Made by a program: the position numbers and the translations under genes. Of a stretch of 64,000 bases of DNA, positions 1 to 64,000 are shown piece after piece (position 1 is the first letter of the stretch; every line of letters begins with the position of its first letter). Below the pieces are notes generated by a model. The model made no database searches. It was not told where the DNA came from and saw only the letters and a program-made list of their open reading frames with translations. The stretch is taken from the NCBI GenBank assembly GCA_024137785.1, contig JAHRHZ010000093.1, positions 3,786,087-3,850,086 on the forward strand, given 5' to 3'. Origin of the DNA: Ginglymostoma cirratum (lineage: Eukaryota).

Positions 1-51
1 TCTCCTCTAAATTCACCTTTTTTTACCTTAAACCTTCGTCCCCTAGTAACT

Positions 52-387
52 GGGGAGGCAATGGACTAGTGGTATTATTGCTGGTATAATCTGGGGACCT
101 GGGTTCGAATCCCACCTTGGCAGATGGTGCAATTTCAATTCCATAAAAATCTGGAATTAGGAGTATAATGATGGCCACAAATCCATTGCCGATTGCTGGG
201 GAAAAACCCATCTGATTCACTAAAGTCCTTTAGGGAAGGAAACTGCCATCCTTACCTGGTCTGGCCTACATGTGACTCCAGATCCACAACAACGTGGTTG
301 ACTTTCAACTGCTCTTTGGGCAACTAGGGATGGGCAATAAATACTGGCTGAGTCAGCATCGCCCACATCCTGTGAGTGAATTAAAAA
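52..387 (+). mobile_element. tRNA-derived SINE (called family B here) ending in the tail of a CR1/L2-group LINE
   Basis: Head has A-box-like tggactagtgg and B-box ggttcgaatcc; tail gggatgggcaataaatactggc...gcccacatcctgtgagtgaattaaaaa; homologous copies at 40960, 61811, 62530. Confidence 0.85.
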
Positions 388-2534
388 GTAATTGACATTT
401 CTACCCTGGGAAAAAGACTCTGACTATCCATATCCCTCATCATTTTGTAAACTTCTATCTGGTCGCCCCTGCCTTCCACCCTCTCCATCCTTCAATGTTC
501 AAGTGAAAATCATGCAAATCATACAAATGCGACTTGAGAATGATATTTTGATAGCTCAGCCAAGAGGCCATTCCTCATTTCTGAGACTTGACAATGAAGG
601 CTATTCGACTGTGAGAGCATCAGGACTTCGCCTGAAGCTGACACATAAATCCTTTAAACACCAGGATTGTTTACTATGATTTACTAAGTAAATAAAAGGC
701 CAGTTTTCACCTATATTGCCCAACAGCACTAAGCCAATTGTGGTCGTCCAGATTTCAGGCAACTCAACAGGACTTAAACCACTATAATGTGGCAAGGATT
801 ATTCTTTACAAAGCATAATTTGCATGTCACCTCGCTGTTTATACTACTTTTCCCAGACATGCTCTGTGCAACTTATTTAACTTTCCTTCAACAGGGTAAC
901 AGAGGTACTACTGGAGTATAAGAGGAGGATACCTAGCCATGATACACCATGCAAGGGGTGATAAAAGGAGGACAAAACTGGAGAGAAATATTTAACTGGA
1001 GGTTTTCATAGTTGAATATTTCAGTTTTCAGTCTGTGTTTTGTTAGCATGGGATTTAATCTAACAGCAATCCACCCAGAGGGAAGAAACAGTATATGAAA
1101 AAAAAGTAATACTTGGGAGTGAACATACTGGAGCTCCAACTTGAAGTATGCGAGATGAGTCGGACCAGTACGTGCCATTTGCAAGATTTTCCGAGGGTTT
1201 TTGCTGGATAATGAGAGGTTGTAGCACCCAACAGCGAAACATACAAAAAAAACCCAATTGTATGCTCAAAACAAAAGCAGTCCAAGCATACAAAAGAGCC
1301 TGTGGAAACCAATATCTTCCATCGAGGAGAGATGGGGAGAAAAGGTGGGGTATGGTTGGGGAGGGTAATAGAAATTAACGTTCACAAGCTAACGTTAACT
1401 CAGAATGTTTTCCTCGGATTCATTCATGGACAGTTGAAGTCCTCAGTGGAGACTGGAAATCCATCAGCTTACTTTACCAAAGATTGTCCAAGTGTCTTGT
1501 TAGACCAGCGGGACTGATGATAATTTATGGCCAACCCATGACCTCATTGGCAACAGCCTGCGGAGTGGCTTCAATGGGAGAGTGCTCATAATTTAGTGGC
1601 TGAGTGTAAAGTAGACAGGGACAATCTTTTATATGTGGGCCGAGGGAGGGGCAGAAGGCTGGGTGACAACATGTGCCACCCTTCAAAGCAGACAGCAGGG
1701 AGGTGTCTGGGTCTCTGGGCCTTTGACCTCTGATTTGTTTTCCCACAAGGCCTAAGACCACCTCCCCCGCCCCACCTAGCAAGCAGTGAGGCTATTTCGC
1801 TGTCTGAATTAGTCACATAAATGAATAAGCCTCCTAAGTGTTTCCAAAAGGCAATTGAGAGGTTGGTTCATTTGCACCAAAATGTAGCCCCGCTGGTTTA
1901 AAATTAAAACATACACCCAAGTTAAACCTTTCCCTTGTGCCCGCTGACCCATGGGATAAGTCTTGAACTCACATGAAAATAGATCCCAGCCTCTGGCATT
2001 CACCTAACAAAATCCTTTTCTAATTCCTTTCTTCTCTCTATCTCGCCAAGGTTCCACACTGACTGAGATGTCACACATCTTTTGAACGCTGAATTCATTC
2101 ACTTTGTACTGAAGTAACATCCTTTCCTACCACACAGTGGCTCGAGAGCAGTAGACAATTCCTGACATTAGGCATTTCAGGTCAGGAGGTCTTGACAGCT
2201 TAAAGGGCCACCTCTATGACTGAACAATAAACCCTCTTTTACTGATAAGATGATTTAAAGGATTCACTGTGTTGTATGGTGTCTTCACAACTGAAACTAT
2301 TCATTTGGCATTTACTGTCAACCACAAGTGGACTCATATGTCTGTCTATGTTAACTTGTCACCAAACATGGTGCTGAAAAATGATCAAATAATTCACGGC
2401 TGGAAAGAGTTTATGATCTAAAAACTGATTAATCATCCTTAGTTAGTTCAGTACTCACAATATTATTGAACTTATGCCACATGCAGCCCTTTATCCGAAC
2501 AGTCTGATCCTTTTTACTGGAATGACCTACAAGG

Positions 2535-3060
2535 GCCACACAATGACCATTTCCAACAAAAGGGAATCTGACCATCTCCCCTCAACACCCAGCTGTTGAA
2601 AACTAAACCCCAGGGGCGCTTAGTAAGTGCAATCACCTTAATACCTTGACCACAAGAGCAGTTCAGACGCTGGGAATTCTGTGGCAAGTAACTCAGCTCC
2701 AGGTTCCCTGTAATCTGTCCACCATCTGCAAGTCAGGAGTGTAATGCTTTTCTCCCCACTTGCCTGGATGAGTGTAGTTCCAACAATAGTCAAGAAGCTT
2801 GATACCATCCAGGATAAAGCAGCCCATTTCATTAGCATCCCATCAACCACTTTCAACATCCACTCCCTCCACCAACTCTCAGTAGCAGCAGTGAGCACCA
2901 TGCAGAAGATGCATTACAGAAATTCACCGTGATTCCTTCCACAGTACTTTCCGATGCACGACCTCTAACACCTAGAGGAACAAGAATAATAGGCCCATGG
3001 GAATACCAGGCACCTGCAAGTTTCCCTCAAAGCCGCACTTTATCCTGACTTGGAACTTTT
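2535..3060 (+). mobile_element. Degenerate CR1/L2-group (Crack-like) LINE ORF2 C-terminal fragment
   Basis: ORF 2744-2932 KKLDTIQDKAAHFI...NIHSLHQLSVAAV; inverted homolog at 11440-12050. Confidence 0.8.
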
Positions 3061-3377
3061 GCCACCTTGCCTCCATATGATATTCTATCTTACGCATTAT
3101 TGCTTATGGTCTCTTCCATAACATAAGAAACTGGGTATGACGATCTTGGTACTAAAGGATCCAACTGACCCAGGTATTACAGATAATTATTATGTACAAG
3201 TATTTCATTCCTCAGGCTGATAAGTGTCTGGGCTATTACTAAGCTATTAGTTTGCAATAGAGGGGCATTTTTCTAGTAGAATGTCATGCTTCAAGTAATC
3301 TCTAGGTTAAGATGGAGTCTGAGATCTTTATACCCTCTGTTCAAGGACAAGGTAGGTGAGGGGTTATCAGAGATAGG

Positions 3378-3419
3378 TCTGTAGGGTCCCCAAGCGGAAA
3401 ATAAGGTGTTGTTCCTCCA
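3378..3419 (-). mobile_element. Tiny Penelope-like element fragment (end of GIY-YIG ORF)
   Basis: Minus strand reads EEQHLIFRLGTLQ, resembling the vertebrate PLE ORF C-terminus. Confidence 0.55.
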
Positions 3420-3449
3420 TACATTATAGAGGTTGATTATAGGGGTGCA

Positions 3450-3840
3450 CTTGAGAAAGGGTCAAAAGATAGGTTGATGAAAGGTTTGGAAAACACATTA
3501 GAGAAAGGAATACCAAAGTGTAGAGTTGAGGATGGGGAAGGACCTGTCATCAAAGATGGAGTAGATGGAGAGAGGCTAGAATCACAGACTGAATGTTGCG
3601 GGTAAAGATGGCAGGTATGTGGGTGCAATGAGTTCAACAAGGAGATTTGTTGGTCAAAATGAGGATTTTACACTTATTCATCAGAGACAGGAGGGATGAT
3701 GTCATCCATTGAGAAGGGTGTGGTGATGAGCTAGCAAGGGTCAGCATGGGACAAGAAGAAAACAATAGTTTTGGAGGATGTGATAGTTCTGGATGGTGTG
3801 GGATAGAAGGCCAGCAAGGAGCTGCCAAAAAGTGGTATTG
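3450..3840 (-). mobile_element. Old L2 LINE 3' ORF2 remnant
   Basis: Minus strand gives ...KILILTNKS... and ...APTYL..., resembling the L2 C-terminal FKILLLTYKAL..APxYL motif; frameshifted. Confidence 0.5.
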
Positions 3841-3854
3841 AGAAGGTGTACTTT

Positions 3855-4278
3855 AGAAAGTCCGAGCAAATTGAGGCTCATCTGCTAGTACAGTATTCAG
3901 GGAGTGCTGCTCTGTTGCAGTACTCTATTTTGAACACTAGTGGACTGAAAGAATCCAATGATATTGTTTCAAATCAGAGCAGGCAGGGGTGTCTCAGTCA
4001 TCATTCATGTGTCAACCAACATAAAATAGTGCCATTCGTGGGAGCTTGCTGTGTACAAAATGGCTGAGTTCCAGGATCCGAAACGTGAACTCAAATTTCT
4101 CTTCACAGATGCTGCCAGCTTTTGTTTTTGTTTTTGATTTACAGTATCCGCAGTTCTTTCTGGTTTTATTTGGCTGTGGTGTTGCCTACATTACAACTGG
4201 TGTCTTACATCTCATCACTTAACCATCTGTGGAGTGCTTTGGGTTGTGACAGGTGCTATAGAAATATAGGTCGTTTCT
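3855..4278 (+). mobile_element. DeuSINE/SacSINE1-like SINE interrupted by a PLE-derived insert
   Basis: cagtattcagggagtgctgc and gtgggagcttgctgtgtacaaaatggctg...cctacattacaac motifs; L2-type tail gtgctatagaaatatag. Confidence 0.65.
4067..4170 (+). mobile_element. Short PLE terminal-repeat insertion (family 2) with internally deleted ribozyme
   Basis: ccgaaacgtgaactc...cacagatgctgccag...cagtatccgcagttct, homologous to 59275-59410; flanked by tggctg at 4061-4066 and 4171-4176. Confidence 0.7.
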
Positions 4279-6837
4279 TTCGAGTGGCAGAGTCCAGCTG
4301 AGCTTGCTGCCCTTCTTGGGAAAACATCTTTTGCTGCTTCTCCTCACCACTACAGTGTGTCCTTCAGCTGGTAATGTGAGGATTGACTGGAACATCCCCC
4401 ATACGGACTGCTCATATCAGTTGTGAGGCTTATAATTACACTGCACACTCTTTGAAATCATTACGTGAAAAAATGTAGTCGCTCAAAAGGGGAACCCTGC
4501 CATAGCCTTTGACTGGTGTAGCGATCACAGGGATAACAACAGTATTAATTTTTCAATGTCAGGTTAGTTGTTAAACTGGACAATTAAATAGCAATCACTT
4601 GCCTTAAACAAATAACTCTCACTTGTGTGTGTGTGCGTGTCTGTGTTAAAGTATATGCCCAATGGTACTATTTTTAAATGCGAGTCAAAATGAAACCAGT
4701 TCAAATACGAAGAGGGCAACTTTGGGTCATGCTCTGCATAAAGGGTGGGAAGAGGAACTTTTTTTCTCTCTTAAAAATTGCCATAGGTGTACAGAGCTGA
4801 CTCATGTTCTGTGCCGCTCTATCCTGCCACATCTAAAGAGCAGCACTTTGTAGCATTGTTTCTCAAAAGCTGCTGTTGAGTGCTTCTCTGTGCCTTTTAG
4901 TGGTTTACACCTTAATCTCGTTTGTTTGATCCGCCAGAATTGGGTTACCCCCCGAGTGATTGATATCCAGCATCCGAGAGGCTGCTCGCTGTCATAATTA
5001 TACGGCAAGAGTACACACAACAAAGCCACATGCTCTACAGCAACAGAAAATGCCACAGAATGATGAAAAATGCAAACAGGTTTGACAGCTAGAGATGTTA
5101 AGGAAGCATGATATCAAGCACCCCAGGCAGGGGAAATGAATTATAGAAAGCTAGGTGGCTTTGTTTATTGTTCAGCTTTTCTGTTTTGTTTTTATTTTTG
5201 GTGTCCCTGAGGGAGGAATGAGCTAGTGGGCTGCCTTTCTATTTTTAAAAAAAAAGAAATAAAGAGAAAGGATGGCTGAGGTATCTGGACAGGGTGGAGT
5301 GATGGTCAGGGGTGGAATACTGGTCGCTGTATCTGATGCCTTCAGCCTATTCACCCGGACGACAGTGGGAAGTGAGGAAGAGGGAAAAGAAATGGCAACG
5401 GTACAAACAATCCTGATGGCTTTTATTCTGCTCTTGATCTACCATCAGCCTCTCTGAGCTCTGAATGACAGCTGACATTCTCCACTTCATGGATGGGAAC
5501 TCCGAGCAGTTTGATGGTTATCGACGCAGACAAGTGTAGGAAAATGTCAAGCCTGGAATATTTCCACAGCCTCTCTCTCTGCCACCCCCACCTCCGTATC
5601 CCTTTATATTCAAGTGTATTCTGGGTTTATGTGTTTCTGTTCTTTATCACTCCTGAGAGAGGGGGGAAAAGGCAAGCTCTTTGTGTGACGCCAAAAAATG
5701 TTAATACTCTTCCCAACCTTGTGTTACATTGTCATGTCAAAACCAATTTAATGGGGAGGGGTGCAGGAGGGAAGCATTCTCGATACACAGAAAATTAAAC
5801 AATTAGCAAGCAAATAGGTTCTCTGAGAGGCCAGGGAGCAATGTGAAGAGGTAAGATCCAACCCACCAAGTGTATTGGATTTTCATATGAAAGGGAGTCT
5901 AAAGGTCATATCTCCGCATTGCTGTAAGGTTCCCAGCAACATGAGATACCTATTGAAGGCCTTTGCATGCATAAATGGTCATACAGAAGGTGTTGCCGAT
6001 TAAACTATCGTATTTCAAAGGGCCTACAGTAAGCCAGAAAGGAAGAAAAGAGGCCTGTGTCTTTTGTTAGTCAAAGAGCTACAGTAGGTGATAATTAACC
6101 CATTTTTTGTTAAGAAATCCCATGGACAAAAGTCAGAGGATTACCACCCAATCTATTGTTGCTTCAAGATAAGGATGTTTTATCCCACTGTACAATAGGC
6201 CCAGTGAGCCCTGTGGAGATGGCGATTAGAAAGCAAACTGCTACTTTTTAAAACGTTGTACAATATAATATTATTTTAAATATAATTAAAGGGATTGTAC
6301 TATATAAATGCAAGCTCATTCCTGAGAGCATTGGGAGCATTATTAACAGCAGATTTGTACAACTAAACGGCATCATTCCCTGATTTATGGCTCTTGGTGT
6401 TTGGCTAAAATTTTTATTGGGCAAGATGCAATTACTATTTCATTAATTAGTGCTTAATTAATGCAAAAGTAGGGTATGATTTATAAGTTCGATCGATTAG
6501 CTAAGTTTCTAGCCCAAGTGTACAAACAACATTTGAAAACATTTAAATAAGTGAAAAAAATTATTCTCCATATCGAAACCCCCTTATGACTGTTCTAGTT
6601 TGACCTTAAGTACATCAGAAAATTAGTAAATATTAATTTCTAACTGAAAATCCCTTATAATATTAAAATATATAGTCACGTCAAAAGTAACATAATATTT
6701 TCTCAAAGACTTTGTTTCTTTTCCTGTCATTTCTTCATCTCAGAGGCTATCTCCCACTGAAGTGCAATTTAATTGTCAACAGACATCTCACTCACTTCCA
6801 GTGAGTCAAGTCATGGGGACATGTAATGCAACAATTA

Positions 6838-7080
6838 CTTACATTCATGTAGTTCCTTTAATGTATTAAAACATCATTAACCAATTCAACAGTGGCAAAC
6901 AAAATCTGAGATGGACAAGGGGATATTAAGAAAGGTCACCAAAGGATTATAGATTTTAGAGGGAGTCCTAAAGCAAGAAAAGAGGTGGCGAAGAATTAGA
7001 GGGATGTCTGGAGCTTAGGGCCTCAACAAACTGAAGGAATGGCCTCCAATGGAGGAACATTTAAAATTGCGGTTGTGCAG
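6838..7080 (-). mobile_element. L2 LINE 3' end remnant
   Basis: Tail acttacattcatgtagttcctttaatgta and gagcttagggcctcaacaaactgaagg, typical of an L2 3' region in reverse. Confidence 0.55.
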
Positions 7081-7084
7081 GAGA

Positions 7085-7262
7085 CTAAAATTGGATGAAA
7101 GCAGACATTTGATTTATTGCCTTTCGATCATAACCCTGGACATTGTTTCCATTTAAATAATCATCCAATGCTTTCTTGAATGCCTCAATTGGACCTGCCT
7201 CCACCACACTTCTAGGCAGTGTGTTCGAGATCTTAACCAGTTGCTGCATGAAAGAGTTTTTT
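7085..7262 (-). mobile_element. CR1 LINE 3' fragment
   Basis: NTLPRSVVEAGPIEAFKKALDDYL...QGY, the CR1 ORF2 C-terminus. Confidence 0.85.
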
Positions 7263-7507
7263 TTTTCTCTTTCTCTCAATCATTGCAGGGCACCAAAAGC
7301 CATGTCCAGACCTGCCCTCAATGGGCATGTGTCAAGAATTTCCTACTCAAGGGCCACAAATGGCAACTTTCACACCTTTGCTGATGCAGCACAGGTCACT
7401 CACCAAAGGTGGAGGTACCTTTGGTCTGAATGGTGCTGCATTTACGGGAACATAGCAAAACCCACACACTCTCCTCTAACCTAACCTTTTGCCAAGTTCT
7501 GCCAGGA

Positions 7508-7700
7508 CTCTCAGAGATAGTAAGAGATAACACAGTGTGGAGCTGGAGGAACACAGCAGGCCAGGCAGCATCAAAGGAGCAGGAAAGCTGACGTTTCAGG
7601 TCAGGACCCTTCTTCAGAAATGGGGGAGAGGAAGGGGGCTCTGAAATAAAGAGAGAGAGGCAGGGGTGGTGATAGCAGGTAGATAGTAGAGCGGACAAGT
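7508..7700 (-). mobile_element. PLE terminal-repeat fragment (family 1) with minimal hammerhead core at 7590-7617
   Basis: Minus strand ctgaaga-a-gggtcctgacct-gaaacgtc followed by agctttcctgctcc...tgtgttatctc. Confidence 0.75.
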
Positions 7701-8782
7701 GGGAGAGAAGGACCCTGACTGGGGAGTTGGAAATAAAAAATGACCAAATGTCTGGCCTGTTTCTGTTTCAGGTTTCACTGACACGCAATCTATTCTGTGT
7801 CTCTAATAAGGTTACTTGTACCTAAACTGGACAGAACCTCTTAGACTGATGCCTTGGTTCTCCCTGGCTCTCTGACCACCACCCATTCTGACTGACAGCA
7901 GGGTTGAAAGGGAGTAAATCCACTGACACCATCCTTGTTCCTGTCCCCTACACCAACATGCATGCACTACTACTCTATGCACTTTCTGCAATTGCCACAG
8001 CTAAGTTATCTCTCATGGTGGATCCAGGGCCACCTCGATAATGAAGTCAAGCTTTGGAAAAGTGAGCAGTGATCATCCCTTGATGTAAACTGCAACTTAA
8101 AAGGAACAATGGGATATCCACACATCAGCAAGGAACCAGAAGACCTCTCCACGCTGATGGACCCATACCTTGACAACAGATTAATCTAATTCTGAAAAGA
8201 AAACCTGAAACTTTATCTTATCTCAGTTACTGCGGCTCATATTGGCCCATTTGGATAAAAGTCATTCTGATGAAATCCCTCAATTAATTAAGGTCTGTTT
8301 CAGCACATCTTGAGAACTAAGCTCCTAGGTGTCAATAAATAGTTATGCCATTTCATCAGTGATGTTTTTCTTGCTGCTTGCAACTTAGTAAAAGACCTTG
8401 TGATCCAGTTCCAACTGTTTAATGTTCTAGGACGTGACAAAACTAAGTAGCTCTTTTCTCTGTCTCTCTTTTTTTTTGCTTTCCAGTCTTTTGTAGTAAT
8501 GACAGGTCTCTTTAACAGCAAGTGAAGCTCCTTGTCCCCCCCTACAGCATTCAGCCTTCCTTTTCTCACTGTCAGTCAGAAGTCGCAGCTCTCATCAAAT
8601 CTGAGCAGGGCTCCTCCAGGCCGTAGCTGGCCACTGACAAGGCCTCCCTAATCCACACAAATCAGATTAGCCTAAATTTCCTGGCACAAGAGCCAGCAAA
8701 CTACACCTCACACTTGCCCAGGTCATGGCATCAAGCAATCTCTCACACACATCACTGCCCCCTACAGAATAAACCAATGTTT

Positions 8783-9087
8783 CACAGAGTCCCTACAGTG
8801 TGGAAGCAGGCCACTCAGCCCACTAAGTTCACAATGATCCTCCTCCAAACAGCACAACCCCGCTCTATCCCTATAACCCTGCATCTCCCATGCCTAATCC
8901 ACCCATCCTGAACATCCCTAGACACTGTGGGCAATTGATCATGGCCAATCCACCTAACCTGCACATCTTCAGACTTTGGGAGGAAACCCACACAGACACA
9001 GGGAGAATGTGCAAACTCTACACAGTCACTGAAGGTAGAATTGAACCCGGGTCCCTGGCGCTGAGGGGCAGCAGTGCTAATCACTGC
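8783..9087 (-). mobile_element. HE1-type V-SINE
   Basis: tRNA-like head, V domain (gagtttgcacattctccc...gatgtgcaggttaggtggattggcc) and CR1 tail ctgtagggactct. Confidence 0.9.
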
Positions 9088-11004
9088 TCTCATTTGGATG
9101 AGAGCCTCAGAAAATCAACACTACTATCCACAGCCTCGTCAAGGAGAGAACTCTAGACTTCCACTCTCTGCTCAGAGCTGTTTCCTGGCATCACTCTTGA
9201 ATTGTCTCATTCAAACACAGCACTCTCAGTAGGAGGTAAATCCAACACAGTCTTCAGGAGAATTTTGTTTTGCCCAGACAGATTAGTTATAATGGGCGAC
9301 TCATGACCAGAAGGAGGAACTGAGGGGAATATCAGCAATACCTTCAGAGGGAAAGCTGACAACTATAGGAGGGAGAAAGCAATGTTGTAGAAGGTGAAGT
9401 GGGAGAATATCTGAGTAGAGCATACACCCCAGCATGTTGGGCCAAATGACCAACTCCTGTGCTGTAAACAGAATACAATGTGATATTAAGGTTATGCCTC
9501 TTGATTGTGGACATCCCCTCAGAGGATGAGACTGTTATCCCTCAAGCTTCCTGATCAATTCCTTTCATTACCTTCAACACCTCAATCTGACACATTATAT
9601 CTCCAGGAATTCAAACTTAATCTCCCAAGCAGTGTGGTGAGGAGCCCAGGAGTTTGCTCTTAAAAAGGCATCAGCGATCATACAGTAATAGAATTGTTTT
9701 GGTGCAGGCACCACCTAGCCTATCATACCTGCACTGACAATATGGTGTTTTCTCTTGTTTTTGAGCACTTTTGCTAAATTAATGATGAAAAGTAGTAAGA
9801 AGTTGCGGGAAAGAGACCGTTGGAGGGCCGGGGAAGGCGTTTGGTCTCCATATGATGGCCCTCAAGAAGTATGTCAGCCAGCATCAGTAATCCTTTGTAT
9901 ACTCTCAACTAACATCTAATGAATCCTTGCATTTACTTGTCCTGTTGCAGCCAATTGATGTAGTGTTGAGGTTAGTGAAGTTCAGTCAGCCCTAGTGAGG
10001 CTGTGCCAGTTTAGGTGGCATTTCAGGTGCCTCATTTCATTGTTACCCTGTAATTATTTTCCATTCTACCTGAACTATTGAGCAGGATTGAATTGCATTT
10101 CCAAAGCCTATGCTTTCTGGGAGCTGATGCATGGGATTCAGGGGAAAAACAGAGTAACTGGTGCAGGGGCTCTGGGTGAATTGGCCAAGTAATCAGACAG
10201 AAGATTCCTCAGTGGGCAATGACACACATTTTATCCTTTCCATCATTGCCTCCAGTAGAAATCATCATCACTTTTGTGCCATGTGTTCCTCTCCAGCAAG
10301 CACTGAGGTTCTTATTGAGGGCACCATTTTCGTAAGCAGGAGTCAACGTGGAATAACTCACTGAAGGACAAGATGGGAAGGGGTGGTTGTAATTTGATCA
10401 AGAATCATGGGTTTTGGCTGCCTCAGACCTGCCTCAGAAACCCACCAATCAGGCCGTGTTGACCACAAGGTGGGCCTTTCCCTGGAATGAAGACCCTGGG
10501 GGCAGACATCCCACCTGCAGGGGGTGCAGCTGTCTATCAGCACCACCAAAGAGACCAGATTAAGTATCTTGGTATCGCAGATGACTCATGATAAATGGAA
10601 GTGATGTGTGTGAGGTAGGACGTGACAGAGTATTTCTGAGTTGGAGGTCATAGGTACAGAGGAACAGGGTCTTTTACTGGCTGTCACCGGTCATCCCCCA
10701 TCCTCTGTCCAGTTCCTTGATCAGACACTGAGTTCCTTTGACTGAGGGACCCACTCCACTTCCACTGAGATGACATTTAGCCCACACAATTTGACCTGTT
10801 GGGCACACTGCATGGAAATATGCCTGCTTGTAGCTGCATTAATTCCAGTAACATTGAGACAAGAAGCCTTTACGTGGTCCCCTATTGGCTGCATAAGGGC
10901 CTTGGTTACTGGCAGGGCAGCAGGCTGACCATGGTCTTAATTCTGGTAGAGGCAGGTTGCAATGGGTGTTGGGTAGACCCTAATTAACTACTTTCTCGTA
11001 CCAA

Positions 11005-11365
11005 AAATGTTGCTCATTGGGTGCAATGCTGTAAATGTGAGGAACGTAACAGCCAAGTTTCATGCAGCAAGCTCCCAACAAGATTATCTATTTCATTTTA
11101 CATTAGTTAGCTGGGAGGAGCTAAATCCTGGCTGGAGCACTGAGAAAAACTCTCACGTTCCCTGAAGCAGTGCCTTAGCGTCGTGTCCTTCAACCCAAGA
11201 GGGCCTTGGTTTATTGTCTCGTTTGAAACGTGGCTACTCAAACAATACAGCACTCCCTCAGTGCTGTGCTGGTTTGTCGATCTAGGTGGTATGCTGAAGT
11301 TTCTGAAGGGAGGTCATGAAGTCAGAAGCTTCTGATTCAGAGACGAGAATGTTACACACTGAAGC
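11005..11365 (-). mobile_element. DeuSINE/SacSINE1-like SINE
   Basis: gcagcaagctccca, cagcactccctcagtgctg and cttctgattcagagacgaga, i.e. the Deu domain and tRNA head in reverse. Confidence 0.7.
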
Positions 11366-11439
11366 ATTAATCTGGATTTTGTGCTTAAGCAGCTGAAGTG
11401 CACCAGAAATGTTTGTCTTCAGCTAAGGAAATTTGAGGG

Positions 11440-12050
11440 TTTTTTTATGTATAGACTTATGGGATATGGTGTCAGCATTTTTTGCCCATCTCTAATTGCA
11501 CTTGAGAAGATAGTGGTTAGTTGCCTTCTTGAACCGCTGCAGTCCATTTGATTTAGGTAGACCTACAGTGTTACTGGGGAGGGAGTTTCAGGATTTTGAT
11601 CCAGTTGACACAGAAGGAACGGCGATATATCTCCAAGTCAGGACGGTGAGTGGCTTGGAGGGGAACTTGAAGGTGGTGGTGTCCCCACATATCTGCTGCC
11701 CTTGACCTTCTGGATAGAAGTGGTAGTGGATTTGCAAGGTGCTCTCTAAGGAGGCTTGCTGAATTTCTGCAGCACATCTTGTAGATAATACACACTGCTG
11801 CTGCTGAGCTTCAGTGGTAGAGGCAACAAACATTTGTGGATGAGGTGCCAATCAAGTGGGCTGCTTTGTCCTGGATAGTGTCAAGCTTCTTGAGCATTGT
11901 TGGAGCTGCACTCATCCAGGCAAGCGGGGAGTATTCCATTACACTCCTGACTTGTGCCTTGTAGATGGTCGACAGGCTTTGGGGAGTCACTCACTTCAGG
12001 ATTCCTACACTCTGACCTGCTCTTGTATCTAAGGTACTGACAAGGCTAGT
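11440..12050 (-). mobile_element. CR1/L2-group (Crack-like) LINE 3' end, 5'-truncated
   Basis: Reverse homolog of 2535-3060; includes the tail shared with SINE family B. Confidence 0.85.
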
Positions 12051-12899
12051 CCATTGGAAGCTCGAAGTCTGGTTTCATCTACGGAGTGCAGGAAGGACAA
12101 AGTGCGGCTATTTGGGTACCAGAAGAGATGTGGGATGACCACGATACTGAAAATGGAGGTGATATCCATGGACCATGTCAATTTGGAAACCACAGAAAAA
12201 GAGATGGGAATAAAAATAATGAAAGAAAAATAAATGAATAAAATCATTATTCACCCTGTCAGATGGGGTAAAAGTTTGAAATAAAACAAAAGCAGGACGC
12301 GTTTTTTCTGTAATGTTCCTATTAGCTGATGATTAAAATACATCACAAGTGCTTCAGTAATGATGTGAATTATTTTACCAATTAATGGACATTTTCCTCC
12401 TCATTATCGCTAAATTAAAACACACTGCGATCTCAACTTGCAGAGATTTGCTGATACGCTATTTTCTGACATTCTTCCGAAAGTGGTCGAATTTCCCCCC
12501 CTCCCCACATGGATTTTCACAAATGACAAATTTGCAGAAATATTGTGGAATATTTTGCAGGAGAAGAGCCTTTTTGTTTGCACATCAGCACATTCTTCTG
12601 CTCAGAAACCAACTGAGGTAAACTTGTCATTAAGTTCATTCTTTTATGTAGAAAAAGACATATTGCAGTGGCAAAGCCTGCATGTTCACTTGGGGCAGTA
12701 AGACCCTTTTGTCTCTTTCTTTCCATCACAAGCCCTCGAGTCTCCCAACCACCACCTGGCAAATCCAAATGGGGTTGGTTGGCTGAAGAGGGGCCAAAGC
12801 TCCACCCTTATCTGTTACTTTTTCTAAGTGATCATCACTGCAGATGACAGTGGAAAGGGGGCAGATTACTTGCCAGTGGCAGCTATTTCCTCTCACCTC

Positions 12900-13130
12900 A
12901 CAGGATTACACACAAGGAGTCCATTTTTGCCATCGTGTCGGTACTGGCTCTCCGAATGAGTGATTTACCTAATGCCGTTCCCCGGGCTTCTGCCCGTAAC
13001 CCTTTACACTGCTTCTTTTCAGAAAACAATTTAACTCCCTTCTGAATGGCTCAGTTGAATGTGCCTCCACCACACTCTCAGGCCGTGCATTCCAGACCGT
13101 AGGCACTCACTGTGTAAGCAAGTTGTTCCT
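12900..13130 (-). mobile_element. CR1 3' remnant
   Basis: gcctccaccacactctcaggccgtgcattccagac (WNALPESVVEA in reverse) plus CR1-type tail. Confidence 0.7.
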
Positions 13131-13414
13131 CTTTTGCCAATGACGTTATCTCATACCAGAAATTTAGTCAAAATATTATTCTGCTGAAATATTATATTCC
13201 TTCTCTTGTTTTCTTAACTGGATTGATACGAACGATCAATCCCACTTCAACATGATGCTAGACATGTGGTATTAAATAGTTAAGAGCTGTGCAGGGCACG
13301 CAAACAAACTTGTCACTGCTTTAAGAAGAAATTCAATGATGCTCTGCATTGCTGGGTCTGGCTAATTGGACTTGGCACATCACCTCATTGGGCTTAGTGA
13401 TCTCAGAAATATCA

Positions 13415-13530
13415 GAGGCTCTTATGGTGCAGAGGTGATATCCCTCACCTCTAAGCCAGGATATCCCAGGTTCAAGTCCCACCTATACCACAAGCACACC
13501 ACAACAGACTGGTACAGGATATCACAAATA
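13415..13530 (+). mobile_element. Short tRNA-derived SINE
   Basis: ggctcttatggtgcagagg...ccaggttcaagtcccacct; related copy at 16082. Confidence 0.55.
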
Positions 13531-16081
13531 CCCCTTTCTGCAGTCCAGGTGCATTTTCAATCCTTCTCCTTGGAAATTTTCACCTCCACTACCCCAAACT
13601 GAGACAGTAGGAATGAAACATGACAATTACATCATGTCTTGGATTGTATCTCTATCTTAAGCACAGGCACTCTTTTGATCTCTCCAAGGATAGGCTGAGC
13701 TAACATCTTTGGTTCAGCATCTAAGCTGATTTATTCTATGGTAGAAAAGATGCACAGGATATGGAACTTCATAACAGATACATGCTACAATTGGTACAGC
13801 TTCTGTCTGTATCTCTCTACAAAGACAAGGAAAATCTGTACCCCCCCGCCCCCACCCTGCTTCCACTTTGGAGATTGCTGCTTCAATGTAAAAAGAATTG
13901 TTCACTCTTTTTCCCAAGTGGAGTTGGATCAGTTTCAAAGGTGTAAGCAACAGAAAAGCCACTGAACACCTTCATAATGTTTTTCTTGCACTCACTTTGG
14001 AAGTCCCAAACAGGGAAGCAATTTGGAAAACACAGCAATCCAGCCTCAATGGGAGCCAATTAACATTGCAAGTTTGAACACAGATTTCCGGCTAAATGCC
14101 AGCCTGCCACTGGAAATTCTTTGTTCAAGGTTTTCCTGGTGACTGGTCCTGGCTGTGGTTGGGGTTATTGTTGGCTGTGAGAATCTAGAAGTGAGTGCCA
14201 GCAACATTAAGCAGTTAAAAAGAGGTAAAATATAAACTGTCCCACCTTTCTATCTAAATTAGGTCAAATAGCTCGAAATATATTGACATTGTGATTTATT
14301 AGTTCAAATCTACAAGAATAATGAAACAATCCCCTGTGCTCTTTGTATTATGTGTCCCCTGTGTTGGCTTCCATCTGGGTTCAAAAGGGGACACTATAAG
14401 TCACAGAGAGAGAGAGAGTCTTCTTGTACCAATTATATTGGCCCAAGGGCAGTATGCTAATGAGGAAATAAATCGTACAAAACACTAAAATCACTGTCAT
14501 CACTGGGTTTTAATATGGTAATTTGTGCTGTAATGGAGTTCAAACACTCTACCTCATAGCAAATGGGGTAAATAAAATTCATATTGGTCTCTTTTCTTTT
14601 GGAAGGCAAGACAGTTTGACAGCCGACAGACGTGGGAAATGAGAGAAGGTGGCAGTTCATACACCAACAGTCCTTCCGCTGCCTCACAGTTCAGATTTAA
14701 TAATTACTTAGTAGGACAGACATATCCCGCCAGTCCCTCAAGAAGGTTCTGCTTCACACCACTTCACCAACAAAACTTTAACGTTTCTTTTGTCAGGTTA
14801 CAGCCATCTTAATTCAAACAGCAACAGGTCTTTGCTTAACACTCCACTCACATCAAGGAGAAAAAGAAAGAATGACAAGAAATTATTTAAAGAGCTATCT
14901 GTGCAGTTCAAGTTCCAGTCTACTGGGACTAGAACATGGTCCATCTGCCAGTCACTTTCCAGCAGACACTTATTCATTATTGTTGTATCACTTGTGCGTC
15001 TCATCTTTCTCTCCCCCACCACTTTTTTGCTGAAGGCATGTGAGTCAGCCAGTGGAATTGTACCCTGGTATGTGTTAGCTCTCTAGCAACTACCATCCCC
15101 AACACCAATCCCCCCCGCCAATCTCCAGGTCAAAACACACACATGCACACAAAGTGCAGTCATCAATTTCATTAGGTCTCAAAAAGTTACTTGGCATGTG
15201 GAGAAAAATCAGAGTTTGCTCAAAGCCGATCTCAACTATTAAAGAACTTTTCAGCAGCGGTCACTGTATAGTGAGGAAGAGCAGGAACCCTGGCCAAATC
15301 CTGCTCTTCCAAGCCCCATCGCACTGATTCCAATGAAGTATGTCCAATTGTAGCACCAATTGGTATCAACAAACTTGACACAGGAGGCTTGAACCCTCTA
15401 GACTGGCAGCATCTTTAGCCACATCATGGTTACCTGTGGGTAGCATCTTACAATAAAGAAGGGGGCCGTTTAGCCCATTGTGTCTGTGTCTTCTCCTTCA
15501 AAGAACTATCCAATTAGTTCCACTGATCCTGCTTTCACCATAGTCGAGATAGATCTCTCTCTTCATGTATATAACTTTTGAAAGTTTTTGTTCCTCAATA
15601 TCAGGAGAGTGTCACTCATGCATAGGCTGTCAAATATCATGTCAATCACATAGTTAAAGTGAAGGGTAAATAGGTGATGGAGTTAATTGATTAATTATCT
15701 TGAAACATATAATGAGAACCCACTGTTTGGCTCTTTTCCCTGGTTACATCCACAGAAGGATGTCTCTGGAAAGACAGCATGTGGTGTCTATTGGTGCACT
15801 TGAACCTTTTCATGACTGGTGGGCACTGCAGGGGTTGGAGTGCATCATCTCCCACACTCACCAACCAAATACTAATTTACATTTTGTCACTTTCCTTTGA
15901 CAGTTTGACTTCTGTCCTAGTGGTCTTTTAAGAGCCAGTCCTTTAAGTTAATTGTTTGAATTGCTCTATTGGCTTGCAAATGTCTGAAACAAAGGTCCGC
16001 TCCATTATGGGGTGGTTGACTCATTATGTTTCCTCTTTTGTTAGTTGACGATCAAGACAGTTAGAAATTGAGAAGAAAGGC

Positions 16082-16195
16082 GGCTCTTGAGGTGCATTGG
16101 TTGTGTCTCTGCCTGTGAGCCAGAAATCCTGGATTCAAGTCCCACCTGCTCCAGAAATGTGGAATAACGTCTCTGAACAGGTTGACTAAAATATA
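16082..16195 (+). mobile_element. Short tRNA-derived SINE
   Basis: ggctcttgaggtgcattgg...ggattcaagtcccacctgctccaga; related copy at 13415. Confidence 0.55.
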
Positions 16196-16227
16196 GCTGT
16201 AAGGTGGAAAGAAGAGATAACAAGCAT

Positions 16228-16627
16228 NNNNNNNNNNNNNNNNNNNNNNNNNNNNNNNNNNNNNNNNNNNNNNNNNNNNNNNNNNNNNNNNNNNNNNNNN
16301 NNNNNNNNNNNNNNNNNNNNNNNNNNNNNNNNNNNNNNNNNNNNNNNNNNNNNNNNNNNNNNNNNNNNNNNNNNNNNNNNNNNNNNNNNNNNNNNNNNNN
16401 NNNNNNNNNNNNNNNNNNNNNNNNNNNNNNNNNNNNNNNNNNNNNNNNNNNNNNNNNNNNNNNNNNNNNNNNNNNNNNNNNNNNNNNNNNNNNNNNNNNN
16501 NNNNNNNNNNNNNNNNNNNNNNNNNNNNNNNNNNNNNNNNNNNNNNNNNNNNNNNNNNNNNNNNNNNNNNNNNNNNNNNNNNNNNNNNNNNNNNNNNNNN
16601 NNNNNNNNNNNNNNNNNNNNNNNNNNN
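16228..16627. other. Assembly gap (400 N)
   Basis: Run of N. Confidence 1.
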
Positions 16628-17816
16628 GAGGGTGTCGGTGGAGGGGGATTGGTCCGTTCTGCGGGACAGGAAGAAAGAAGGTTGTTAGAGCTGGCTACCA
16701 ACCTGTCTTCTCAGTTAATGTCACACCTGATCATCCCTGGAGAGGGAGTGTCCACCAAGATTCTTGAGGCCTCCTGCCAAGTTTCCATTGAATGTCTGCC
16801 TTGTGCTACAGTGTCCTTTAAGGGGCAGACAGTAGTTAATTTTATTATAGTGGATTTCAGAACAAAAGGGGCAGCAAGATTGCGTAAAAGAAGAAAAACA
16901 CTGCTGTCAAGGGAAATCTCTGTGTCTTAGCTCCTGGTTCACTCCTTAGTTAGAATCCATTTGACATTGGCTCCTTGAATCCACTGTCAGGAAAGTGATG
17001 AATTGTAGAAATACCCCACCTCGTCAGTGGCTCTTTAAATAAATAAAGCAGCTCACATTTCCATGAGACAGGATTATGATTTCAAATGCAGGAGAACATT
17101 AATCCTGCCAGACTTGTACAGGAACTTAGCAGTATTCTCGAACTGTGCGTGCAAAATAAATAATCTCACCCACTCAAGTAAATAACGATTCAATATTCCA
17201 TTCAAATTGAAAACAAAAATTTGGAAGATAGAAGCAATGAACTAAATGCCCAGATCCTGTGTGGACACTGTTCCATAAATGTCTGGGAGCCTCTCAAAAA
17301 CTAATGCTCGCGCACTGTCTTCTGCAACAGAGCTGCAGTCTCCTGGTACTTACTTCTATTAACATTCACAGTTTGGTAGAGATTGGGGCAATAACAAAAA
17401 CAAAACAGAAAAGCAGACAGTAGCATTTCTGCCAAGCTCACAAGGTAGAGATACCTCTCCTTGAGTTGGATTAGTGACTACGTTTCACTAAAGGAGGCTT
17501 CCTGCCTTTCTGCTATTTGGGCAAAAATCCAGCAATGCCAGTCGATATCTGGCAAATGGCCAATCCTTACCGATGGGCACTTGCCCCCATCTTCCCCCAC
17601 AAGAGACAGAAAGGGGCACTAATGCCAACTGTATCTTTACCCCATAAGTAATACAGCCAGAGCACTAAGTATTCACTGGTTAATAAAATGTAGGAGAGCT
17701 GGCACTTGCTTTTGCCATAATCAAGCCTAATTAGCAAAATCTCTCTCTCATAAGATCAGTGCTCCCACAATTTCACCAGGGGGTTCACTGGAAGGATATG
17801 GTCTCTCCTTATTTTA

Positions 17817-18134
17817 GGGCAGCATGGTGGCACAGTGGTTGGCACCACTGCATCACAGTACCAGGCACCCAGGTTCGATCCCACCCTCGGGCAACTGTCT
17901 GTGTGAAGTTTGCACATTCTCCCTGGTCTCCAGATGGTCTGGTTCCCTCCTACAGTCGAAAGATGTGCAGCTAAGGTGGATTTGCCATGCTAAATTGCCT
18001 ATAGTATCCAGGCATGTATAGGTTAGGTGGATTAGCCATGGGAAATGCAGGCATAGGGTGGGTCTGGATGGGATGTTCTTTGAAGGATCATATGGGCTGA
18101 ATGGCTTGCTCCCACACTGTAGGGATTCTATGAT
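17817..18134 (+). mobile_element. HE1-type V-SINE
   Basis: tggcacagtgg and ggttcgatccc boxes, V domain, tail ctgtagggattctatga. Confidence 0.9.
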
Positions 18135-18989
18135 ATTTTGTTAAAAGATGCATTTTTCCCAGTGCTGTTTTAAAAGTGGATGGTTGGATAGTGATGTGGA
18201 GCAGGAGCTCTGATTGACAGTGACTAACTCAGCAAGGAGCACTGATTGAATCTTAAGCCTCCTAGGATGTGTAGCTCAGCACAAAAATGCATGGTGAATG
18301 TGTCCACTCAGACCTTAAGTGTTCTTCATTGCAAGGGTATTCTCCCCCTCTTTCAAAGTATCAGTGTCTCACAGCAAATAGTGAAAGTGATTGAATGTTT
18401 GAGTCCTGCACTCGAGCTGACTGCGTGGATGTGAAGCATGAGGAACACCCATGGAGAAATAAATGTCACTCAAATCAGGTCTGCCACTGGCTGATCAGAG
18501 TCAAAGTCCAGACTTCCCAGATAACCACGCCTAGGCCAGTTAACAAGATGCCAAAGAAACAAATGGGGACAGAAAAGCTGACAAAATGAAATCAATAGCA
18601 AGTTTAGATTCTGGATTTAAAGATACAACAGGGAGACCAAGAGATCTGAGCAGCGATGCACTACATGTGAGCTAAAGTATTTCACAAAAGGACTCTTCAC
18701 TTGCTGTGATTGATGATGAAAGCCACTGTTATTCAGTAACCTCCATTTACAACTGGATTTAGCTTTGCAAATTCGGCATTGACTTTTTTTTTCCCTCTCA
18801 TCCCTGTAGGCTTCAGACCAATTTTGTCATACAAATTGACTGGGAAATCCTCCAGTTCCTTTCAGCTCTTCTGATTATCGGTCACTTTCACGGAATCGTC
18901 ATCGAGAAACATTTGAGGAGTTTCCCATACAGTCTGTCTTGACTGGCATCAGAGGCCAGATAAATTGTATATTGATTAAAAGGGAGACA

Positions 18990-19290
18990 TCCAAAATGAG
19001 AGGACAAAAATAGACAGGAAAACAGAAAGCAAAATGGAGAGGATAAATGAAAGAATAGAGAGAAAGAGATGCTAAGAACAAAAGACAGAGATGAACAAAA
19101 ACAGGAAATAGACAGAGTAAGAGCAGAGAAAATGAGAGCATAAAATAGTGGACAAGAATCAGAAAGAAAAGATACAAATAAAGAGAGAAAAAGTTGATGA
19201 AAAACAGAGTAAAAGAGACAGAAGGAAGAAATAGGGAGAGTGAGGGAGAGACCACAGAACTAGGACAACCGACAAAAGACAGTGGAGATA
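18990..19290. repeat. Purine-rich (AG) low-complexity tract
   Basis: Almost all A/G on the plus strand. Confidence 0.8.
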
Positions 19291-20075
19291 AAGGGCTAGC
19301 GTTAAACGTTTAACATGGTCATATCACATTGTGCTGCCCACAGTTAGGGACCCATTTGAAATAATAGGTTAATCTCTGAATAGCAGCGAAAGGAATTGTG
19401 TGAGAGTGAACTACTAGTTCGGCAATATTGCATAAAGTTATATCTATATGGGGAGAAACAAAGAGAAAAAAGTAATGCAGAAAATGAGGGAGCAGTGAAA
19501 ACTAGACAAAAAAGGAATTTGGTTCAATTATGAAAGTACAGATACAGTTATTGCTAGGCATGTTAGAAAGTAGTCAGTTATTTCTGTTTCATATACAAAC
19601 ACTTGCCATAGATAAATATATACATATATTTCTGTCTGTTGTGTCCCCTTGGTTCAGGCAGACAATGTTCCTGCTTTCTGCTGCCAAGCACTGATCTCGA
19701 CGTAATGGGGAGCGAGCTCACTGCTCATCTCAAGCTATCGATTAGCTGCTACTCTCTTGAAAGATGCTACACTTTCTCCTACCATCTAGTTCACAACGGG
19801 TAAAAATTGTCCGAACTAATTAATGTCATGAAATGTCAGTTTGACATGGTGTGACAGGCTGCCTTTCAGACTCAGCTCCTCTCTGCTATTAAATGATATG
19901 AGCATCAGACAACTTTATTCATAGGTTCTCCTCTCCATCCCTGCATTTACTAAAGAGCATTTTCTAGTTAACAACACATTCAAAAATCAAATTCAATATA
20001 TATATTATATACATAATTTCACTTTACAGTGCATCTGGTCTCTTTATGACAGATCAACACAGACAGGTCGACAAC

Positions 20076-21124
20076 ATTGCGAGACATCAAATCCATTAGA
20101 TTCTCTTTTTCCCACTATACTTCCTGCTTTCTGCTCCTGAAAACATCAGCTCTCCAGTGCAAATACCCCGGGGCACTTTCCACTGCCCTCTGAAGGCTGG
20201 AAGCATGAGTGAGGTGAATGTCAGGTGAGGACACAATTGGTCCTACACATGGTGATGCTTGCTCTTCAATAGCCCATCATTTGAAAAGGACTCCCAGGCA
20301 CACAGCCAAATGGGGTACAAAGCATGCCATGGAACCGCTGATGCCATTTTGATGCCAAACTTTCTGGGAAAGGGTGATGAAAAATGGGTTGAATGGAGCT
20401 ATCTTTTGGCATCTCTTGCATTTAATGCTGATCTGTGGGGCAATGCCTGTGCCCACACCAGAGTAAGAGATTTATGCCATCTCACCCTATTCTGTTTTCG
20501 TCACGAGCAGTGAGGACAGCCATGTACCACTTCCTCACTTTTGAAGAAACTACGCGGTCATTTTACTACAGACCACAGGATCATACCATGGAAAGATCTT
20601 ACCACAAACCAACAGATCTCATTACCAATCGGTACCTCTAATAACAAACCAATGCGTCCTAAAACAAAGTAGTAAGTTGAATGACAAACCTGCCAATCTC
20701 TCTATAAACCAGTTCATCTTATCACAAGCCAGTTAACTTGCTTGGTGTCATACACATCCAAATGCCTTTAATACAATTCGTGAATGGGTTTCAGCTTTTT
20801 TTTTAAAAAATGTCAGCGTTACATACTTGATCACATTCACTCCTTAAATACCGGCCTTCATTCTTTGATTGAACTGTCAATAGAAAGCTAGATAAAAGGA
20901 ACTGGGAGTCCTTTTCAAATGATGGGCTATTGAAGAGCAAGCGTCACCATGTGTAGGACCAATTGTGTCCTCACCTGACATTCACCTCACTCATGCCTCC
21001 AGCCTTCAGACGGCAGTGGAAAGTGCCCCGGGGTATTTGCACTGGAGAGCTGATGTTTTCAGGAGCAGAAAGCAGGAAGTATAGTGGGAAAAAAGAGAAT
21101 CTAATGGATTTGATGTCTCACAAT
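20076..21124. repeat. Long inverted repeat: arms 20076-20297 and 20902-21124, 604-bp spacer
   Basis: Hand alignment of the left arm to the reverse complement of the right arm: 4 substitutions and 1 indel over ~222 bp. Confidence 0.97.
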
Positions 21125-22474
21125 TTTGAGGCCAGGCTCCTGATAGACCAGCATTCCATAACAGTTGGTGGGCTCATAGTAGCAAATCCAGGTATGAATG
21201 GCTGTGCATTTATTAGTTGACTGATTCAATCCACACTCAACTTCCATACAACCACTTGGCTCAGCAGACACGCTGTGTGCTGCAGTGCATTTACAACTGA
21301 ATTGGACTGGTACCATATTATGAGCAGCCTTTAATGTAACCTCGGCAGTCAGTTACAATACAGAATTTGGCGTGCTAAACTAGAAAACAACATTAACACT
21401 GACTGTACCTCAAAATTAATCCTTTAGGTTCAAAGTGGTTAAGAACATGCAGAAAACTTAAGACATATAATATAAATGTGTAAGTGTCCTTTCTTCTTCA
21501 GAAATGGCACGTGTTCTGCATCTTTAACACAAACCGTTGTGTCTGCAATACAGACTATTCACAATATCACAAACTATTATTTGCTCCAACTTTGTTGGAA
21601 TTTTACTTGCTTTTTGTGAAGACCTTGCATGTTGAGCAGTATCTGGGTGGTCAACTGGCCATACGTTCCTTGCGGTAAGGTTGCAGTGACTTAGCTAGAT
21701 ATGAGTTATGTTGAAGATTCAAGTTTGAAGTATGCGCTGAGGAGGTCTGGTACAGGTCAGTGTGAACTGCTTGCAGCTGTTTGGACTTAAAGCTGCAAGC
21801 CGATGTCATGGACATCATTTAGCCATCAGGAAAAGGCAGGAATGTTCATTCTCAATTTTTACTCTTTGGCTGGCCATAAGGTGTTAATAAGATGACTAGA
21901 GTCGGGGTGGGTTTGGAGGGAGAGTGTAGTTTGGTCTAGATCATGTAGATCTGAGCACACTGTAGAAGCACTGTCAATGTATATCACTTCTTGATCAGTT
22001 ACAATGCAATGCTGTTAAAATATCAGTGTCGGCAGACTCCTGTTCAAACTCCAGGTGTAGCAAAACTCTCCTTTGTAAATAGACAGTTAATCTTTGCTGC
22101 TTCAGGAGTTATTGGCCAGAGGGTCAATGATAGGACAGACATCAGTTGCTATCAGTGCCAACAGTCTCGGCTGTAAATACAATCAGCTGGAGATCTGAGT
22201 TACTTTCCTTCATGATCTAATAACCACCTACCTTGGAAAGGGTAGGACTTGCCTGTGATGAACCCACTACTTCCCCAGACATACAATGGTTAGCTTAACA
22301 CTCACATGCAAAAGAATTAAACAAGATACCAGAGGGCTGGCAATGTATGGGGAACTGAACCCTAGATCAAATGAGCACCTTATGAGGAGGAGGGAAGAGA
22401 AAGTGGGTTCTAGGATAAGACATAATTGAATTTTAGGGCACAAACCGTGATGTTCCAATAGGTCAACTATCGTT

Positions 22475-23232
22475 TAGTGGATACTACTCTTGTCACTGCA
22501 TCGTATGGTTTAGGTCCCACACCAGAGGTTTGAGCTCTAGTTTAATAGCTTATTCTAAAGCACAGAACAAAGTTCTTACTGCCCTCTCAGGTAGATGTGA
22601 AAGATCTCATTGCACTGTTTTAAAGAAGACAGGCAAGAAATACCTGGAAAATAGAAAGAAGAGTTGATTTTATCTAGTGCCTTTCATGATCTCAGGACAC
22701 CTCATGGAACTTTACAGGCAATGCATATTTTCAAAATAAATTCACTGCTGTGATGCAGAAACCCAGCAACTACTTTGTACACAACAAGTTCCTAGTGTGA
22801 AAATGACCCAGATACTCTGTTTTAATGATGCTGACCGCGAGATATAGATTGGGCAGGACTCTAGGGAGAACTCCCCTCTCTTTTTCAAAACTTTTACATC
22901 TCCCCCAGAGGGCAAATGAGACCTATCTTAACGTTGCATCTCAAAGGTGCATCTCTGACAGTACTGCAATGAACCCTGCATTGTGACTTGAGCCCACAAA
23001 TCTTCTGACTCAAACAGGAATACTACCAACTGAATCATGACTGACTCTGGTGTTCTGCTAAACCAACAAACCTCGACCAACATTACTAGAACAGATTACC
23101 TGGCTGTCACATTGCTTTTTGTAGAACAACCGTGGTATACACAAATTAGTTGCTACATTTCCTACATTACTAAATGACTGAACTTCAAAAGTACTTCATT
23201 CGTTGTAAGGTTCTTTGGGAACTCTTGGCATA
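22475..23232 (+). mobile_element. DeuSINE-like SINE containing a second copy nested in reverse orientation (~22655-23046)
   Basis: Outer copy: ctgccctctcaggtagatgtgaaagatctc...catttcctacattac...cttcaaaagtacttcatt; inner copy starts ttgattttatctagtgcctttcatg and ends cttctgactc...taccaactga. Confidence 0.7.
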
Positions 23233-24026
23233 TTAAAGAATACAAGATTCTTACTGACTGTAAGACAAAGGAAAAGATGAGAGATAAGGAGAAAGGAAGA
23301 GGTATCAAAACAGGAATTCACATGTAGAGAAGGAACAAAGAGAGAGAGTGTCAGAAAATGTACAGCACCAAGCAATGGTGACAAACAGAAAGGCACAAAA
23401 CTGGAAAGGGAATTAGACCATACCTTGAAGGTGAATAAAGAGTGAACTAGCGGTGGGTAAAGAGGTTGTTCAAGTGGATGGAAGAAAAACAATTCACACA
23501 GTGGGATAAATCAAAATCACTCAACTTAAAAATTGACATATAATGCTGACATAACTCAAGGAACGTACAACCATCTAAAGACACAGGGATCAACATGTGC
23601 ATCAAGCATGAAACATTTTCAATAAGCTTTATTGTGAATTTTCTGCTCCCATCTTCAAATATTTATATGATATGATTCTTGATTAATGAGCTCCATTTAA
23701 TATCTCATCCAAGAGTCCACTAGTCTGGATATTGGGCAGCCTGTTCATTAACATCCTGACTGGATTCTTTCTGGGCTGGAGATACAGTATATGCACTTTA
23801 TCAGCAGCAGTCACTGGATGTTGATCAGAAATTTGGGACCATGGATGATGTTTCTATCCTCTATGTTGTAGCAGAGACAATGAAGTAATAACAATTTGTA
23901 TAGGCACCCAAGTCGACATTGGTTAACTCTGCGGAGACTCCAATCAAAAGCTTGCTGGTTAGTCTGATGACGCTTCACCAAAGTAGCTTTCAGAATGTAG
24001 CCTTCCAAATGACGTAATACCCCCAT

Positions 24027-24549
24027 ATCTCAGGAAGGATGTACTGATCCTGGAGGGGGTTCAGAGGAGGTTCACGAGAATGGTCCCAGGAATGGAAAGC
24101 TTAACATATGAGGAACGTTTGAGGACTCTGGGACTATACTCATTGCAGTTGAGAAGGATGAGGGGGGAACTAATTGAAACCTTCAGAATACTGAATGGCT
24201 TGGCCAAAATGGATGTTGGGAAGATGCTTCCATTGGCAGGAGAGTCTAGGACCCGAGGACACAGCCTTAGAGTAAAGGGAAGACCTTTTAAAAAGGAGAT
24301 AAGGAGAAACTTCTTCAACCAGAGAGTGGTAAATCTACGGAACTCACTGCCACAGAAGGCTGTGGAGGCCGGGTCATTGAGTACATTTAAGACTGAGGTA
24401 GATAGGTTCTTGATTATCAAGGGGATCAAGGGTTATGGGGAGAAAGCAGGAGAATGGGGTTGAGGAACTTACCAGCCATGATTAAATGGTGGAGCAGACT
24501 CGGTGGGCCAAATGGCCTAATTTCTGCTCCTATGTCTTACGGTCTTATG
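24027..24549 (+). mobile_element. Young 5'-truncated CR1 LINE (ORF2 C-terminus plus 3' UTR)
   Basis: ORF 24080-24463 YEERLRTLGLYSL...RTRGHSLRVKG...NFFNQRVVNL...YGEKAGEWG; tail ctcctatgtcttacggtcttatg. Confidence 0.95.
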
Positions 24550-25427
24550 CTCATATTCAATGGTTGTTCTGACAGTGTCAACCATTGGCACTAGAATGAA
24601 GGGAAGTTTGTGAAATGTTAATGAAAGCAGTGGCTTGTGATGGGGAGAGTGAGGACTTTCTTAATCAGCATTTTCAACATGTTACTGAAAGGATCGACAG
24701 ACCATCTGTCCCACCACTCTGATCTGGATCTGTTCTCTACCGCAACTCGCAGTGAATTTAAATGTTTTCAATGAGTCTCACAAGGCACCTTGTTCATTTA
24801 CTTTCTTGGAAACAGGGATCACAGCAGGAGTCCAGCTTCCGTGCACAGATTCCATACAAGGGACCGAATTAAAAACCTAGGCATTCCAAAGAGCCAGTTT
24901 TAGCATAGCCAATGTAGTTCAGGGCTCCTACAAGCCAAACTAAAAGCTGGGGTCGTGTTTGTAATTATGTCACCCCTGTATTAAGCGGAGGCCGGGCAGA
25001 TACAAAGCCTGGACTACCTCGCCAGCCGGTGTGTCAATGTCAAGTGTTAGCAGGAACAAGTTGAGCTGGGATGCTCTTCCTTCTCGAAAAGCCTGCTGGC
25101 ATTCTGGTCACAAACACCACTACTTGATGGAGGGAGCAGAAAGACACCAGTGAACAAGGAAGAGTTCCCAGCTGAGGGATACAATGTGGTCAGGGAGGGG
25201 TGACAATGAAGGAGAATACTGGAGAGTAGAAGGTAACAATTGCCACTCCAAATAAGGGATTGACAGTAATGTAATGGTCTGTTCCTTCATGCAATGGTAA
25301 CTTCTCTTTCTTCCACCAGTCAACAACATGGTCCACCCCGACCCCAAACAGACACCTAACAATTTAATATCAGAATGGATGTGACGAATGAGAAATTTGG
25401 GGAGATTCCATCTACAGGAAGACACGT

Positions 25428-26059
25428 GCCTTATCTAAAGAAAGATATATTGACATTGGAGGCAGTTCAGAGAACAATCACTAGGCTGATGCCAGGAAAA
25501 TAGAGATTGTCTTCTGAGAAAAGATTGAGTGGGTTGGCCCTGGAATTTAGAAGAATGGGAGCTGGCCTTAACGAAATATATATGATTCTTAGGGGACTTG
25601 GCAGTGTGGATACAGGAATGTTGTTTTCCCCTCATGGGACAGTCTAGGACCAGAAGGCATAATCTGATGGTAAGGTGGCACAGTGGCTCAGTACTTTGTA
25701 CTCCTGCCTCACAGCACCAAAGAGCCAGGTTTGATTCCAGTCTCAGGCAACTGTCTGTGGGCTCGATGGGTCGAATGGTCTGTTTCCACATTGTAGGACT
25801 TCTTTGAAGGGGTCACCCATTTAACACCGAGATGAAGAGGAATTTCTTCTCTCAGAGGGTAGTGAATCTGTGAAATTCTTTATTGTTGAGGCTGGGTTGT
25901 TAAGTATATTCAAGGCTGAGATAGATTTTTAATCAGTAAAGGAATCAAGGGTTATGGGAAAAAGGCAGGAAACTGGATCAATTGTTATCTCACTGAATAG
26001 CAGAGCAGGCTCAATGGGCTGAATGGCCTGCTTCAAATTCTATGTCTTATGGTCTTATA
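25428..26059 (+). mobile_element. Degenerate CR1 3' end interrupted by a deleted HE1 SINE
   Basis: Homologous to 24027-24549; tail tatgtcttatggtcttat. Confidence 0.9.
25668..25805 (+). mobile_element. Internally deleted HE1 SINE (head joined to tail)
   Basis: gcctcacagcacc...ggcaactgtctgtgg runs directly into gctcgatgggtcgaatgg...tgtagga. Confidence 0.8.
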
Positions 26060-26525
26060 AGATAAATGGCAGCTTAATGCATAATCGTGTAAACACAGTC
26101 AAGTCACTAGACAGTAGCAGGCATTTTTCCACCACAATAAGCCGTGTCCAAACAGCTTTCTCCCAACTGTCATCATTTGTAGATTGTCATGGTGCTGTGT
26201 GAAAGGCTGGCAGCCAATAAAAGATGTTTACAATCAATCAAGTCATTTGCTAATGCGTGATAGTTGTGATTAACAGCAGTCTAAGGTCGTACATGGCCTG
26301 CTTATTACAGCAACTGGCCAACACTAAAGATTGGGCAGGGGAATTGTGCCAGGTACTATTGTTGGCAACAAGACAGATTTCCCCACTCCTGATCTGTATC
26401 AAGAAGCCAACAGTCATAGAAATGAGCAGTGACGGAAGATAAGGATAGCAAAAGATGTAAAGGTCAAAATCTGGTATCTTGCTCCTGAACGGATTCATCC
26501 CACACTCCCCGTGGATGGACCTAAA

Positions 26526-28119
26526 ACTAAAAAGAATGGATATGATGCTCAACTCATCAATCAGCAGTTCCCACGTGCCACAGCAATAAACCACAACAAC
26601 CTCCTCAGAAGACCGATACAGGATACCCTTCGTCATCCAGTACTTCCCTGGAGCAGAGAAACAACGCCATGTTCTTCGCAGCCTTCAACATGTCATCAAT
26701 GATGATGAGCATCTCACCAAGATCATCCCTACACCTCCACCTCTCGCCATCAACAACTGGCAAACCTTAAACAGACCTTAAGCAGCGAACTATCCAGCCT
26801 TCAGGGCATCATCGACCAAACACCACACAATTCTGCCAAGGCAACTTCTGTAAGACATGTCAGATCATTGACATGGACACAACCATCACCACCCAGCATG
26901 TATACGGCAAATACTCATGTGACATGGCCAGTATTGTCTATCTCATACGCTGCAGGCAAGGATGCCCCAAGGCATGATATATTGGTGAGACCATGCAGAT
27001 ACTATGACAATGGATGAATGGACACTGCGCAACAATTGCCAGAAGGAATGTTCCATCCCAGTCAGGGAACACTTCAGCAGTCAAGGGCATTCAGCCTCCG
27101 ACCATCGGATAAGCGTCCTCCAAGGAATACTTTGAGATATACAGCAACGCAGAATCGCCGAGCAGAGACTGGTAGCCAAGTTCTATACCCACAAAGACGG
27201 CCTCAACCATTATCTTGGGTTCATGTCACGTTACCCATCCGTGCCTAAGAGCACATTGATTATGGGGCAGCACAGTGGCTCAGTGGTTAGCACAGCTACC
27301 TCACAGCACCAGGGACCAGGTTCAATTCCAGCCTCAGGCAACTGTCTGTGTGGAATTTACACATTCTCCCTGTGTCTGCATGCGTTTTCTCCAGGCGCTC
27401 TGGTTTCCTCCCACAGTCCAAAGATGTGCAGGTTAGGTGGATTGGCCATGCTAAATTGCCCAGGGATGTTTAGGTTAGGTGTGTTAGACATGGGAAATGC
27501 AAGGTTAGGGGAATGGGTCTGGGTGGAATGCTCTTTGGAGGGGTGGTGTTGGGCTGAATGGCCTGGTTCCACACTGTAGGGATTCTATGATACAGCTGGC
27601 ACCATCAGATTATTCTGTATCTGTAAAATCTTCTTTACTGATGTTTTGACACCATCACCTTGATAAATTATCATGATCTCTCTAATTAGTTTGTACAGTT
27701 TTCGAATACTTATTATTTTGGTTAGACCCTCGGCATCCGACTCTTATACCTTTCATGTTATTACAGTCATTTGGTTTGTCTCCAGCACCACTTTTTTTTT
27801 ATAATTATCTGTCTGCCTCATTTAATTGGATTATAGGTCATCCCTTCACTTGCTATTCAGCTGTTGATGCTTGACTCACACCATCTGACATTTTTGACCA
27901 CCTGCAGAGATTTATTATTTGACACTCCACTCACATGATTTGTACAATCTTTTGATCTCTCTTTCTGTATGTGTCTGTGTGCTCCCCTCTCACTTCACCT
28001 AGCAAAGGGGCTATGCTCTGAAAGCTTGTGATTTCAAATAAACCAGTTGGACTATAATCTGGTGTCGTGTGACTTCTGACCGTGTCCACCCCAGTCCGAC
28101 ACCGGCACTTCCACATCAT
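26526..28119 (+). mobile_element. 5'-truncated Penelope-like retroelement (decayed linker, GIY-YIG endonuclease, terminal repeat)
   Basis: CxxC linker (CKTC) and YSCDMASIVYLIRCRQGCPKA*YIGET at 26912-26992; decayed hammerhead-like motif 27999-28027; TSD tggacctaaa at 26516-26525 and 28120-28129. Confidence 0.9.
27264..27591 (+). mobile_element. HE1-type V-SINE nested in the PLE
   Basis: Full head, V domain and CR1 tail. Confidence 0.92.
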
Positions 28120-28251
28120 TGGACCTAAACCAAATGGACTGCTGCAGTTGAAGGAGGCAGGTAACCACCAGCTCTCCAGGGCAATCAGGAATGACCAATA
28201 AACGTTGGCTCCCAGCCAGTGATGCCCATATCCCGTGAATGAATCAAAAAA
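28120..28251 (+). mobile_element. Crack-like LINE tail, with its 5' part at ~26460-26525, split by the PLE
   Basis: ggactgctgcagttgaaggaggcag...gcccatatcccgtgaatgaatcaaaaaa. Confidence 0.8.
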
Positions 28252-28534
28252 TATTCTAGCAATATCAATATCATTTAACTGCATGCTTCTGTTGTTAAAA
28301 CCACTAGCCCCACTAACTCAACAGGGGCCAGCACATGTCACTTTGCCCAAGTGACTGTTTTTTATGCGAGAGCCAAAACATGCCGAGTCACCTGGCTACT
28401 TGACTGCTGTGGGCATCACGGCAGAGTCCAATGCCACTCCAAACCTGGCCAAAAGGAATCAACAGGATGGGGAAAAGGCCTGGGCGGGACTGCAGCTGAA
28501 TTCTTTTCAACCGCTTGATCGATGCTGCCAAACG

Positions 28535-28688
28535 CACGTCAACTGCTCACGACCTCACTGCTGTTTGCGAGACCTTACTGTGCACTAAACAGTCGCCACA
28601 ATTACTGAAACAGCAACAGGGAATTTGCTTCAGAAATGGTCCATTGGCTGCGAAGCAGGCCTCAAGTCCTGCACAAATATAAGTCTCT
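28535..28688 (+). mobile_element. DeuSINE-like 3' half
   Basis: cactgctgtttgcgagaccttactgtgcac...cttcagaaatggtccattggctgcgaagc. Confidence 0.55.
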
Positions 28689-28869
28689 CTTTATCCTTCG
28701 CAAATTCTGCGCCAGCCTGCACTGGGGAATACACCCTTCACTTTTCACAAAAGAAGAAGATCTGCCTGTTGTTTACTTTCCCCCCAACCAAAGGGGACAT
28801 TGGCAGATTCGAAACCTCTGAAGCAAGCGTGGATGTTAAAAATAAACCTAAGGTGGGCTAGTGATGGTA

Positions 28870-29176
28870 AGAATCCAATCAAAGCACAAGAAACACTTGG
28901 CAGTCATTTTCTGTCATGCAAACAGATACTTGTGTGACCCACCAAAAACATTTCATAAACCTTTCAAAACATTCCTTCCAAATGTCATGGTCCAATAGGC
29001 AATATTGCAAAGCTTCGCTTATTTTCCACGAACGGTTGGTTTCCTAGGAATTAATTAGCATCACCTGTGTTAATTAAACTAGCAAACCAATCAGTGAGTC
29101 ACTTACTAATTAGGTTTCCTTCATTAAGGCCGGAAATTACCATGGCGACACAAGTCACCTGGGGAAAATTATGAGG
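28870..29176 (+). repeat. MER121-like ancient conserved repeat with palindromic core
   Basis: aatcaaagcacaagaaacacttggcagtcattttc...ccaataggcaatattgcaaa...palindrome 29034-29092...ggaaattaccatggcgacacaagtcacct matches my recollection of the MER121 consensus; not database-verified. Confidence 0.6.
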
Positions 29177-29899
29177 TAACAAATACTTGTGCAGAATTTA
29201 ATAAAAAATATTTTTTAATTTTTTTGGAAGGAGCGATGCAGCTTGTTTATCTCTGAAGGAAAAAGGAACAAAATATCCAATTAGATTTTTCTTCAAAAAC
29301 CCTGGGGTTTCCAAACTCATTGGACTCTTCTGGCAATTAGTCATTTTAATTTAAAAAAACTTTTTGTAATTTGGTTTGTCACTGGGTGTTTACAAAATTC
29401 TGCTCTCTACATTTAACAGCCAGGATTCCAAACAGATGAATAAGGCGTTTCCCTGTGATCTGCCTCTAGGTTCAACCATTGCTGATGAGGGTAATTTCCT
29501 CAATGTTGTACTTTGAAGATATCTATTCCCATTTGTCGATGAATTGTATGTAGGGATAAATATTACCTGTTCAAGTTTCTTTCTCCACATTTTTAATGGG
29601 GGCCACCCATGGAAACCTCTCATGCTGTAATTATATCTTCCTCCTACAGGAGGCACTATCACAGCACAGCTTACTTGTATTTTAAATGTGGACGCAGGAC
29701 AGAATGTGTGACCCTAAAATGACAATAAAATATGCAAGATCAGCTGCAATTCTCTTTAGATGCTTGATGACCAGCGCTAACACAATTGGCCGAAGGGCCT
29801 TTTTCCATGCTGTAAAAACCATATAACTCTAACCTTGCTTTACTCTAAGGAGTCGTCAATGTGCAAAGTGACATGATAAGTTTCAATGTGGTATGATGC

Positions 29900-30200
29900 A
29901 TTTTTCTTTCAAAATTTCATTCTCAAAGAAATCGGCATTGCTGGCTAATTCTTAAAAAGAATCAGGCTGTAGTCTCTCCTGTCCTATTGATTGCTCTTGG
30001 TCAGGTTTTGAGTGGCATTTATTGCCTGTCCCTGGTTGCTGTTGGGAAGATGGCATGGGCCTTCTTCAAAAGCAGCAATCTGACCATGTGGTGAAGATAC
30101 ACCCAGTGCTGAGAAAGTTCCAGTATTTTGATCCAGCGATGATTAAAGAACGGAGATGTACATCCAGGTGAGATATGTATGTGACTTGGAGGGACCCAAG
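29900..30200 (-). mobile_element. Crack-like LINE 3' remnant
   Basis: gcatttattgcctgtccctggttgc...cagtattttgatccagcga...gtgacttggaggga, homologous to 11440-11670. Confidence 0.7.
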
Positions 30201-32159
30201 TACTTCACCCTATTATTCATTTTAAATACTGAAATTGTGAGAGGTACTCCATGCTAAAAAGAAAATTACCGAGGGCAAAACATCTCATCTTCCACCTCAC
30301 TCATAATTATAATGAAAACACAAAGGACATGAATTAGTGGCACCAAAGCAGACGGTAACAGACTGACCACTTGCCTTTTACCCTCCACAAACAGTAAACC
30401 TGGGCAGAGTATATGTGCTGGACAGTGATCTGCTATTTGATTCTTCAAAGGTAAGAATGATTTTGGGCTGTTTGGGTCAATGACTACAGTTTAGCTTCTG
30501 ACTCCTAGAAGGCAATAAGAATGTGACAGCAGTGTCGACACATGCTGCTTCTTCTCCCACCTTAGCTAACCTCAGTCTCCAAGTTCAACTTGTCAGAAAT
30601 ACCATTCCAAATGCTTTTTTTTTTGTCTCTTTATTTTGACAGAAAAGTCTAAACATATTTGCAAACACCAATGCCCACAGAGACATTTGAGTGTGACTCC
30701 CAATGTGACCATGTGTGATTTTAACTTGCATCTCTGCAAGGATTTATCTGGATTCAAAGTTCTTATAGCTGAAAGCATATTAATTATGTTGTGATTGACA
30801 GAAAGCAAATAGGTGACAAATAATTATGGTTTTATTTACGTTAAGGTGCATTACCCCTCTCTCTACTCTGCTTTATTGCTGCATTATCACTTGATTGAGG
30901 TGCCCTCCTCTCCTGATGCTGCAGCAATGCCACAGGTACAGATCCTCCTCCCAAATTGTGCAAAAGTGACTTTGCCATAGGTGGGAGGCATGGCAGGTGA
31001 GTATTGATCACTGGCGATTGGTAAGAGAAATCACATTCCAACTTGATCTGATCTCCTTACAAATACACTGTCCCAAAGACAATACCACCATACAGCAGAA
31101 TGATAATCTATTCCTCCCCATGCCCCCTCCACCTCACTATCCCCAGAAGGCTGGAGATCAATTGGCAGATAGACCCTTTCCAAGATAAGAGCAGCATGAA
31201 TTGGGAATCAAATGTGGAAGATGTCTGGCTCGATGCCATAGCCAGTCCGTAAATACACAATTCATTTTTCCAGAGAGACCCCAATAATTGTTCCTGTGTA
31301 ATAACAACAGTCCTCATTTAGACAGAATGGGGAACTTCACACGAAAGGATAAAGCTGACAGCCCACTGGCCGAACCAATGTCTCATCTCACATGTGATGT
31401 CTGTGCCTCTTTTATCCCTTGTGAAGTCTGGTGTCTTCAGAAGAGAGGAACAAAGGGTGGGAAATTGGGAAGAGAAGGGAAGGGAATCTTGGGGTGTCGG
31501 GTGAAACCTGGCTTCGCAGATCACGTAATTTGGGTGAATCATCAACATGTTTACACTCCACGTGAGTTTTTCTTCAGTCACTGGAAAAGAACTGCTATTG
31601 CTACCTCCCCAGGATGGATATCAACACCCCTGCCCACAGTCTCACAGCAGTTTTGAGTATACATTTTTCAGCCAGCCCCCAGAACACACGTGCAGATCTG
31701 GTTCTGTTCTGTTCCAGTTTATATGGCACAAGGCATCAAGCTCTAGCCATCAGGCATTTACTAATGGGAAAATTAACAGCATTAAAAAAAATACATGAGC
31801 TTCAAATTATTCAACTCATTAAAAATTGCAGATAACAAAATGTTCTCTTTGTCCCTTCTTTCCTTCCAATTGATAATGCTGAGGTTTTAAAAAAATACAA
31901 CGCCACATTTGGAAATATCAATTAGTTAGAATTATATCATTCTGTTTTGCAGCATGTCAACAGACACGCACTTAATCTTACAACTGTACTCTTCCAGAAC
32001 CAAATACTGAATCCGCTTGGAAATACACCCAGAAAAAAGTCTCAATTGTTACCATCTGGAATTCAGTCTCAAAACACGCTTAATTTGCAACAATTTTTTT
32101 TTTGTTTTTGTTGCATAAATCTTATTGTTTAGGAAGCTTGTGATTATCTGAGAAGGGTT

Positions 32160-32730
32160 CCTTAGTGATTGAGGGGGAGCTGGATTCACATCAATAGAGA
32201 TAGTAGCACAGGACAGTGGGGAATGAGGTTGCCGAGTAACAGTGTGAGGGAGCTGGATTTGTATCAAGTGGTACAGTCAGGACATTCCCTCCCGAACAGC
32301 ACTGTGGGTCAACCTGCAGCATGTGGACTACAACAGTTCAAGAAGGCAGCTCACCACCACCTTCTCAAGAACAACTAGTGATAGGTAATAAATGCTGGCC
32401 AGCCAGTAATGCCCACATCCATGAATGAGTAAAAAGAAAAGGTACAGTCAGTAAAATAGGATGCTGGGGGAGAAGGATTACTGAGTGATAGCGTGAAGGA
32501 GCTGGATTAACATGAATGCAGTCAGTAACACAGGATGATGGGGGGGCGAGAGGGATCACTGAGTGACAGTGTAAGAGAGCTGGATTAACGTCAATGGAGA
32601 TACACAGTCAGTAACGCAGGATGCTGGGGGGTGAAGGGTTACTGAGTGACAGTGTGAGGGAGCTAGATTAACATCAATAGAAGTACAGTCAATAACAGGA
32701 TGCTGGGGGAGAGGGGTTACTGAGTCACGT
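32160..32730. repeat. Minisatellite with ~75-80 bp unit, about 5 copies, interrupted by a LINE tail
   Basis: Repeated gagtgacagtgtgagggagctggattaacatcaat...cagtcagtaacacaggatgctggggg. Confidence 0.9.
32281..32440 (+). mobile_element. 160-bp Crack-like LINE tail insertion with 11-bp TSD
   Basis: ggtacagtcag at 32270-32280 and 32441-32451; tail aataaatgctggcc...gcccacatccatgaatgagtaaaaagaaaa. Confidence 0.9.
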
Positions 32731-32872
32731 TGGGAGAAAACGGATTATAAATTATTTTCATTGCCAAGTGCTTCAATATCATCATTAACACTAACTGTTT
32801 AAATTAAAACAGAACATTCAAGTAGGAATAATTGGGATATCAGAAGCACATTAAAAGTTAACCTACGTTACA

Positions 32873-32970
32873 TTTTCTGAAGAAGGATCTAGGCCCGAAA
32901 CGTCAGCCTTCCTGCTCCTCTGATGCTGCTTGGCTTGCTGTGTTCATCCAGCTCTACACCTTGTTATCAC
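32873..32970 (+). mobile_element. PLE terminal-repeat insertion (family 1) with hammerhead core at 32877-32904
   Basis: ctgaaga-aggatctaggccc-gaaacgtc; possible TSD acgttaca/acattaca. Confidence 0.75.
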
Positions 32971-33179
32971 ACATTACAAACTGTTTGGTTTTTAAGTACG
33001 ATATTTTTGGAATATTTCACTGGCCTTAAGAATAATGGTGGGTCCCACTGCCTTCCTGCCCCAATTAGTGTATTCGCTTAAATCTTTTTTCCTGCTGTGC
33101 TTGTGGTGAAAATGCTAAACTTCAGCTGATTTGTACATTGCCGCTTCTGCCAGTAAACAGGAGTGGACAGCTTCACTGA

Positions 33180-33560
33180 GTGGGCACAGGAACGCGAGCG
33201 AGGAGCGAGTTTTGGTGGGTTTTGTGCAGATCTGGAGTGTGTAGCCTCATTCGGACAGCCCTGACGGACCCCCGTCATACAGGGGAGAGCGCACTGACGC
33301 TTCCCACTTATGACATGATTGATTTTCCTTCAGCGGCCTCTCAGACAGGTCTTGGCGGTACCTGCCTGAGTGAACCCCTGCTTCATTCTGACCTCGACAT
33401 ATGGCCGACTGTGCTGCTCAGAACTGATGACGGCACAGCACTAAGGAAAATCAATAGCATCTGTCAGTCAGCCCCGAAACAAACAGCTTTAAAAAAACAA
33501 TCACGACACAGGCTGTCGCACTGCACTTTCATGCTCTACACTTGAGAAATCAACAAATTC
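33180..33560. promoter_or_regulatory. CpG-rich, palindrome-rich candidate regulatory element
   Basis: About 17 CpG in 33181-33540 in an otherwise CpG-poor window; nested inverted repeats; E-boxes catctg and catatg. Confidence 0.4.
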
Positions 33561-33892
33561 CCTTATTTCATTCTCGCTGTTTTTATTCTCTGCATTACTG
33601 TAGTAGCCAAGCACAGTTATTCCGTTCCATATAAACGCGTGTTTCTTTTTCCCCTCCTCCTAGTTTTACCTTCCAAGTCAATCAGCCGTATCTTCTCACA
33701 CTTTCGGCCAAGACGCCTATAAAGATTGATCAATTTCTGACTTACTGTGGAGATGGTTTTAAGATGGATTGCTTTAAAGTGCACCAGGTTCTGAGAGTCC
33801 AGTGAGTGCAGGGGTGCCCGTGAGAAAGTACATCTCCTCTCGCCCAGTACATTTCCACACGTTTCGGGTTTTTGTTTAAATCGTCCATTTAT

Positions 33893-34345
33893 CGAATCAC
33901 AATGCTTTCAACGCAGAAGGAAGCCATTTGGCCCATCGTGTTACTATCCGCTGTCTGCATGTATGACCACCCGAACCCCATGCCCTTATCCTTTCGCTTC
34001 TCTGTGTTTAGTTACCCGATCCCCCGGTTATCTAATCCCTCTGACTCTGCTTTCACTAACCTCTCAAACCAGTGAATTCCACATCCTAGCCATTTATTTC
34101 GTAAATATATTTCCCTCATATTACCATTGCTGTCTTTCTTGTTCCTTTCACAGATGGAAACAGTTTCCCCCTACCTACTTTTCCCAGATTATTTCTCAAA
34201 AACAGAAAAGCCTATCACCTTCTCTGCAGCAAAGAAAATGGTCCAACTTCTCCAACAGAAATTACTCACACCAGGTACTGTTTCCATTCGTCTCTTCTGG
34301 GCCTTCCCTCATACATTCACAACATTCTTAAAGTGTGCCTGGAAC
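33893..34345 (-). mobile_element. Old CR1 3' remnant
   Basis: gaagccatttggcccatcgtg tail and ctctcaaaccagtgaattccacatcctagcc. Confidence 0.6.
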
Positions 34346-34355
34346 TGAATGCAAT

Positions 34356-34661
34356 CAGACAATCCCTGCAGTGTAGGAACAGGCCATTTGGCCCATCAAG
34401 TCTACACTAACCCTCTGAAGAGGAGCCCAGCCAGACCCATGCCCCCACCCTATCCCTGTAACCCTACATTTCCCATGGTTGATCCACCTCACCTGCACAT
34501 CTTTGGTCTGTGGCAGGAAACCAGAGCATCCACAGGAAACCCACACTGACATAGGGAGAATGTGCAAATGCCACACAGACAGTCACCCAAGGGTGGAATC
34601 AAACCCAGGTCCCTAGTGCTGTGAGGCAGCAGTGCTAACCATTGAGCCACTGTGCCACCCC
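34356..34661 (-). mobile_element. HE1-type V-SINE
   Basis: Full-length reverse copy. Confidence 0.92.
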
Positions 34662-35114
34662 AAACACTCCAATACTTCAACAGATGCTGAACCAGTGTTG
34701 AACATGGAATTACCACAATATCATTGCTGTTAGCCTCCATGTACCTATTTATGAAATCCAGGAATTTGCTTGTTTTCCTCTGAGGGGACCTGGGATCATA
34801 ACTGTGTACATTCTCTGTGTGGTGTTCAATGTTCTGTGTTTAATTATCTGAGTCTGTTTACTATCGATGCTTACCGTACTTGATGTGTTAAGCCTAGGTG
34901 TGGACTCAGAGAGAGAAATAAACAAAGCAGTAGATTCAGCTGGAATAGACAAAGTACTGTATATAATTCTTGTAAATCAAGTTTCAACACAGAACTACTA
35001 CTATCATCTACGGATATAAAACACACACCTTGAACAACCTCAACACTCCAATTGATAGTGAATATCAACAGGTCATTCAACAGTGGAAGGTATCAGGGCC
35101 AAGCCTGATTTTAT

Positions 35115-35635
35115 CAGACTCATACAGTATGGAAGAGGCCCTTTGGCCCATTGAGTCTGCACCGACAAAAACTACTCCAAATCTACAGTGACAAAAACAG
35201 AATGTGCTGAAAAAACATTGCAGGTCTGACCGCCTCTGTTCAGAACAAAACAGACGATGCCAGACCTATTACGTTTCTCTAGCACTTTGTGTCTCAGATT
35301 TGCAGCATCCAAAGTTCTTTGTGTTTATCTAAATCTATACTTGACTCACTTGGCCCATAGCCTCGAATATTATGACATTTCAAGTGCTCATCCAACTACT
35401 TTTTAAAAGCTTATGAGGTTTCCTGCCTCGACTACCCAGGCAAGGCATTCCACACCTCCCCCCAATACTGTGCGTGAAAAAATATTTCCTCAAAACCCTT
35501 CTAAACCTTTCATCTTAAAATGATCCCCCCCTGTTATTCACCCTTCAACTAAGGGGAACAGCTGCTTTCTATCCAATCTGCTGATGCCTCTAATAACCTA
35601 TTACACCTCAATCAGGTCCTCTCTCAGCCTTCTCG
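35115..35635 (-). mobile_element. CR1 3' end interrupted by an inverted PLE-derived insert (~35190-35328)
   Basis: gaggccctttggcccattgagtctgcaccga tail and ggcaaggcattccacac; insert homologous to 59275-59410 in both orientations. Confidence 0.75.
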
Positions 35636-37749
35636 ACATAAGCCTGATCTTATGTAGCCTCTCTTCGGAGCTTCTCCACTTGAGAAGGTAGTGTCTCAGT
35701 TTCACATCCCATCTGAACATTGGTATCTTCAACAATGTAGTACTCTCTTAATGCTGCTTGCAAACATAAACTAAGATTAAGTCCATCGGCAGTCAGGATT
35801 ATCCTTTGCAAAATAGGGTGTTCCTCCCCTGACATACTCAAAAAAAAACTTGCAAACTAACAATAGGCAACATAGTAAAATTCTTGTCTTTTCTAAAAAT
35901 CTTGAAATCACCTGGTATCGGTTTCGGAAATGTTTGCACAGTATCTCACTCAATATAAATTCAGATAGGGACATCAGAGCCTCCTGCCACAATTAACCTC
36001 TGACACAAAGGCCCCTACAGAGCATCTGCAGGGCCACCTCTGATTTGTGTCACTGCCATTAAGCCGCATCCATCAACACTAATTTATGTACATCACAAAT
36101 CATTTGGTGCCTGGAAAAAAGTCCCCAATAAAAGAATGTTTTCTTTCCTCTCTTTCCCCCCTGCAAACAACAGCCCCCAACACACACTTTACTGAACACA
36201 GCCCCATTAAGTGGCTTTATCAGAGTTGAATTTATCCCAATCTCGAGGGCTCACAAGCCGCCCTGTTCTAAAGCAGACACTGTAACTGTGTGACAGGAAA
36301 TAGGAAAGAGGAACAGAAAATGGTATCAGCGCTGCAAAGAAAGAAGAGGCTCACGTTTCAGATGTTCGTGTGTTTATCAGAACACGCAATATATTAACCC
36401 AGATTTTCAGATTGTAACATTGACAGGTCTGTTGTGGACATCTGTTTTTTTCTTTTACTTCTGAAAAAAGGAATTTTTCACCTTAAGACTTTCAATATCA
36501 ACTCTCCACACTCTATACCTTACACGTCCCATCTCAATGGGTGTCTGTGGCGTATGTATTTGTGCGAATATCCCTCTCAAACCAAACCCAAACCCAAACA
36601 GCCACTGTATACATCAAGATAGAGAGTCTTAGCAAGCTATTCCATTGGAGGGAAGCAGGAAAGGGGAATAACTGCTGGCCTTTGTGTGTCCTGACATGAC
36701 AGTACACACTGCACTCTCTGTGGACAGGTTGGATGGGGGTATGATTTGAAGTGGTCACCAAATAACAACCGGCAGAGGGACCTTCACTTACTTTTCCCAT
36801 GCAGGAGTGTGGAATTGAACCTTCGACTCTGTTACCAACATAAGAGCTAGGAACAAGAGTAGGCCATTCACATCTTCAAGCCTGCTCAACCATCCAATGA
36901 GATCATGGCTGATCTTATTTTAAACATGATTCTACATTCCTTATTCAGGCCAGATGTTAACACAGGCTTGGCGATCCAATTGTGGGTTTCTGAATTGACA
37001 CTTGCCAGCAGCCAGACCACGTCAACAATCTTTCCATTTGGTGGAGCCTCCTGACTGGTTCCTGCCATGTTCAAAGCCCTGTTAAAGACATTGGGTAGAA
37101 CCAGAGGTCACCCAGCTCAGAAGCTTTGGTAACCTCACCCCAGGAGAAGCAAGTAGTGCTGAGGCAGGTCAGAGTGTACCTCAAAATAGAGAGGTCCTCA
37201 GAGGAGTGACTTTAATATTCCAAGTGGCTGAGGGATAAGACTCTGGAGAAGGAAGTGTCTTTCCTTTGGCCATTTCTGTGGTACAGAGAGGCCCTTGTTC
37301 TCAAGGGGCCCTGGTCAACACAGAAGACCAGCTTTATTAAGCTGGTATAGCTCCCACGAGCAGCAGGACTGGCCGGTCAACAGCAAGTGATCAGTGCTCC
37401 CAAAAAATCTTGTGTCTCACGTTGGACAATTATTTCACCTGGCTGCTTACTTCCATGTGTTGGACAACTGCTTGTCTCTCAGTCCTTCCTTCAGCAATGA
37501 GACTGCATTGGAAGCAATCCTGAAAGGAAATCCTCGCAGCTCTACTCCCAAGTCTCTTGGCCTACTTTCCTGGAGCCTGTGAAATTCTGCCAACGTGATC
37601 GATGCCTGAATTGCTACTTTGCCCACTCTCCCAAAAAAATGCTGGTTGACCTGCAGAGTGCACTTTTATTGTTTGAGCCTTTGAAGTTTCTGAGCTAGTT
37701 CCACCCTAGCCTCAGATCAAGGCCCAACGCCACAGAGCTGGCAGTAATC

Positions 37750-37990
37750 AAGGTTACTGGTGGAATGCAGTTTTGCTGGATGTGCCATCGTTTAGTTTTA
37801 AACTGAGGCACCATCTACCCTTCGAAATACTGGAGAAGGAAAAGATCCTACATATTATTTTGAAGAAGCACACGCTAGGTGTCCCAGTGTTACTCAGCCA
37901 ACATCATGGTAAACAGATGATCTGCTGACTATCACATGACTGCCTTGAGACCTTGCTGTGTGTGAATTGACATTTCCCACATTACAGCTG
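37750..37990 (+). mobile_element. DeuSINE-like remnant
   Basis: aactgaggcaccatctaccc...gaccttgctgtgtgtgaattgacatttcccacattaca. Confidence 0.6.
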
Positions 37991-38039
37991 TGATGGTTCA
38001 ATGGCTAAGGTTGTTTATGGCTGTGTATGTTTTTTTATG

Positions 38040-38080
38040 GTATATACACACGCGCGCGCGCACACACACACACACACACA
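38040..38080. repeat. Compound (TA)(CA)(CG)5(CA)10 microsatellite
   Basis: gtatatacacacgcgcgcgcgcacacacacacacacacaca. Confidence 0.95.
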
Positions 38081-39692
38081 GAGCACCATTACAAAAAGCA
38101 CTGCTTTTGCAATACAATATGCTTTACACAGTCCTGTTAAATGAGTGCCCCCTTATAATTGCACAAGTAACTGTCAGCTACACTCTTTCGGAAGGATATT
38201 CTATACATCAATAATTGTGTAACATCACTGACACATTAATAGTACTGTTCTTTCTTCCCTCTGAAAATGAAGATTTCTCTCTCCAAGCAGGAATGCTTTA
38301 TCATTGTCTTCATAAACCCATTTTGTGGTGATTCATCGCAGCTATCACACAGTTATCATAGTTGCAATTATTAGGATAGCGAACAAAACAGATGGTGCAA
38401 TTGTCAGGGCTTTATTCAATGAGATATATTGGCTGAACGTATATATAATGTTAAGACATCCCCAATATTAATAGTAACAAATAATTCAAAGCAAATTTAT
38501 AACCCTCAGTTGCATTTGGCCATCTCTCATTGCCTGGCAGAAGTGATAGAGAATTGAATGGCACCTTCCCTTGTTTACCAGCCAATGTTTGTGGAGGTGG
38601 CACATTGTCAGTGATTTCCCCTACTGAATGCTACAATAACTCCTTGTGAAGCCAGCAGGTCAGGAGCTAGTGACTGGAGTGGTCACTGTGGCCTCTTCAT
38701 GATGCATCAACCAACAAGGTTTCAGTCCATGTTTGTCAGGAAATCTGAAAACTTCAACCAATTCTGCAACATTCCAGTACCTGATATTAATGTGAACACT
38801 GACAGACTGAGAACATCTTCACAATGACTTAGATATGCCAACCAGATGTGGCTCGAGCCTGTACCTCAGGTTCACATCAAAGGCGCAGAGGAAACCATTA
38901 CCATCAACAATCTGAATATGTAGTTTCTTACTTTGTTTCATTTCTATTCTCCTCCTGAGTGTGTTAGTTCACAGTAAGAGTAAAAGAATCCACATACACC
39001 CTCTGGAGCTCATACAACTGATTTGCATGGGGCTAAATAGTAAAGGTCTACAAGAAATCCGACCATAAAGAAGGTTTTATCCAAATCCAGCTTCAGCCTA
39101 GGTTCATATAAAGATTGTGATCAGGTGTGATCAGATCGATTTTTACCATTCCTTTTCAAGGGACACAAAGTTTAACATTGCAGGATAATCTCCTGAAACC
39201 TGTCACAAGCTGAGGTCAATAAATTCAACACGGTCAATTCCTGACCTTTCTGATCTGAACGATTCATTTCTACGATGGACCCAGACACTGAACCTTCACA
39301 GTAGTCTGATACAATAAATCTCAAATGTCGGGGTAGGATTTGGACCCCTAGTGGTGTCACTAGTTGGTATTTTGGGGGTCCCAAACTCTGAGGCAGCCAT
39401 GGCTGCAGCAGAATTCTAGCCAGGTTACAACAACTGTGCTCCTGCTCAGAAAGATCCCTCTTCTCATAGACCTCCCAACCCCATCTCCATCCCAACTCTC
39501 ACTGTCCTTGGTGATGGGGCGCAACAATTTTCAAGACACAATATGGGGTCACACTGGCATAATTTTGGGGTCGGGCTGCTTTTGTAGCTTTCAGAATATG
39601 CCCGCGAAATAAGAGCCTTGGTCAACTTTCCCAGTCATACAGTGAGAACCTTCCACCTATCACCATGTCCATTATTAATCAAAGATAAAAGA

Positions 39693-39900
39693 AAAGTCTT
39701 GCATTTATGTAGCATCTGTCATAAACTCAGGATATCTTCATGTTCTTTACATTCAGCAAGTTCCCATTAGTATGTAATTAGATAAATGACCAGGTAGTTA
39801 ATGCAAGTGATGTGGGCCGAAAGATAAAAATTGAGCAGGTCACCAGAAAAACCTTCCCTCCTCTACAAATACCAGGATGGGATTGTCTACATCTATCCAA
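39693..39900 (-). mobile_element. DeuSINE-like remnant
   Basis: Tail cttgcatttatgtagcatctgtcataaactcagga; ggatgggattgtctacatcta. Confidence 0.55.
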
Positions 39901-40959
39901 TAGAATAGTGCTGCCAAGTCCGATTGGATCTATTCCCTGAGGGATCCATCACATGATCTCCAATCGTCTCATTCATTGGAAATATTCTTGGAGGGTTAGA
40001 TCACATGGTCCGCTATCTCTCCAACCCCAATCAATCTTGTGTTTTCACAAACTCTGCTGTTTTCCTAACAAATTAACAAAACTACCTGTACAAAATGTTA
40101 AAGCATTTTTATTTTACTGGCCCTGCGATTTTTCTCCAGGTGTTGCTCCCACCAGTTTCCCTGAGATTAATTTTGAGCTGCAAAAGACTGTCCACTACAA
40201 TTCAGGAGTATTTGTAAAGGTATTGAGACTTTTAGTTCAACTTCGCATCAAAAATACAGCACCCACTAACAGTGAGGCATTCCCTCAATAATGCACTCAG
40301 AGTAGATTATACACTCAGGTTGCTGGAATGAGGTCTGAAATCTCAACACTCAGCCCAGGTTGACGTGTTCATTGTTAACATTGAGTTTCTTACTCACAAT
40401 AACAAGGAAGATACTGACCCATTTAAAATGAACAAGTCACTGCCTCCTTTAAAGGAACAAAAATACAACAGAATAAACTGGTATTTAAACATTTGGGTAT
40501 TAGCCTTTTGGTCATGGCAAATGAAGGGACTAAAACACGTTTACAGCAATTTGCTACAAATTCATTATCTGTAAGGATAATGTTCTTCTATGGGCCACAG
40601 TCTTCTTCCCATTACCACTGAAGCAAGTGACTCTTGCTGATCGTTGATTATTGTAACTGAGTAGGTGGCTCTTACAGTGTGACTGAAGAACAACCAGGCT
40701 ATTCGGTAATGTGGGGGAGGCAGAGTGTCACAGCTGAACCAAGTGTTTCCTGCATACAATGTCCACTTGGGTATATTGCCCATCCTTACTGACCATTTAC
40801 TTCCCCAGTCGAAAACAATGTCAAACACAGCACTGTTAGTGGATATCCTGGCCGAGAGCAACCACTATAACAAAGACAAAGGTTCAAATCCAGGGCCTTC
40901 TGTTCTGAGTTGTCCATTGCCACATCAGGGACAGCTGTTATGAAATGAACAGAGTATGA

Positions 40960-41316
40960 TTTTTCTTTTATTCATTCATAGAATGAGGGCATTGCTGGCT
41001 AGTCCAACATCTATTTCCCATCCCTAATTGCCCAGAGGGCAGGTAAGAGTCATCCGCATTGCTTTGGGTCTGGACTCACATGTAATCCAGACCAGGCATG
41101 AATTTGGCAGTTTCCTTCCCGAGTAAACTAAATGGGTTTTTCTGACAATCAGCAAAGGATTCATGGTCATTGTTAAACTGTTAACTCCACATTTTTTTTT
41201 GTGGAATTCAAATTCCACTATCTGCCGTGGACGGATTTGAACCCGGATCCTCAGAATATTACTTGGGTCTCTGGATGAACAGTCCAGCAATAATACAACC
41301 AAGCTTTCACCTCCCT
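40960..41316 (-). mobile_element. tRNA-derived SINE family B
   Basis: Reverse homolog of 52-387 and 61811-62175. Confidence 0.85.
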
Positions 41317-41477
41317 CTTTAAAATTTGTTAGAAGCACAATTCTATTTAAATGCCAAAGCAAACCCTCTAGATGATGTAAACCTGAAATCAAAACAGAAG
41401 ATGGTGGAAATACTTATCAGGCAGCTAGGACACAATTGTAAAGGGGGATCCCACTATAAATAAATACATCCTAAGAA

Positions 41478-41905
41478 TAAGGGGCATGTCATTGAGGACT
41501 GCAGTGAGGAATGTCTTTACTCAGATGGTGGTGAATCTTTGGAATTCTCTACATCAAAGGGCAGTGGAGACTTAGTTATTTAGTAAGAGATAGTAGGAAC
41601 TGCTGATGCTGGAGTCTGAAGTAACAAAGTGTGGGGCTGGATGAACACAGCCAGCCAGACAGCATCAGAGGAACAGGAAAGTTGAAGAAGGGTCCAGACC
41701 CGAAACGTCAGCTTTCCTGCTCTTCTGATGCTGCCTGGCCTGCTGTGTTCATCCAATCCCACACCTAGTTATTTAGTAAGTTTGGCAGGGATTGATAGAT
41801 TTCTAGTTACTAATGACATCAAGGGATATGAAGATAGCAGTGAAGTAAATGATCTAGAATGGAAGAGCAGGCTCATGGGGCTGAATGGCATACTTTAGGT
41901 TCCTA
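41478..41905 (+). mobile_element. CR1 3' end interrupted by a PLE-derived insert
   Basis: gaggaatgtctttactcagatggtggtgaatctttggaattctct...gattgatagatttct...ggggctgaatggc. Confidence 0.8.
41588..41765. mobile_element. Head-to-head inverted PLE terminal-repeat insertion (family 1) with perfect 15-bp TSD
   Basis: tagttatttagtaag at 41573-41587 and 41766-41780; arms are reverse complements; core ttgaagaagggtccagacccgaaacgtc at 41682-41709. Confidence 0.9.
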
Positions 41906-43739
41906 TAGGGTGGCCAAGCTGGATTCACACCCTCCCCACTCACACAGATCTTTCACCAGGAACCCACCTGTCCGACAACTATGAGGGTTTGCAGGCAGAG
42001 TGGGGTTTTCCAGTCAGCTGATGTAATTGGCCAATAAAGACAAAATACGTCACTCAATTGACCACATGCCTTTTGTGGGCAGATAGCATTTCCACTTCTG
42101 GGCAAATGGGGCAAGATGGTGTCAGCAAAATGACATGCTTCCAACATGAATCTTTATACATTCCAATCTTTGTACTCACCCACATACCGGGGCAAAAAAT
42201 ATTCACCACTAGCACTGTTTCTCACCAAGAATTCTGCCAGACCTGATGAGCTTTTCTAGCATTTCCAGCTTTTACTTATTGAATACATTTTATGTTTCGA
42301 CATGAAAAAGCAATATATCAATTTAATTCATGTAAACTTTCTTTTCAAAGAAACAGAAAACCAAGGGGCTTTTAATTGTTAGTTAATCCATTAAGGTGAA
42401 CAAATCAGTCCCTTGTCACTATTTTGAATTAAATAATTGCTCTTCAAATTGCACTGTTCCAAGTATGAAATGAATCTGAATGTGAAGGGATTGCACAAGA
42501 AAAAAGAAATTATTTCAGCAAAGCTGTTCAAGAATTCACCTGACTGGCCATTAATAATGCATCTGAACCAAAGGAGCAGGCTTTGAGAAGCACTAAACTG
42601 AACCCAATTAAAGCCTACTTCGTTACGAAGGCTCAAGATGTAAAGGCAAGTCTAGCTTAAATTTTTTTCCCTGTTGCAGTCTGTCTTAATGTAATATTAA
42701 TGAGGCTGGATGGAGGGGCCATAAGAACTGATAGGTTTGCGATTGTAAATTATAAATCGCTATTGATTTTTCCTGGCACTAACACAGTTGGCTTATTGTA
42801 AGCTACTACAGGCACAGTGCACTTTATCAGATTAGGCTGGAGCCTGGTATCAAATATACATGAGAAGGATGCATTCCTGACACAGTTGATTCTGAAAAAC
42901 AACAATACACAGATGCATGCTTGTGCACACACATACACACACATAGCTCCTTCACACAACTGACACACAACCACACACACTCATTTACTCACATGCACGC
43001 ATGCACATACAAAACAAATTGCAAGAAAACACACAATCAACAGATTTAACAAAATTTTGCTTGGAAAGAAATCAAAAGATGAACTGCAATAAAATGTTTA
43101 GTTCTTGGTGATTATAAAATAGCTATGTTTCCTTTCCTTTCACTCCTTTTCAAAAATATCACAGATACTTTGAGCAAAATGAACAGTGTATTCTAGAAAT
43201 TAGATTAATTCAAATATCATTACTTTCTCTCTGTGTTTCCCTCTTCATTCTGGGGTATGGCTCTGGAGGAGACACCTCATCCTTTCTCTGTGAAAATAGC
43301 AGTGACACACAGCAGCCTGCAAAGCTGTGGATTACATTGTGGCTGGTCCCCACCTCATCCAAGACAGGCACATCATCACTTTTCAGCACCAAAAATGTAT
43401 AGGTCATTCACCCAGACTGGCTCATACTTCAATTTAAACCATGTCCTGATATTAAAGTACTCAACTGATTCCTGAAGGATCCAGAGTGATTGCCTTCACT
43501 ATTCCACCGAGATGACATTCCATGTACTAACCATAAAGTACAGCCACCGTGTTGCAATGATTGCATTTCCTCTCCCCAGCCAGTGGACAATGGGGATTAT
43601 TGTGGCACCCTCAACCATGCATCTGCCTAATACCAAGCTGACTCACATCAATAGTCTGAACTTTGACAGTGTTCATTACATATATCCATACACCACCAGG
43701 CAAGTGAATGGCAAATGAAGCAGCAGGCAGAGAAGAAAA

Positions 43740-44200
43740 GACAAAGACTCAAGGGACAACCAAGGCAATGCCAAAGAGGAACTTCTTAAAAAGGTTTTGG
43801 AAACCACAGAGGGGGACAGCCAAGGAAAAAGGGGCTAGGAAGTGGTAGTGCAGCAGATGGCACAAGGGGCATGACGTTGGCCTATGCTGGAGAAGGACAC
43901 TTTGCATGGACGGACAGAGATCATGCAGGTCAGAGGGGATATAAAGGTAAGGACGAGAATATTAAGGTCAATTCTCTGGCACTCAGGACTTCAAAGGAAC
44001 TCAGTGAAGACTAGGTAAACAGGGATGAGAGCATGAGCAAGGACATGGCCCAAAATATTCTGGATGATTTGACATTTATGCGCAGGAGAAGCAGTGAGAC
44101 CAGAACGGGATCAGTTGAAAAGAGGTAACCACAAGGTGCATGATCGTTTCAGTCGTGAAAGAAGTGAATTGTGGGGCACAGCCAAGCAATGTTCTGAATT
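43740..44200 (-). mobile_element. Old L2 LINE remnant
   Basis: Purine-rich reverse L2-like signature (gagaatattaaggtcaatt; ggatgatttgacatttatg; gaggtaaccacaaggtgcatgatcgtttcag). Confidence 0.45.
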
Positions 44201-47200
44201 AAAAACCAGGAATACCGATAACAATATATTCAAGTTAGGAATGTGGAGATATGATTATTATAATCATACACAGGGCGGTACATTATCTTACTGCGCTATA
44301 TAATAATTGAAAATGGTCATAAAGTATGACATTTGTGGGACCATCTATAGTTACCATTCAGTGAATGCAAATTTCCAGTCCTGAGATGGAAGATGGTGGA
44401 ATATTCTTTGTTGCACTGTTCTTTCAACAATTAATCAATAAAAACATTTACATGACTTTTTGTAAAGTGGGAACTTATTTTGGGATAATGATTAGCTAAG
44501 GACAGAGTTGTTGATTTTGCATACATTTTGAGTAATCATTTTCCCATTCTGACAGAACCATGTGCACTAAGAAACATATATCAAATCAAGACTTTTTCAA
44601 AGTGTTGCATTTTGTAAATTGAAAATTGTGACCCTTTTTTTACATTAGCCTTCCTCCGCTGAAGGTTCAATTTGATGTTACAATACTAACTCAACACACC
44701 TGAGCACCACATCCAAATGTCCAATTTATACACACGAGCCAATTTGGTGGGTGTTGGCAGGCTGATCAACTGCAGTATGGATCACACATAAGTCCAATCC
44801 TTCCTCATCCATATGAATTTTCCAGCAGAAGCCACTTGGCAGATTGGGCTAAGGATACAGACTGAGTTACTGTTGCTTCCATCTTGTCTTAGTTCTCTAG
44901 TCGAAGAGCTCATCTTATATAACATCTTGACTGCCCCACAATCCATTCCAACAAAGTCTGGGGTTGGGGAAGGCAAATGGGTCAGGGTTAGTGCTTTTGC
45001 TCAGGACACATTAAGTTGTCAGGCAATCCCAATTAGCACTTTATCACTACCAATGCCACTATAATTGGAGGTAGTGATGGTAACCTATTGTTCCCAAGCA
45101 GTTTCCTCTTCAATAAATTGCATGCATGAATGCTATGGCTGTAGCTGAGTAAGTAGGGTTTGCTGTCAAAACCTTTATTATAAATTAATTTTCAGGATAA
45201 CTTTTAAAATATCCCAGCCTGCATTCTAACAGCATATAATGGGGATTTACTAATGTTTCCTGTGATAATCTCTGCAAACTGCACCATTCCTTCAGTCTTT
45301 ACAGCTTTCAGAGAGACTTTGCCAACTGGGGCGCAATCGCTAATTCTGACACTCATTGAACTTCAATTGTGCCTGAAGATTTGAACCAAGGTGATGCCAA
45401 ATGGCGTTTGCAGGAGACACAGACACAATCTTGATCCCCTGAGAGATTTAGATTCACTAGCCATTTCAAAAGTAAGTCAGGTCAACTGAAGCAAATGAGT
45501 TCAAATTAGGGACAGATGATAAGCTTGTAAAATATAGACTGGGCTACCACATATCGATATTTAGTTACTTCATTTTGTTATGGTTGCTGGTGACAATTCC
45601 ATTTTGCTCCGTGATGGGTCTGGATTGGACCACTTAGGCCTTAGTGGACTCCAAAATTTTTTTCATAGTCCCTTTGAGTTCAAAGTTGTTGTGGTTCCCA
45701 GTACTTCTGGTATTGATTAATTAACATAGGAATATAGGAATTCAAGAAAGAGCAAGCCATTTGTTCAACATTTGTTCAGAAAATAAAATCATCATCCTAG
45801 GAATTAATTGAGTAAACTTTAAATTAGTTTTAACTCATTCATACATTGATATGACTATTTGTTACCGCACCATTGACAGCAATTTCCAGCCTCTACACAG
45901 ACTCAGTAATAGAATAGCTTACCGCATTGGTCAATGTACAGTGCTACAAAGTGCTAAGGCATAAATTAGGCTTTGCTTTCAAAAAGCAAGTACAAAGATA
46001 GGCATACAGAAGATTGACAACACAAGGCAATTCAGTAATGCTCTTGCATCAGATGATCAGGTGAGCAGTGACAACTCTTCAGGCACCTGTTAGAAAGTTC
46101 ACTCCCTTTTTTAACTGTGGGAACAGGACACGGGGTGAACATTACACAGCAGAGGGAGTGAGGAAACCTTTGAAGAGCAAGAGTGCTCGATAGCAGAAAT
46201 CTTTCCTCTGGAAATGGTAAAATATCAAAACAGCACAGCTATGTACAGGCCTGATTTACAGCTTTCACAAGTGTCAATCAATCACTATTAATTCACTCAA
46301 TTACTACCAGTTGAGTTATAAAAGAGAGATACTTCAAATCAAGTGGCTTTATTCCAACCAGCAATCCTTTGTGTAGCTGCCTGCCTTTGGAAAGTGAACC
46401 AGCATGCATGTTTAGTAGCATTCCTCATCGCATGCTAATGACTATTGGCACTCCTTATGTAAACATTTTAACACTTCACAGTCTCTCCTAGCTTGTCGCG
46501 ACGTGTTGCCACCAGGCCAGTCACATTCTTTTGTGAAGTGCCACTCAAGACTGGGAACTGGCATTGGGGGCTTTCCACCTTATAAAAGAACAACTTGAGT
46601 GTCTCAGCTGGCATGAAAGGCAGATGTAATGCGCCAAAACCTGGCAAATTCCACCCGCTGCCATTTGTTTATTGGCAGATCATTAACAAACAAAATAATT
46701 ATCAGAAAAATCCCTGGCTTCAGTTCATTTGCACTGGTGTAACGTGTCTTTGGAAGATTGAGGAGTTGCAAAGAGAAGCAGCCAAACAACAACAAACACA
46801 CCAGACTGTGATGTAAAAATCCCACTCTCTATAAACATCAAAGTGCTGAAGAATAACATCATTAAGTGCTTAGATCCCAGTCAGATGAGACATTTCGCTC
46901 CACAGGGGCCTCCCTCAATTAAAACCTGCTGGATTTCTTTGACTTGTAGCAATTGTTGTTTTTAAAGAGTCACAGTATCAGATTTTTTTGGGGGGAATAA
47001 TTTTATTCTTTATTCTCTCCTGTTCTCTTAAATGTTTTGACTGCTTGGTAGTCAATTCAGCAAGCATCCTCCAAGACTAAATGAGCATCTTCCTTATGTT
47101 CATGGGCCCAGACAAGCTATTGATTGCCATTGTTACCTCGGACCAGAGAAACATTGGAATTATGGACAGATTGACCCAGAATATAGCTCTAAGGTACTGA

Positions 47201-49637
47201 GATCAATCCTAGCATCCCTTTCTCTGGGTTCATTGAGATTTGGCACAAAATTGGTCTTTTTGACTCTCAGTGCCTTACTCAGGAGAGGAACTTTTTTTTC
47301 TGACAATTCCCCTGTAATACAAGCTCTCGTACCAGATTGTTTTCTGGATTAGAATGCAATGCACATTGGCATCAGGAGACACCAAATAGTGTATCTTTGG
47401 ATAGAATGCTCCACTTCCCCCACTGACCCATTGTCCTGCGATCCACAAGAATCTCTCTTGAATCCTATATGCAATCCTAAGTATGTGAGGCACTTTTGTT
47501 GCATCCACTCAATCTTACAGGAAAATCTGGCTCTGCCGGACCCCACAAGACAACCTGTACTTAGAAATGGGTTTTCAAAGCTGCTGTATTAACATATTTA
47601 TGAATAAGACTTAGACACATTAAACAATTCTTGGGATATCTTGCTCCAGTTCCAGCCTCTGCTACAATATATCAGAATAACATCACCCTCCTTTAACACA
47701 GCAACAATACGGCAAATGCTCTCAAAAAGACATCCCTCACAATAGCATTCTTTGATACTTCCATGGTCTTATACATGTTTTTTTTCCCTTTAGGGCAACT
47801 GTATCGATGCTGTCTTTATAATGAGATTTTGTAAATAAAATTTAAGATTCAGGACAATTTTGAATAAATTTACTCTCTCTATAATTTCAGAATACAAAGG
47901 AAAATGACACCACTTAGCTTCTGAAGGTAGTGAGAGTCAGAGACAGGGCTACTGGATTGCAGCACCAATCCTTCAATATTGTGCGTTCCAATTCTCAGGG
48001 GAGGTGTAGAATCATTTAGTTTATCTACTGTCTGATGGATAAATACATATCAGTCACTGGGGGCTATGATCAAATTCATCATTAAGGTGTACTGCACAAA
48101 CTGCTAGGTTCCAGGAGCGTGGTTCTATACCAACTTCCCAGTACCATTCTCCCCACTTAATTCTGTTCCACTCTAAATTCTTTCAGACCAATACAGCAGA
48201 TGGAAAAATACGGAGACCCATTCCCTGAATATATGCGCGGCTTAATTATGGAATATCTTTTTGGCACTAAAACATTACCATTATCAGACACTATACCACT
48301 TTTGTGTACTTAGCTGAGCTAACTCACTGGACCCTCAACAAATAGATTGCAATTCATAAATGGGAGAACTGCCTTCTTCTGCTGATTGCATCCCACTCAC
48401 ATAAAATGTCCTTCAAAACTTACTGGCCAACATCTTAAGAAGCTCCATAAGACCAAAGTAAAAAGCCAATGGGCTTTTTTTTGGAGGAGAGACTTTATCC
48501 AAGATTAATGTTTCACTCAGCAACCAAATAAAACAGGATGATTTGTACAGTGTAGGCATTAATAAAATATACAGTAAAATTCCATTGACGCCTCTATTTT
48601 CCACATATTAGGCTCATGTATTAAAATGCTTTGCAGACTACTGCATTTAAGCAGATTTCCACAGTTACAATTTACTACTGAATCACTTTCCACCTAATAA
48701 ACCAACTATACTCAAAGAAATAAACTTCAATTAAAACCACTCATTATATTTTCTTGCCTGACAAGATTAATGGCCAGAGTTTTATATAACTGTTGATACA
48801 TTTATTGGAACTATTTTTCTAAGCTTAAAGACTGTCCGGATTCCACCTCAAGGCAGTCAGATCTGTTTCCATTATCAGTTGAGGGTTCTCCAGAGTGCTA
48901 TTGATTGGGCAGTGATGGGACACTTTGAGGACAAAGCAAAACTAATTAAGCAGTGAGCACAAAGAATTGTACCTTCAATACTGTTTGAAGCTGCATTTAA
49001 TTACTGCGTGGATAAAACAACACAGACTCCAGCATGCACTCGTTATGGTATAAATGTACTACTCTGTAATATTGACTGGAAACCTGCTGTTTGATCTAAC
49101 ACTGGGGACTGCTGCCCCAGAGGTGTCTGAAATAAAGCAATGAAGTAGGCAAAAGATGAGTGATGTTTGTGTGTGTATATGCACATCAGAAATTCAACAA
49201 AACATATTAAACACAGCTATAGAGTGCTGAGTGACAGGAAGTGGGCCACCTCCACCAAACACCAATTCTGTATCTCAGCAACTTCAGATTTATTTCTCCT
49301 TTCTCTGAAGGAGGCACTGTTCAGTTTGGGGTTTCAGAGGAGAAGACTGGACCTCAACCAAAGTAGCAATTCTTCATAGCATGAGACACAACAAAGGGTC
49401 GAGGAAGTACTGTGACAGATCGGGGCAATAACCTCACTCCACCTAATTGCATGACAACCAAGATACTGGACCCTCACTCCACATACCCAGTGATTGAAGG
49501 GAATTGCAAGGAAAACATTGTTAAAACATGTGCATTTGTATCCTAGCAAAAGCAGCTAGTTCATGAAATATAGATGACACTTCCTTTCCCTTTATAGCAA
49601 AGCAGAATTCAACTCTGTCACATGATCAAATGACTAA

Positions 49638-50022
49638 GTGGTATCTGTGATTCAGTGAGAGATGTATGTAATTGAGTGAGAGATATCAATTTTTCAGCGC
49701 GCTATTCTGTGATTCCATGTGGGATTTCTATGTCTCAGTGTTGAATATCTTCGCATCAGTGTAAGATATCTGTGATTTGGTGTGGGATATCTATGATTTG
49801 CTGTGGGATATCTGTGATTCAGTATGGGATATCAGTGATTCAGTGTAGGATATTAATAACTCAGCATAGGATACCTGTAAGTCAGTGTGGGAGATCTGAG
49901 TTACAGTGTGGGATATCAGTGACTCAGTGTAGGATATTAATAATTCAGCCTGGGAAATCTGTAAGTCAGTGTGGGAGATCTGAGTTACAGTGTGGTTATA
50001 TGTGATTCAGTGTTGGATATCA
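49638..50022. repeat. 21-bp minisatellite, about 18 units, consensus gtgggatatctgtgattcagt
   Basis: Units recur at 49784, 49805, 49826, 49847; an 84-bp four-unit block is duplicated. Confidence 0.95.
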
Positions 50023-50669
50023 GTTTCAAAGGCTATGCTTAAATATCACTACTGTCGTTGGGATTTTTAAGTTAAGAGGATGTCCATTTTTAAGTAAGTA
50101 ACTGTATTTGAATTGTCAGCAGTTTCTTATATCCTACTAATATGATTTACACACTGCAAAAAAAAAGCAAGTACCAGCTTTCTTTAGTAACAGCAGGTAA
50201 TAACATCAAGCTGGTGTTAATGTTGTAAACCAGCCTTGTAAGCAAACTGCAACTTCATGAGGTTGCGAATGAGAAGTGACAGGCAGCAATCAAAAGTGCT
50301 TTTACTCTCCAGGAGTACAGCCAGCTGCGGACCTTGTGCATCTCCACCAGAATGTGAGTGTAAGCTTCTGCTGTTCAATTTGTGTAAGGGAGCAAATCTA
50401 AGAGGTATCTTTCATCATTTCCAAGAGAAGACCTGCTCCCCAATCCAGGCTGAAGAACAGGGAAACAGCACAATGAGATCCCTCACTCTTCCAAGCCTGA
50501 AAGTATTAACTGGCAACTATAAACCCCTTAGATATATAGAAGGCCTGTGGCATGATCCATACCAAGAAGCATTGTTGAGGCTAATACTCAGCAAATGGTC
50601 AATAACTAACTAAATAACTAACTAATGTGACAATTAGAAATTTTGGGAGAAACATCTTTATCGAGAGAG

Positions 50670-50766
50670 CATAAGGACAGACGAAGGATCCTGACCTGAA
50701 ACATCAGCTTTCCTGCTCCTCTGATGCTGCCTGGCCTGCTGTGTTCCTCCAGCTCCACACTGTGTT
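50670..50766 (+). mobile_element. PLE terminal-repeat insertion (family 1) with perfect 16-bp TSD, inside an old CR1 remnant
   Basis: atctttatcgagagag at 50654-50669 and 50767-50782; hammerhead core decayed (cagacga...gaaacatc). Confidence 0.88.
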
Positions 50767-50949
50767 ATCTTTATCGAGAGAGTGGTGGTAATGAGGAACT
50801 TGCCACTGTGTGGAGTGATGGACATAAATGGTATAGATGCAGCTAAAGGAATTCAGTAGTGATAGAAACATAGAAGAATATGTTCAAAGAGGGAGATGAA
50901 ATAGAGTGGGGGGAAGCTTGATGAGGACCATAGACACAAGAATCACCAA

Positions 50950-51312
50950 TATAGAAGTTTATAAAATCATGAGAGGCATAGATAAGTTGAACAGCAAAGG
51001 TCTTTTCATAGGGTTGGGGATTTCAAAACTAGAGAGCATAATTTTACGATGAGAACAGAAAGATTTACAAGGGACCTGAGGGCTAACCTTCTCATACAGA
51101 GGGTGGTTTGTATGTGGAATGAACTGTCAGAGGAAGTGGTAGATGCCGGTACCGTTACAACACTTAAAAGACATTTGGACAGGCACACGAATAGGAAAGG
51201 TTTCGAGGGATATGGGCCAAATATAGGCAAATGGGATTAAAGTAGCTTGGGAAAATGAGTCAACATGGACAAGTTGAACCAAAGGGTCTGTTCCTGCGCT
51301 GTATGACTCTGT
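50950..51312 (+). mobile_element. CR1 3' end
   Basis: ORF 51049-51240 QRVVCMWNELSEEVVDAGTVTTLKRHLD...GYGPNIGKWD; tail ctgtatgactctgtgact. Confidence 0.9.
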
Positions 51313-54300
51313 GACTGTATTTGGGCTGAATGGCCTGTTTCAATGGTGCAAATGAGTGGTTCAAATAGAATGCAATACTCTGTGTAAGCACAAGTCCCAC
51401 AAATTCCTTCACCTCAACAAAGAGATTGAGTACTGTCATCTCGGGCATATTTACCAAGTGGCGGTAGAAACAAACGAAAGTTTGTTCTCACAGCTCAGTG
51501 AATAACCAAACTGCACAAACCAAAGACAGTCCCATGGTAAAATCTGATCTCAGTGGCACAGCTGCTGTAAGAGTGGTATGATACAACACAGCGGCCATAC
51601 CTTTGGAGGATAAATCAAAGAGGAGGCAGGTTCCTGTTCCCAACTCCACTCCGCTGTAGGGATCTAATGTATCAGAATGGGTCAATGGGCTGAGGTATGG
51701 CAGGTAGCGATCAGGCTGATTATTGTGCCTGATCAAGAGCCAGCACAATCACAGAGGCATTCTGCATTCCCTCAGGTTTCTCAGACTAACTGCAGCAGAA
51801 ACCATTAGGAGAATGATGTGGGAAGGGGCTTAGTAAACTTAGAGCAAAGGTGCTAAAGTGATCAGAGTGATCCTCAGCCTCACACAGGCTCTAACTAAAA
51901 AGAAATCAAACACACATATCAGAGATGAATAGGAGTAAGGATGGGAAGGAGCAGTTCCTTGATGAATGAGGACATTGGAATCAAGCACTTGAACATTACC
52001 CTTTTAAAAACAGCCAGCAGCCTTATGACACCAATAGAACCAGTGAAAGAGTTAAATGAATAACCACTGTTTCTGCACGGTGTAGGACATTTCATTTCTC
52101 CTTTTGTACCATTCAGAAGGATGTCTAGCAAGGACCTGCTTATGATGCTGTTAGGGTAGCTGAAAGACTCAGGCCTCCTACATGCTTGAGATGTGTCAAT
52201 GTGAACATTATAGATAAAGCATTTCCAAGTACATCAAATTGGTTTCATAGTTCATGGTGTGGCCAATTTTCCATACACCAGCTCAGCAAAGATGAATAAT
52301 AAGAAAAACTCACTAGAAGTTAGCAGCTTGAAGCAGTCATCCCTTTGTTCTCCACCCCCACACCCGACTCTGCCCTACCAACAGCCATCAAATGATAAAA
52401 CAATTCATCCTGGGCAGTCTCATGTGCGCAGACAAGAATGCAACTGGAATAAACAGGAATGTACTCACTATGATAAATAAAGAAATAGTCAGGACACAAT
52501 GGGCTATTGTATTTGCTTTGGTTTTTCCCGTAGCTTTGGTGAGCTAGTGATCTGTTCCTATTGACATGCCTCATGAAATCAGTCAATCACAAGTTACTGC
52601 TAATCGAAACCACATGGCGTCTAACAGGAATTGTATAATCGCATCACTAAGCTTCAAGGTACAGCCAGCAAAGCAAAGCACAGCACCCTGAAACCAATTA
52701 TATTTTATACATTTATACAAAATACACTGATGAAATTGGATGTAAAAAGGCACATTCTTCAGGATTGATGGTGAGTAAGTAGGAACTTAAATAAATATTC
52801 AATTTCAGATCAGGTTCCTACAACAGAAGAGTTATGTACCAAGCTCCTTTCATTCACTTTGCTTTAATTATCTTGATGTGTTTTGGCTTGGTGTCAGCCA
52901 ATGGACCTCACCTTTAATGTGCCCTCAACTTCCCTGTGTCTCTAGTTTCTAAATTCCTTTCCCCCACCCCCAATTAAGCCTTTTATGGGTTTCCTGCTAT
53001 GATAGCACATACAAGTGATTTGCCAGTGACCTCTGTTTGCACTGAGGGCTGTTGATTCATATTGAGTGTGAAGAATGTGGATTTAAGGCAATAATGGATG
53101 TGTGTGCAGAATACCTGGGCAAAGGTGAGGAGGTGACCAATGGACAAGACCAAAGGTCATGATGAGCAATCTTAAACCAACCAACCCTTGGGTTTGGTAG
53201 CACAGTTTTACACAAAGCCCATTCTTACTGTTCTATCTCTGTTTTCAGTTTTTCCTTCCAGTTGCAAAGCTTTCTCCAAAAATAACATTGTGCCAATGTT
53301 TGATTCAGGGCCATATTTCCCAGAGAACGAAGCGCACTGGCTACAAAAAGTTACTTCCTCCTGTATTTTGCTGCACTGGTTACATACTTTATTTTTTTCA
53401 AAGCTCCATTATACGAGCTATCGATTTATTTCAGTTTAGGTTTAAAATGGTTGACAGGGGAATTTGTTGAGATCTCTTTATGAATCCCCCTTCCTATTTA
53501 CTGATCCTAAAAGACTCAAGTTTTTTTTTATTTCACACTGGACAGGTTTGCCTTAAGAATGTCAATGGCTTTAACGGAGTGTTTCAATTCTTGTTCTATC
53601 AGGTGAGATATCCCATTTCCTCTTTCCTTGCTTTATAACAGCCAGGTTTTAATGACACAATCCATGAAGTCTGGAGATTGTACTTCTGAACTGGGAAGGT
53701 CCAATAACCTGGTAATATTCACTATCCAAAATTGTGAATGGAGACCGGCCTCTTGATTAATGCCTACCAGAGGTTAACACTCCGTGGCATTGTATTCCAA
53801 GCACTTACACTCAATGATATCAGAAGGAACAAAAAGGACAAACCTTATACTCTTCGTTTGCATCTTCATGATAGGGTAAAAATACATTGCTCAGCCATGG
53901 ATAGACCAGAGCTGTGAAATACTGGGAACATTGCAGAGAATGGGCCTTACTGCAACCTATTGCCAGCACTAAAATCTCTTCCTTTTAAAGGACATAGTTA
54001 GGTGGTTGTTTATGACTAGCACAGATCCGATGGGCTGAACAGCTTTTTTCTGAGCTGTAGATCTTTAAATCTATGACACATGGACGCAAGTTCTAAACCA
54101 GGAACCCAAGTCGGGAATCCATTAGATATGCAACAACCCTGAATAATGTTTAGCCATCCAGGAAAAAGACTATCGGCTTTATTGAGCCCATTCTCCCACC
54201 ACAAACCATGTAGCACTGCAGCCATTTTGTGCATGGCAAGATCGTTCAATCAGCAATAAAGTGTTCAGCAAGTTGTAAAGCAAGTTTATTTGCTGTTCCT

Positions 54301-55371
54301 CAGACAGAAAGAATGCCAGATCGCCAAGAGAACTCCTTGTTCCTTTTTTACCCCCCAAACAGTGCCACGTGAGTTGTGAATGCCAAAGTGAACCAAAGGC
54401 ACATTTCCCAGAGGAAAATGTGATTATTATTAGCAGAAGCCCCTGAACAGAAGGGATGTGGAAATACAGAACATTTCTGCCCCCATGTTGAGATATGAAA
54501 AACATCCCAATAAAGCTCAAGACGGAATGAGGGCTATCTGGTCAACATTTAGGCCATTTTTACCAAACCGGGAATCAGTTCTGAATGCAGTTAAGTACAG
54601 GCCCACAAGCCCAACTCTAGCTGCCATCTTTGAATGAGCTGAAGAAGAGAGGATTGACATGACAGGATTCAATGTTTGTATAAGGGTATTTGTGCGTAGG
54701 CATCTTTTTATATTCTTAAATGTACCCAAGGGAGACAAACAAAAAAAAAAGAGGTATCCCACCCTTTTAAAAAAAAGTTCAATGTTCCTAATGTCTCAAT
54801 TTGTAAAGTACTAACAATTTAAGTGAAATATAATTGTACCTAACAACACCCTTTAACACTGCTGAAACTTTTTAACAATGAAAATGACATTAATGTATGT
54901 GCTTTTTATATAAATTATTACCATAATAGAAAGAAGCTGGAGCTATCTTGACTATAGAGCAAGTCACTTAACAGCAATTTACGCCTAGGCATCAATTTGG
55001 GAATCAGATCCCAAACAGACAAAAGTCCTCATAATACCAATTTTAGGTTAAGAGCAAGATGTTTTTCTTCCAATGCACTAGTCTAATTGCTTCAAAAACA
55101 AATTGTTTAAATACTGGCGTGCTCACTCTCTGATGTCAAGCTCCACACATCAGCCTGACTGCGCTTCTCTCACATTTCAAAGATGAAATTGTATGTTTCT
55201 GCTCTCTCCTCCTCTGTTTAACACCTGACTAAGGTGCTGCTTTCTTTTAAGTAAGCTGACATTGGTGGGCTGAACGACCTCCTCTTTACCATAAGAATTC
55301 TGGGATTCCATTATCAGTCTGCTACCCATGCTCCAGTTGGGTGCACTGAACAGTTAACTGAGAGTTGGCAT

Positions 55372-55600
55372 CATAACTGAGTCTTTGGAACTCTGTTCCT
55401 GAAAAGGTGGTGGAAGCAGAGTGCTTGAATATTTTCTAAAAGCAGAGATGGATAGTTCTGTATTCAAGAAGGGGGTGAAAGGTTATCAGGGCTAGGCAGG
55501 AATGCGGAATTGATGTAACAAATAGATCAGCCACGACCTTATTGAGTGCTGCAGCAGGTTTGAAAGGCTGAATGGCCTACTCTTGTTCCAGATTCACATG
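55372..55600 (+). mobile_element. CR1 3' end remnant
   Basis: tggaactctgttcctgaaaaggtggtggaagcag...ggctgaatggcctactc. Confidence 0.8.
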
Positions 55601-55678
55601 TTCCCCAGTCAATGGGAACATGGGTGATCCATTCTGAAATTGTATAAACCTGCCTTTGCCTATCCCCTGATATCTTTT

Positions 55679-56033
55679 GGTCAGCATGGTGGCTCAGTGG
55701 TTAGTACAGTCGCCTCACAGCGCCAGGGGCCTGGGTTTGATTTCACCCTTGGGTGACTGGCTGTGTGGAGTTTGCAGATTCTCTATATATCTACATGGGT
55801 TTCCTCCAGGTGCACCAGTTTCCTCCCACTGTCCAAAGATGTGCAGGTTAGGTGGAGTGGCCATATTAAATTGCCCAGAGTGTCCACGGATGTTAAGGCT
55901 TTGTCAGGTGGCCACTGGAGATGCAGGCTTATGGGGATGGGGATGGGGTGGGTGTGGGCGGGATGCTCTTTGGAGTGTCAGTGTGGACTCAATGGGCTAA
56001 ATGGCCTGCTTCTGCCCTGTAGGGATTCTATGA
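55679..56033 (+). mobile_element. HE1-type V-SINE
   Basis: Full head, V domain and tail ctgtagggattctatga. Confidence 0.92.
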
Positions 56034-56504
56034 CAACAAATATCTCTCAATCTCAGACCTGTGGTTTACAATGGATCTAACATCTATTGACATTTGCAGA
56101 AGAGAATTTGTTCTAAGATGGCCCCTAGTCCTAGGCACCCAAATTACCAGAAAGAATTTCTCTCTTTCTATCTATCTATTCCCCTTACTGAGCTTATTGT
56201 TCTGAGAGGACTTGGGGCCAATGGCCATTTGCCCCAGAACACATGGATAGGGGAGAGGAAAAGAACTAAAAAGATTAAACACTGTCAAACTGCCCGAGCC
56301 TAAAATTAAATGTGTATAAATGTTGCTTACAGGCAAGATCCACTCTAGATGTGGTGCATTCTGTAAGGACACACTGTCTAGATTTGCAGAAGTGAAGAAT
56401 GGTCACTGTGGTGTGGGGAGGGAGTGCTAACGCCCCCATAACATTGTACAGGAAAGAGCAGCACTTTTGAGGTTAGGGAAGCAGACAAAGTAGGTTCAAC
56501 CTCT

Positions 56505-56603
56505 TACCCTTCACAGATGCTACCAGACCCGATGAGTTTCGCCAGTATTCTCTGTGCTTTTTTTCCCAGATTTCCAGCATCTGCAGCATTTTGTTTTTAT
56601 TTT
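56505..56603 (+). mobile_element. PLE terminal-repeat 3' fragment (family 2)
   Basis: cacagatgctaccagacc...cagatttccagcatctgcagcattttg, homologous to 59275-59370. Confidence 0.65.
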
Positions 56604-59274
56604 AACTGCTTTACAGATTAAGCTGGAATGCCATAAAGTTCAGCCAAGTAGAATATCATACAACTGCCCTAGAGAATACTGCCAGTCTCCAAGAGTGCAT
56701 TGAGTCTGCCAGAGGTAGGATTGTGACCAGTTACAGGTTCCAGTGAGCGCACGGAGAATTATTAATAAAACAGAGAAAAAAAACACTTAACAATTACATT
56801 GCCCCTTCCTGTCTTGTCTTGACAAACCCCAGAGGAATCCCTATCTACCCAGACACTCTGGTTTCACAATAGCAACTTCTGATCCAACATGGTCTCACAC
56901 ATACACGGCTTCACTCATGGCTGCATCTGACTGCTTACGCTTGATTACATGTGTGTTTCGATCAGAAATACATATTTAAATCAACTCAATGTGCAGAAGG
57001 GTGGGGGGACTCTGCATTTCTTTTTATACTTCTGTCAGGAAAAGCTGACAATTGTCTGACATTAAGTCAACGACATTATTAATCACAGAGATGACAATGA
57101 GCGGAAAAATGTGGTGTGTTCAGAGTTTTGGCCATCCCCCGCTATTCTCAGTTTTTACTTGTGCGGTTTGGCACTATAATTGTGTGAAGTGGGGGCAAAA
57201 GAAGCACAGAGAGGTAAATGGCAGAAAAGAGAAACTTAAGAGTCACACAACCTTAACTTTATTAATGCTACACAGGCTGTTAACTTACACTTAGTCCAAT
57301 ATCACACTAGCTTTGGTATTGCTACATATGTTTGAAAATGTAACCTGCAACAAGGCAGGTGACTAAAAAAAAACATAAATTACGTGACCAAACAAGTTAA
57401 TTTTGTCACCTCCAAAGACAGTGACACTTGCTGGAATACCAGGATTTCAGCCATTTCTCCACTAGTTGTTACCATTCATGTAATGAATGCAGATACCAAA
57501 TGCCATCAGGTTATTTAATAATGAATGATGATATTGCTGACCCTGTTATTGACTTTAATGTCCATCTGTAGTGCTTCAAAACAGAGGTCTCTGACTACTT
57601 AACCCTGTGAAGCACATACTGACCAGAAAAATTACAACTTTAATATAAGCTACATGGATGTATGACACACAGCCAGTAAATGATTAAATCAAATGCCACG
57701 ATAGACTAGCAGTCAATATATACTGTTCCAATTCTCATCCGGCATCACACATTGTTGGGGTGGATGGACAATAATAAAACAGGCCATTTATTTTTACCGC
57801 CTTTCTTTCAGGAATTGATGTCAATTCTAGTGGTCTGCTGCTATTCCAGATGACATCAGAGTTAATTCAGCGTGAACCAAGGTGGACCTTGCAATCTTCA
57901 CCCACCTTCATGGCTCTGCTCCACACACACCTCCTTACCCACTGAGAAACAGAGATGTAGACAGCATTTTCTCTGGACACTTCTGGAAGTTCAATCTTCC
58001 TATACTTCATGAAAAGTAGCCAGGTCGTCATGCCTAAGGGACTGTTGACATACTTTCAGGCCAGACCATAATGGGGGCGGGGGGAGGGTGGTGAGGAAAT
58101 ATTTTGTCTCACTTCATCCTAAGATAATGCCACCAAAGCCAAGTCTCCCATCTTGTCAATCCTGCAGTAAGGTCTTTTTTTCAACTCTCCATTTACAGTT
58201 ACCACCCGATTTCCCAAAATTTCAACTCAATAACATCAGAGGTGAGAGGGATGGATTTGTGCGTGTGCATGTGTGTGTGTGTGGGGTGGGGGGGAGAGAG
58301 GAGGGTGTTGGATGCGGACGGTGTGGAGAGGAATGGTGTTGACAGACAGCATCTCTAGGCAGCTTAGTAAGCTCCTTATAACAGCCTGTGGTTTCCAGGC
58401 ATTTTCCTGCAGGCTGTCTTGGTTTCTTGGCCTGCCCTGTGTTATTTATGAGGTACCTTTGCTTCTCATTCCCTTCTCTGCAAAGGAAAATCTAATACAG
58501 TGGATTGTGCACAATATGCTTCAAATGTACATGAACAGAAGGAATGAGGAAAAGTTGGACTTCTGCCATCTACTTTAAAGATGCAATATGATCGTAATAG
58601 AAGGTGATTATTGATGACTTGCAGACAGTTGATGGATGCTTTCCTGTGTGAATGACACTGCTGCTATATATCAGGATTCATCATGTGGTACGAAAAAACC
58701 CTGTGCAGTTTATTTTTCTCCCAGTGACGGAAAATGATCTTTTAACCATTTGAGACCTTCCTCAGCCCTGTGTTTGGAATGGAGAAGCCGCGTCCTTTCA
58801 ATTCTGACTTGGGTTCCTATCTTATTTGCTGCATCTACAGGAAGCCTTATTTCCACAGTATGGGAGCCCCTAATCCTTTGCTCCTGTCCAGCATGGGATC
58901 ATACCGAACTGCAGGGAACAGCAGACCTCCAGCACCTCACACTGGTAGCTGTTTTGAGTGCATGAGCGCTGGATTGCTAGAACAGGCTGGATACTTTATG
59001 TTCTAAGGTCCAAATATGACGCTACCCTCAGCCAGCATCACGCATGCTCATGTTTCTCCCCTTTCACTCCTGAAACTGTCAACTCTTTTTTTTCATTTTG
59101 GCTTCCATGGGTATAGGTTCCCCAATCACAATTGCACGTCAATTACATACAAAGACGAGTCTGGATGGTGAGTAGCAGCAGGTTCTTGAATCATGGCACA
59201 CTACAGGCAAACACTATCATGCTCCTATCCAACACACAGACAAGACAAGCGGATTGCCAGCTGGGTTACTGGGT

Positions 59275-59410
59275 AAAAACCAAAATAACTGCGGATGCTG
59301 TAAATCAGGAACAAAACAAAATTGCTGGAAAACCACTGCAGGTCTGGCAGCATCTGTGAAGGAAAATGCAGAGTTAACGTTTCGGGTCTAGTGACCCTTC
59401 CTCAGATCTC
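59275..59410 (-). mobile_element. PLE terminal-repeat insertion (family 2) with intact minimal hammerhead core at 59376-59405 and 14-bp TSD
   Basis: Minus strand ctgagga-a-gggtc-acta-gaccc-gaaacgtt; TSD ctgggttac(t/c)gggt at 59261-59274 and 59411-59424. Confidence 0.88.
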
Positions 59411-60969
59411 CTGGGTTACCGGGTGTCTCCTTTTTAAAAAAGTTGCCTGTCTAGTCCAGATGGCACTAATACCCATTGTGGTAACTCTACCAAGTTCTCC
59501 CGCACGACGCGGTCAATGTGTGGCCAAGAGCTGACGGCAGGATCACGACCACAATGCCAATGGGCTTGACTATAACCCCTGGGCGCTCAATGTCTGGGCT
59601 CACAGAGAATGGCCACCTGTATCACATATAGTCGGACTGTCGGTGCTCATAGACAAAAGACAGCACCTTCAAAGAGGAAGGGAGAAAACTGGAAGGGAGG
59701 GAGGGAGGGAGGGAAGGAAGGAACTAGGCAATTTATCTCAGCAAAAATAATTCGACAGGCTTACGAGTTGCTACTTAAAAGCCTTTAGCGGTTTCCTGAT
59801 ATAAATTGTTCGGCGAGGAAAAAGCTAAGCACCATAGCTCACTGCATGACGGGCACAATGTAAAACAGCCAGCAAGCCATGTGAAAGAAAAAAAAGCTCC
59901 AGTGCACTTCAAGAAAAGCAGACTCACGGATTGAAAAAGTGTGACCCAACAAACCCCAGACCCGTTCTGTCAGAGGGGCCTGCTGTCCCTTACAGGGCAA
60001 TATCTCCTCTCTGCGAATGAACAAGAATTTCCAGGCTCCTGCCTTCTGTCAGCCTCTGACAATGCGCCAGAATCCTCCATACAAGAGGAAGTAATCCAGA
60101 AAGATTGGGGAATTTCATTAGTCAAATCCCATAAGTGTCTGTATCTGATAGAGCCACAATCTCCTCACCTCCGTGTTTTCACTAAATAAAACCATTTAGC
60201 CCACTGGAAGGCTGCACATACGCAGCTGAAGGGTTATGTCAAAGCCTAGACTGCAGCCATCTGCTTCCAAGTAGCATTTGCCCTCAGCTCACTCACATGC
60301 CATGTTGGGAGCGACTCTGAGTCACTCAATGAAAGGATAAGAGAGTGTAAGTGGGGGCTTAAAGTGAAAGATAACTCCTGGAGACAGGAAATTTATTTTG
60401 TCACCATCTAGGTTTCAATGGAACTTGAGCTGTCAGAGATCCATCTTCATGTGTTGTGATCTTTAATGCTCAATTACCATGTCTCCCTCCCATTCCAGCT
60501 ATCTCTTGTCCTCAATGTGTTTCTACTTGTACTCAATTGCTCTGTGTAATATTATCCAGACTTCTCCCAGCATTGTCCAACAATTCTTCCTGCTTGGTGT
60601 TCTTCTCTTGAAAGTATCCAGACACTTTAAATTCCAGCTGCTGATTAGAAATCTAGCACTCTACCAGCACTGGATATGGCAGTGAGACCTCTCGCCTGTT
60701 GCAGTACTGAGCCCAATAGCTTGTGTGTTACTGAAACCTGTAGCCTGGTGTGATACAGAACTTGAAGACCTAATTGGTACTGAGCCTGTTGGCCTGGTGT
60801 GATACAGAGGCTATAGCCTGGTTCTGCCCAGAAGGAAAAACCAGTGAAACTTGCAAATGACGCATACTCATTCATAAACCAATGAACGGTGCTCCAGTTC
60901 GTTCATTTCCAAGTACCACTGTTTTTAACCTGTGCTTTTTTTCCCTTTGGGTATACCAGATTGTAATGA

Positions 60970-61327
60970 GGTCAGCCAGCACAGTGGTTAGAATGGCTGC
61001 GTCACAGCGCCAGGGACCCAGGTTCGGTTTCACCCTTGGACAGCTGTCTGTGTGGAGTTTGCACGTTCTCACCATGTCTGTGTGGGTTTCCACCAGGTGC
61101 CCTGGTTTCCTCCCACAGTCCAAAAATGTGCAGGTTAGGCAGATTGGCTACGCTAAGTTTCCCACAGTGTCCAGGGAAATGCAGGCTAGGTTGATTAGCC
61201 GTGGGAGACGCAGGGTACAGGGATAGGGTAGAGAAATGGATCTGAGTGGGATGGGCTTCAGACGGTCAGCATGGACTCATTGGGCTGAATGGCCTGCTTA
61301 CACAATGCAGGGATTTCATGATTCTAT
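60970..61327 (+). mobile_element. HE1-type V-SINE
   Basis: Full head, V domain and CR1 tail. Confidence 0.92.
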
Positions 61328-61431
61328 AAGCACACATTGACGTTGGACTTGATTTTGTACTTGAAATATCCCAATGTTGAACACCTGCAAGTAAAATAGT
61401 GACTACTCAGAGAAATAATGTACTTTATTGG

Positions 61432-61785
61432 CTATAAGACCGTGTGATGTAGGGGCAGAAGCAGGCCTTTTGGCCCATTGTGTTTACTGTGTCATTCAAT
61501 TAGCTTTGAATATCCTTAATGACCCAGCCTTGACTGCCTTCTCTGATAAAGAATTCCACAGATTCAAAACTCTGCGAGAGAAGAAATTCCTCCTCATCTC
61601 TGTCTTAAATGTGCAACCCCTTATCCAAAAATTGTGCCCTTTGGTCTCAGACTGTCTTACAAGGGGAAGCAACCATTATACATCAACCTTGCTAAGTCCT
61701 CTAAGAACCTTGTATGTTTCAATAAGGTCACCACCCATTTTTATAAATTCCAATAAGTACAAGCTCACCAACTCAACATCTCAAA
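61432..61785 (-). mobile_element. CR1 3' end with internal deletion
   Basis: Reverse homolog of 24100-24549; ORF 61428-61820 is its antisense reading. Confidence 0.85.
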
Positions 61786-61810
61786 GACAGTTCTTTGGTA
61801 CATTATATCA

Positions 61811-62175
61811 GGGGAGGTGATGGCCTAGTGGTATTATCACTAGACTGTTAATCCAGAGACTCAGAAAACGTTCTGGGGACCCATGTTCAAATCCCGCCAA
61901 GGCAGATGGTGGAATTGGAATTCACTAAATGTCTGGAATTATGAATCTAATGATGACCATAAATCCAATGCTGATTTTCGGGAAAAACTCATCTGGTTCA
62001 CTAATGCCCTCTAGGGAAGGAAATTGCCATCCTTACCTGGTCTGGCCTACAGGTGACTCCAGATTCATAGCACTGTGGTTGACACTTAACTGCCCTCTGG
62101 GCAATTAGGGATGGGCAATAAATGCTGCCTGGCCAGCAACGCCCTCATCCCGTGGATGAATGAAGTGAAATAAAA
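61811..62175 (+). mobile_element. tRNA-derived SINE family B, best-preserved copy
   Basis: tggcctagtgg and gttcaaatccc boxes; tail gggatgggcaataaatgctg...catcccgtggatgaatgaagtgaaataaaa. Confidence 0.9.
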
Positions 62176-62190
62176 GCAGCTCATAAAGTG

Positions 62191-62372
62191 AGATAACAAG
62201 GTGTAAAGCTGGATGAACACAGCAGGCCGAGGAGCAGGAAAGCGGACGTTTCGGGTCGGGATCCCTCTTCAGAAATGAAGCTTTCGTGCTGCTTGGCCTG
62301 CTGTGTTCGTCCAGCTCTACACCTTGTTATCTCAGATTCTCTAGCATCAGCAGTTCCTACTATCTCTGAATC
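62191..62372. mobile_element. Inverted PLE terminal-repeat insertion (family 1) with minus-strand hammerhead core at 62245-62272 and 14-bp TSD
   Basis: cagct(c/t)ataaagtg at 62177-62190 and 62373-62386; minus strand ctgaaga-gggatcccgaccc-gaaacgtc. Confidence 0.88.
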
Positions 62373-62529
62373 CAGCTTATAAAGTGCTTAGGTGTCCTAA
62401 TGTTCTGAAAATGCACATATGAATGTCTTTCTTTCATTCTTATGGCTCAAATAATGCAGAGGCTTTGGCTAAGGTACCAGAGGGCGATTGGCATTGCAGT
62501 GAGGAGTCTAAAAATGTTCAATTTTAAAA

Positions 62530-62842
62530 CCCAGGCTAATATTCTGGAGATATGTATGCAAATCCAACCATGGCAGATAGAAAAATATGAAGTCAGCAAA
62601 ATTCAGAAACAAAAGGTTGCATAAATGACAGTGTAACCACTGACAATTGTTGTGAAAATTCATCTGCTTCACTAATGGCCTTTAGGAAGGGAAATCTGCC
62701 ATCCTTACCTGGTCTGGCCTACATGTGACACCAGACCCACAGCAATGTGGTTGACTCTTAACTGTCTTCTGAGAAATAAGAACAAGCAACAACTTCTGGC
62801 CCGGCTAGTGACACCCGCATCCCACGAACAAATGTTTTAAAA
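62530..62842 (+). mobile_element. Older copy of SINE family B
   Basis: aaatctgccatccttacctggtctggcctacatgtgac...cagcaatgtggttgactcttaactg. Confidence 0.8.
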
Positions 62843-64000
62843 AGTTAATAGGCTAAAGGGGTGGGGTCTGAATAGCAGTGAGGAAGTTGACATTTGAATT
62901 GATTGGAAGTGTTGCCTTACAACTATTGGGAGCAGGCACACTTTCAACAAAAACAACTCCTGAAATGCCACTGCTCCTCCTCTTCATTGCTCAAGGAACA
63001 TCACAAACTGTTCACTGGACACATACATATTCTGTTGCAGCCCTTGTCCCCCAACGCGCAATAGGCTGGAAGACCAACAGCTGGTCAGAGTAAGCTCTCT
63101 GCTGCTCTGAAGATACAGTGTGAGAGACAACAGCAGAGGCCCGTGCCAAAGTCCCATTTTAGACATTTTCAGTGATACAATATAATACATGTTTTTGTAA
63201 GGAAGAAGGCAGACGGGGGCCCTTCCTGCTACTTTTATGGATCACCCTGCAGCCTCCGTTTTTAGAACATCGCAACAATAATTGCTGGAACCCGACCAGA
63301 TGCAGGGTGCAGTTCAGAAACGGAAGAGAAGGTCCAAAGTCTACTGCTGTGACAGCCTTGCTGCTCACTGGCCTACATCCTCTGATTGTATATTTTCTTT
63401 AGTTAGCTGCCCGGAAGCTCTGCACCGCTCAATTTGTTTTTGATCCTGTGAAGACCTTCCTGAGGCTGATGACAGCAGGGGCTTCAAAGCTGTGGATTGT
63501 GTTGGCGACAAGGTTGGGGGGGGGTGGGGAAGGTGGTAGGGGAGGGGGCTTGAAGGGGGGGTGGTGTGAGTGGAGACAGAGAAGTAAAGGGAGGAATCGT
63601 CTCTTCAAAATACATTGCAGAACTGAGCTTTAAGTCATCTTAGAAAAACAGATGAATGGGTGCTCCTTCTTTGCAAATGATTTATGTGGAACTCTCTTTC
63701 ATTAATAAACTTAACACCTTCAGTCCGCTGCCAAGTTGGCCCTTATCCGTATAGTAAATTCAGAATGTCGTAAAACTGTTGAGATTATATCAAAAATCCC
63801 TTCCAAGGCATTCTGAAATTTTTTTTGGCATTGATAAGACTAAGTCAAATGGCCATTAAACAACACTTGTTAACCTGACATTTACCCAAAAGAAAACAAG
63901 TAACTTGTTAATAGGTGACTGAGTCAACCTTTATAACCATAAAAGCCGACTTTAACATCCAGGAGACTGCATAGAGGGATAAATTATATGTAAAGAAAAA

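Follow-up and report, generated by a model that had tools for sequence, protein, structure and literature searches.

Arms in the length range of the 222-bp inverted repeat described here occur in some elements with long terminal inverted repeats (TIRs), the arms of the Y-chromosome palindromes are far larger, and conserved non-coding elements form a known class of vertebrate sequence. Among the inverted repeats described from other organisms, the intergenic repeats of nematodes have arms of 124–160 bp and spacers of 126–414 bp and are conserved across species, with arms >95% alike within species and <80% alike between them (PMC1803023). In the Y-chromosome palindromes, the arms are >99.9% identical, and both conversion and rare spacer inversion have been proposed (PMC3723533, PMC8600007). 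Template switching between inverted repeats of yeast has arm homogenisation and spacer inversion as known outcomes (PMC8604942), while the short-range template-switch insertions of apes have a median length of 12 nt and a maximum of 128 nt (PMC7954356). Vertebrates have many long inverted repeats: LIRBase comprises 4.59 million from 208 genomes, with arms of >400 nt being required (PMC8728187).

The shark repeat resembles the nematode intergenic repeats in size, in its single locus and in a structure common to three lineages, but the nematode repeats lie between paralogous genes, whereas no gene was found here, and the identity of the shark arms is ~98% both within and between species (PMC1803023). 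As in the Y palindromes, the arms surround a unique spacer; unlike in those palindromes, decay is visible between the arms of one related organism, C (PMC3723533, PMC8600007). The events reported from apes (PMC7954356) and yeast (PMC8604942) are similar in that a nearby stretch is copied in reverse and an inverted repeat is made or perfected, although the shark copy, of 222 bp, is longer than the ape insertions and no pre-event state of the locus was observed. With the hairpin-RNA and siRNA loci of LIRBase the repeat has in common near-complementary arms around a loop, foldable if transcribed, but its arms measure 222 bp as against >400 nt there (PMC8728187). In the literature searched (mostly openly accessible papers, main texts), there is no account of such a repeat in a shark; catalogues could list it.

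The window, i.e., the whole 64-kb stretch of DNA analysed, was compared with contigs from four of the 24 listed runs, namely X1 and X2 (organism A), X18 (organism C), and X5 (organism B). The features of the locus are the following.

18781–19842, minus strand: contig of X5 (organism B), starting at a T9 run (18784–18792) and ending in a cDNA primer
19733–20075: conserved non-coding stretch next to the left arm, with no more than one difference from organism A in 343 bp
19824–19856: TGACA four times in 33 bp, the densest such cluster in the window
20076–20297, plus strand: left arm, with an imperfect extension to 20072, continuous with the conserved stretch
20101–20230, plus strand: exon-like signals in the arm (pyrimidine tract, AG at 20148–20149, strong donor at 20225); speculative
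20234 (mirror position 20965), plus strand: candidate homogenised site, with cytosine on both arms of the window but guanine on one or both arms in organisms A and C
20298–20901: spacer, 604 bp of unique sequence
20902–21124, minus strand: right arm, with an imperfect extension to 21128

The first-pass annotation had described a near-perfect 222-bp inverted repeat around a 604-bp spacer, and this description holds. Between 20076–20297 and 20902–21124 there are four substitutions (at 20080, 20188, 20202 and 20256, two of them in a CpG context) and a single indel, where a right-arm homopolymer is longer by one A. With the imperfect extensions included (20072–20297 against 21128–20902), the local alignment has an identity of 97.4% over 227 columns. 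The arms have 86 of 192 31-mers in common; the number of exact inverted 31-mers expected within 2 kb by chance is ~1e-10. They are indeed closer to each other than any transposon pair of the window, as had been claimed, since no other self-match of at least 100 bp exceeds 84% identity (the runner-up is at 83.7%), and against the rest of the window they give just chance matches of 15–25 nt, in line with the remark that they match no other repeat there. The inner edge of the arms is sharp, and the outer flanks align at noise level only, which agrees with the earlier suspicion that the similarity outside the arms is due to chance. The reported lack of a TSD is also reproduced: a scan of the arm ends (20066–20081, lengths 2–11) gave matches of 2–4 nt only, and the sole 4-nt match sits four unpaired bases beyond the arms, outside the paired region.

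No ORF longer than 87 aa touches the element, and no Pfam match over the cut-off was obtained among 139 of the 1366 stop-to-stop ORFs of at least 30 aa (mostly picked by composition), consistent with the first-pass statement that the spacer holds no transposase-like ORF. A signal-peptide-like ORF at 20377–20463 was rejected, its ATG at 20377 being changed in both A and C. Rfam gives no match at the gathering score in the window, and the two matches near the locus are at chance level only. The spacer evolves at about the neutral rate, with 31 differences in a 705-nt contig of A and 47 differences in 654 nt of C. No host gene was found in the window, nothing recognisable as an exon came out of a crude scan for splice sites, and the window is likely a large intron or a gene desert.

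Several other elements are observed in the surroundings. The 64-kb window shows no recognisable coding exon among the ORFs scanned. The open frames at 23987–24460 and 50986–51237 have no Pfam match over the cut-off and presumably correspond to the end of a LINE reverse-transcriptase protein. A small hairpin at 41619–41774 (two 67-nt arms, 84% identity, 22-nt loop) is made of a dispersed repeat family, and degenerate minisatellites are located at 32444–32725 (78 bp, 3.5 copies) and 49642–50021 (21 bp, 18 copies). The segment 18980–19260 is strongly purine-rich and of low complexity, and draws short chance matches in all four runs. An assembly gap of 400 N is present at 16228–16627, 3.4 kb from the repeat.

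With the arms and the conserved stretch set aside, 73 of 2011 bp (3.6%) are different between organism A and the window. The differences amount to 92 of 1357 bp for organism C (6.8%, a count that takes in 53 bp of the inner arm) and to 7 of 1761 for organism B (0.4%); two-seed matches of 18–27 nt, regarded as chance, are omitted from the counts. Both arms, with matching flanks and spacer, are present in A and C, and all four arm junctions are bridged by at least 31 nt on each side, the outer pair in C and the inner pair in A. The flank contigs of C extend into the adjoining arms, by 157 nt on the left side and by 158 nt on the right. The spacer contig of A reaches 50 nt into each arm, whereas its flank contigs end at the mirror positions 20105 and 21095, which is the behaviour of a 31-mer graph at an inverted repeat (Logan method, PMC12424806). 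The contigs break at 30-mers that the arms have in common, and no piece spans the repeat. Among the records listed from X1, X2 and X18 (9, 6 and 10, respectively, at 80% likeness), there is no further arm-length copy with foreign flanks, although matches as short as 18–27 nt were picked up, and the depth bins over the arms leave room, by hand arithmetic, for just one 27-nt match. The contig filter drops some records, so that presence is shown better than absence, and the repeat is likely present as a single copy in the genome.

Two differences in the vicinity of the right arm are also visible in these contigs. In C (X18), there is an insertion at 20888–20899, 2 bp from the inner edge of the arm, which has a relative among the dispersed repeats of the window and is flanked on both sides by the same 12 bp, in a TSD-like manner. 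At 21282–21285, A has 119 additional bases (in both runs) and the contigs of C break as well; the window may thus have lost these bases.

The left arm is the continuation of a conserved non-coding stretch, which had been missed at first pass. Of the 22 differences in the left contig of A, 20 are placed within 19232–19732 and one necessarily falls in 20076–20085, leaving at most one in 19733–20075 and at most two in 19733–20201. For 19733–20075, 12 differences would be expected (P 5e-5), and for the 469 bp of 19733–20201 the comparison with 73/2011 elsewhere gives a Fisher P of 3e-5. Such a gap appeared anywhere in 31 of 20000 random placements, with a scan-corrected P of ~0.002. The divergence of 19733–20201 from A is far below the local neutral rate. 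One path of A carries one difference within 20076–20201. In C, the left contig differs at 49 of 1033 bp, with 70 expected (P 0.005, for a whole-contig count), and the left-arm contig has no gap over 20076–20232. Because the conservation crosses the outer edge of the left arm, this arm would be the original and the right arm its copy, and the continuity with the conserved stretch accounts for part of the identity between the arms.

The TGACA motifs at 19824–19856, which we take to resemble TALE-homeodomain sites, form a cluster for which the probability of any such occurrence in the window by chance is 0.04, the motif having been picked after it was seen. TAATTA is also present in 19733–20201. 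Two exact-motif scans of metagenome contigs gave no matches. The conserved stretch is a candidate for an enhancer-like role, and 19733–20201, as a candidate enhancer, is perhaps more interesting than the repeat. It is similar to vertebrate conserved non-coding elements in comprising several hundred non-coding bases with strongly lowered divergence and a cluster of homeodomain-type motifs, but differs from them in that the conservation is shown among three close lineages only and in that a reverse duplicate of one portion lies close by.

Over 20076–20277, the left and right arms of the window differ by four substitutions and one indel (~2%), and the left arm of the window differs from the closest path of A at ~4 of 202 positions (~2%, with two of the four places deduced from contig ends). 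Arm identity within species is no higher than between species, a comparison that is partly resolved, the short contigs of A not being assignable to one arm. The first-pass annotation had proposed that, under concerted evolution, the arms would be more similar within than between species; the divergence is about 2% both ways and the arms of C have diverged. Within 20076–20202 (127 bp), the C arms have no 30-mer in common, the probability of which is 0.004 at 2% and 0.3 at 7% arm divergence, and the right contig of C shows 20 differences in 20997–21282 (7.0%, equal to the neutral rate) together with two 1-nt gaps. Decay between the arms of C is evident, and wholesale concerted evolution is unsupported. 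In A, the arms have exact blocks in common at 20076–20115, 20173–20202 and 20248–20277. A second path through the arm in X1, with a 14-nt deletion at 20159–20172 and four substitutions, may represent the other arm or an allele. Slow arm decay fits the directly measured shark mutation rate, which is among the lowest in vertebrates (PMC10587355). An absolute dating from the per-generation rate (33–51 million generations) was rejected as a usable age.

As far as contig ends and counts allow it to be traced, the arm mismatches of the window would all have arisen on its own branch. A single arm evolving neutrally after the divergence from A would have gathered 5.1 differences, compared with the 4 observed. 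If the tree is rooted at the midpoint (C as outgroup), 8.1 substitutions are expected for a neutral right arm; four are seen on both arms together (P 0.10), and two of them are assigned to the right arm (P 0.013). With both arms neutral, the expectation under this root is 16 (P 0.0004). In the inner right arm of C (20902–20996), 83 nt are visible, of which one deviates from the window where 5.6 would be expected (P 0.02–0.04, post hoc). Taken with site 20234, this deficit and the inner right arm of C indicate that the right arm is not simply neutral. Site 20234 may be explained by conversion, by coincidence (1.5–9%) or by a different root. The contigs carrying the guanine have depths of 18.7 and 11.1, where collapse would give 37 and 21, depth being an approximate indicator; at this near single-copy depth they may be simplified bubbles, with the guanine perhaps confined to one arm. 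A single origin of the guanine, requiring no conversion, suffices if A and C are sister lineages. The chance that at least one conversion event took place at 20234 is about even, and the hints of occasional conversion, at this site and in the conserved inner right arm, depend on the root of the tree. Of the first-pass claim that the arms are kept alike by conversion, these two hints are what stands, whereas arm identity within a species does not exceed that between species.

A fold of 1121 nt, at −613 kcal/mol, predicts that the arms pair from end to end, but any perfect inverted repeat folds, so that the folding energy is no evidence of use; the fold of a single arm is not unusual (z −0.48). 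The exon-like signals are headed by the donor at 20225, which ranks 7th among 7000 GT sites. The two arms make up two of the top seven, and a donor of such rank is expected by chance at ~0.02 per arm. The AG-free zone of 48 nt (75% pyrimidine) ranks 23rd of 8720, while the acceptor is weak (rank 1745 of 8724). The exon-like segment is 75 nt long and open in one frame; its 24-aa peptide has no PDB match, and its 42-aa ORF has no protein match, which is weak evidence. The low-difference stretch in comparison with A stops at the 20225 donor, and the +5 base of this donor is changed in A on one path.

The loose end of the X5 contig at 19842 matches a cDNA primer, the sequence of which is printed in 10.1101/2021.09.27.461747; X5 is thus a cDNA library. 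The contigs of X5 cover both flanks, the spacer, and the inner 18–21 nt of each arm, with none spanning the repeat, and are a hint of unspliced RNA over flanks and spacer. There is no cover over 19843–20276 and 20920–21459, a lack that proves nothing, although a reverse-transcriptase block or heavy editing would give the same picture. The contig at 18781–19842 has the shape of an internally primed, unspliced minus-strand RNA beside the repeat, a hint that comes from one contig of one run; neither strand nor start can be proven by contigs, and cDNA libraries of this type often contain false starts and internal priming (10.1101/2021.04.04.438388). The end of this contig falls in the TGACA cluster of the conserved stretch, as a possible RNA start or break. 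Another X5 contig, which joins 20919 to 20339 (5-nt microhomology, just 30 nt on one side, too few to count as bridged), is likely a library artefact and was not counted.

In the light of these observations, it is unlikely that recurrent arm-to-arm conversion, possibly with flipping of the spacer, is what mainly keeps an old repeat alike, as in the nematode intergenic repeats. Conversion is consistent with a repeat common to three lineages, with the candidate homogenised site at 20234, with too few arm differences under midpoint rooting, with the conserved inner right arm of C, and with the exact blocks common to the arms of A. However, arm identity within species is not above that between species, the outer arms of C have diverged and carry arm-specific gaps, and the second path of X1 may be the other arm; at 20234, the near single-copy depth would place the guanine perhaps on one arm only, and conversion is superfluous there if A and C are sister lineages. 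The high identity between the arms, together with the 400-N gap 3.4 kb away, could instead point to a recent duplication in the lineage of the window or to an assembly artefact, which we regard as extremely improbable: both arms and all four junctions are found in independent data of A and C, by which misassembly and a recent duplication are excluded unless A and C are mislabelled. The old inverted duplication proposed in the first-pass annotation is thereby upheld by the presence of both arms in the two organisms, while the recent date of a template-switch duplication, also suggested there, fails, as does the possibility of a misassembly.

The repeat might, on the other hand, be kept by selection, its 222-bp duplex in nascent RNA being edited by ADAR, cut by Dicer, or masking the exon-like segment. 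The full predicted pairing of the arms, the cDNA coverage by X5 of the two flanks, the spacer and the inner arm ends, and a whole exon-like unit in the arm, with its high-ranking donor at the point where the low-difference stretch stops, speak for such a duplex, which is nevertheless distinctly unlikely to be what maintains the repeat, as the folding energy is uninformative, the arms of C are decayed and have a repeat-derived insertion 2 bp from their inner edge, the acceptor is weak, and neither a protein relative of the 42-aa ORF nor an Rfam family was found. In addition, the hinted RNA is of the minus strand, the exon-like copy on that strand, in the right arm, is interrupted by a 1-nt gap in C, and DNA may be present in a cDNA library such as X5. 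A more specific model, quite improbable in our judgement, is that the reverse copy would have been kept because the duplex hides a conserved exon of 75 nt that has both splice sites, or supplies ADAR or Dicer with substrate; a splicing switch would then have been born in one step by inverted duplication, and sometimes repaired by conversion from the constrained arm. The length of the arms is within the range of some long-TIR elements, and the repeat could be read as a solitary remnant of a foldback element or a non-autonomous DNA transposon whose TIRs would measure 222 bp. This is very unlikely, since no further arm-length contigs occur in the three DNA runs of A and C (contigs showing presence better than absence), the arm ends have no TSD, no transposase was found among the ORFs or as a Pfam match over the cut-off, and the conservation runs over the left outer end into the flank. 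The lack of further arm-length contigs and of a TSD argues likewise against the multi-copy foldback element or MITE that had been considered at first pass.

The repeat probably arose long ago as a local inverted duplication of one part of a conserved element and is likely present once in the genome; a slow clock and the constraint acting on the left arm would be the main reasons why its arms are alike, and short conversions would have contributed occasionally at most. Template switching is its most likely origin, for an event that predates what is seen here, A and C both already carrying the repeat and the pre-event allele being unseen. As in template switching, the copy is the reverse complement of a template within hundreds of bases, and its 222 bp exceed the 128 nt of the longest templated insertion in the ape gold-standard set (PMC7954356). 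A single copying error of this kind would have placed a reverse copy of 222 bp at a distance of 604 bp, the source being the end of the conserved non-coding element, i.e., the left arm, with the right arm as the inserted inverted copy. The left arm would since have been held by the constraint on the conserved element, while the right arm would have slowly drifted, perhaps corrected at times from the left, and would require no function of its own.

The locus would carry greater weight if RNA data were to show that the duplex masks a conserved exon or is edited. It provides a clean natural test of the survival time of a 222-bp inverted repeat, and also of whether a constrained arm serves as the conversion donor for its copy. 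In slow-evolving sharks, an arm identity of 98% does not amount to recent origin or active conversion, so that repeats of this kind call for checks across species.
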